Notes: generated by a model not told the origin, from the sequence alone. 38,565 nucleotides of DNA from Tepidiformaceae bacterium (GCA_051306275.1 JBPPMX010000281.1:1-38565), one strand, 5' to 3'; counted from the first letter of the stretch, positions 1-38,565 are shown. Numbers and translations are program-made.

Positions 1-215
1 GTAGAGTCCACGCCACAGTTCACGAACCTCAGCACGCTGATTTTCGAGGCGATGGAAGGACCGACGGAGGTCACGGGCGGGATGCCGAAGGCAGTAGCGG
101 CGAGGTAGAACGGGGGGCGCCGTGTCACAGCTCGACGAGCAGTGGCGGAAAGCGGGCGGCGGATGAAGCAGCAGCGGCAGCGGTCGATCGCCTGGCAACG
201 GGATACCTGGCCGGG

Positions 216-1448
216 GTGGCCGAACCCGAGGTCCGCGAGGCGATCGAGGCGGTTTCGGTCATCCGGCGAGGGACGCGGACTCTGTTCTCCGCGATGCTCC
301 CGAGCGGATCGCCGGACGTGTTCAACCGGCTGCGGCTACTGCCATTCGTCGAAGCAGCGAGCGACGGGGTGTTCCTCCATGCGGCGGTGCGGGACGCGGT
401 GGCGACCAGCCTTGAGGCGTCGGACCCGGCGCGGTACCGGGCGTACCGGATCGCAGCCTGGCGCCAGCTTCGGGATGAAGTGCGGGACGTGTCGCCGGCG
501 CTCCTGTGGCGGTACACGGCTGACATCCTCTATCTGCTCCAGAACCCGGTGGTACGGGAGGGCTTCTTTCCCTCGGGCTACCAGCCCCTCGGGGTGGAAC
601 AGGCGCGAGCAGAGGATGGGGACGCGATCTGCGAGATCGCGTATGGGCAAGAGCCGCCCGAGTCCGCGAAGCTGCTGGAAGCGTGGTGGGCAGCCCGGCC
701 CGGCGTCTTCTCGGTTTGCCGCGACTACGACGGGTCGGTCAGCGGGTTCCTTATCGTTGGGAGAGGGTGGGACCTCCCGCGGGAGGTCCTCGCGCTGGAC
801 CCGATCGCAGCAGCGTGGGCGGAGGACATCAGGCGGACTGCCGCGGCAAAAGGGACGCTGCTGCTGCGACGGCTGCTCGACCGTCACGACGGGGAAGGCA
901 ACTCGCGAAGTCGCGGGCCACTGGGCGTCGATGTGAAGCGCACGTACATGGAGCTGCGACCGCAGCTGCGCTACATCTACCTCTGCGGCATCGAGTGGGA
1001 GAACCTGAACTGGTGCGACCAGCTGGGGTTCCGCGAAATGCCGGGGACGGAGTGCGAGGTTGGGGGGAAGACCTACCGTTCGTACCGGCTTGATATGGGC
1101 CCGGGATCGGTCGATGCGTGGCTGGCGCGGCTCGTTGCGGCCGAACTGGGAATAGCGGACGAGGCGACCCAGGGGCGAAGCCTGCTCGACACCGACGCGC
1201 ACGAGATCGTGTTGCCGAAGGGGCGCGTGGCGCTCACGCCTTTGGAGTTCGGCGTAATGCGGGAGCTTGAGTTGAAGGCAGGCAGGCCGGTTTCGCGGGC
1301 CGACCTCGTCGAGCGAGTGTGGGGGTACGAGTCTTCCGCGACGAGCAATGTCGTCGACACGGTGATCCTCGCGCTACGGCGGAAGCTCGGCGACCGGGCG
1401 AACATGATCGAGACCGTGCGGAGTGTCGGGTATCGTTACCGGCCATGA
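216..1448 (+). CDS. Transcriptional regulator with a C-terminal OmpR/PhoB-type winged-helix DNA-binding domain and no receiver domain. The N-terminal part resembles the post-NTPase helical region of STAND/MalT-like regulators, followed by a GNAT-like middle region. Probably 5'-incomplete or frame-broken upstream.
   Basis: 410-aa ORF. The C-terminus (LTPLEFGVMRELELKAGRPVSRADLVERVWGY...VDTVILALRRKLGD...IETVRSVGYRY) is a classic trans_reg_C domain. The first in-frame start is GTG 216, but protein-like coding continues upstream in the same frame (AVDRLATGYLAGV). Confidence 0.65.
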   Translation: MAEPEVREAIEAVSVIRRGTRTLFSAMLPSGSPDVFNRLRLLPFVEAASDGVFLHAAVRDAVATSLEASDPARYRAYRIAAWRQLRDEVRDVSPALLWRYTADILYLLQNPVVREGFFPSGYQPLGVEQARAEDGDAICEIAYGQEPPESAKLLEAWWAARPGVFSVCRDYDGSVSGFLIVGRGWDLPREVLALDPIAAAWAEDIRRTAAAKGTLLLRRLLDRHDGEGNSRSRGPLGVDVKRTYMELRPQLRYIYLCGIEWENLNWCDQLGFREMPGTECEVGGKTYRSYRLDMGPGSVDAWLARLVAAELGIADEATQGRSLLDTDAHEIVLPKGRVALTPLEFGVMRELELKAGRPVSRADLVERVWGYESSATSNVVDTVILALRRKLGDRANMIETVRSVGYRYRP

Positions 1449-1946
1449 CGGCGACGAAGGCTGAGGTACTCGCGGCGTTGCGGGCGAACCGGGACGAGGT
1501 GCCTGAGCAAGCTCAGGACGGCCCCACCGGCGGGTGGGCGATACGAGAACGGGTGGAACGGCAGGGAGATCCTCGCGCATGTCGCGTCGATCGAGTGGAC
1601 CTACCGGAACCTGGTCGAGATCGCGAGGCAGGCGCGGGATGCGGACCCGGCGCTCGTGCGAGCGGACGGGAGCGGGCTTCCAACGCGGGAGATGCGCGGC
1701 GGGAACGACGCCTACAACGCGCGCCAGGTCGAGAAACGCGCCCGGGCGACCGTGCCGGAGCTGATCGACGAGTGGGAGCGGAACCGCGAGATGACGCTGG
1801 CGGCGGTGGAGGATGCGGACGAGGCACTGTTCGCGGTCGAGATACGGTCAGCGGGTGGGGTACCGGGCGCCCTGGGGGACGTGCTGCTGGCGGTCACTAT
1901 CGGCCATGTGAATGGGCATGTAGACGACATCGTGCGCGGGGAGTGA
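1445..1946 (+). pseudogene. DinB/DinB_2-family (metal-dependent four-helix bundle) gene with an apparent frameshift
   Basis: ATG 1445 overlaps the upstream stop (ATGA) and encodes MTATKAEVLAALRANRDEV in frame 2. The conserved DinB core (WNGREILAHVASIEW ... TIGHVNGHVDDI) is in frame 3 from about 1554 to the stop at 1946. Frame 3 has no ATG/GTG/TTG between the stop at 1446 and GTG 1656. Confidence 0.5.
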
Positions 1947-1962
1947 GGCGAGGCGGTAGGCT

Positions 1963-2340
1963 TTGGGAATGATGCGATCACTGGTTTCTGTTGGTGTGGC
2001 TTTCGGATTGTTTGCGGGGAGCTTTGTGCTGCACATCGTGGGTGGGGCGACGGACCAGGGGTGGCTATTCGCGGTGGCAGTGGCACTGATCTACCTGACG
2101 GCTGCGGGCTTCCCTGCGATTGCAGGGCGGATTGCAGGCCGGGCGGACGTTGTGACGTTTGGGCTGGGCGTGGTGGCCGGCGTGGCGCTGACGTCCGGAG
2201 CGTTATGGGCAGCGAACGACCGCTCGTGGGCGCTGTGGACGGTGCCCCTCTCAGTGGTACTCACGCTTGTCACGAGCGCAATCTTGTGGAGGCTACGGCT
2301 GCCCGGGCGGGGGGCGGTTAGCTCGCGAGGAGCTGCCTGA
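1963..2340 (+). CDS. Hypothetical integral membrane protein (about 4 TM helices)
   Basis: 125-aa ORF made of hydrophobic helices (VSVGVAFGLFAGSFVLHIV, LFAVAVALIYLTAAGF, VTFGLGVVAGVALTSGALW, LWTVPLSVVLTLVTSAILW). The likely start is ATG 1969/1972. The 3' end overlaps the convergent DnaA-like gene by 23 nt. Confidence 0.5.
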   Translation: MGMMRSLVSVGVAFGLFAGSFVLHIVGGATDQGWLFAVAVALIYLTAAGFPAIAGRIAGRADVVTFGLGVVAGVALTSGALWAANDRSWALWTVPLSVVLTLVTSAILWRLRLPGRGAVSSRGAA

Positions 2341-3685
2341 GAGCTGGGTCGGCTTCGACGATGGTCCGTCCGCGCTTCGTGAGGCCTGAGATCGTGCTTC
2401 CATCGCGGTTGCCAAGTGCCCGTCCGATGGCGGCGGCGCCGTGGCCGTGGTCGCGAAGGACCGCGACGGCTGCGGCGCGAGCGGTCTCGATCGTCCGGGT
2501 GCGTTCGCGGCCGGCGAGGTCGACGCCCTTCAGTTCGAAGTGAGCGGCGACGCGGTCGAGGAGGGCGGAGAGGGATACCGACTCGCGGGCACCAGCAAGG
2601 GTGCCGTGTCTGACGATCTCGGTGTCGAGGCGGGCCGGGTCGAGGTAGCCGTGGCGGGAGCCCTGTATCGCCCAGTTCACGACGCCAGCGAGGTCGCGAA
2701 CGGAGGAGAACTCTGCCGAAGCGAGGCGCTCGACAGACCACGAGGGAAGGGCAGCGCGATTGAGTGCTGCCTGGCGCTCGATGAACTCGCGGCGCTCCGA
2801 CGCGCAGAGCGGACCAAGCTGTGTGATGAACCCCTGCCGAAGGCGCGACTGCAGGCGGTCCGGGAGGGCGAGGGTGCGGGGGTCGCGTTCGCTCGCGACG
2901 GCGACGACGCCACCGCCGTTCGTGACCGCGTCGAGGGCATGCGAGAACTCGATGGCGGTCTTGGTCTTGCCTTCGAGATCGTGGAGGTCATCGAGGATGA
3001 GCAAGCGGGCGGTACGAACCTGGTCAAGTGTGGCGTCTGGCGCGCGACCAATGGTGTCCATGAAGGCGCGCGTGAAGCGCTCGGCGGTGATGCAGGCGAC
3101 GGGCCAGCCGGATTGGAGGGCGCAGGCGGCGAGAGCATGGAGGAGGTGGGTCTTCCCCATTCCCGGCGGGCCCCAGGCCACGAGGGGAGTCATTGCCGGG
3201 CTTGCGCCATCGACGAGGGCACGGGCGGCAGAGATAGCCGGGAGGTTCCCCGCTGCCGGGATGTAGCGGTCGAAGGTGAACTCGGCGCGGAGGGTGCCGA
3301 CGACGCAGGCGGGGGGCCCTGATGGGCGGACCGGTTGCTCGGAGGGAGCGTCGCCTTCGAGGCCGGGAGAGACGAAGGTTACCGAGAGCGGAGTGCGGAA
3401 GACCTGAGCGACGATCCGCTCGACGGGCGGGAGGAGGCGTTCGTTCAGCCAGTCGCAGCCGAAGGTCGAGCGCGCTTCGACAACAAGCACCCCGGATTCG
3501 AGCCGGAGGGCGCGCGTGCCTTCGAGCCATGTACGCCAGATCTGTTCGTTGAGTTCGAGCTGAAGGACCGCGAGCGCGGAGCGCCAGGCGAACTGAAGGT
3601 CGCGGATGTCCGTCATAGGATGAGAGAGCATGGGACGGACAAACTCCTTCCTTCCACAGTGAAGTGGCACGAATTCAAGGCGCAT
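2318..3685 (-). CDS. dnaA: DnaA-family AAA+ replication-initiator protein with all four domains but a divergent DNA-binding domain IV
   Basis: Domain I-like N-terminus (WRSALAVLQLELNEQIWRTWLEG...VVEARSTFGCDWLNERL). Walker A GPPGMGKTHLL, Walker B LLILDDLHDLEG, box VII DRLQSRLRQG. Domain IV reads IGRALGNRDGSTISGLTKRG instead of the canonical ...GgRDHTTVlHa... signature. The real start is probably ATG 3631 or 3616. Confidence 0.7.
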   Translation of the reverse strand: MRLEFVPLHCGRKEFVRPMLSHPMTDIRDLQFAWRSALAVLQLELNEQIWRTWLEGTRALRLESGVLVVEARSTFGCDWLNERLLPPVERIVAQVFRTPLSVTFVSPGLEGDAPSEQPVRPSGPPACVVGTLRAEFTFDRYIPAAGNLPAISAARALVDGASPAMTPLVAWGPPGMGKTHLLHALAACALQSGWPVACITAERFTRAFMDTIGRAPDATLDQVRTARLLILDDLHDLEGKTKTAIEFSHALDAVTNGGGVVAVASERDPRTLALPDRLQSRLRQGFITQLGPLCASERREFIERQAALNRAALPSWSVERLASAEFSSVRDLAGVVNWAIQGSRHGYLDPARLDTEIVRHGTLAGARESVSLSALLDRVAAHFELKGVDLAGRERTRTIETARAAAVAVLRDHGHGAAAIGRALGNRDGSTISGLTKRGRTIVEADPALRQLLAS

Positions 3686-3885
3686 GGGGAGAAAAGGGTT
3701 ACCGTGTTTCCGGGGTCTGCGGCGGGGTGACTACCGCTAGCTGCTCCGGGTGGCGCGAGAGGTAACGTAGACCTCGATCGGGCGCTGGGGCAACGGGTTT
3801 ATGTGCAGGTTGGGGGAGGATTCACCACGACGGTGGGGTTATGTGGGAACCACGACTGAGGCACCAGGCGAAGCGCCGATAGTAC

Positions 3886-3916
3886 TTACGTTTGCGTTAA
3901 CGTGCTGTGGTAGCAT
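3886..3916 (+). promoter_or_regulatory. Candidate MerR-type promoter TTACGT-N19-TAGCAT, giving an essentially leaderless merR-family transcript
   Basis: -35-like TTACGT (3886-3891), a 19-bp spacer containing the 8-bp palindrome CGTTAACG (3895-3902), and -10-like TAGCAT (3911-3916). ATG is at 3926 with no Shine-Dalgarno. A 19-bp spacer is the hallmark of MerR-controlled promoters. Confidence 0.3.
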
Positions 3917-3925
3917 GCGCCTGTA

Positions 3926-4396
3926 ATGAGTGATTCAGCCCCGGTAGCACAGGTGTTTCTGCAGATAGGCGAGGCCGCCGAGCGGACCGCGTTGACGCAG
4001 CGGACGCTGCGCTTTTACGAGGAGAAGGGCTTACTCAATCCGCCAACGCGGATGGACGGCGGGTTCCGGCTGTACTCGGAAGAGGACATCGAGCGGATCC
4101 AGCGAATCAAGCAGATGAAGGACCTCCTCGGGTTCTCCCTGGCGGATATCAAGGAGATGATCGACGCGGAGGACGTGCGGCTGCAGATCAAGGCCGGGTG
4201 GCGGGAGGATGCGGCGGCTCGGGAGAAGGCGGCCCAGATCGTGCGGGCGCAGGAACTCACGGCGCACCAGCTCGACCTGCTCGACGAGAAGATGAAGAGC
4301 ATGTCGGAGTTCCGCAGAACGCTCGTCGAGCGCCTGGCACGCTACGCCGAGTTGCTGCGCGAGTACGAGGCGGAAGCCACCCCGGCAAGCCGCTAG
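3926..4396 (+). CDS. MerR-family transcriptional regulator (no cysteines, long coiled-coil C-terminus)
   Basis: N-terminal HTH IGEAAERTALTQRTLRFYEEKGLLNPPTRMDGGFRLYSEEDIERIQRIKQMKDLLGFSLADIKEMI is the MerR signature. Confidence 0.85.
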   Translation: MSDSAPVAQVFLQIGEAAERTALTQRTLRFYEEKGLLNPPTRMDGGFRLYSEEDIERIQRIKQMKDLLGFSLADIKEMIDAEDVRLQIKAGWREDAAAREKAAQIVRAQELTAHQLDLLDEKMKSMSEFRRTLVERLARYAELLREYEAEATPASR

Positions 4397-4440
4397 TGGC
4401 GCTTGACCGGCCCGTCCTGCGCACTAGACTTCCGGTTGGT

Positions 4441-4779
4441 ATGCGACGATTTTCAGCGCGACTCACGACTATGACGGTGGCGGCTACAGTAGCCGTCCTC
4501 AGCGCGGCGCCAGCTCTCGCGCAGGACCACGGTGGCGGTAGCTCCGAAGGTTCCGGCGTGGATGTTGTGCCCGGTCTCGTCTGGTCGTCCGCTGCGGTCG
4601 GCGTTAGCGCCGTAGTTCTCGGGGCGCTCTACCTGTTCAAGAAGCAGATCGGCGGGTTTCCGGATCACCCGGAGTGGACAGCGCCGATCGAGATCATGCC
4701 GAGCAGCGGGTTCCCGGACGAGGGAACGTACGGCGACGGCGATGGGCACGACGCCCACGGTCACGGCAGCCACCACTAA
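4441..4779 (+). CDS. Small secreted/membrane-anchored protein with a His/Asp-rich C-terminal tail
   Basis: Signal peptide MRRFSARLTTMTVAATVAVLSAAPALAQD, one TM segment (SAAVGVSAVVLGALYLF), and the tail GDGDGHDAHGHGSHH. It starts at ATG 4441 inside the longer 4198 ORF. Confidence 0.55.
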   Translation: MRRFSARLTTMTVAATVAVLSAAPALAQDHGGGSSEGSGVDVVPGLVWSSAAVGVSAVVLGALYLFKKQIGGFPDHPEWTAPIEIMPSSGFPDEGTYGDGDGHDAHGHGSHH

Positions 4780-4788
4780 CCCCGGCGA

Positions 4789-5076
4789 TCAACGATAGGC
4801 ATCGATCTTCCCGGCGAGTTCCAGGTCGAGACGCGTCACGCCTCCAGCACTGTGCGTGGAGAGGGCGAAGTCGACTGTGTTGTAGACGAGGTGGACATCG
4901 GGATGGTGGTCCATCGCCTCGGCAGCCATAGCGACTTTCGTAAGAAACCCCATGGCAGTGATGTGGTCCTTGAACTTGAAGGACTTGCGGATGGACACCG
5001 ATGGGGCGTCATATTTCCAGCCCTTGAGGGGGGCGAGGCCCTCGGCGATTTTCGCCTCGGTAAGCTTTGCTGGCAT
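4789..5076 (-). CDS. Pterin-4-alpha-carbinolamine dehydratase (PCD/DCoH family)
   Basis: 95 aa: LAPLKGWKY...FKFKDHITAMGFLTKVAMAAEAMDHHPDVHLVYNTVDFALSTHSAGGVT is the PCD signature. A GGAGG RBS lies upstream of ATG 5076. Confidence 0.85.
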   Translation of the reverse strand: MPAKLTEAKIAEGLAPLKGWKYDAPSVSIRKSFKFKDHITAMGFLTKVAMAAEAMDHHPDVHLVYNTVDFALSTHSAGGVTRLDLELAGKIDAYR

Positions 5077-5134
5077 TGTCGGGACCTCCTGCGGATAGGG
5101 ACCTTTCCGGCCCGTATCGAGACCCCGCGATAGT

Positions 5135-6898
5135 ATGCGAGACGGGATGCCACAGCGACGCCCCTTCTCGCAACCCGTTTCCCGGCGATGGTTCCTCGGC
5201 GCGCTGGGCGCTGGCGCAGCCGCGGCAGGGCTTGGCGCTGTGCGTTGCACAGGTGGATCGGGGGCGCCATCTGCCTCCCCTACCCGGAGCGCAAGCGCGA
5301 CGCCAGGGGCTGGCCGAACGGCGACCGCAGGGGCAACCGCGGGAAGCACGAGCAAGCATGGCGGCACGCTTCGTTACACCGGATTCGTCGAGAGCGATGG
5401 GGTGTACGACCCGCATCGAACCTCGGCAGCGTCATTCACGGGAGCGCAGGCGGCGGTGTTCAGCAGGCTGCTGACGTACGAGAACCTGGCCGATGGAGTC
5501 ATCCGGCCGGACCTCGCGTTGCGGCTCCCGGAGCAACCGGATTCGCTGACGTACACCTTCCAGATCAACCCTGCGGCAACGTGGCAGAACCGGGCGCCGC
5601 TGAACGGGCGAGCGGTGACGGCAGACGACGTGAAGGTAAGCATCGAGCGCCAGCGCGACGGCGGACCGTCGTTCCTGCGGACGGCGAACTGGGCGAACGT
5701 CGAGACGATCGACGTCCCTGACGACCGAACGCTGACGGTGCGGGTCAAGAGCCCGCTGGCGGCGATGCCGCATTTCTTCGCCGACGTGAACGCGTTTGTG
5801 GTAGCGCCCGAGCTGGTAGCGGATGGCGCGCTGATCGGGCTTGAACAGCAGATTGGGAGCGGGCCCTTCGAATGGGTGGAGTGGAGTGACCGGGAGTTCG
5901 CGAGCCTCTCGCGAAATCACAGGTGGTGGGGCGGGGAGGAGCGGCCGTTCCTCGATGGCGTGACGCTCGAGGACGTGCGGGATGCGACGGAGCTCGAGGG
6001 ATTGCTGCGGACTCACCGGCTCGACCTCGCCTTCGTCCGGCGGACACTTGCCGACGAACTGAAGGCGGGTATCAGCGGACTGCAGGAGTCGAGCGTGGGG
6101 CTCTCGCGGTTCTGGGGGATGCGCTTCTTCGCCGTCGTCCGGCCATGGGACGACCCGCGCGTACGGACGGCGGTCACCATTGCTCTCGACCGCCGGGCGA
6201 TGCTCGAACAGTTCTTCGAGGGCGAGGGCGAGCTCAACCCGTGGGTGAGCTGGCCGGTGCGGAGGTGGTCGTTGCCGCAGTCGGAGCTGCAAACGCTGCC
6301 GGGATACCGGGTGGGCGCTGCGGGGCGCCAGCAGGACATCAACGACGCGCAGCTCATGCTGGCGGCGTACACGAGCGGCGGGCTGACCATCCCCGAGCTC
6401 GGGCTGGTGGTGCCGGATGACGGCGGCGCGGGGCCCGGATTCGGGGCGTTGATCCGCGATCAGCTCCAGCAGACCCTGGGCTTGAACATCGTGCCGTACC
6501 CGGTTGACCCGGCTCGGCTTGGCCCCGCAATCCTGAACAACGACTTCCCCTGGGTGGCGTGGCCCGACGACGGCAACGTAGACCTCGACGACTGGGTCTA
6601 CCCGTACTTCCACAGCCAGGGCACGAAGAACACGTTCCCCCTGCGGGACGCGGACACGGACTCGCTGATCGAACGGCAGCGGCTAGAGCTGGATGAGGAC
6701 GCCCGACGGGCTATCGGATTCGATATCCAGCGACGGATGCTGCAGCTGAACGTAGGGGTGAATCTTGTGAGCGAGCGGCTCATCGCACTCTCGCGGCCCT
6801 ACGTCCGGGACTTCCCTCTGGATGTCGCCGACGGGTACCAGCAGCGGTTTGCGGACACGTGGATCGACAGGGCGGATTCGTCGTATCGAGCGACCTAG
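5135..6898 (+). CDS. ABC-transporter family-5 (peptide/nickel, DppA/OppA/NikA-like) solute-binding protein with a Tat signal; orphan (no permease or ATPase nearby)
   Basis: Twin-arginine leader SRRWFLGALGAGAAAAGLGAV. The length and sequence pattern fit SBP_bac_5 (LRYTGF..., NPAATWQNRAPLNGRAVTADDVKVSIER). Confidence 0.75.
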   Translation: MRDGMPQRRPFSQPVSRRWFLGALGAGAAAAGLGAVRCTGGSGAPSASPTRSASATPGAGRTATAGATAGSTSKHGGTLRYTGFVESDGVYDPHRTSAASFTGAQAAVFSRLLTYENLADGVIRPDLALRLPEQPDSLTYTFQINPAATWQNRAPLNGRAVTADDVKVSIERQRDGGPSFLRTANWANVETIDVPDDRTLTVRVKSPLAAMPHFFADVNAFVVAPELVADGALIGLEQQIGSGPFEWVEWSDREFASLSRNHRWWGGEERPFLDGVTLEDVRDATELEGLLRTHRLDLAFVRRTLADELKAGISGLQESSVGLSRFWGMRFFAVVRPWDDPRVRTAVTIALDRRAMLEQFFEGEGELNPWVSWPVRRWSLPQSELQTLPGYRVGAAGRQQDINDAQLMLAAYTSGGLTIPELGLVVPDDGGAGPGFGALIRDQLQQTLGLNIVPYPVDPARLGPAILNNDFPWVAWPDDGNVDLDDWVYPYFHSQGTKNTFPLRDADTDSLIERQRLELDEDARRAIGFDIQRRMLQLNVGVNLVSERLIALSRPYVRDFPLDVADGYQQRFADTWIDRADSSYRAT

Positions 6899-6935
6899 GC
6901 GTGCGGGGCACTGCGCGCCCTACACTGGAGGTGAG

Positions 6936-7031
6936 ATGACAAGTGGTACGCGGCTGGTGATCGGGATGGTTGCAGGGGCGACAGCGATCGTTTCGTTCTT
7001 CTGGATCCTCGCAGCGGTGACGGACCGCTGA
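6936..7031 (+). CDS. 31-aa single-TM small protein translationally coupled to pmbA
   Basis: GGAGGTGAG Shine-Dalgarno immediately before ATG 6936. Peptide MTSGTRLVIGMVAGATAIVSFFWILAAVTDR. Its TGA (7029-7031) overlaps ATG 7031 of the next gene. Confidence 0.4.
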   Translation: MTSGTRLVIGMVAGATAIVSFFWILAAVTDR

Positions 7032-8398
7032 TGCCGACACGAGACGACGATCTGCTCAACCTCGCGCGCCATGTGGTGGAGCGTGCGAAGGCCCACGGTG
7101 CGGCGCAGTGCGACGTCTACGCGGGCCGGTACGACGAATCGAATGTGAGTGTCCGCGTCGGCGAGGTGGAAAAGCTGATCGAGGCCGGGTCACGGGCCCT
7201 CGGGCTGCGTGTTATCACGGATGGCGGCCGGACGGCGGTCTCGTCGACATCGGACCTGAGCGAAGACGCGCTGGAACGCCTGGCGAAGGAGACGGTGGAG
7301 CTGGCTGCGATCTCGGAAGCGGATCCGCATGCGGGGCTTCCGGATCCGGGGGACTTCGCCCAGAGGGGCGCGGAGGGGCTGCAGCTCTACGACGAACGGC
7401 TCGGCGACCTCACGACCGATGCGATGACCGCGATGGCGATCGCGTCGGAGGACGCGGCGCGCGGGTACGACTCGCGGATCACGAATAGCGGGGGCGCGAG
7501 CGTGAGTGCGCGGCGGGGTGAGGTCGCGCTGGTGAACTCGCTCGGGTTCTCGGGGACGTATCCGTCGACGGGCGTGTCACTGTCGGTCGAGGTGATGGCA
7601 GACGACGAGGACGGAAAGAAGCGAAACGCGTACTGGTTCACCTCGGAACGCAGTCTGCACCGGTTGCAGGACGCCGCCGAGGTTGGACGAATCGCCGCGC
7701 GGCGGGCGCTCGACCAGCTCGGCGCGAGGAAGGTGACCACGCGGCTAGTGCCGGTGGTGTTCGAGCCGATGATGACGGCGGCCCTGATGCGAGACTTTGC
7801 GGGGTGCGCGAACGGCAGCGCGCTCTATCGCGGTTCGACGTTCCTTGCCGGGCGGACGGGGCAGGCGATTGGGTCGCCGCTGGTGTCGATCGTGGACGAC
7901 CCGTGGCTGCCTGCCCGGGGCGGTTCGCGACCGTTCGATGGCGAGGGCGTGGGCACGCGAAAGACGAGCTTGCTCGAAGCCGGCGTCTTCCAGGGGTTCC
8001 TGTTCGATAGCTACAGCGCAAGGCGGACCGAGAGCCGGACGACCGGGAGCGCACACCGCGGGGTCGATTCGCTGCCATCCCCGGGGTCATCGAACCTCGT
8101 GTTCGAGGCTGGAGCCACGGCGCCTGAGGAGATCATCGGGGACGTGAAGGATGGGCTGTATCTCACAGCGTTGCTGGGATTCGGATTCAACCCGGCGACG
8201 GGCGACTACTCTCGTGGCGCTGCAGGGATGTGGATTGAGAACGGGCGAATCGCCTTCCCCGTCACGGAGATCAACATCTCGGGGCGTCTGGATTCGATGC
8301 TGGCCGACATCGACGCGGTCGGGGCAGACCTGGCGTGGTTCGGGGGGTCGGCGGCGCCGACGGTGCGAGTGCGAGAGATGACGGTTTCGGGGCTGTAG
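7031..8398 (+). CDS. pmbA: TldD/PmbA-family metalloprotease subunit, PmbA (TldE)-like (no HExxxH motif)
   Basis: 455 aa with family-typical blocks (DVYAGRYDESNVSVRVGEVEKL, PFDGEGVGTRKTSLLEAGVFQGFLFDSYSA, GLYLTALLGFGFNPATGDYSRGAAGMWIENG). Confidence 0.8.
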   Translation: MPTRDDDLLNLARHVVERAKAHGAAQCDVYAGRYDESNVSVRVGEVEKLIEAGSRALGLRVITDGGRTAVSSTSDLSEDALERLAKETVELAAISEADPHAGLPDPGDFAQRGAEGLQLYDERLGDLTTDAMTAMAIASEDAARGYDSRITNSGGASVSARRGEVALVNSLGFSGTYPSTGVSLSVEVMADDEDGKKRNAYWFTSERSLHRLQDAAEVGRIAARRALDQLGARKVTTRLVPVVFEPMMTAALMRDFAGCANGSALYRGSTFLAGRTGQAIGSPLVSIVDDPWLPARGGSRPFDGEGVGTRKTSLLEAGVFQGFLFDSYSARRTESRTTGSAHRGVDSLPSPGSSNLVFEAGATAPEEIIGDVKDGLYLTALLGFGFNPATGDYSRGAAGMWIENGRIAFPVTEINISGRLDSMLADIDAVGADLAWFGGSAAPTVRVREMTVSGL

Positions 8399-8459
8399 GG
8401 GCGGAACTGCGCGCGCCCACGAAAGGGCACAAGGATCCGGCGACGGTTAAGATCGCGCG

Positions 8460-8921
8460 ATGAAGTGGGCTGCATTCGAGGGTCTGGAGCCGGAGTTGGC
8501 GGCGCTGGGGCGCGAGCGGTATGCGGGGACGGGGATCGCGATGCTGGGGACCGTGCGCCGGGATGGGAGCCCGCGGGTGACGCCACTCGAGGTGTTCATC
8601 GTGCGGGGGGAGCTGATGCTGGGGATGATGTGGCAGTCGATGAAGGCGCTGGACCTCGTGCGGGACCCGCGCATCGTGGTGCACAGCGTTGTGACGGCGA
8701 AAGCGGGGACGGACGGCGAGTTCAAGCTGCGGGGGAGGGGGAAAGGCGTGACCGACCCGGAGCTACGCGAGGCGTACGGGGACGTGCTCTGGGAGGAGCA
8801 GCAGTGGCGCCCGGAGGAGCCGTACCACCTGTTCGCGGTCGACATCGAGGAGGTGGCGTACGTGGTTTTCGAGGGCGAGGAGAAGCGTGTGCGGCTGTGG
8901 AGGGCGAGCGACGGAGGCTAG
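8460..8921 (+). CDS. Pyridoxamine 5'-phosphate oxidase-like (FMN/F420-binding split-barrel) family protein
   Basis: 153 aa. GTVRRDGSPRVTPLEVFIVRGELMLGMM...DPRIVVHSV fits the PNPOx-like split-barrel pattern. Confidence 0.6.
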   Translation: MKWAAFEGLEPELAALGRERYAGTGIAMLGTVRRDGSPRVTPLEVFIVRGELMLGMMWQSMKALDLVRDPRIVVHSVVTAKAGTDGEFKLRGRGKGVTDPELREAYGDVLWEEQQWRPEEPYHLFAVDIEEVAYVVFEGEEKRVRLWRASDGG

Positions 8922-9328
8922 AGGCGGCCGGCACTCGTCGGGGGCCAGTAGCGGAAACGGGCACGGCCGCGGAGCGAATCGCGGGGGACCCAGCCGAAGG
9001 TGCGACTGTCGGTGCTGTAGGGAGGGTTATCACCTTCGAGCCAGGCGGAGCCGTCAGCCGCGCGCACCCCGGTAATGCGCTTCACGAGGTCGTTTTCGGG
9101 CACGCGCGGGTCGGCGGCGATGGCGATGTGGCCGGGCGCCGGACCCGCGTGCACGTAGGCAGAACGATCGACGATGAGGAAGTCACCGGGGCGAAGTGTG
9201 GGGAGCATGCTTTCGCCGGCGACTTCGTAGCGAGAGAAGCGGCGGAGCATTCGAAGAAGGACGAGAAGGGTGAGAAGAAACGAAAAGGCGCGCCACAGCC
9301 GTGACACGCCTTTCCAGAGTTTCGCCAA
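8918..9328 (-). CDS. sodX: S26-family signal-peptidase-like Ni-SOD maturation protease (SodX)
   Basis: GESMLPTLRPGD (Ser nucleophile box), LVKRI (Lys box) and GDNPPYSTDSR box. It starts (TTG 9328 or GTG 9310) 5 nt after the sodN stop. Confidence 0.8.
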   Translation of the reverse strand: MAKLWKGVSRLWRAFSFLLTLLVLLRMLRRFSRYEVAGESMLPTLRPGDFLIVDRSAYVHAGPAPGHIAIAADPRVPENDLVKRITGVRAADGSAWLEGDNPPYSTDSRTFGWVPRDSLRGRARFRYWPPTSAGRL

Positions 9329-9333
9329 AGCCG

Positions 9334-9777
9334 TTAGCTGGCGCGGTAGAAGGGGACGTCGCGGCCCTTCGTTGCCCAGAAGATGTTGTGGATCTTCTCG
9401 ATGGCTTCGAGGAGGGCTTCGCCGTTGGCGGCGTCGCTTTCGGTCTTGTTCTTAGAGCCGAGCTTGGCAGCCTTCCAGAAGGTGTCGTGGAGGTCCGGGT
9501 ACTTCTCAAGGTGCTCGGGCTTGAAGTAGTCGTGCCAGAGGATGTTGAGTTCGCGCTTGGCGATCTCGGCCTGCTGCTCCTTGATCGCGATGAAGCGGGA
9601 GCGGGTGTTCTGGGTGGCGAGGTCCTGGCCATCACCGAGGGCGGCGAGCTTCTTCTCCATCGAGAGGACGGCTTCGGCGGCGATGCGGGCGGAGGCCGGG
9701 TCATAGACTCCGCAGGGGCCATCGCAGTGGGCGTGGGCGATGCGGGCGGGGCGAAGCAGATTGGTAACGAACGACAT
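9334..9777 (-). CDS. sodN: Nickel superoxide dismutase precursor (SodN)
   Basis: A 16-aa propeptide MSFVTNLLRPARIAHA is followed by the Ni-hook HCDGPCGVYDP. The rest is typical of the Ni-SOD four-helix bundle. An AAGGAG RBS precedes ATG 9777. Confidence 0.9.
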   Translation of the reverse strand: MSFVTNLLRPARIAHAHCDGPCGVYDPASARIAAEAVLSMEKKLAALGDGQDLATQNTRSRFIAIKEQQAEIAKRELNILWHDYFKPEHLEKYPDLHDTFWKAAKLGSKNKTESDAANGEALLEAIEKIHNIFWATKGRDVPFYRAS

Positions 9778-9837
9778 CAGGGGAGGGAACTCCTTGGTTG
9801 GATAGCCCCGTGCGCGGGGCGAGTAAAGACGTCGGTC

Positions 9838-9846
9838 AGTATAGCA
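9838..9846 (-). promoter_or_regulatory. Candidate extended -10 promoter element (TGCTATACT on the minus strand) for sodN-sodX
   Basis: The reverse complement of 9838-9846 reads TGCTATACT (TGn + TATACT). It lies about 55 nt upstream of the sodN ATG. The predicted 5' UTR contains the hairpin GCCCCG-TGCG-CGGGGC at 9805-9820. Confidence 0.3.
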
Positions 9847-9928
9847 AGCGCAGACTGGCTGTACGGCACTGCGGCGCGTTGCCGGGCGGGTGGGGCGAAC
9901 GTAAACTGACCGTGCAACGTCTCTACCC

Positions 9929-10471
9929 ATGATGCCTCTACCGTTGGGGCGTCGAGAGGATGGCCACTTGGCGTACAAGATCATCGACACGTGCATCGGC
10001 TGTACGGCCTGCACGAAGCGGTGCCCGACGAATGCAATCACGGGCGACCGGAACTACACGCACGTTATCGACCCGACGCTGTGCATCGACTGCGGCGCTT
10101 GCGGGATCGTGTGTCCGCCTGAGTCGATCCTGGACACGTTCGGGAATGTATGCCGGACGTACAAGAAGCAGGACTGGCCGAAGGCGGTTGTCATCGAGGA
10201 CAAGTGCATCGGCTCCGGGTGCGAACTCTGTATCAACATCTGCCCGTTCGATGCGCTGAGCCTTGAACACACCGGGCGGATCGACGATTTCTTCGGCGTG
10301 AGCACGGTGGACGAGAAGAAGTGCACCGGTTGCCGCCTCTGCGAGGATGTCTGCGGTTGGGATGCGGTCCACATCTTCCCGCTGAAGGACGAGGTCCTGA
10401 AGTCCATCGAGGAGCTCACGGAGCAGGAGATAGCGCTCGTAAAGCAGGCGAAGGCGAAAGTCACCGCCTGA
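9929..10471 (+). CDS. Ferredoxin-like protein with four 4Fe-4S cluster motifs
   Basis: CIGCTACTKRCP, CIDCGACGIVCP, CIGSGCELCINICP and CTGCRLCEDVCG. The start is uncertain (ATG 9929, or the in-frame TTG about 40 nt downstream). Confidence 0.8.
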   Translation: MMPLPLGRREDGHLAYKIIDTCIGCTACTKRCPTNAITGDRNYTHVIDPTLCIDCGACGIVCPPESILDTFGNVCRTYKKQDWPKAVVIEDKCIGSGCELCINICPFDALSLEHTGRIDDFFGVSTVDEKKCTGCRLCEDVCGWDAVHIFPLKDEVLKSIEELTEQEIALVKQAKAKVTA

Positions 10472-10497
10472 GGCCACGAGGTCTGTGACGACGACAC

Positions 10498-10527
10498 CAA
10501 CGAGGGGGCGCGCTTGCCCCCTCGTTG
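10498..10527 (+). terminator. Strong GC-rich hairpin (12-bp perfect stem, 6-nt loop) downstream of the ferredoxin gene, with no U-tract
   Basis: CAACGAGGGGGC-GCGCTT-GCCCCCTCGTTG begins 27 nt after the stop at 10471. Confidence 0.45.
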
Positions 10528-10638
10528 CGCGTCCCGAGGGGGTCGATGGTTGCGTTGCCGGAGTGCGAGCGGGTAGGATTGTTGACACGATCACTCGACT
10601 TTATCGAGCAGGCGTGCAGGGGCAACCAGGGCGAGCAA

Positions 10639-11076
10639 ATGCGAGTCTCAACACGAAGCGATTACGGGCTGCGCGCCCTGATCGAGCTCGCGGGGCACTA
10701 TGGTGCGGGGCCGCTGCAATCGTCGGAGATTGCGCTTCGACGGCACATCCCCGAGCAGTACCTCGACCAGCTCCTCACGACGCTCCGAAAGGCCGGGTTC
10801 ATCCGGTCGACGCGGGGGCCTGCAGGCGGCCATGAACTCCTGCGCGACCCGAATTCGATCACGGTGCGCGACGTCATCGAGTCGCTTGAGGGGAGCCTGG
10901 CGCCCGTAGCCTGGCTGGATGACCCGCCCGAAATGACCGATCACCCGCACAACTGCGGTCAGCGGGAGATCTGGGAGCGAATCCGTGAGGCGACGGCGGG
11001 AGTCCTTGATGCCTATTCGATCGGGGACCTGCTGGAGCGGGAACCGCAAGCGGCGGTCGGGAGGTACGTGATATGA
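10639..11076 (+). CDS. Rrf2-family transcriptional regulator (CymR/IscR class, lacking the 3-Cys cluster ligand set)
   Basis: MRVSTRSDYGLRALIELAGHYGAGPLQSSEIALRRHIPEQYLDQLLTTLRKAGFIRSTRGPAGG is the Rrf2 wHTH. There is only one Cys (HNCGQ). The stop overlaps the cysK start (ATGA at 11073-11076). Confidence 0.85.
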   Translation: MRVSTRSDYGLRALIELAGHYGAGPLQSSEIALRRHIPEQYLDQLLTTLRKAGFIRSTRGPAGGHELLRDPNSITVRDVIESLEGSLAPVAWLDDPPEMTDHPHNCGQREIWERIREATAGVLDAYSIGDLLEREPQAAVGRYVI

Positions 11077-12008
11077 CGGGACACACGACGCGGCCGGCAA
11101 TCGCTGGTTCGGCGCTGGAGCTGATTGGCGCGACGCCGCTGGTCCGCCTGAACCGGGTAGGACCGGATGGCGGCGCGACCATCCTGGGGAAGCTGGAAAG
11201 CATGAACCCCGGTGGGAGCGTGAAGGACCGGATCGCGCTGGCGATGATCGAGGCAGCGGAGCGCGATGGCCGGTTAGAGCCGGGCGACATCCTTGTTGAG
11301 CCGACATCCGGGAACACCGGGATCGGGCTGGCGATGGTCGCGGCGGTGAAGGGCTACCGGTTGATCCTGACGATGCCGGAGGACTTCTCGCTGGAGCGCC
11401 GACAGTTGCTGGAGCGCTACGGCGCTGAGCTTCATCTGACGCCCGCGATCGAAGGGATGACGGGCGCGGTGCACGCGGCTCAGCAGATCGTGAAGGAAGA
11501 GAAGCGGGCGTTCATGCCGCAGCAGTTCGAGAACCCGGCGAACCCGGAGATCCACCGGCAGACGACGGCGCTTGAGATCATCGAGGCGACGGGTGGGGCG
11601 GTGGACGCGTTCGTAGCCGGGGTTGGCACCGGAGGAACGATTACCGGAGTCGGGCAAGTGCTGCGGGACAGGGTCGGGGGACACGTTTTGATTGTCGCTG
11701 TGGAGCCTGCGCGATCGCCGGTGCTGAGCGGCGGACGGCCGGGGATGCACGGGATCCAGGGGATCGGGGCGAGCTTCGTCCCGGGCGTGCTGGACCGCGA
11801 GGTCTATTCCGAAGTGATGCGCATCGAAGACCGTGACGCGCTGGCGATGACACGCCGCCTGGCTCGCGAAGAAGGGCTGCTCGTCGGGATCTCGGCGGGC
11901 GCCAACGTGTTCGCCGCGGCGAAGATCGCGGAGAAGCTGGGCGCAGGAAAGACGGTTGTGACCGTGCTCTGTGATACCGGCGAGCGATATCTGACGGTGA
12001 CCATGTAA
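11073..12008 (+). CDS. cysK: Cysteine synthase A (O-acetylserine sulfhydrylase)
   Basis: NPGGSVKDRIALAMI (PLP lysine), EPTSGNTGIGLAMVAAVKGY, GVGTGGTITG; 311 aa. Confidence 0.9.
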   Translation: MTGHTTRPAIAGSALELIGATPLVRLNRVGPDGGATILGKLESMNPGGSVKDRIALAMIEAAERDGRLEPGDILVEPTSGNTGIGLAMVAAVKGYRLILTMPEDFSLERRQLLERYGAELHLTPAIEGMTGAVHAAQQIVKEEKRAFMPQQFENPANPEIHRQTTALEIIEATGGAVDAFVAGVGTGGTITGVGQVLRDRVGGHVLIVAVEPARSPVLSGGRPGMHGIQGIGASFVPGVLDREVYSEVMRIEDRDALAMTRRLAREEGLLVGISAGANVFAAAKIAEKLGAGKTVVTVLCDTGERYLTVTM

Positions 12009-12080
12009 GGTGATCTCTATCGACCAGCGTGGCGCGAGGAACGCAGCCACCCCAGCAATCGACCGCCGAAGGAGGCTTCG

Positions 12081-13187
12081 ATGACCATCAACGTGTACAT
12101 ACCAACGCCGTTCCGGCACCTCGTAGGGAACCGGGCGAGTGTGAAGGCCGACGGGGACACAGTCGCTGAAGTCCTGCGGGACGTGGACCAGCAGTTCCCG
12201 GGGTTCCGGGCGCAGCTCTTCGACGCCAAGGGTGAACTCGCGCAGCACATCAACGTGTATGTGAACCAGGTCGAGATCCAGACGCTGCAGGGCGAGAAGA
12301 CGGTACTCAAGCCGGACGACGAAGTGGCGGTCATCCCGGCGCTCGCCGGTGGCGCGGGGGCGACCCTGACGCCTGAGATGGTGGACCGCTACAGCCGTCA
12401 CCTGATCATGCCGCAGGTCGGGAGCGCGGGCCAGCGAAAGATCATCGAGTCGAGCGTGCTGATCATCGGCGCGGGCGGACTCGGGTCGCCGGTCGCGCTC
12501 TATCTCGCGCTGGCCGGTGTTGGGAAGGTCGGGATCATCGATTTCGACGTCGTCGACCGGTCGAACCTGCAGCGGCAGATCCTGCACCAAACTGAGGACA
12601 TCGGGAAGCGGAAGGTGATCTCGGCGCGCGAGACGCTGAACGCCCACAACCCGAACGTGAACGTTGTCGTGCACGAAGAGCCGCTGACCAGCGAGAACGC
12701 GTTCGAGCTTTTCGAGCAGTACGACATCATCGTGAACGGCGCGGACAACTTCGCGACCCGCTACCTCGCGAACGACGCGGCGTACCTGATGAAGAAGCCG
12801 CTGGTCGACGGATCGATTCTGATGTTCGACGGCCAGGCAACGGTCTACATCCCGGGGAAAGGGTGCTACCGCTGCCTCTACCCGGCACCGCCACCGCCGG
12901 GCATGGTCCCGAGCTGCGCGGAAGCCGGCGTGCTCGGGGCGATGTGCGCGACGATTGGGAGCATCCAGGCAACCGAAGTGCTGAAGCTGATACTGGAGGT
13001 CGGGGAACCGCTGGTGAACCGGCTGCTCCTCTACGACGCCCTTAGCCTCGAGTTCCGTATCGTGAAGGTGCGGCAGGATCCCGAGTGCCCGCTGTGCGGT
13101 GACAACCCGACGATCGACGCGCTCATCGATTACGAAGTGTTCTGTGGGGCTCCACTGCCTCACGCACTCGAACCTGCGGGCGCATAG
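12081..13187 (+). CDS. Fusion protein: N-terminal MoaD/ThiS/CysO-like beta-grasp ubiquitin-like domain (ends ...PALAGG at aa 90-91) plus a MoeB/ThiF/MoeZ-type E1-like adenylyltransferase without a rhodanese domain
   Basis: Ubl part: VAEVLRDVDQQFPGFRAQLFDAKGEL...INVYVNQVEI...DEVAVIPALAGG. E1 part: RYSRHLIMPQVG, IIGAGGLGSP, DFDVVDRSNLQRQ, SCAEAGVLG, and CYRC...CPLC zinc motifs. A GAAGGAGG RBS sits 6 nt before the ATG. Confidence 0.85.
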   Translation: MTINVYIPTPFRHLVGNRASVKADGDTVAEVLRDVDQQFPGFRAQLFDAKGELAQHINVYVNQVEIQTLQGEKTVLKPDDEVAVIPALAGGAGATLTPEMVDRYSRHLIMPQVGSAGQRKIIESSVLIIGAGGLGSPVALYLALAGVGKVGIIDFDVVDRSNLQRQILHQTEDIGKRKVISARETLNAHNPNVNVVVHEEPLTSENAFELFEQYDIIVNGADNFATRYLANDAAYLMKKPLVDGSILMFDGQATVYIPGKGCYRCLYPAPPPPGMVPSCAEAGVLGAMCATIGSIQATEVLKLILEVGEPLVNRLLLYDALSLEFRIVKVRQDPECPLCGDNPTIDALIDYEVFCGAPLPHALEPAGA

Positions 13188-13201
13188 CTCAGAGACGAAC
13201 G

Positions 13202-13221
13202 AGGGGGCGGGCGACGCCCCT
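13202..13221 (+). other. GC-rich hairpin between the Ubl-E1 gene and cysO (possible attenuator or mRNA-stability element)
   Basis: AGGGGGCG-GGCGA-CGCCCCT (one bulged G). It is preceded by the same AACGAGGGGGCG 12-mer seen at 10499-10510. Confidence 0.3.
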
Positions 13222-13249
13222 GGCAATCCCAGATGAGAAGCGAGTAGGT

Positions 13250-13543
13250 ATGACTGCGACTGCCCCGACCATCCAGGTGCGTGTGACCGCTGTGCTCCAG
13301 AAGCTAACCGGCGGCGAGAAGTCGGTTGAGGCCTCCGGTGGGACGATCGGTGATGTGCTCGAAGACGTCGACCGACGCTACCCCGGCTTCAAGGCCCAGA
13401 TGTTCGGCGACGATGGCAAGCTGCACCGGTTCGTGAATGTCTACCTGAACGACGAGGACATCCGCTACACGGGTGGGACGGAGACGGCAGTGAACGCTGG
13501 CGACCGGCTCGACATCCTCCCGGCTCTTGCGGGCGGCGCCTGA
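13250..13543 (+). CDS. cysO: MoaD/ThiS-family sulfur-carrier protein, CysO-like, C-terminus ...ILPALAGGA
   Basis: 97 aa and clearly paralogous to the fused Ubl (DVDRRYPGFKAQMFGDDGKL...VNVYLNDEDI...DRLDILPALAGG). It lies immediately upstream of cysM. Confidence 0.75.
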   Translation: MTATAPTIQVRVTAVLQKLTGGEKSVEASGGTIGDVLEDVDRRYPGFKAQMFGDDGKLHRFVNVYLNDEDIRYTGGTETAVNAGDRLDILPALAGGA

Positions 13544-14507
13544 CCGGCCCGGCACTGATGCTGTGACCCTCTATCGATCTGTCCTGGACCTGATCGGGAA
13601 CACCCCGCTCGTGGAGTTGCAGTCGCTCGCTCCGCGCCCGGATGTGCACGTATACGCGAAGCTCGAAGGGCAGAACCCGACGGGTTCGGTGAAGGACCGG
13701 ATCGCGAAGTACATGATCGAGGCAGCGGAGTCGCGAGGCGACCTGAAAAAGGGCGACACGATCCTCGAACCGACATCGGGAAATACCGGGATCGGGCTCG
13801 CGATGATCGGGCGGGTGAAGGGCTATCACGTCGTGTGCGTGATGCCGGAGAACGTGAGCGCGGAGCGGACCCAGCTCCTGCGGGCGTTCGGGGCGGAGAT
13901 CATCTACACGCCGGGCGACCTCGGTTCGAACGGGGCGATCGCACACGCGAAGCAAGTGGTGGCAGAGAACCCGGGGCGCTACTACTTCCCCTACCAGTAC
14001 GGGAACGAAGCGAATCCTCGAGCCCATTACGAGACGACGGGGCCGGAGATCATGCGCGACCTCCCCCAGACGACGGTCTTCGTGGCAGGCCTTGGCACGG
14101 GCGGGACGCTGACCGGGACAGGACGCTACCTGAAGGATCAGAACCCCGCGATCCGGGTGATCGCGGCGGCACCGCACCCGGGGGATGCGGTCCAGGGGCT
14201 GCGAGCGCTCGAGGACGGGTTTATCCCGGAGATCTTCGATGAGTCGGTCCTCGACGGGAAGATCGTTGTGGATAGCGCTTCGAGCTTCGCGATGTCGAAG
14301 GACCTGACGCAGCGCGAGGGGCTGTTCGTGGGCGTTAGCTGTGGCTCGGTGGTGAAGGCGGCGCTGAAGGTGGCAGAACGGCTGCCCGGCGAGCAGCACA
14401 TTGTGTGTCTGCTGGCGGACGGTGGCTGGAAGTACCTTTCTTCGAACCTGTGGACGACCGAGTGGGAAGACCAGCCCGAGGATGTCGAGAGCAAGATCTG
14501 GTGGTAG
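13527..14507 (+). CDS. cysM: Cysteine synthase B-type PLP enzyme (CysM, predicted thiocarboxylate-dependent)
   Basis: NPTGSVKDRIAKYMI, EPTSGNTGIGLAMIGRVKGY, GLGTGGTLTG. The start is TTG 13527 (overlapping cysO) or GTG 13563. Confidence 0.85.
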   Translation: MRAAPDRPGTDAVTLYRSVLDLIGNTPLVELQSLAPRPDVHVYAKLEGQNPTGSVKDRIAKYMIEAAESRGDLKKGDTILEPTSGNTGIGLAMIGRVKGYHVVCVMPENVSAERTQLLRAFGAEIIYTPGDLGSNGAIAHAKQVVAENPGRYYFPYQYGNEANPRAHYETTGPEIMRDLPQTTVFVAGLGTGGTLTGTGRYLKDQNPAIRVIAAAPHPGDAVQGLRALEDGFIPEIFDESVLDGKIVVDSASSFAMSKDLTQREGLFVGVSCGSVVKAALKVAERLPGEQHIVCLLADGGWKYLSSNLWTTEWEDQPEDVESKIWW

Positions 14508-14589
14508 GCGGTCAGGAGGCCGGGGCGGTTTCCCGTTGGGGCAGCGCGGGTGATCCTCAGCATCACTACGTGATGGCAGGTATGCGTTC

Positions 14590-16062
14590 ATGACGGATCG
14601 CCGGGTGCTGATGGTTGCGCTGGACGGACTCGAGATCTCGGTGCTCCGCCGGGCGATGGCGGCGGGCAGACTGCCGAACCTGAAAGCGTACGCCGAGGCG
14701 GCGACCGAGCTCTCGGTGCAGTCGGACGGTGAGCGGCTTGAAGGAACGGTCTGGCCGACGTTCACGACCGGCACGCCACCGGGACATCACGGACACCACT
14801 GGTTCTTCCAGTGGGCGCCCGACGAGGGGCGTTTCATCGACACGGCGGACGAGCGGTTCGCGGTGACGCCGTTCTGGAAGGCGGCGACATCGGTGGGGAA
14901 GCGTGTGACGGTCTTCGACCTGCCATATACGCTCCCGACAGGCGACGCGAGTGAGCGGTTGTTCACCGGTTGGGGAGTCCAGGACGAGATGGCGCAGCAT
15001 GCGAATCCGCCGTCGTTCAAGCGCGAGATCATCAAGAAGCACGGGCGGAGCAAGGTAGAGAAGGACACGCTCCTGGTGCGGACGCCGGAGGACCGGTTGA
15101 AGCTGGCCCGCCGGATGCGGGCGGGCGCGAGACAGCGATCACGCGTGCTGGTTGACCTGGCAGGACGCCGGGACTGGGACCTGATGCTGTTCGGGTTCGG
15201 GGAGTACCACCTGAGCGGACACCACCTCGCGATGCCGATGCAGCTTTCGCCGAAGGTCGACAACGAGGCCGCGATGATCGGCACCCTGCAGCCGATCGAC
15301 GATGCGTGGCCGGAGATCGTGAAGGCGGCGGGCGACGACTGCGATATCTTCCTGTTCGCGCTCCACGGCATGCAGCCGAAGGTCTCGTACCCAGAAGCAG
15401 TGCAGCACGTCCTGGAGGAGATGCAGGGCAAGCCACAGGCAGGGCCGCCAAAAGACGACATCCTCCGGAAGGCGCGAAACCTCATGCCAGAGAGCGTGCA
15501 CCGCGCCATCTGGCTTCGGCTGCCAGCCTCGATGCGACTCCAACGGATGATCCAGGCGTGGATGGCGAGGATGGACGTGGAACACGACCCGGTGTTCGTC
15601 CTCGAGGGGGACTGCGCGGTCGCGCTCCGGGTAAACGAGGAGGGACGGGAGAAGTACGGGGTCGTGCCCGCCAGCGAATCCCGGGCGATGCTCGACCGCG
15701 TGTTCGCCGAGGTTGGGCGCTATACCACCCCGGACGGCGAACTACCGTTCGTCGATATGCTGGTGACGAGCGAGATCTTCCCCGGGCCGCGGAGCTACCT
15801 TCTCCCGGATGGGATGCTCATCTACAACCCGGCGGTACAGGGACTGCGCGAGATGACGCGAGACGACGGCTTCAAGGTGGAGCTGGTCAATCCGACAAGC
15901 CGGAACGGGATCCACACCGGGACGGGGTTCGCCTTCTACCGGCCGGGGACCGAGACAACGGTAAAGCGAGACGAGATCGACAACCTCGACTTCGCTCCGA
16001 CGGCACTCAAAAGGCTCGGCGTCGAGCCGGGCCCAGCACTCACGGGAACGCCATTCGCCTAG
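14590..16062 (+). CDS. Alkaline-phosphatase superfamily protein (type I phosphodiesterase/nucleotide pyrophosphatase-like)
   Basis: N-terminus VLMVALDGLEISVLRRAMAAGRLPNLKAY...TVWPTFTTGTPPGHHG matches the metal-ligand and nucleophile region of the family. Confidence 0.6.
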   Translation: MTDRRVLMVALDGLEISVLRRAMAAGRLPNLKAYAEAATELSVQSDGERLEGTVWPTFTTGTPPGHHGHHWFFQWAPDEGRFIDTADERFAVTPFWKAATSVGKRVTVFDLPYTLPTGDASERLFTGWGVQDEMAQHANPPSFKREIIKKHGRSKVEKDTLLVRTPEDRLKLARRMRAGARQRSRVLVDLAGRRDWDLMLFGFGEYHLSGHHLAMPMQLSPKVDNEAAMIGTLQPIDDAWPEIVKAAGDDCDIFLFALHGMQPKVSYPEAVQHVLEEMQGKPQAGPPKDDILRKARNLMPESVHRAIWLRLPASMRLQRMIQAWMARMDVEHDPVFVLEGDCAVALRVNEEGREKYGVVPASESRAMLDRVFAEVGRYTTPDGELPFVDMLVTSEIFPGPRSYLLPDGMLIYNPAVQGLREMTRDDGFKVELVNPTSRNGIHTGTGFAFYRPGTETTVKRDEIDNLDFAPTALKRLGVEPGPALTGTPFA

Positions 16063-18146
16063 GTAGCAGCTGCTGCCAGCGAACGGTTGATGTACGCGCG
16101 GGCAAGGTGAAGCTGCTCGTAGGAAACGGCTTCGCCGAGGGACTCACGGAGTGGGGCGAGGGCGCCCACAGCCTCACCGTTGGCAGCCCGGCGAATCCGG
16201 GCAAGGAGCGGCGCGTCGACCCACGGGGAGATGTCGTCGATTTCCCCGGCGGTCACTAGCTGGGCGAGGTGGGCCGCGATCGTGCTGGCGTTCAGGCCGC
16301 GCTGGGCGACGATCTCTTCGAGTGCTTTGCCTTCTCGGTAGAGTTCGAGGGTGCGGCGGACGGTCGCGCCGAGTTCGGAGCCGTCGCGGGCGCGGGTGCC
16401 CTGGGGGCGCGCCGAAGCGGCAGCCGGGGTCCGGACAGCCTGCTCGGCGGGCGCGGACGCACGGGTGAGCGCGAGGAATGCCTCGCCGTAACGCTCCCAC
16501 TTCACTCGACCGACCCCGGTCACCTGGAGCATCTCGTGCTCGGTGCGCGGGCGAGCGGCGGCCATGGCGCGAAGGGTAGCGTCCGCAAAGATGACGTAGG
16601 GCGGGACGTCCGCGTGGCTGGCGATCTGGCGGCGGAGCGCGCGGAGGGATTCGAAGAGGTCGGAGTCGACGCCCGGGACGACGTTCGCGGCTGCGGCGGG
16701 CGGGGCGACACATGGGCCGCAATTCCCACACGCGGGCGGGTGTCCAACATCACCGAAGTAGTCGAGGATGCGGGTACGGAGGCAGGTGGCGGACTCGGCG
16801 TACGACTGGATTGAATCAAGCTTGTGGACCGCGTGGGCGCGATGGGCTTCGAGGCCCTTGAGGTCGATCGAGTCTTCGCCATCGGTGCGGACCGGCCAGA
16901 CCATCTGCCCGCGGCGGCCGGCAAGGCCAGAATCGACGAGCGCCTGGACTGCGGCGTTGATGCCAGGCTCCTCGTCGCTGGTCATGACTTCGCGGATGTG
17001 GACGCGATCCCCAGCGCGGACGAGCGCACGGTAGACATCGAGTACGGTTTCGGGCGCCGGATGGGCGAGGTCGATGAAGAACTCCCGGAGGGACCGATCG
17101 CGGGGCGCGTAGAGAAGGATGCATTCGGCTGGCTCGCCATCACGGCCGGCGCGGCCCGCCTCCTGGTAGTACGACTCCATCGAGTCGGGGAGGTCGTGAT
17201 GGAAGACGAGGCGGATATCCGGCTTGTCGATGCCCATTCCGAAGGCGTTCGTCGCGACAATGACACGCACCGAGTCACGCGCAAAGGCGTCCTGGATGCG
17301 GCGGCGGTCGGCGTCTTCCATGCCTGCGTGGTAGCGGGCGCAGCGCACGCCAGCGCGCTGAAGGGCATCGGTAACTTCCTCGGTCTTCTTGCGGGTCGCG
17401 CAGTAGACGATTGCGGACGCGTCCTTCAGGGCCTTGATGCGCTCGGCGATGATTGGGAGCTTGTCCTTCTGGTTGCGGACGCGAATGACATCGAAGCGAA
17501 GGTTCGGACGGTCGAAGCCGGCAACGTGTACGTCGGGCGAGCGGAGCTCCAGCCGTTCGATGACATCGGCGCGGACGCGCGCGTCGGCGGTCGCTGTGAG
17601 GGCGACGATCGGGGGGTTCCCGATGGCAGGCCGGACACGAGCGAGGTCGCGATAGGAGGGGCGAAAGTCGTGGCCCCACTGGGAGATGCAGTGCGCCTCG
17701 TCAATGGCGAGGAGGGCGACGCGCATCCCACGGAGGACGGACATGAAGGCGCCGTCGTCGAAGCGTTCGGGGGCGACGTAGAGGAGGCGAATCTGTCCCG
17801 AGCCAGCTTCGCGGAGGGTCGCGAGCTGGTCGTCGCGGGACATCGACGAGTTGATGGCGGCCGCGGCGACGCCGGCATCGCGAAGGGCGTCGACCTGGTC
17901 TTTCATGAGCGCGAGAAGCGGCGAGACGACCAGCGTGAGCCCCTCCGTGTTGACGAGCGCCGGGAGCTGGTAGCAGATGCTCTTGCCCGCGCCCGTTGGC
18001 ATCACGGCAAGGGTGTCGTGGCCGAGGAGGACGCTGGCGATGACGTCACGCTGTCCGGGGCGGAACTCGGTGTAGCCGAAGGTCTCCCGGAGGACAGCGC
18101 GGGCGGAGGCGAGGAGGCGGGATTCGGGGTCCAGGACAGCGGTCAC
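16059..18146 (-). CDS. recQ: ATP-dependent DNA helicase RecQ with zinc-binding, HRDC and an extra C-terminal HTH-like domain
   Basis: MPTGAGKSICYQLPA, LLAIDEAHCISQWGHDFRPSY, Cys cluster CLRT...CGNCGPC, an HRDC block (VPPYVIFADATLRAMA) and a C-terminal tail (NASTIAAHLAQLVTAGEI). Confidence 0.9.
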   Translation of the reverse strand: MTAVLDPESRLLASARAVLRETFGYTEFRPGQRDVIASVLLGHDTLAVMPTGAGKSICYQLPALVNTEGLTLVVSPLLALMKDQVDALRDAGVAAAAINSSMSRDDQLATLREAGSGQIRLLYVAPERFDDGAFMSVLRGMRVALLAIDEAHCISQWGHDFRPSYRDLARVRPAIGNPPIVALTATADARVRADVIERLELRSPDVHVAGFDRPNLRFDVIRVRNQKDKLPIIAERIKALKDASAIVYCATRKKTEEVTDALQRAGVRCARYHAGMEDADRRRIQDAFARDSVRVIVATNAFGMGIDKPDIRLVFHHDLPDSMESYYQEAGRAGRDGEPAECILLYAPRDRSLREFFIDLAHPAPETVLDVYRALVRAGDRVHIREVMTSDEEPGINAAVQALVDSGLAGRRGQMVWPVRTDGEDSIDLKGLEAHRAHAVHKLDSIQSYAESATCLRTRILDYFGDVGHPPACGNCGPCVAPPAAAANVVPGVDSDLFESLRALRRQIASHADVPPYVIFADATLRAMAAARPRTEHEMLQVTGVGRVKWERYGEAFLALTRASAPAEQAVRTPAAASARPQGTRARDGSELGATVRRTLELYREGKALEEIVAQRGLNASTIAAHLAQLVTAGEIDDISPWVDAPLLARIRRAANGEAVGALAPLRESLGEAVSYEQLHLARAYINRSLAAAAT

Positions 18147-18185
18147 GGACGCGATTCTAGAACATTTGAGCGAAACGTGCGAACG

Positions 18186-18350
18186 CTAGCGGATGACGAG
18201 AGCAACAGCCGCCACGAGAACCGCCGCCAGGATCGCGGAGCGAATGGCAGTCCAGCCGACCGGAAGCTGGTCCGGAAAGGCGACACGGGCCGCGACAGCG
18301 ATCAGGCCGAGGAGCGGAAGGACGGTCGCGGCGAAGAGAGCAGAAGACAT
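18186..18350 (-). CDS. Unlisted 54-aa two-TM small membrane protein (below the ORF-track size cutoff)
   Basis: My own translation of the minus strand: MSSALFAATVLPLLGLIAVAARVAFPDQLPVGWTAIRSAILAAVLVAAVALVIR. It sits between DUF3052 (18-nt gap) and recQ (39-nt gap) on the same strand. The RBS is weak. Confidence 0.35.
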   Translation of the reverse strand: MSSALFAATVLPLLGLIAVAARVAFPDQLPVGWTAIRSAILAAVLVAAVALVIR

Positions 18351-18368
18351 GCGACCTTCGAGGTTAGC

Positions 18369-18833
18369 TCAGGGCCGGCGGAGGAGCGAAGGGCGAAGCT
18401 CCTTTCGCCACACGAAGCGGAGACCGGACCAGGTGTCATCGATGGCGCATACCTTGTTGTCGACGAGTCCGCTGGGGAGGCAGACCTCCCGAAGCGTGTC
18501 TTCGGTGATGTCCGTCGGAACTCCGGATGTGCGCTTTGGCCAGGCGATCCAGAGTCCGCCGTCCGGCGCTATCCGGTGGGCGAGTTCCAGGTAGCTCGAT
18601 TCGACGGCGGCGCGCTTAGTCGCGAAGAAGAGCGCAATATCGACCGGCCCGGTGGATGCGGACGCAAGGGCCACGCCATCCGGTAGGGGCCCCAGCGTCG
18701 CAGGGAAGTCTGGAGGGGCTTCAACCAACGCGAGGCTCGAGCCTGGCCTGATGCCGAGCTTCTTTGGAAGCGGCGTGCCCGAATAACCAGCCACGGGTGG
18801 AGTGTAGCCGGGACCGCGGTCGCGTAGGGGCAT
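18369..18833 (-). CDS. DUF3052-family protein
   Basis: The N-terminal AGYSGTPLPKKLGIRPGS motif and overall length (154 aa) are typical of DUF3052. Confidence 0.6.
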   Translation of the reverse strand: MPLRDRGPGYTPPVAGYSGTPLPKKLGIRPGSSLALVEAPPDFPATLGPLPDGVALASASTGPVDIALFFATKRAAVESSYLELAHRIAPDGGLWIAWPKRTSGVPTDITEDTLREVCLPSGLVDNKVCAIDDTWSGLRFVWRKELRPSLLRRP

Positions 18834-18937
18834 GAATACCCATATCGAAAGAGAGGGCGACGATGCGGGACTGACTGCGCGCTAACCGGGCACGTGGCAC
18901 GATTGAGGAGATTTCGAACGCAGAAGGAGCGGACGCC

Positions 18938-19516
18938 ATGAGTACCGTCCAGCCGTTTCCAGGGCAGAACTTCCCGAACATCCCGGGCAAGCCGCTCGAA
19001 CTCGAAGGCGTAGCGAAGGCGCTCCTCGCGATGTCATACGGCGTCCATGTCATCGGTTCGCACGATGGCGAAGGCGAGATGAACGCGATGCTTGCGGACT
19101 GGGTGATGCAGGTTTCGTTCAAGCCCCGGCTCGTGGCGGCGTCGATCGAGAACGACGCGCGCACGCTGAAGAACATCCGGGCGACCGGGGTGTTCAGCGT
19201 GAACCTTCTGCACGAGAAAGATGGCGCGGAGATCGCGCGGAAGGTCGTGATGCCGCACGACTCCTCGAAGATCAAAGGGCGGAGCGGGGAGAACGCAACC
19301 GCGCTCGTCGACAAGCTCGCAGCGCTGAATTATGTCGTGAGCGAGGACGGCTGTCCGCTGCTCAACGATGCGCTCGGGTGGTACAGCTGCAAGGTGACGC
19401 AGATCGTCACCGCGGGCGATCACACAGTGGTGATCGGCGAAGCGTACGACGGTGAGCTCGTGCGGTCCGGGGATATGCTGATCGAGCGGGAGCTGGGCTG
19501 GGAGTACGGGGGATAG
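18938..19516 (+). CDS. Flavin reductase-like FMN-binding split-barrel protein
   Basis: AMSYGVHVIGSHDGEGEMNAMLADWVMQVSFKPRLVAASI...TGVFSVNLL...GDHTVVIGEA is the flavin reductase domain pattern. Confidence 0.7.
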   Translation: MSTVQPFPGQNFPNIPGKPLELEGVAKALLAMSYGVHVIGSHDGEGEMNAMLADWVMQVSFKPRLVAASIENDARTLKNIRATGVFSVNLLHEKDGAEIARKVVMPHDSSKIKGRSGENATALVDKLAALNYVVSEDGCPLLNDALGWYSCKVTQIVTAGDHTVVIGEAYDGELVRSGDMLIERELGWEYGG

Positions 19517-19581
19517 GTCACGGGCACAGGTCACAGGCAGGAGGGTGGCCCGGGGAAGGGTCGGACCTCTCGCAACCAGAC

Positions 19582-19617
19582 TGGTCATGTGATGTGACTG
19601 GTCATATCATGTGACCA
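19582..19617 (+). promoter_or_regulatory. Candidate promoter plus tandem inverted-repeat operator of the phd/vapC operon (leaderless)
   Basis: TGGTCA (19582-19587)-N17-TATCAT (19605-19610) places the TSS at about the A of ATG 19617. IR1 is GTCA-N7-TGAC (19584-19598). IR2 is TGGTCA-N7-TGACCA (19599-19617), ending on the start codon. Confidence 0.4.
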
Positions 19618-19880
19618 TGAGAGAAATCGGTGCGGCCGAATTCAAGGCGAAGTGCCTGGAGATACTCGATCACGTAGACCCGGATGGGATCGTGATCACG
19701 AAGCGGGGGAAGCCGGTTGCGCGGCTGATGCCGATTGAAAACGACCCGCGACGGTGGATCGGATCCCTCAGAGGGAAGGTTCGCGTCGACCCCGAGGACG
19801 ACCTGTTTTCGACGGGCATCCGGTGGGAGGCGGAGGACGGACTTATTGACGGCAGCCCGGCTGATGAGCCCGGTGATTAA
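19617..19880 (+). CDS. Phd/YefM-family type II antitoxin
   Basis: MREIGAAEFKAKCLEILDHVDPDGIVITKRGKPVARLMP is a typical Phd/YefM N-terminus. The ORF track offers GTG 19611; ATG 19617 is preferred. Confidence 0.75.
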   Translation: MREIGAAEFKAKCLEILDHVDPDGIVITKRGKPVARLMPIENDPRRWIGSLRGKVRVDPEDDLFSTGIRWEAEDGLIDGSPADEPGD

Positions 19881-20238
19881 TCTCGACACACATATCGTCC
19901 TCGATCTGCTGGAAGGTAGATTGAAAACCGCGGAGCGGGCAGCACTCGAAGCCGATCAGGAGTGGTGTATCGCGGACATTGTCCTGTTTGAGATCGCGAT
20001 GCTCGAAAGCCGGCGCCGTATCGCAATGTCCCTCGATCAGGCCGAGTTCGTGGGGTTCCTCGGCGACGTACGGGTGGTACCTGTCGACCTCCGGATTGCG
20101 AGAGCCGTTCGAGCACTCGACTTCCGATCGGAGCCGGCCGACATGCTCATTGCAGCCACAAGCCTGGCAGAGGACGTCCCCCTGATGACTCGAGACGGTC
20201 GCATTCGCGGATCGCGACTCTTGCGATTCGCGGTCTGA
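19864..20238 (+). CDS. vapC: PIN-domain ribonuclease toxin (VapC family)
   Basis: INLDTHIVLDLL (first acidic residue), FEIAML, ADMLIAATSLAEDVPLMTRD. It overlaps the antitoxin by 17 nt. Confidence 0.75.
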   Translation: MSPVINLDTHIVLDLLEGRLKTAERAALEADQEWCIADIVLFEIAMLESRRRIAMSLDQAEFVGFLGDVRVVPVDLRIARAVRALDFRSEPADMLIAATSLAEDVPLMTRDGRIRGSRLLRFAV

Positions 20239-20241
20239 CGC

Positions 20242-21015
20242 CTATCCCAGAAGCGGGCCTTTGTCCGAGGCGATGATCATGGACTGGATGGGCAGGAAGC
20301 CGCTGGCGAGGGCGGTGCGGTGGGAGCGGAGGTTGGTGGGGGCGCAGTAGTAGGTGGCGATCATGTCCCGGGCGAGGATCTCGGCGGCCACGCGCTGGAC
20401 GACAAGAGGGGCGCGGCCTAGGCCCCGCGCGCCGCGGGCGACATCGACGCCGATCTCGACCACGCCCGGGCCATCGTCCCAACCACCGGCGCAGGCGAGC
20501 GGATCACCGGAGTCGCCGGTGAGGATGACGCCGAAGTGCCAGATGGTGTTGTGGTCGTCGGTTGGGTCGCCGAGGGCGTTCTCGAAGATGCGGCGGGGGT
20601 ACCACTCAGCCCGCCAGTCGGAATCGACAACGCGGGGGGTCAGGCCGGCGCCCACCGCCCCCGAGTGGGGTTCGGTCGCTGGGGTGAAGCCGAGATTGGG
20701 CCCACGGGCGGTGAGCTTGCGGCCGCGGCACGCGCCCTCCGCGACAAGCCCTTCGAGGAAGAATGGGTACTTGAAGAGGTTGTAGTGCGGCTCGGGCGCG
20801 TTCGCCTCGGCCCACTCGCGATAGGACTCGTCGATGCTCAGGACCGTGCCGGTGCCGAAGGTGATCGCTATCGCGAGGATCGGCTCGCGCGCCGGCACTG
20901 GGCGCGGTACGACCACGAGACGGTTCTTCGTGAAGTCGTCCACGGCACAGCCGAGGTCAGCGGCACGGAGGTCGCGCAGGGCGCGGTCGTGCTTGCGGAA
21001 GAGGTCGGTGACCAT
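20242..21015 (-). CDS. GNAT-family N-acetyltransferase (C-terminal GNAT core, about 257 aa)
   Basis: VEIGVDVARGARGLGRAPLVVQRVAAEIL...YYCAPTNLRSHRTALASGF is the acetyl-CoA motif A region. ATG 21015 lies 2 nt after the pckA stop; the longer 395-aa ORF would overlap pckA. Confidence 0.65.
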   Translation of the reverse strand: MVTDLFRKHDRALRDLRAADLGCAVDDFTKNRLVVVPRPVPAREPILAIAITFGTGTVLSIDESYREWAEANAPEPHYNLFKYPFFLEGLVAEGACRGRKLTARGPNLGFTPATEPHSGAVGAGLTPRVVDSDWRAEWYPRRIFENALGDPTDDHNTIWHFGVILTGDSGDPLACAGGWDDGPGVVEIGVDVARGARGLGRAPLVVQRVAAEILARDMIATYYCAPTNLRSHRTALASGFLPIQSMIIASDKGPLLG

Positions 21016-21017
21016 GC

Positions 21018-22604
21018 TCAGGCAGGCGGGCCGGAGTCGCGGACCGAGTTCGAGAGGCCGTCGGAGTACTTCTCGAAGTTCGCGCGGAACATACCGGCGA
21101 GCTTGTGGGCGTAGGTGTCGAATGCGTCCTTGTTCGTCCAGGTCTGGCGTGGAATGAGCATCTGGGAGGGCACATCCGGGACATCGGCCGGGACGGCGAG
21201 GCCGAAGACGGGGTCGTTCACGTAGGGGACTTCGTCGAGTTCGCCTGCGAGGGCAGCGTTCAGCATGGCACGCGTGTGCGGGATTCGAATGCGGGTGCCG
21301 ACGCCGTAGGGGCCGCCGGTCCAGCCGGTATTGATCATCCAAACGGAGGGAGAGAACTCGTCGATCTTGTCGGCGAGAACCCCCGCGTAGTAGGACGGCG
21401 GAAGAGGGAGGAAGGGGGCTCCGAAACATGGGGAGAAGGTCGCATCGGGCTCCGTGACGCCGCGTTCGGTTCCGGCGAGCTTGGCGGTGTAGCCGCTGAT
21501 GAAGTAGTACATCGCCTGCTCCTTCGTCAGGCGGGAGATCGGCGGGAGGACGCCGAACGCGTCGGCAGAGAGAAAGACGAGGTTCGTCGGATGACCGCCT
21601 CGACCGCCGGGGATGGCGTTCGGAAGGTGGGAGAGCGGGTAGGCAACGCGCGTGTTCTCGGTCTTGGAGTCGTCGCCCCAGTCGGGAAAGCGCGTGTCAG
21701 GGTTCACGACGACGTTCTCGTAGACGGTCTCGAAGGACGTGGCGGCGTTGAAGATGAGGGGCTCATCGTCCCTCGAGAGGTTGATGGACTTGGCGTAGGA
21801 CCCACCTTCGATGTTGAAGATGCCATCGGAGGACCAGCCGATCTCGTCGTCGCCGACCATGCCGCGCCTGGGGTCGGTAGCGAGGGTGGTCTTGCCGGTG
21901 CCAGAGAGGCCGAAGATGACGGCGGCATCGCCCGCTTCGCCGACCGTGGCGGAGGCATGCATCGAAAGGACCCCGCGCTTGGGGAGGAGGTAGTTCATGA
22001 CCGAGAAGACGGATTTCTTCATCTCGCCGGCGTAGCGGGTGCCGCCGATGAGGAGGATCTTGCGGCTGAACGAGATGCAGATGAACACCTCAGAACGGGT
22101 GCCATCGCGTTCCGGCTCCGCTTCGAAGTTCGGGGCGTGGACGATGGTGAAGTCGGTAACGAAGGGTTCGAACTCGTCCGAAGTGGCGAAGAGGCGCGGG
22201 AGGATGAAGAGGTTGCGGCAGAAGAGGGCGTGCCAGGGGCTTTCGGTGATGACGCGCACATCGAGGCGGTGGGCGGGGTCGGCTCCGGCGTGGAGGTCCT
22301 GGATGTAGAGATCGCGCGCGCTGAGGTGCTCGGTGACGCGATTGTAGAGCGCGTCGAAGACCTCGGGCTCCATCGGGTGGTTAACGTCGCCCCACCAGAT
22401 GTCGGCTTCGGAATCGGGCTCGCGGACAACGTACTTGTCCTTCGGGCTGCGGCCCGTGTACGGGGTGGTGTCGACAACCAGCGGCCCTTTGTGCGCGACG
22501 AAGCCTTCGCCCCGGCGAAGGGTGTGCTCGTAGAGGAGCGGCGTAGGGAGGTCCCAGTAGACGGCCTTCTGCGGGGTGATGCCGTGGGGTGCAAGATTGC
22601 GCAT
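21018..22604 (-). CDS. pckA: Phosphoenolpyruvate carboxykinase (ATP)
   Basis: 528 aa. [11 protein letters not shown] kinase-1a, DDEIGW, and family-wide conserved blocks throughout. Confidence 0.95.
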
Positions 22605-22699
22605 GGAGCGTCCTCCGGGCGGGGTGTGGGGATACGTTATGCGGAAGCTGGTGAGGGGCGCTACCGCTAATCGGGTGCGGATGTCCGACCCGAGCAGGC

Positions 22700-23200
22700 C
22701 TAGCGGTAGTTGCCGAACTTGAGTTCGATGCCCCAGTCCTCGGCCTTTACGGCGGTGATGACCTGCTGGAGTTCGTCGCGGCTGGGCGCGCTGACGCGGA
22801 CGGCGTCGCCCTGGACCTGCGCCTGGGCCTTCTTGAACTTCTGGTCCTTGATGAAGCGAGCGATCTTCTTCGCGACCTCGGTCTCAATGCCCTGCTTGAG
22901 GGTGGTCTCTTCGCGGATGGTGCCGCCGCTGGCGGGCTGGGGTTCGGCGCGATCGAGGTTCTTGAGGGGGACGTTGCGGGCGACGAAGCGCTGGGTCAGC
23001 ACCTGCCAGATGGCTTCGAGCTTGTAGTCGTCGGTGGTGTGAATACGGATCTTCGCGGCATCGCGGTCGAAATCGATCTCGGCGACGATGTTCTTGAAGT
23101 CGAAGCGGTTCGTGATCTCTTTGCGGGCCTGGTTCAGGGCGTTATCGACCTCCTGGAGGTCGACGCCGGTGGTGATGTCGAAGGATTCGTCTTTCGCCAT
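22700..23200 (-). CDS. yajQ: YajQ-family (UPF0234/DUF520) nucleotide / cyclic-di-GMP-binding protein
   Basis: [36 protein letters not shown]...ELKFGNYR is the YajQ signature end to end. Confidence 0.9.
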
Positions 23201-23301
23201 GCATCTAGGGTACCGCGAGGGCGGCGCGCAGGCACAGGGGCGCAGACAGGGCGTCTGGCGGAGGCGGTAAGCTATCGGAGCCCGGTTGGGCGTAGCGAGG
23301 G

Positions 23302-24972
23302 ATGGCGATGCAGATGGACAGGGAGCGTGCCGAGGCGCTGCGACGCGAATACGACGAGGCGGTGGTGCAGGAAGGGAAGGAGCTCGCGGGGCCGTTCATG
23401 ACCGTCTCGAGCCGGGAGATCGACCGGCTGTATGACCCGACGGACGTCGCACACCTGGACTACGAACGGGACATCAACGTGCCCGGGGCGTACCCATACA
23501 CACGTGGCGTTCACCGGACGGGCTACCGGGGGAAGCCGTGGACAATCCGGATGTTCAGCGGGTTTGGGAGCGCAGAGGAGACGAACCAGCGATACAAGGA
23601 CCTGCTCGCGGCAGGCAACAACGGGCTTTCGATCGCGTTCGATATGCCGACGCTGATGGGCTACGACCACGACGATAAGTGGGCCGAGGGGGAGTTCGGG
23701 AGCTGCGGAGTGGCGGTGGATTCGCTGGCGGACATGGAGATCCTGCTGGACGGACTGCCACTCGACCAGATCACGACCTCGATGACGATCAATAGCCCGG
23801 CGCCGGTGGTGTGGGCACTGTTCATTGCGGCGGCGGAGAAGCGCGGCATCCCGCGGACGAAGCTGGCCGGGACCCTCCAGAACGACATCTTGAAGGAGTA
23901 CATCGCCCAGAACGAGTTCATCTTCCCGCCAGCCCCTTCGATGCGGCTTGTGACGGACACGGTGGAGTTCGCGGCGAACGAGATGCCGCTCTGGAACGCG
24001 ATTAGCGTGAGCGGCTACCACATCCGGGAAGCCGGCTCCACGGCGGTGCAGGAGCTCGCGTTCACCATCCTCGACGGCATCGAGTACGTGAAGTGGGCAC
24101 TGGAGCGGGGACTGGACATCGACGCGTTCGCGCCTCGGATCAGCTTCTTCTTCAACAGCCATAACGACTTCTTCGAAGAGGTGGCGAAGTTCCGGGCGTC
24201 CCGGCGGATCTGGGCGCGGCTGATGCGGGAGCGGTTCGGGGCGAAGAACCCGCGGTCATGGCTGATGCGGTTCCATACGCAGACGGCGGGGGTTTCGCTG
24301 ACCGAGCAGCAGCCCGAGGTGAACCTGGTGCGCGTCGCGATACAGGCGCTGGCGGCGGTCCTCGGTGGGACGCAGTCACTGCATACCGATGCGATGGATG
24401 AGGCGATCGCGCTGCCGAGTGAGAAGGCAGCCAAGCTGGCAGTGCGGACGCAGCAGGTGCTGCTCCACGAAAGTGGCGTTATCAACACGATCGACCCGCT
24501 CGGGGGTTCGTACTTCGTGGAGAAGCTGACCTCGGACATGGAGGCGGAGGTGTTTCGCTACATTGAGCAGGTTGAGGCGATTGGCGGGGTGATCCCGGCG
24601 ATCGAGCAGGGCTTCTTCCAGAAAGAGATCGCCGACGCCTCGGCGCGGTACCAGCGCGAGATCGAAACGCGTGACCGGATCGTGGTCGGGGTGAACGAGT
24701 ACCAGGACAGCTGGCCGCGCGACATCCCGATCCTGCGGATGGACCCGGAGGGGGAGGCACGTCACATGGCTCGGCTTGCGCGGCTCCGGTCGGAGCGGGA
24801 CGCAGGCGCATGGCAGTCCGCGATGGAGCAGCTCGAGAACGCGAGCGCGCAGCCGCGGGAAAACACGATGCCGTACATCATCGGGGCGGTGAACGCGGGG
24901 GCGACGGTGGGAGAAGTGTGCAACCTGTGGCGGCGTGTGTACGGGGAGTATCGCGAGCAGGTGGTGGTTTAG
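23302..24972 (+). CDS. Methylmalonyl-CoA (acyl-CoA) mutase large catalytic subunit, without a fused B12-binding domain
   Basis: [57 protein letters not shown] and the rest of the TIM-barrel. 556 aa, ending before any DxHxxG B12 domain. Confidence 0.9.
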
Positions 24973-24993
24973 CGATGGGGTACACTGACTGAC

Positions 24994-25293
24994 ATGGCGA
25001 CGCCAGTCGTAGACATCGGGACGCTCATCGTGGAGACGCCGGGAATCCAGGGCGGGCAGCCATGTCTCGCCGGTACCCGGGTAAGAGTCGCCACCCTCGC
25101 CGCGTACTGGCAGCAGGGGTACTCGGCCGAAGACATCGCAAACCGCGTCTTCCCGTGGCTCGAGATCGGGCCGGTCTACGCGGGCCTGGCCTACTACTTC
25201 GCGAACCGCGAGAGCATCGACGCGCGCATCGAAGCTGACTCGGCGATCCCGGCTGCCGCCGGCGATCCCGAAGCCAACCCCGCACACCCATAA
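24994..25293 (+). CDS. DUF433 (COG2442) domain protein, antitoxin-like
   Basis: ETPGIQGGQPCLAGTRVRVATLAAYWQQGYSAEDIANRV is the DUF433 core. Confidence 0.7.
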   Translation: MATPVVDIGTLIVETPGIQGGQPCLAGTRVRVATLAAYWQQGYSAEDIANRVFPWLEIGPVYAGLAYYFANRESIDARIEADSAIPAAAGDPEANPAHP

Positions 25294-25298
25294 CGCGT

Positions 25299-25658
25299 TT
25301 GGCTACCACACGACTGTACTTCGACCACGACTGCGCCGACGCGGAAGTGGTTGCCGAGCTCAGGCGACGCGGATTGGACTGCTTGACCGCAGAAGAAGCT
25401 GGTCGGCAGCGGGCGACCGACCCCGAACAGCTCGAGTTCGCAACGAGCGACGGCCGCGTGCTACTGACATCGAATGTCGGCGACTTCGCAGCGCTGCATC
25501 GGGAATGGAGCGCGTCGGGCCGACGACACCTCGGGGTACTGCTCGTTCCGCAAAGACTGGGGGTCGGATCGAAGGTTCGGCGCGTACTAATGGTCCTGAA
25601 CAGCGTTCCGATCCTCGACGCGCGGCTCGAATACCTGAGTTCGTGGCCGGACGAGTAG
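25299..25658 (+). CDS. DUF5615 / COG4634 PIN-like (Mut7-C-like) domain protein, toxin-like
   Basis: LYFDHDCADAEVVAELRRRGLDCLTAEEAG...DPEQLEFATSDGRVLLTSNVGDF fits the family. TTG start lies 5 nt after the DUF433 stop. Confidence 0.6.
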   Translation: MATTRLYFDHDCADAEVVAELRRRGLDCLTAEEAGRQRATDPEQLEFATSDGRVLLTSNVGDFAALHREWSASGRRHLGVLLVPQRLGVGSKVRRVLMVLNSVPILDARLEYLSSWPDE

Positions 25659-25661
25659 CGC

Positions 25662-26636
25662 CTAGATCGGGCGGTTGAAGACTTGCTGGAGGGCTTCCTT
25701 GCGGCGGCGTTCGTCTTCGCGGGCGCGGGCGAGGCGGCGGTCGATGCGGCGGCCATCGGCGGCGTCCTGGCGGATCCAGCGTGTCGCGAGGCCCGCGACG
25801 GCAGCGAGAAAGACGAGGTTGCCGCCGAGCCAGAGGACGACGATCGCCATCACCTGATCTTCGAGGGCTGACGGGCCCCATGCGGGCAGCCGCTCCGCGT
25901 AACCTGAGTGGATCGGGGTGCTGAGGCTAAGGAAGAACGCGCCGAACAACGCTTTGTGGGTCATCTCGACGAGGAGGTAGAGGGCGCGGGTCGGGTAGTT
26001 GGCACGCCAGCGGAGCGGGTCGGCCCCGAGCGCCGGGAACCAGAAGAGCAGCGCGACGAGGAGGAGCGTGGCCTGCTGGAGGTCGCGGACCCAGACACTT
26101 TCGGCGGCCCAGTCGGCGGGGGTTCCGAACTGCCAGAGATAGGTGACCACTGCGAAGAGGAGCCAGGGGATAGGGAGGAAAGTGAGGAGGCGAGCAGCCT
26201 GGGTTCGGGTCGCGTTGCGGAGGCGCGTCCTGCCCGTTGGGCCGAGAACGCGGAATGCAAGCGTGATCGGAGACGCCCAGAGGAGGAGCGGCGGGGCGAG
26301 CATTGTGATGAAGAGGAAGCTGGTGAAGCTGACCCAGAGAAGCTGATTCCCGTAGTGCTCGATGGGCGAGAGGATGCCGATATACAGGCAGAGAATCCCG
26401 GCGTACCAGGAGAAGAGCTTCCAGCGCGGGTGCGGCACGCGCGGGTTGGTGCGCGCCAGGCGCGACCAGGCGACCGTGTAGGGGACGGCTAGCAGCACGA
26501 ACAGGGCGAGCCATGGCAGGTCGAATGCGAAGTGCCGGAGGATCTCGGAGAGGGCGGGGGCGGATTGCTCCATCGTCGGTTCGCAGTGGCCGGAGTGGCC
26601 GTTGGAGGAGGATAGCACGCGGTCGAGCGGGGACAT
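25662..26636 (-). CDS. ctaG: Cytochrome c oxidase assembly factor CtaG (Caa3_CtaG family, polytopic membrane protein)
   Basis: Multi-TM protein with family-like blocks (ILSPIEHYGNQLLWVSFTSFLFITMLAPPLLL, LFWFPALGADP, VEMTHKALFGAFF). An alternative start is ATG 26573. Confidence 0.65.
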   Translation of the reverse strand: MSPLDRVLSSSNGHSGHCEPTMEQSAPALSEILRHFAFDLPWLALFVLLAVPYTVAWSRLARTNPRVPHPRWKLFSWYAGILCLYIGILSPIEHYGNQLLWVSFTSFLFITMLAPPLLLWASPITLAFRVLGPTGRTRLRNATRTQAARLLTFLPIPWLLFAVVTYLWQFGTPADWAAESVWVRDLQQATLLLVALLFWFPALGADPLRWRANYPTRALYLLVEMTHKALFGAFFLSLSTPIHSGYAERLPAWGPSALEDQVMAIVVLWLGGNLVFLAAVAGLATRWIRQDAADGRRIDRRLARAREDERRRKEALQQVFNRPI

Positions 26637-26715
26637 GGAGGGCTGAACGGCGGTATGTGGGGGGCCGGTCGTCTATCATTGTGGTTCGGGCCGCGCAGGG
26701 CCCCCGCGAGGTGAA

Positions 26716-27795
26716 ATGGCCCGGAGCTACAGCGATGCTGGCGTGCGCGCCCCCGACGAAATGCCGGCGTTCGATTCGATGCTCGGGCTGCTGAAGCGAA
26801 CCTTCACCTACCCGTCGAGGGGCCGACCGGTGCTGGACTTCGGGTATTACGCGAATGTGCTCGATCTCGGGAACAACCTCGGGCTGGCGATATCCACGGA
26901 CGGGGTAGGGACGAAGCTGCTGGTGGCGGAGGAGATGGGGAAGTACGACACAGTCGGGATCGATTGCATCGCGATGAACGTGAACGACATCGTGTGTGTT
27001 GGCGCGGAGCCGCTCGCGCTGGTCGACTACATCGCGGTCCAGACTGCGGGGACATCCCAGATGCTGGAGCTTGCAAAGGGGCTGGAGGAGGGTGCGCGAC
27101 GATCGCACGTCTCGATACCGGGCGGGGAGATCGCACAGGTGCCGGACATGCTGAAGGGCATCCGGGAGGGTGAGGCGTTTGACCTGGTGGGGACGTGCGT
27201 CGGGACCGTGGCGCTCGATGGGATTGTGGACGGAGGGCGGATTGAGGCGGGCGACGCGCTGGTCGGGTTCGCGAGTAGCGGCCTGCACAGCAACGGGTAC
27301 ACGCTGGCGCGGCGCGTGTTCCGCGAAGACGCCGGATGGGCGCTCGACCAGCACATCGAGGACTTCGGACGGACGCTGGGCGAGGAGTTGCTCGAGCCGA
27401 CGATGCTCTACGTTGACCTCGCTATGGGGCTGCTCGCGAGCGTCGATGTGCGCGGTCTTGCCCACATCACAGGGGACGGCCTGCTCAACCTGCGCCGGAT
27501 GAAGGCCGAAGTCGGGTTCGATATCGAGACGCTGCCACCGGCGATGCCGGTATTCGAGGCGCTTGCACGCGAGGGTGGGATATCTCCGGCGGAGATGTAC
27601 CGGGTCTACAACATGGGCATCGGGTTCTGCGCGATCATGCCGGAATCAGAAGTTGAGCGGGCGCTGGAGGTGGGCCATACGGCCGGGGTCGACGGCTGGC
27701 GGCTCGGTACAGCGGTAGCGTCGAACGAGCGCTTGATCCGTTTGCGCCCGCTAGGGTTGAGCGGTGCGAAGACTTTTTCGGAATCCGACCACTAA
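26716..27795 (+). CDS. purM: Phosphoribosylformylglycinamidine cyclo-ligase (AIR synthetase)
   Basis: SYSDAGV..., LAISTDGVGTKLLVAEEMGKYDTVGIDCIAMNVNDIVCVGAEPL, SSGLHSNGYTLARR, AHITGDGLLNL. Confidence 0.9.
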   Translation: MARSYSDAGVRAPDEMPAFDSMLGLLKRTFTYPSRGRPVLDFGYYANVLDLGNNLGLAISTDGVGTKLLVAEEMGKYDTVGIDCIAMNVNDIVCVGAEPLALVDYIAVQTAGTSQMLELAKGLEEGARRSHVSIPGGEIAQVPDMLKGIREGEAFDLVGTCVGTVALDGIVDGGRIEAGDALVGFASSGLHSNGYTLARRVFREDAGWALDQHIEDFGRTLGEELLEPTMLYVDLAMGLLASVDVRGLAHITGDGLLNLRRMKAEVGFDIETLPPAMPVFEALAREGGISPAEMYRVYNMGIGFCAIMPESEVERALEVGHTAGVDGWRLGTAVASNERLIRLRPLGLSGAKTFSESDH

Positions 27796-27847
27796 TCTCG
27801 ATTTCGTCGTTCAGGGATCGTGTCAGGCGGCCGAACATACTCAAGAG

Positions 27848-29629
27848 ATGTTTGAGAGCAGTAAGAGCTCATCGAAAATAGAAGGCGAGCGCCCGCAGGG
27901 GGGGCTCCGCATGGAGCAGTCCTCGGAGCTCCGCCTGGGGGCAGGGCCGCTGACTGCGATCTACGTGGCTCTCGGCCTGGGGTGGATCTTTTTCTCCGAC
28001 CTGCTCCTTGCCCTTGTCGTCGACGACGCTCGCGTGCTTTCGGCCATCCAGAGCGCGAAGGGCTTCGCGTTCGTTGCCCTGACGGGCGCGGCGCTCTACC
28101 TGATTGTCCGGCGTGACGTCCACGTCCTGCGTACTGCGAAGCGGGAGCTCGTTGACGCGAACGCTGAACTCGCGCGAATGGCGCAGTTCTTGCGGGCGAA
28201 CCCGAATCCCGTTGTCGAACTCAACAGAGACGGCAGGATCCTTTTCGCGAACGATGCGGCCACGAACGCGGTGGGGAAGATGGGTGGGCCAGAAGTTGCG
28301 AACTTGCTTCCCGAAAGCGTTGCGACGCTTGCTCGGGAATGCCTGGGCAGCGGCCAGCGGATTGAGGCGGTAGCCACAACCGGTGAGGATTGCCGGTTGC
28401 GGTGGTCATTCTTTCCGGTGGCGGAGACAGGGTCGGTGTACGGATTCGCGTCTGATCTGAGCGCAGAGATGAAGCTCGAGGCGCAACTCTTCCACTCACA
28501 GAAGATGGAGGGGGTCGGCCGGCTAGCGAGCGGGGTGGCCCACGACTTCAACAATCTGCTCACGGCGGTCATGGGATATGCGGACCTCGGCGCCGCAGAC
28601 GCGGGCCCCGAGAGCCCCATGGGCGACACGTTCCTGGAGATCCGGAAGGCAGCGGAGCGCGGATCAAGTCTGACCCGGCAACTCCTGGCGCTCGGCCGCC
28701 CGCAGGCGCACGAGGGCGAGGCGCGGGTGGTGGAAGTCGATTCGGCAGTGCGCGATTTTGAGAAGCTGCTCCACCGGGTTATCGGTGCCGATGTTGCGCT
28801 TGAAATCGCGCTGGCGGCAGATGGCTGCGCAGTAATGATCGACCAGGGACAGCTTGAGCAGGTGATTCTCAACCTCGTGGTAAACGCCCGCGACGCGATG
28901 CCGAACGGCGGACGGCTGTGGCTGGAGACCGAGCCAACGGTTGTAGAGGAGACGCGGAACAGCGTTGCGGCGGGGGCGTATACCGTCCTCCGGGTGAGGG
29001 ATGAGGGCGTGGGCATGGACGCAGCGACGCTGGCGCGCATCTACGAACCGTTCTTCACCACCAAGGCGCCTGGCACCGGGACCGGCCTGGGGCTGCCGAC
29101 CTCCTATGGGATCGTGACGCGGGCCGGAGGGGCGATCGAAGTTCAAAGCGAGGTCGGGCGCGGGACGACCTTCAGCGTCTACCTGCCGACTGTCGAGCTG
29201 GCAGCGGATCCCGCATCCCACCGCGAAACCGGGCCGAGCGATGGTGGGACCGAGACGATCCTCATCGCTGAAGACGAATCGCTGATCCGGGACCTCGTTA
29301 CCCGGGTGCTCGAAGCGAGCGGATACCGGGTGCTGGTGGCGACGGAATCAGCCAGCGCGATGCGGATCGCTGAAGAGTACCGCGGGCCTATAGACCTGCT
29401 GCTCTCGGACATCGTGATGCCGGGGATGAACGGGCCCGAGCTTGCGCGCCGCGTACGCGCGATGCGCCCCGCCTGCCCGGTACTCCTGATGTCGGGCTAT
29501 CCCGAGGGACTCCGGATTGGCCACGAGGGAGATCCACTCGATCAGCCTCTCCTCCAGAAGCCGTTTACACGGACCGAGCTTTTGAAGACGGTCCGTGACG
29601 CGATCAACGGAAGCCGGGCCGCCAGCTAG
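27848..29629 (+). CDS. Hybrid sensor histidine kinase / response regulator (2 TM, PAS-like, HisKA, HATPase_c, receiver)
   Basis: H-box GVAHDFNNLLTAVMGY, N-box LNLVVNARDAM, G-boxes DEGVGMD / GTGLGL, receiver ILIAEDE...LLLSDIVMPGMNG...KPF. The start is uncertain (27764, 27848 or 27911). Confidence 0.85.
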   Translation: MFESSKSSSKIEGERPQGGLRMEQSSELRLGAGPLTAIYVALGLGWIFFSDLLLALVVDDARVLSAIQSAKGFAFVALTGAALYLIVRRDVHVLRTAKRELVDANAELARMAQFLRANPNPVVELNRDGRILFANDAATNAVGKMGGPEVANLLPESVATLARECLGSGQRIEAVATTGEDCRLRWSFFPVAETGSVYGFASDLSAEMKLEAQLFHSQKMEGVGRLASGVAHDFNNLLTAVMGYADLGAADAGPESPMGDTFLEIRKAAERGSSLTRQLLALGRPQAHEGEARVVEVDSAVRDFEKLLHRVIGADVALEIALAADGCAVMIDQGQLEQVILNLVVNARDAMPNGGRLWLETEPTVVEETRNSVAAGAYTVLRVRDEGVGMDAATLARIYEPFFTTKAPGTGTGLGLPTSYGIVTRAGGAIEVQSEVGRGTTFSVYLPTVELAADPASHRETGPSDGGTETILIAEDESLIRDLVTRVLEASGYRVLVATESASAMRIAEEYRGPIDLLLSDIVMPGMNGPELARRVRAMRPACPVLLMSGYPEGLRIGHEGDPLDQPLLQKPFTRTELLKTVRDAINGSRAAS

Positions 29630-31446
29630 AAGTCGTCGGGGGCCGGGTTGCCATCGAGGCCGCCACGGATAGCGGCGATGCGCGCCCGTTCGGCGAGAAG
29701 TTCGAGGATTTCCAGGGCCTGCGCAGCCGTGAGCGTATCGCCAGCCTCGAGGCGCAGGCGGCTAACCTCACGGTCGATCGCTTCGAGGCGTTCGGCGAGG
29801 GCATCGGGCGATAGCTGCCCGCCGTCCCCATCCGGCCCCGCCAGATCGCCCTGTGGATCACCCGGATCACCCGGGGAGTCGCCGGGATCGCCTTCGCCGG
29901 GCGCCGGATCACCGTCCCCCGGGTCGCCTTCTCCGGGATCGCCGGGGTCGCCTTCGCCGGGGTCTTCCGGTGGCTCGCCATCCCCCTCTCCGGGGTCACC
30001 GTCTGGCGGCTCTTCGTCGTCGCGGGTGAGGAGCGCCAGGACGACCTCGTAGTCGTGGCGGATGGTGTCGTCCGCCGGTTCGCGGAGGAGTGCGTTGCGG
30101 AAGGCGATGAGCGACGCAGGGAGGTCACCGGCGGCAAAGAGGTGGTGCCCGAGGCTCGCATACCCCTGGGCCTGGAGGAGGACGTCCGGAGACTGGAGTG
30201 CACGGCGGGCCGATCGGGCAGCATCGTCGAGGTCACCGTTGGCGTGGTATGCGGCTGCGAGGTTGAGGGTGATGCGAGCGTCATCCGGCGACTCGACCTG
30301 GGCATCGAGGAAGGCGGCTATCGCGCCGGGGTAGTCTCCGCGGGAGAAGGCATCGCGGCCGTCTTCGTTCCGCGAGTAGGCCTGGGTGGCGCACCCGGCG
30401 AAAAGGAGGAGCGCGACGATAGCGGTGGAGGGAAGTGCGGCGGAGCGGAGGCGGAACGCGGGCAGGCGCTCGGCGAGCGTACCGAGGACGAGAAGGACGA
30501 ACGCGGCCGCTGCGAACCACTGAAAGCGCTCGATCGGCGCCTGGGCGGCCTGGTCGCCGAACCGCGTCTGTTCCAGCGATGCAAGACGGCCAGAGACAGC
30601 GCCGGGGATGTCGGTGGTGTCGGTACCGAGGTAGCGGCCCTCGGCGGCGCTGGCAACGAGCCGGAGGAGGGTTTCGTCGAGGCGGGAGACGAGTGGCTGG
30701 CCTGCCGCATCGAGGCGTGGTTCGAACTGCTCCGTGCGGGTGTTGTAGATAGGGATCGTCGAGCCGTCGGCCGTACCTACGCCCGCGACGAAGAAGTCGA
30801 CGCCGGCATCACGGAGGGCGGTGGCCGCAGCGCCCGCGGCAGCAGGGTCGCCGAGATCCTCGCCGTCGGAGATGAGGAGGACGAGCGCTTCGGATGGGTC
30901 GGACCCGGAAGACGTCAGCGCTTCGAGGGCTTCCGCGATGCCGGCAGAGGCGGAGGTGCCAGCGCCGACGAGGACGGTACCGCTCTCGAGCGTGCTGACC
31001 ACCCGGATGGCTGCCTGGACATCGGTGGTGAGGGGAAGGCGGACGCGCGCACTGCCACCGAAGATGACGAGCCCAACCCGTCCGCCGTTCACGCGCTCGA
31101 AGGTCGCTGCGATGGCGGTCTTCGCCGCTGCGAGGCGGGACGGCGCGACGTCGGTGGCGTCCATGCTGCGCGAGACATCGAGGACGACGATGAGGTCGGA
31201 GCCTGTGCGGCTGACGCTGCGCTCTTCCGTGCCCCATCGGGGGAGGCCAGCCGCGATCACTGCCAGTGTGGCCGCCAGGGCGAGGAGCACGAGCGCAGGA
31301 GCGACCGGGGGGATACGCGTGGCGCGCGCGAGGGCCCGCACCCGACCCGCGTTCCGACGGGATGCGAATATCGCGGCGGCGAAGATGAGCGCGACAACCG
31401 CGATGGCGAAGAGCGCGTCCGGGTAGGCGAAGGTCAGGTCGCTCAT
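29626..31446 (-). CDS. VWA-domain plus TPR membrane protein (BatB/BatC-like) with a poly-acidic Gly/Pro/Asp/Glu repeat and a C-terminal helical tail
   Basis: Two N-terminal TM segments, MIDAS VVLDVSRSM, LISDGED, and TPR-like helices (AIAAFLDAQ..., LNLAAAYHANGDLDDAARSARRAL, GYASLGHHLFAAGDL), then DGDPGEGDGEPPEDPGEGDPGDPGEGDPGDGDP... Confidence 0.8.
   Translation of the reverse strand: MSDLTFAYPDALFAIAVVALIFAAAIFASRRNAGRVRALARATRIPPVAPALVLLALAATLAVIAAGLPRWGTEERSVSRTGSDLIVVLDVSRSMDATDVAPSRLAAAKTAIAATFERVNGGRVGLVIFGGSARVRLPLTTDVQAAIRVVSTLESGTVLVGAGTSASAGIAEALEALTSSGSDPSEALVLLISDGEDLGDPAAAGAAATALRDAGVDFFVAGVGTADGSTIPIYNTRTEQFEPRLDAAGQPLVSRLDETLLRLVASAAEGRYLGTDTTDIPGAVSGRLASLEQTRFGDQAAQAPIERFQWFAAAAFVLLVLGTLAERLPAFRLRSAALPSTAIVALLLFAGCATQAYSRNEDGRDAFSRGDYPGAIAAFLDAQVESPDDARITLNLAAAYHANGDLDDAARSARRALQSPDVLLQAQGYASLGHHLFAAGDLPASLIAFRNALLREPADDTIRHDYEVVLALLTRDDEEPPDGDPGEGDGEPPEDPGEGDPGDPGEGDPGDGDPAPGEGDPGDSPGDPGDPQGDLAGPDGDGGQLSPDALAERLEAIDREVSRLRLEAGDTLTAAQALEILELLAERARIAAIRGGLDGNPAPDDF
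29821..30021 (-). repeat. In-frame imperfect short tandem repeats encoding an about 67-aa (G/P)-D/E low-complexity acidic tract
   Basis: The plus strand shows reiterated GGATCACC / GGGTCGCC / GGATCGCC units, translated as DPGEGDPGDPGEGDPGDGDP... Confidence 0.7.
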
Positions 31447-32378
31447 GCCGGCAGCCTCCGGAGCCAGGTAGCGCGGAGGAGGCCTTCGACAGCGAGGAGC
31501 CCGGCTGCGCCCCCGAGGAACCAGGGGGCGAACTCGGTGTAGGAGGTGTAGCGGTCACGACCGACACTGCTGGTTTCGAGCTCGCCGATCTCGGAGTACA
31601 CCTCGGCGAGGGCGTCTTCGGTGCCTGCGGTGAAGAATCGGCCGCCAGTGCGTTCGGCGATGGCTTCGAGCAGTTCAACGTCGACGCCGCCACGACCGCC
31701 ACCCTCGTTCACGACGCCGATAGTGTAGACACGAACATTCACCGCGACGGCGAGGTCGGCTGCCTCTTCGGGTGGGATGGAGGCGGCATTCTGCTCGCCA
31801 TCGGTGAGGAGGATGATGATCCGACTGGCGGAGGTGGACTCGGTGACCATGTTCAGTGCCGAGGCGAGGCCGACACCTATCCCGGTGCCGTCCGGGAGGA
31901 GCGAGGAGTCGAGGTCAGCGATGAGCGCATCGAGCGAGCGGTGGTCGAGGCTAGGGGGCGCGAGCGGCAGCGCGTCTTCCTGGAAGACGACGAGGCCAAT
32001 CCGGTCATCGGGGCGGCCCGCGATGAACTCCCGCACGACATCCTTGGTGGATTCGAGGCGGGTCTTGCCTCCGCTGAGCGCCGCGTTCATCGAGCTCGAG
32101 AGGTCGAGCGTCAGGATGATGTCGATGCCTTCGGCCGGGATGATGGCGTTGGCATCGCCGACACGGGGGCGGGCGAGTCCGACGATGAGCAGGATGGCGG
32201 CGAGAAGCCTCAGGAGGGGGAGGGCGCTGGAGGCGCGAAGACGGAGCGAGACGGGGACAGCGCCGAACGCATCGGTCGCAGGCAGGACGAACGCCGTCCG
32301 GCGTGGGAAAAGGTAGACAGCGGCGACGAGCGCGACCACCGCGAGGAGGGCGAAAGCGATGGTGTTGGCGAACTCCAT
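31443..32378 (-). CDS. VWA-domain membrane protein (BatA-like)
   Basis: N-terminal TM pair, MIDAS LTLDLSSSM, LLTDGEQN, and a C-terminal TM. ATG 32378 overlaps the upstream stop; its own stop overlaps the next ATG (ATGA). Confidence 0.8.
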   Translation of the reverse strand: MEFANTIAFALLAVVALVAAVYLFPRRTAFVLPATDAFGAVPVSLRLRASSALPLLRLLAAILLIVGLARPRVGDANAIIPAEGIDIILTLDLSSSMNAALSGGKTRLESTKDVVREFIAGRPDDRIGLVVFQEDALPLAPPSLDHRSLDALIADLDSSLLPDGTGIGVGLASALNMVTESTSASRIIILLTDGEQNAASIPPEEAADLAVAVNVRVYTIGVVNEGGGRGGVDVELLEAIAERTGGRFFTAGTEDALAEVYSEIGELETSSVGRDRYTSYTEFAPWFLGGAAGLLAVEGLLRATWLRRLPA

Positions 32379-33271
32379 CAGCCTGCCTCCCCAACGATCT
32401 CGCGGGCCATGTTGAGGTCGGCGTAGCGGCGTTCGGCGGCGGGACGGTACCCGGCGTACACGACGGCGTCGCACTCTTCGAGGAGGCCGGTGACGAGGCG
32501 AGCCTGCCAGCGGTCGACCCCCGCGGCCTGCATGCGGCGGTCCATCTCGCGTGTGGTGAGGGCACGCGCGGGGAAACCGTACCGGGCGCCAAGGACATCG
32601 CGGACAGCAGCGGAAAGCGTGCGGTAGGCGGTGACCGGGTCGCGGTCGAGGAGGGATTCGGCGCCATCGAGGTCGACGGGTATGGGGGCGACAGCTCCGG
32701 TCGCTGGTGCGGGCCGGCGCCGCATGACGCGCCGGAAGACGAGCCAGGCAGCGCCGACGACGAGAACGAGGACAAGCAGGGCACCTGCAGCGATGGCCGG
32801 GCGAAGGAGCGGCGACTCCGCGCCATCGATGGCCGCGGGGGCGGGGAGCGGCCTGAGTTCGAGCGGGTCATCGGCGGCGAGCGAGGAGATGACGTCGAGG
32901 GTGAGGGCAGGTAGCAGGCGGTTCGACGTCTCCGTTCCGAGGACGACGAAAACGGCGGGCTGAAACTGCAGCTGTCCGGGAACAAAGCCCGCGACCACGA
33001 GTTCGAGGCGGTGGGTGGCAGTGTCGCCCGCGACGACCGTTTCGAGCGAGCGCACGCGGATGATCTCGACGCCGTTCCAGGAGGCGTTCGCGGGGTCGGG
33101 TTCGACGGTGGCGGTGGCCGGGGTCAGGACATCGAGGGTGAGGACGGTTTGTTCCCCGACGAGCGCGAAATCGACTGCGATAGTGGCGGAGTCGCCCGGT
33201 TCCTGCGCCGTCGCTGACAAAGGGAGCGAGAGAACAAGGAGCGCGAATGCGGCGATCGCGAGGCGCTTCAT
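32378..33271 (-). CDS. Secreted/membrane-anchored protein: signal peptide, BatD-like beta-rich ectodomain, TM, then a DUF4381-like cytoplasmic helical domain
   Basis: MKRLAIAAFALLVLSLPLSATAQE signal, central TM AIAAGALLVLVLVVGAAWLVF, and a C-terminal region (AYRTLSAAVRDVLGARYGFPARALTTREM) as found in DUF4381 genes of MoxR/VWA operons. Confidence 0.55.
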   Translation of the reverse strand: MKRLAIAAFALLVLSLPLSATAQEPGDSATIAVDFALVGEQTVLTLDVLTPATATVEPDPANASWNGVEIIRVRSLETVVAGDTATHRLELVVAGFVPGQLQFQPAVFVVLGTETSNRLLPALTLDVISSLAADDPLELRPLPAPAAIDGAESPLLRPAIAAGALLVLVLVVGAAWLVFRRVMRRRPAPATGAVAPIPVDLDGAESLLDRDPVTAYRTLSAAVRDVLGARYGFPARALTTREMDRRMQAAGVDRWQARLVTGLLEECDAVVYAGYRPAAERRYADLNMAREIVGEAG

Positions 33272-34230
33272 GCGGTCATCCCGGACTTGCGCGTGCGGCG
33301 GCGGAAGAACTGGAGGAGCGCGGGCACGTAGTCCTGTCCGACCATCACCGGGATCTCATCGACACCGGCTTCGCCGAAGAGGCGGCGGCGGTCGTCGTCC
33401 ATGAGCCGGACACGGGCAGCATAGGCATCGCGGACGCGGTGGTCGCCGGTATCGACGTAGCGTGCTTCGCCAGTCTCGGCGTCACCGACGCGGGCGATGC
33501 CGGCGTTGGGGATCGCTTCGTCGATCGGTTCGCGGACACGGATGGCGATGATGTCGTGGCGGCGGGCGGCTGCGCGCACCTGGGGAGCGTACCCGCTGGC
33601 GAGAAAGTCTGAGACCAGGAAGACGGTGGCGCGGCGCTTCTGAACACCGGATAGGTACTCGAGAGCCGATTCGATGCTGGTGCCTGAGGTGCGGGGGTGG
33701 GCCCAGAGAATCTCGCGGACAACGCGGAGGACATGCAGGCGTCCGCCATCGGGCCGTACGTAGCGCTCGGGACCATCCGCGAAGAGGAGAAGACCGACAC
33801 GGTCCTTGTTGCGGATAGCGGCGAGGGCGATGACCGCACAGAGCTCAGCGGCGAGGTCAGCCTTCGAGCGCTCGTGGGCGCCAGCGAACTGCGAAGCGCT
33901 GACGTCGACGACCAGCAGGACCGTGAGGTCGCGGTCCTCGCGATAGCGGCGGATGTGGGGCTTTCCCGTGCGGGCGAAGGTCTTCCAGTCGATCGAGCGG
34001 ACATCGTCGCCGGGGGTGTACGGGCGAAGCTCGTCGAACTCCACGCCCTGTCCGCGGAACACGGCGTGGTATTCGCCGAGAAAGAGCTGGTCGACGAGGC
34101 GGCGCGCCTTTAACTCGATATAGCGGACGCGCTGGAGAAGCTCGGGAGGGATGTCTCCGCGGGTCGCGCGATCGTTCCCGGTAGTCGAAGCGGCCGCTCG
34201 CCGGTGGAACCTCCGGAGAAGCGCGGGCAT
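33268..34230 (-). CDS. DUF58-family protein (MoxR-associated, VWA-like fold)
   Basis: GEYHAVFRGQGVEFDELRPYTPGDDVRSIDWKTFARTGKPHIRRYREDRD...VVDVSAS is the DUF58 signature. Starts at ATG 34230. Confidence 0.85.
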   Translation of the reverse strand: MPALLRRFHRRAAASTTGNDRATRGDIPPELLQRVRYIELKARRLVDQLFLGEYHAVFRGQGVEFDELRPYTPGDDVRSIDWKTFARTGKPHIRRYREDRDLTVLLVVDVSASQFAGAHERSKADLAAELCAVIALAAIRNKDRVGLLLFADGPERYVRPDGGRLHVLRVVREILWAHPRTSGTSIESALEYLSGVQKRRATVFLVSDFLASGYAPQVRAAARRHDIIAIRVREPIDEAIPNAGIARVGDAETGEARYVDTGDHRVRDAYAARVRLMDDDRRRLFGEAGVDEIPVMVGQDYVPALLQFFRRRTRKSGMTA

Positions 34231-34237
34231 GGGCGGG

Positions 34238-35227
34238 TCAGGGGACCTCGACGCTATCGAGGACGCGGTCGATGAGGTCGTCGGAGGTAAGTTCCTGTGC
34301 CTCGGCCTCGTAGGTGGTGACGATGCGATGACGAAGGACATCGTGAGCAAGCGCCTTGACGTCGTCCGGCGTCGTGAAGGCGCGCCCCTGCAGGAACGCA
34401 TGCGCGCGAGATGCCTGGGCGAGCGCGATCGTTGCGCGGGGCGAGCCGCCGTACTCGATGAGCGACGTGAGCTGCGGGAGGCGGAAGTCCGCGGGCCGTC
34501 GCGTGGCCTGGACGAGCTGGATTATGTAGCTCCGCAGCGAGTCGTCGAGAGCAACCTCGGCGAGCGCGCGGCGGGCGACGAGGAGATCTTCGCGGGTGGC
34601 GACAACAGTGGGCAAGTCGGTCCGGCCGTTCAGCTCGAGGTCAAGGATGTGGAGCTCTTCCTGGCGGGTGGGGTAGTCGACGCGCACTTTGAGGAGGAAG
34701 CGGTCGAGCTGTGCTTCGGGGAGGGGGTAGGTGCCCTCCTGCTCGATAGGGTTCTGGGTAGCGATGACGAGGAACGGGTCATCGAGCGGGTAGGTTTCGC
34801 CGCCGATGCTGATCTGGCGTTCCTGCATGGCCTCGAGAAGCGCGGACTGAACCTTCGCTGGAGCGCGGTTCACTTCATCGGCGAGGACGAGGTTCGAGAA
34901 GAGTGGCCCACGGCGGACGCTGAAATGGCCATCGGACGGGTGGAAAATCTCGGTGCCAACGAGATCAGCGGGGAGCAAGTCCGGCGTGAACTGGACGCGG
35001 ACGAAGTCGACGCCGAGGGTGCGGGCGAGTGTGGAGACGGTGAGCGTCTTGGCAAGGCCGGGAACCCCTTCGACGAGGACATGGCCGCGGCAGAGAAGTC
35101 CAACGAGAAGGCGGTCGATCAGTGTCTCCTGGCCGACGATGACGCGGTGGACCTCATCGCGGACGCGGGAGAGCGTGGCGGCGGTGGACGCGGCCTGGGG
35201 GGAGAGTGAGAGGGCGCCTCCGGGCAA
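34238..35227 (-). CDS. MoxR-family AAA+ ATPase
   Basis: GQETLIDRLLVGLLCRGHVLVEGVPGLAKT, VQFTPDLLPADLVGT, LADEVNRAPAKVQSALLEAMQE, ATQNPIEQEGTYPLPEAQLDRF. Confidence 0.9.
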   Translation of the reverse strand: MPGGALSLSPQAASTAATLSRVRDEVHRVIVGQETLIDRLLVGLLCRGHVLVEGVPGLAKTLTVSTLARTLGVDFVRVQFTPDLLPADLVGTEIFHPSDGHFSVRRGPLFSNLVLADEVNRAPAKVQSALLEAMQERQISIGGETYPLDDPFLVIATQNPIEQEGTYPLPEAQLDRFLLKVRVDYPTRQEELHILDLELNGRTDLPTVVATREDLLVARRALAEVALDDSLRSYIIQLVQATRRPADFRLPQLTSLIEYGGSPRATIALAQASRAHAFLQGRAFTTPDDVKALAHDVLRHRIVTTYEAEAQELTSDDLIDRVLDSVEVP

Positions 35228-35370
35228 GAGGTACTCCTGTGGCAGATCAGCCGCAGCGGCCGTGCGCCCTATTGTATCGACGGGCGGGAAAGCGCTGTTT
35301 ACACGGGATTACGAGCGCGTTGCGTTCCCGGTCGATCCAATGCGAGCGGGATGGAGGGGCGATACGACAA

Positions 35371-35396
35371 ATGGCCCCGGGGGTGCCGGGGGCCAT
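35371..35396 (-). terminator. Candidate intrinsic terminator hairpin downstream of the CAP-domain gene
   Basis: ATGGCCCC-N10-GGGGCCAT (8-bp perfect arms) lies 23 nt beyond the stop at 35419. The minus strand continues TTGTCGT (a weak U-tract). Confidence 0.35.
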
Positions 35397-35418
35397 CGAA
35401 GCTGCCATCTAGTGCGTT

Positions 35419-36489
35419 CTAGTTCGTGACGGAGATCGTCGCGCGGCTGGCGTAGCTGTAGGTCGGTGTGCCGGACGGGCCGTAGACGCCGACCTTGATA
35501 GTGTGGGTTCCCGTCCGTGTCCCGGCACCGGTTGCCCAGGTGGTAACGAACGACTTCGCGGTGTTCGCGGAGAAGGACTGGTTTTCCCAGGTCCGGGTAT
35601 AGACCTTCTGGCCGGCTGGCGACCAGACCTCGACGACTACGCGGGCATTCGTTGCCGCGGATGCCTTGACTGTCGTTGTGATATTCGCCGAGCCGAGAAC
35701 CTTCAGGGTGGTTGGCGAGGCCGACGCGGAGGTCGTCCACGTGGCGGCGGAGGGGGCTGCGGTAGCGGTGCGGGTTGGAGTCGCGGCCACGGTGGTCGCG
35801 GTTCGCGTTGGTGTAGCAGCGGTGGTGGTGGCCGTCCGAGTGGGGGTGCGAGTGGCCGTAGCGCCGGCGGGAACCGTCGCGGTGCGGGTAGGTGTCCGCG
35901 TCGCGGTGGCCGCAGAGGTGACGGTGCGGGTCGGCGTCGATGTCGCGGCGACAGCGTTGGCGGTGTCGTTCACGGAGCCGAAGTCGGTGGTCCAGTAGGA
36001 GCCGACCTTGCCGATGCCGATCTTCGTGAAGCTCGCGCTGAGCATGTTGCGGTTGTGGCCTGAGGAGTTCTTCCAGGCGTTGAAGACGGAGGAGGCCGAG
36101 GAGAATCCCGCGGCGATGTTCTCGCCCCGGTAGCCGCCCGTCGGGTAGCCGCAGTTGGTGATGCGGGTGGACCAGCTTCGACCGCTGGGCTCGTTGTGGG
36201 CGAAGTAGCCCTTCTGGATCATGTCGTTGGCGTGCCAGGCGGCAGCGCGGTTGAGGCTGGTTACGGCGGTGAGTGGAGCGCGGCCGTTCTGGGCACGGTA
36301 CTGGTTGATCAGGGTGAGGAACGCGAGTTCCTCGGTGTTCAGGGAGATCTCAGCGGTCGAGACCGTGCAGTTCGTGAGGGCCTGGGCACGGCCCTGGTTC
36401 GCGAAGAGTCCCGAGAGCGCGAGAAGGCAAACTGCGAGGGCGATCAGTGGCCATCGGAGCTGGATCCGGAAGCTTGTTGTAGTTCCCAT
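35419..36489 (-). CDS. Secreted CAP/SCP (PR-1-like) domain protein with a TPTRTAT-repeat linker and a C-terminal beta-rich domain
   Basis: Signal/TM segment LIALAVCLLALSGLFA. CAP core: LINQYRAQNGRAPL..., AAAWHANDM...GYFAHNEPSG, GENIAAGFSSASSVFNAWKNSSGHNRNML. Linker ATRTPTRTAT x about 5. Confidence 0.8.
   Translation of the reverse strand: MGTTTSFRIQLRWPLIALAVCLLALSGLFANQGRAQALTNCTVSTAEISLNTEELAFLTLINQYRAQNGRAPLTAVTSLNRAAAWHANDMIQKGYFAHNEPSGRSWSTRITNCGYPTGGYRGENIAAGFSSASSVFNAWKNSSGHNRNMLSASFTKIGIGKVGSYWTTDFGSVNDTANAVAATSTPTRTVTSAATATRTPTRTATVPAGATATRTPTRTATTTAATPTRTATTVAATPTRTATAAPSAATWTTSASASPTTLKVLGSANITTTVKASAATNARVVVEVWSPAGQKVYTRTWENQSFSANTAKSFVTTWATGAGTRTGTHTIKVGVYGPSGTPTYSYASRATISVTN
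35755..35943 (-). repeat. Imperfect tandem repeats of about 33 nt encoding the Thr/Pro/Arg/Ala linker (A-T-P-T-R-T-A-T units)
   Basis: The protein reads TSTPTRTVTSAATATRTPTRTATVPAGATATRTPTRTATTTAATPTRTATTVAATPTRTATAAP. Confidence 0.7.
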
Positions 36490-36611
36490 ATCGCAAAGCT
36501 AGGGGGCGGATGGGCGCTGGGTCTCCCAAATTCGGTACAGGTGCCTGAGCTTTTACGGACTTCTTGCCGCCGGATTACCGGAACGCACCCGCCGGCAACC
36601 CGACCGATACT

Positions 36612-37334
36612 TCAATCGGAGATGGGGCGATCGAGAGCGGTGTCGTAACTTGCGCGGCCGAAGGCGAGAGCGATGACCGAGCGTGCTCCAGCATCACGGA
36701 GGACGGCCGCGCATTCGTCGGCGGTGGAGCCTGTGGTAATCACGTCATCGACGACAGCGACGGTGAGCCCCGCGAGAGACGGCCCTTCGTAGCGGAAGGC
36801 TCCAAGGACGTTGTTGCGGCGCTCGGTGCTGTGGAGGCCAACCTGCGTGCGGGTCTTGCGGATGCGGCGGAGACGGCCCTCGGCAATCGGCCAACCAGCG
36901 GACTCGAGGATGAGGCCGGCCTGGTTGAAGCCGCGGTCGCGCTCGCGGGAACGATGAAGCGGTACGGCGATCGCGACATCGAAGGGATAGGTGTCGCGGA
37001 GGGGATGGATGTGCCGGGCCATGAGCGGTGCGAGGTCTTCGGTGCGGCGGTACTTCAGGCCGTGGACGACGGCGCGGCCAGCACCCTCCATGGCGAAGGC
37101 GGCGTGGGCGGAGTCGAGCGACTGCCAGGCGAAACAGCGCGGACAGTTCCCGGGCTGATCCCAGCGTGCATCGCAGTTCGGACAGCGCGGGCCTGCCGTG
37201 ACCGGGATGAGTGAGGCTTCACACTTCGCGCAGAGCCACTGGCCGAACGCGGCGCAGTCCACACAGCGCGCCGGGTAGAGGGTGTCGCGGACCGTGATGG
37301 CCGCTGTCCGGATGAGGTTTGGCAGTATCGGCAT
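36612..37334 (-). CDS. comF: ComF-family protein (phosphoribosyltransferase domain with N-terminal zinc-finger cysteines)
   Basis: CVDCAAFGQWLCAKC...CPNCDA...CPRC, then HGLKYRR, RERDRGFNQA and the PRPP loop VAVVDDVITTGSTA. ATG 37334 is preferred; a TTG 37373 extension is possible. Confidence 0.8.
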   Translation of the reverse strand: MPILPNLIRTAAITVRDTLYPARCVDCAAFGQWLCAKCEASLIPVTAGPRCPNCDARWDQPGNCPRCFAWQSLDSAHAAFAMEGAGRAVVHGLKYRRTEDLAPLMARHIHPLRDTYPFDVAIAVPLHRSRERDRGFNQAGLILESAGWPIAEGRLRRIRKTRTQVGLHSTERRNNVLGAFRYEGPSLAGLTVAVVDDVITTGSTADECAAVLRDAGARSVIALAFGRASYDTALDRPISD

Positions 37335-37395
37335 TCCGCGGTGATTGGACGCGAAACGCGGCGGTGAAGGCAAGTCTTTCGGCTACACTTAGAGG

Positions 37396-37644
37396 ATGAG
37401 TGTGACAGTCCTGCTTTTCGCGGGGATCGCGGACCGGGCGGGCACGAGGCGCATCGAAGTTGCGTCCGAGCCGGGGGACACCGTGGCATCGGTACGAGAC
37501 CGCGTGGTCGCGCAGTTCCCGGCGATTGAGGCGTTCGTCGCGAACCTGCTGTATGCCGTCGACGAAGAGTATGCGCGGCCCGATTCAGCGGTCGCGCCGG
37601 GGGCGACGGTCGCGCTGATCCCACCAGTTTCGGGGGGTTGTTGA
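37396..37644 (+). CDS. moaD: Molybdopterin synthase sulfur-carrier subunit MoaD, C-terminus ...PPVSGGC
   Basis: 82 aa, VTVLLFAGIADRAGTRRIEV...GATVALIPPVSGG. It lies directly upstream of, and overlaps, moaE. Confidence 0.85.
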   Translation: MSVTVLLFAGIADRAGTRRIEVASEPGDTVASVRDRVVAQFPAIEAFVANLLYAVDEEYARPDSAVAPGATVALIPPVSGGC

Positions 37645-38093
37645 TGCTGATCCGCGTGACGGACGAGGTCCTTACGACAGACGAGGCTGTGAAGGCGGTG
37701 GAACGGCCGGAGGCGGGTGCGGTTTCGGTGTTCCTTGGGAACGTGCGGAATGCAAACAAGGGCCGGGCCGTTTCTCACCTGGTTTACGACGCCTATCCCT
37801 CGATGGCGGAGAAGGTGATGCGGGAGCTCGGCGCAGAGGCGGTCGAGCGGTTCGGGCTGGTGGACGCTGCGATCCTGCACCGGACGGGGCGGCTTGAGAT
37901 CGGGGAGACGAGCCTGCTGATAGCGGTGAGTCACGGCCACCGGCGGGAGTCGTTCGAGGGTGGGTTGTGGCTGGTGGACGAGATCAAGCGGCGGGTGCCG
38001 GTGTGGAAGAAGGAAGTCTGGGCGGACGGCGAAGAGTGGATTGAAGGGCCGGAAGCGATGGCATTCGAGCAGGCGCCTGCGAGCATGAGGTAG
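37644..38093 (+). CDS. moaE: Molybdopterin synthase catalytic subunit MoaE
   Basis: GAVSVFLGNVRN...VSHLVYDAYPSMAEKVM, ILHRTGRLEIGETSLLIAVSHGHRRESF, VPVWKKE. ATG 37644 overlaps the moaD TGA; the ORF track start is TTG 37638. Confidence 0.9.
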   Translation: MLIRVTDEVLTTDEAVKAVERPEAGAVSVFLGNVRNANKGRAVSHLVYDAYPSMAEKVMRELGAEAVERFGLVDAAILHRTGRLEIGETSLLIAVSHGHRRESFEGGLWLVDEIKRRVPVWKKEVWADGEEWIEGPEAMAFEQAPASMR

Positions 38094-38097
38094 AGCG

Positions 38098-38565
38098 GTG
38101 ACGCATCCACACAACGCGAGTCGCTACTGCATGCATTGTGGGCAGCGCCTGACCTCGGCGTTGCCAGAGGGCGACACGAAGCGACGACTGGTGTGCCTCG
38201 ACTGCGGGTTCATCCACTACATCAACCCGCGTCCGGTGGCAGGGACGATCCCGGTCGATGGCGAAGGCAGGGCGCTGCTTGTGCGGCGCGCGATCGAGCC
38301 GAAGATTGGGCACTGGGTGTTCCCGGGCGGGTACATGGACATCGGCGAGAGCGCGGAGGAGGCAGCGGCGCGGGAGACGATGGAGGAAGCGTGCCTGGAA
38401 GTAGCGAACCTGCGGCTGCTCGGGGTGTACACCCGGCAGGGGCCGGGGGTGGTGGTGATCGTCTACGAGGCGGAGGCGCTCGGCGTGGGCGCCATCGGGA
38501 ACGAGACATCGGAGATCGGCTGGTTCCACCCCCACGAGATCCCGTGGGAGCTGATCGCGTTCGAT
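38098..38565 (+). CDS. NUDIX hydrolase with an N-terminal zinc ribbon (NudC-like architecture), 3'-truncated by the window end
   Basis: My own translation: YCMHCGQRL...LVCLDCGFIHYINPRP (CxxC...CxxC), then the Nudix box GGYMDIGESAEEAAARETMEEACLEV. The frame is open to the window edge, so it is absent from the ORF track. Confidence 0.75.
   Translation, partial: MTHPHNASRYCMHCGQRLTSALPEGDTKRRLVCLDCGFIHYINPRPVAGTIPVDGEGRALLVRRAIEPKIGHWVFPGGYMDIGESAEEAAARETMEEACLEVANLRLLGVYTRQGPGVVVIVYEAEALGVGAIGNETSEIGWFHPHEIPWELIAFD

Follow-up and report, generated by a model that had tools for sequence, protein, structure and literature searches.

The closest described system is the CysO/CysM/MoeZ/Mec+ pathway of Mycobacterium tuberculosis, a protein-thiocarboxylate route to cysteine with a free beta-grasp carrier (CysO), an E1 that carries a rhodanese domain (MoeZ), an O-phosphoserine sulfhydrylase (CysM), and a JAMM peptidase (Mec+). 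Ubiquitin descends from prokaryotic protein-thiocarboxylate sulfur carriers, and ubiquitin-activating enzymes descend from the E1s of those carriers. Eukaryotic ubiquitin is made as fusion precursors, from which it is freed by deubiquitinases. In the HcyS-Ala/HcyD system of Wolinella and the QbsE/QbsD system of Pseudomonas, C-terminal extensions of the carrier are trimmed by JAMM peptidases.

Comparative genomic work (Iyer, Burroughs & Aravind 2006, PMC1779556) noted fusions of a ubiquitin-like (Ubl) domain with a ThiF-type E1, and an architecture 'Ubl-E1-TBP ... shared with bacteria' was mentioned later (Makarova & Koonin 2010, PMC2948915). One such fusion, from Pelobacter, adjoins the genes for a cysteine synthase and an O-acetylhomoserine sulfhydrylase (PMC1779556). 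For fusions of MoaD with MoaE, it has been reported that M. tuberculosis MoaX is active only once cut after Gly82 (PMC4326299) and that the D. radiodurans protein is cleaved by DRJAMM (PMC8832034). In the literature searched, we found no biochemical study of Ubl-E1 fusions and no experimental cleavage of any of them, which agrees with the preliminary description of the present locus, where such fusions were said to have been noted but not characterised.

The cysteine cassette and its setting

The window, i.e., the whole 38.5-kb stretch of DNA that was analysed, originates from a Tepidiformaceae bacterium (Dehalococcoidia, Chloroflexota) and contains a cysteine-synthesis operon. This cassette consists of five plus-strand genes in the order Rrf2/CymR-like regulator, CysK, Ubl-E1 fusion, free carrier, and CysM (Table 1). 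The last three had been recognized as a module in the preliminary description; CysK and the regulator extend it upstream. The five genes are kept as a unit in the window and in four loci of the close clade (L001, L088, L092, and L093), with differing flanking genes, and CysK lies directly 5' of the fusion in every clade relative.

Table 1. Features of the cassette; nucleotide positions are counted from the first letter of the window
Feature	Residues	Nucleotides	Strand	Basis or remark
Rrf2-family (CymR-like) transcriptional regulator	145 aa	10639..11076	+	ATG 10639 probable start
CysK, O-acetylserine sulfhydrylase A type	311 aa	11073..12008	+	NCBIfam TIGR01139, Pfam PALP
Ubl-E1 fusion ORF, 39.7 kDa	368 aa	12081..13187	+	ATG start; Pfam ThiS + ThiF
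CysO-like ThiS/MoaD beta-grasp domain (N-terminal)	aa 1-91	12081..12353	+	Pfam ThiS; PDB 3dwg_C
PALAGG	aa 86-91		+	GG codons 12348-12353
Internal diglycine, predicted cleavage site between GG and A	G90-G91	12348..12353	+	Conservation
Linker	A92-G-A-T95	12354..12365	+	L96 matches E. coli MoeB residue 4 in the alignment
MoeB/ThiF/MoeZ-type E1 adenylyltransferase domain without rhodanese		12366..13187	+	Pfam ThiF, PDB 1jw9_B, Foldseek
GAGGLGSP	aa 130-137	12468-12491	+	E1 motif
DRSNLQRQ	aa 159-166	12555-12578	+	E1 motif
CYRC	aa 262-265	12864-12875	+	E1 motif
CAEAGVLG Cys loop	aa 279-286	12915-12938	+	E1 motif
CPLC	aa 336-339	13086-13097	+	E1 motif
IDYEVFCG, then 12-aa tail		13125-13148	+	E1 motif
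Free CysO-type sulfur carrier, end ...PALAGGA	97 aa	13250..13543	+	Pfam ThiS
Free carrier C-terminus	G95-G96-A97	13532..13540	+	Sequence itself
CysM, M. tuberculosis O-phosphoserine sulfhydrylase orthologue	314 aa	13563..14507	+	GTG start; PDB 3dwg_A

The regulator ORF is open from TTG 10525, and the matches begin at residues 39-42 of this long ORF. Rrf2 proteins of 145 residues are encoded at the equivalent position in the four close-clade loci. The regulator matched Pfam Rrf2 (E 6.3e-35) and exceeded the cutoff of NCBIfam rrf2_super; its CymR score (111 bits) is below the equivalog cutoff. The regulator stop codon overlaps the start of CysK, which scored 426 bits with NCBIfam TIGR01139 cysK (cutoff 351) and matched Pfam PALP with E 4.3e-74.

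The CysM-type PLP enzyme that the preliminary description had placed at the end of the module matched M. tuberculosis CysM (PDB 3dwg_A) over its full length with E 8.1e-92; the 3dwg_A and 3dki_A matches cover residues 1-313 (E about 1e-91). Its score with NCBIfam cysKM is 359 bits (cutoff 344). The start at GTG 13563 is more probable than the one at TTG 13527, which would give 326 residues, because the proteins of the four close-clade loci have 314 residues. The Arg in ..GLRALEDGF.. aligns with that in ..ALRNMDEGF.. of M. tuberculosis CysM, which we take to be the phosphate-binding R220, and the C-terminal ...IWW tail is retained. With both this Arg and the tail, the enzyme is a predicted O-phosphoserine sulfhydrylase and orthologue of Rv1336.

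The free carrier begins 62 nt 3' of the fusion ORF. It matched Pfam ThiS (E 6.7e-16), shows 42% identity with the fused domain (E 3e-27), and scored 61.8 bits with NCBIfam SAMP1 (cutoff 60). The best solved relative of both Ubls is CysO (3dwg_C), not MoaD. The free carrier is a paralogue of the fused domain, as had been claimed, but it is not a ready-made GG carrier, because its encoded end, overlooked in the preliminary description, is GGA and Ala97 would have to be removed before adenylation. Neither encoded copy has GG at its extreme C-terminus. The orthologues of the free carrier end in GG, GGA, GGAS, GGAH, GGS, or GGSR, and GG, GGA, and GGAS all occur inside the clade. The earlier assignment to the CysO/CysM thiocarboxylate route holds, and the whole cassette is probably best explained as a combination of two cysteine routes, one sulfide-dependent (CysK) and one protein-thiocarboxylate-dependent (CysO/CysM).

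The fused Ubl-E1 protein

A Shine-Dalgarno sequence, GAAGGAGG, lies 5-12 nt 5' of the fusion ATG. The ORF joins a ThiS/MoaD domain to a rhodanese-less ThiF/MoeB E1, just as first described: residues 5-91 matched Pfam ThiS (E 2.2e-12), residues 104-337 matched Pfam ThiF (E 5.5e-83), and no Pfam match to rhodanese was found in the ORF. All motifs quoted in that description were recovered in place. The N-terminal domain matched M. tuberculosis CysO (PDB 3dwg_C) over residues 1-91 with E 2.1e-12, and many of its positions are invariant over 36 homologues. The E1 part matched MoeB (PDB 1jw9_B) with E 1.9e-49. The protein stops 12 residues past IDYEVFCG; in triple-fusion homologues, IDYExFCG stands before the rhodanese domain.

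An AlphaFold2 model of the fusion, built on a 40-sequence alignment, had a mean pLDDT of 90.9 and a pTM of 0.75. Residues 1-86 were modelled with the beta-grasp-like strand/helix pattern that had been anticipated for the N-terminal domain, whose pLDDT was about 87-97. The E1 part of the model superposed on ThiF/MoeB with TM 0.95-0.96 (Foldseek), and with these values the predicted E1 fold is well supported.

Homologues of the fusion are named 'molybdopterin-synthase adenylyltransferase MoeB' by NCBI, and the score with the NCBIfam subfamily PRK05690 is just over the cutoff (277 versus 266 bits). Moreover, MoeZ-type E1s serve several carriers (PMC3227635), so that this one may also contribute to Moco or thiamin synthesis. 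The E1 could accordingly be a MoeB proper that activates MoaD for molybdopterin synthesis, with the fused Ubl as this MoaD and the cysteine genes next to it by coincidence. We regard this as very unlikely. Only the broad subfamily PRK05690 passes its cutoff, whereas the protein falls short of the cutoff with each equivalog model for MoeB, MoeZ, ThiF, and UbaA (PRK08762, 378 versus 449; PRK07411, 344 versus 633; TIGR02355, 207 versus 377); the MoeZ equivalog reached 377 bits (cutoff 647) and aligned at model positions 6-275 of 392 only. Furthermore, the cassette with CysK, CysM, and the CymR-like regulator is kept as a unit while its flanks vary, there are no moa genes among the called genes of the related loci examined, both Ubls are nearest to CysO among solved structures, and the fusion is accompanied across phyla by cysteine-synthase-family genes and JAMM.

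The fusion is genuine. The identical 368-residue ORF is present in three independent assemblies, so the assembly artefact against which the preliminary description had cautioned was not found, and ThiS and ThiF are joined in one protein in all but one of the 120 homologue clusters listed (90%-identity clusters; 78-86% identity). A stop codon lost, or a frameshift acquired, between adjacent cysO and moeZ genes would leave an artefact or a pseudogene. Fused (L014) and split (L076 and L066) versions in Acidobacteriota do differ by one frame change at the junction, and single MAGs could therefore carry such errors. Nevertheless, the assemblies and clusters, the conserved junction pattern of close homologues (GG-A-x(2-3)-[LM]TPEMV), and strong purifying selection on both halves effectively refute this reading, which retains a negligible probability.

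The internal diglycine and fused loci in other lineages

The diglycine that closes the fused domain is invariant in 36 close homologues and also in 15 diverse fusions. Of about 90 diverse fusions, nearly all retain it, and it is invariant or nearly so over fusions at 33-86% identity. Ala follows it directly in 116 of 118 close homologues, and the linker is four residues long in 87 of 118; in other fusions, linkers are 2-30 residues long and of low complexity. The preliminary description correctly reasoned that this GG cannot be adenylated without release of the domain, because it is not C-terminal.

To survey the architecture, we compared 27 loci of GTDB species representatives in which a single ORF encodes both Ubl and E1, from Chloroflexota, Acidobacteriota, Gemmatimonadota, Bacteroidota, Eisenbacteria, and one Thermoplasmata archaeon. 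A Prok-JAB (JAMM) peptidase was encoded at most 4 kb from the fusion in 24/27 loci and a cysteine-synthase-family enzyme within the same distance in 19/27; the fusion carried a C-terminal rhodanese in 20/27. A free Ubl was present at only one of the 27, and the fused domain is therefore the sole carrier beside CysM and JAMM in 23 loci. Together with the >100 homologue clusters that share the fused design, the spread of these loci over several phyla and an archaeon shows that the architecture is widespread, and far more ordinary than it had first been taken to be.

At some loci of the same gene order, Ubl and E1 are separate genes, and such a Ubl ends in GG plus 0-5 residues. Split operons in which the Ubl ends in GG plus 1-5 residues have JAMM alongside. 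In a tree of Ubl domains, fused and split forms are mixed among near relatives, and the two forms are interchangeable in this comparison. Three loci of related Chloroflexota that contain JAMM (L008, L009, and L015) have no carrier other than the fused-type Ubl, which occurs as a free gene in L038.

Because of the JAMM linkage, the sole-carrier status, and the interleaving of fused and split forms elsewhere, we favour the reading that the fused domain is a CysO-type carrier that would be released from its precursor by cleavage after G91, with a probability of roughly 0.55. The preliminary description had left three roles open, i.e., a cleavable second carrier, a cis-regulatory or decoy domain, and a self-modification substrate; the comparative evidence favours the first, which for this clade is a prediction.

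The gene content of the clade itself bears on this reading. No JAMM (Mec+-type) peptidase gene was found in the window by motif search, tblastn, or HMM, and no encoded rhodanese was found in it. Both are expected for this pathway, and the preliminary description had passed over their absence. Both absences count against cleavage, as does the four-residue linker of conserved length. Likewise, the four close-clade loci have neither a JAMM nor a rhodanese gene up to 10 kb from the cassette, and none of the JAMM homologue clusters listed could be paired with contigs of fusion clusters. L090, L091, L087, and L007 do have JAMM genes inside the operon or close to it. The five-gene core of the window recurs in L090 (E1 72% and CysM 67% identical), where it is followed by genes for a rhodanese, a 131-residue protein, and a Prok-JAB protein; in L091, JAMM lies 5 kb 3' of the cassette; L087 has the same operon but an unfused E1.

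The free paralogue stands beside CysM in 7/7 clade members examined (the window, the four close-clade loci, L090, and L091). The fused copy is consequently not needed there as a CysM carrier, and another role is possible. It may be a permanent, uncleaved accessory domain, with the free 97-residue paralogue as the real CysO of the Dehalococcoidia clade. Such a tethered Ubl might sit in or gate the carrier-binding site of the other protomer, contribute to dimer stability, or bring the E1 to CysK/CysM, which would couple carrier activation to carrier use. In the Ubl-domain tree, the free carrier forms its own orthologous group with those of L001, L088, L090, L091, L087, and L007, so that fused and free Ubls are two anciently diverged groups, which indicates subfunctionalisation. 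The missing JAMM linkage in the closest clade and the very short linker of conserved length also agree with a permanent domain. The model is confident overall, and its pTM hints at a fixed domain arrangement, contrary to release. For ThiS-ThiF fusions that occur with a solo ThiS, Iyer et al. argued for another role as well (PMC1779556). However, it is not obvious why a permanent domain should keep an invariant GG at its C-terminus ahead of a linker that varies, and such a domain does not fit the loci named above in which the fused-type Ubl is the sole carrier beside JAMM or a free gene. In addition, L090 and L091 hold both paralogues plus JAMM in or near the operon, and short linkers (2-3 residues) coexist with an adjoining JAMM in L015 and L009. 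We therefore consider an accessory role the main alternative, but less probable than release.

Predicted course of carrier release and comparison with known systems

The following scheme was drawn from what is observed here, i.e., which domains are present, how the operon is arranged, that GG is conserved, and that JAMM and CysM accompany the fusion in other lineages; cleavage, the sulfur donor, and the acceptor enzyme of the fused-type carrier are the points that we infer. The MoeZ/MoeB-type adenylyltransferase without rhodanese would be translated as a precursor with the N-terminal CysO-like carrier. A GG-specific peptidase, most likely a JAMM/Mec+-type metallopeptidase encoded outside the window, would cleave after G91 and produce a 9.9-kDa carrier and a 29.7-kDa E1. 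The same activity would trim Ala97 off the free carrier. The varied ends of the free carriers and the Ala that follows GG in both paralogues count as evidence for such a putative trimming activity in the clade. The E1 dimer would then adenylate the carriers at the Gly thus exposed at their C-termini, and the adenylate would be converted to the thiocarboxylate by sulfide or by the persulfide of a stand-alone rhodanese acting in trans. Finally, CysM would join the thiocarboxylate to O-phosphoserine, and the peptidase would free cysteine and regenerate the carrier.

The cassette resembles the M. tuberculosis pathway in the CysO-like beta-grasp carrier (both copies), in CysM, a full-length orthologue (E 8e-92) with the aligned Arg kept, and in the MoeZ/MoeB-type E1 with IDYExFCG. 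In contrast to that pathway, the E1 lacks rhodanese and bears a second carrier as an N-terminal fusion, the free copy terminates in GGA, the Mec+ (JAMM) gene is not at the locus, and CysK and an Rrf2 regulator are part of the cassette. The five conserved genes do not include those for ClpS and the helical protein of the actinobacterial operon (PMC1779556, row 4d). As in the Ubl-E1 fusions known from comparative genomics, the Ubl is N-terminal to a Rossmann-fold adenylating domain in one polypeptide, and a second, solo Ubl is present in the operon. The described Ubl-ThiF family, however, is found mainly in thiamine operons and has a Ubl 'distinct from ThiS', whereas here the domain is CysO-like and the context is that of CysK and CysM. 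The published inference for that family is a non-carrier role, while our survey (JAMM adjoining and no free carrier in 23/27 loci) points to a cleavable carrier.

In MoaX and the D. radiodurans MoaD-MoaE protein, an internal GG likewise ends the sulfur-carrier domain and the partner enzyme follows directly; there, however, the partner is the downstream sulfur acceptor MoaE, and here it is the upstream activating E1. The free carrier, with GG plus Ala, and its relatives, with GG plus 0-2 residues, are comparable to the HcyS/QbsE-type carriers. Those systems feed methionine or siderophore synthesis, and here no peptidase gene accompanies the cassette.

The design is a variation on a known pathway, not a new kind of system, and the finding does not open a new field. 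If release is confirmed, a carrier that is made in one chain with its own E1 and then freed by a JAMM peptidase would parallel, in prokaryotes, the ubiquitin precursors of eukaryotes. The design, common across several phyla, yields the clear prediction that the chain is cut behind its internal GG. In practice, the gain is modest: genes that are mis-named 'MoeB' in databases could be better annotated, and fused and split forms, with or without rhodanese, are a defined pair of natural variants for biochemical comparison.

It is also conceivable, though improbable, that the cassette of this clade has shed both rhodanese and JAMM and that the fused Ubl is never released, but docks as a tethered beta-grasp domain across the E1 dimer or onto CysK/CysM, with the sulfur relay handled in a new way. 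One candidate for such a relay is the flexible C-terminal tail of the E1, which could be adenylated and thiocarboxylated in place of the rhodanese persulfide. In half of the close homologues, this tail reads ...P-x-G-G at its end.

Domain structure of the Ubl-E1 fusion

The fusion ORF, described from sequence as a ubiquitin-like (Ubl) domain joined to an E1 without a rhodanese domain, is present as claimed. Pfam placed a ThiS-family domain at residues 5–91 (E = 2.2e-12) and ThiF at residues 104–337 (E = 5.5e-83), and no rhodanese domain was found in the fusion protein. All the motifs quoted in the preliminary description, G90-G91 included, lie at the positions it gave in the window sequence, and a strong Shine-Dalgarno sequence, GAAGGAGG, is located 5' of the ORF. 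Among solved structures, residues 1–91 matched Mycobacterium tuberculosis CysO (3dwg_C, E = 2.1e-12), and the rest of the protein matched Escherichia coli MoeB and ThiF (E about 1e-49). MoeB residue 4 aligns with L96, therefore the linker comprises only A92–T95. No PDB chain covering both domains was found in the search of solved structures, which included Foldseek. A separate E1 started from the internal ATG 12378 (M100) is unlikely because diverse fusions do not conserve this Met.

Coordinates of features in the window
Feature	Position (nt)	Strand	Remarks
Nickel superoxide dismutase (SodN)	8918-9328	-	Pfam Sod_Ni on the same gene in the related locus L002
S26-family signal-peptidase-like gene	9334-10041	-	adjoins nickel superoxide dismutase
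4Fe-4S ferredoxin gene	9929-10471		just 5' of the cassette, beside the SodN pair
Ubl-E1 fusion	12081-13187	+	368 aa; Pfam ThiS and ThiF
Diglycine G90-G91	12348-12353	+	codons read from the window sequence
Free paralogue of the fused Ubl	13250-13543	+	97 aa; 62 nt 3' of the fusion
Type I phosphodiesterase/nucleotide pyrophosphatase family gene	14590-16062	+	490 aa; Pfam E = 3e-12; directly 3' of CysM

AF2 run on 36 close homologues gave a poor model of the fusion (pLDDT 59.9). The rerun with 40 more diverse aligned sequences reached a pLDDT of 90.9 and a pTM of 0.75. In this predicted structure, residues 1–86 follow a beta-grasp-like pattern of strands and helices, in agreement with the fold first proposed for the N-terminal domain. 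Confidence was intermediate at the linker, and the final eight residues were disordered. The predicted E1 part matched ThiF and MoeB in Foldseek (TM 0.95–0.96).

That the fusion is an assembly artefact, a doubt raised at the outset, is effectively excluded: the identical 368-aa ORF occurs on contigs of three independent assemblies, and ThiS and ThiF form a single protein in all but one of the 120 homologue clusters listed (78–86% identity). These clusters are labelled Dehalococcoidia, Tepidiformaceae or Chloroflexi MAGs and annotated 'MoeB'. In the alignment of 36 close homologues, PALAGG is invariant and long invariant stretches run across the Ubl. PALAGG is followed by Ala (Ser in one sequence), 2–3 variable residues and then [LM]TPEMV.

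At the opposite end of the protein, 12 residues (window 13149-13184) follow the E1 motif IDYExFCG. This tail, which ends ...EPAGA in the window copy, is disordered in the AF2 model. Half of the close homologue clusters listed (60 of 120; P0014-P0119) end exactly with ...[AS]PIP-x(3-4)-P[FTNV]GG, placing a diglycine at the E1's own C-terminus, which is the rhodanese position of MoeZ-type enzymes. In seven genomes, whether the E1 had a terminal GG did not correlate with whether the free carrier ended exactly in GG.

The cysteine cassette around the fusion

The free Ubl reported downstream of the fusion was confirmed as a paralogue of the fused domain (42% identity, E = 3e-27). In the window sequence it ends with ...PALAGGA, so like the fused copy it lacks a terminal GG as encoded. 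The PLP enzyme that follows, assigned earlier to the CysM type, proved orthologous to M. tuberculosis CysM over its full length (E = 8e-92), and the alignment shows that the C-terminal tail of the latter is kept. The Arg aligned with the phosphoserine-binding R220 is also kept. Translation of this CysM likely starts at GTG 13563, giving 314 aa as in its relatives. On the 5' side of the fusion lie a translationally coupled CysK, canonical by its TIGR01139 score (426 bits vs a cutoff of 351), and a Rrf2/CymR-like regulator, identified by profile searches and also translationally coupled. CysK and the regulator therefore complete a five-gene unit of regulator, CysK, Ubl-E1, Ubl and CysM. The same cassette was found, between unrelated flanking genes, on four other contigs of the close clade (L001, L088, L092 and L093).

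The annotation of the homologues raises the possibility of a plain MoeB serving Moco. This is very improbable, as the fusion protein falls under all equivalog cutoffs and its conserved gene context is cysteine synthesis; an additional role of the window E1 in activating other carriers is possible.

As in the CysO/CysM route of M. tuberculosis, CysM occurs here with CysO-like carriers. In contrast to that route, which has a rhodanese on its E1 and a linked Mec+ peptidase, the window has neither. A JAMM/Mec+ peptidase was not found in the 38.5-kb window by motif search, tblastn or HMM, and no rhodanese is encoded in it. Tblastn and a custom HMM detected no JAMM in the related loci L001–L004, and neither JAMM nor rhodanese lies within 10 kb of the cassette in L001, L088, L092 or L093. 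Homologue searches with Dehalococcoidia JAMM yielded no contig common to the JAMM and fusion clusters among the best 120 matches listed.

Several neighbouring features were recorded. The nickel superoxide dismutase and the signal-peptidase-like gene look like the usual pairing of SodN with its maturation peptidase; this neighbourhood, including the ferredoxin gene, is not kept in relatives. The phosphodiesterase gene probably has no connection with the cassette, since L001, L088, L092 and L093 lack it at the corresponding position. The free carrier and CysM are separated in L001 by an inserted 83-aa ABM (antibiotic biosynthesis monooxygenase-like) gene (11553-11804), which the window, L088, L092 and L093 do not have. 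A promoter/terminator scan of window 9800-16200 and an Rfam scan of the window returned nothing useful.

Fused and split carriers across phyla

At E<=1e-10, a HMMER search of the full library with residues 1–150 of the fusion retrieved 1,901 proteins. Of the best 150, about 90 were junction-spanning fusions (33–79% identity), which nearly always retained ...P[AS][ILVM]AGG and had low-complexity linkers of about 3 to 30 residues. With one genome per GTDB species, fused loci occurred in Chloroflexota, Acidobacteriota, Gemmatimonadota, Bacteroidota, Eisenbacteria, a Thermoplasmata archaeon and others. The survey of distribution and synteny proposed in the preliminary description thus found the fusion in several phyla, mostly beside JAMM. 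The interpretation offered there is partly supported: the link to the CysO/CysM route stood, and the architecture that it singled out proved to be common across phyla.

The ORFs of the loci were mapped by BLAST and custom HMMs, with representatives checked by Pfam, which gave 27 loci where a single ORF encodes both Ubl and E1. A Prok-JAB peptidase with the canonical HSHPxxxxxPSxxD motif (PF14464, E = 1e-19 to 1e-25) lies within 4 kb in 24 of these 27, and a cysteine-synthase-family enzyme within the same distance in 19. The E1 carries a C-terminal rhodanese in 20, forming ThiS+ThiF+Rhodanese proteins of about 480–500 aa. A free Ubl was present in only one, L007, the nearest of them to the window. 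The typical fused operon has the order CysM-like, JAMM, Ubl-E1-rhodanese, with the fused domain as its sole carrier. Split loci share this gene order, with adjacent separate Ubl and E1 genes and Ubl termini such as GG, GGC, GGNIV and GGTAR. When the Ubl domains were placed in a neighbour-joining tree, split and fused forms interleaved. Where their junctions were compared, the reading frame was the only difference: the split Ubls of L076 and L066 stop after ...SIAGGLC and ...SIAGGAR, respectively, and the E1 begins at once in the +2 frame, whereas the fused L014 reads through (...SIAGGSALTAAEPATLSKEEIQRYSRH). One point added by this survey, which we have not seen stated in the literature examined, is that CysM and JAMM are in most lineages accompanied by no carrier other than the fused Ubl, which alternates with split forms.

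Ubl-E1 fusions were reported in 2006: Ubls joined to ThiF in thiamine operons that also have a second, solo ThiS, and in addition one case adjoining a cysteine synthase (PMC1779556). They were mentioned in 2010 as 'Ubl-E1-TBP in Thaumarchaeota', a form that bacteria share (PMC2948915). No biochemical or structural study of any Ubl-E1 fusion was found in the open-access literature searched. The architecture of the window fusion is common and mis-annotated as MoeB, and its processing is predicted. To a specialist, the fusion would be familiar and the cleavage prediction natural. There is a small chance of something less ordinary, considering the clade's lack of a linked peptidase or rhodanese together with the terminal GG tail of many homologous E1s.

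Several loci bridge these operons and the window. L090, a 1.87-Mb Dehalococcoidia contig, has the window core (Rrf2, CysK, ThiS+ThiF fusion, ThiS and CysM), followed by a rhodanese (292 aa), a 131-aa protein without a Pfam domain and a Prok-JAB (145 aa; L090 10001-10438). Its fusion has 382 aa with an 18-residue linker, and its 93-aa ThiS terminates in GGSR. Identity to the window is 72% for the E1, 72% for CysK, 67% for CysM, 51% for the fused Ubl and 53% for the free Ubl. L091 also has the window core; its JAMM lies 5 kb downstream. In L087 the same operon, complete with rhodanese, unknown protein and JAMM, has an unfused E1 (290 aa) and a carrier ending in GGS. In all other Chloroflexota loci JAMM is close to the fusion: the order is Rrf2-CysK-fusion-JAMM in L008 and fusion-JAMM in L015, and JAMM lies 2.5 kb downstream in L009 and 3.4 kb in L007. 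In the tree, the fused Ubl of the window groups with those of L001, L088, L007, L090 and L091, and next with L008, L009 and the free Ubl of L038. The free Ubl of the window clusters with the free Ubls of the genomes whose fused Ubls group with its own fused copy. Therefore, the two paralogues are old and separately maintained.

These relatives carry further genes. A two-domain rhodanese (274–292 aa) is each time followed by a conserved 127–131-aa protein without a Pfam domain. The pair lies between CysM and JAMM in L090 (8660-9935) and L087 (8734-9968), and just 5' of a Ubl-E1-rhodanese fusion in L006 (620-1851). The small protein may be an undescribed sulfur-relay component; the window contains no homologue of either gene. 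Directly 5' of the cysteine cassette, L090 (2246-4086) and L087 (2371-4191) share a three-gene cluster of a 419–422-aa PALP-domain PLP enzyme, an 81-aa NIL-domain protein and a third ThiS-family carrier of 91 aa, which ends in AGG and has the fused-type IPTPLR motif. This suggests another thiocarboxylate-dependent reaction using the same E1. The window does not have this cluster, and tblastn there with the rhodanese, 127-aa protein (protein X), 422-aa PLP enzyme and NIL protein of L087 gave no match. The L091 fusion (2182-3657) is 491 aa long; its E1 core (...IDYDAFC) is followed by about ten tandem copies of QRRQEHRAN, which may be a real repeat extension or frameshifted read-through of a DNA tandem repeat.

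Proposed processing of the fused carrier

We favor, at a probability of about 0.55, a fused domain that is a cleavable carrier precursor in the window locus, and hold this reading with higher confidence for the JAMM-linked fusions of other phyla. A permanent accessory domain is a tenable but rather unlikely explanation. It would fit the close clade, in which CysM still has a free carrier beside it, neither JAMM nor rhodanese is linked, and the linker is short and conserved in length; for ThiS-ThiF fusions co-occurring with solo ThiS, Iyer et al. argued likewise (PMC1779556). However, the GG is invariant, the same Ubl lineage is the sole carrier in L008, L009 and L015 and free-standing in L038, and JAMM is present in L090 and L091.

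Precedents come from other sulfur-carrier fusions. M. tuberculosis MoaX is active only if a protease cuts it between Gly82 and Ser83 (PMC4326299), and cleavage of the Deinococcus radiodurans MoaD-MoaE fusion by DRJAMM was reported (PMC8832034). On the basis of the comparative pattern and these precedents, we propose a sequence of events for the window. In this operon family, a GG-specific JAMM would strip whatever comes after the carrier diglycine, that is, one to five residues in split operons and the whole E1 in fused ones. A cut after G91 would release a 9.9-kDa carrier ending in ...VIPALAGG and a 29.7-kDa E1 beginning with AGATLTPEMVDR..., and Ala97 would then be trimmed off the free carrier. 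The carriers would be adenylated by the E1 and converted to thiocarboxylates with sulfide or a trans-acting rhodanese, and the thiocarboxylate would be consumed by CysM. The cut itself, the source of the sulfur and the enzyme that accepts it from the fused-type carrier are inferred. Free-carrier termini differ among close relatives (GG, GGA and GGAS), and Ala follows GG in both window paralogues, which indirectly supports a trimming activity in the window clade.

In MoeB-type E1s, the ATP site of each protomer receives an arginine from the partner's N-terminal helix, so that a Ubl tethered only a few residues ahead of this helix could be pre-docked in trans.
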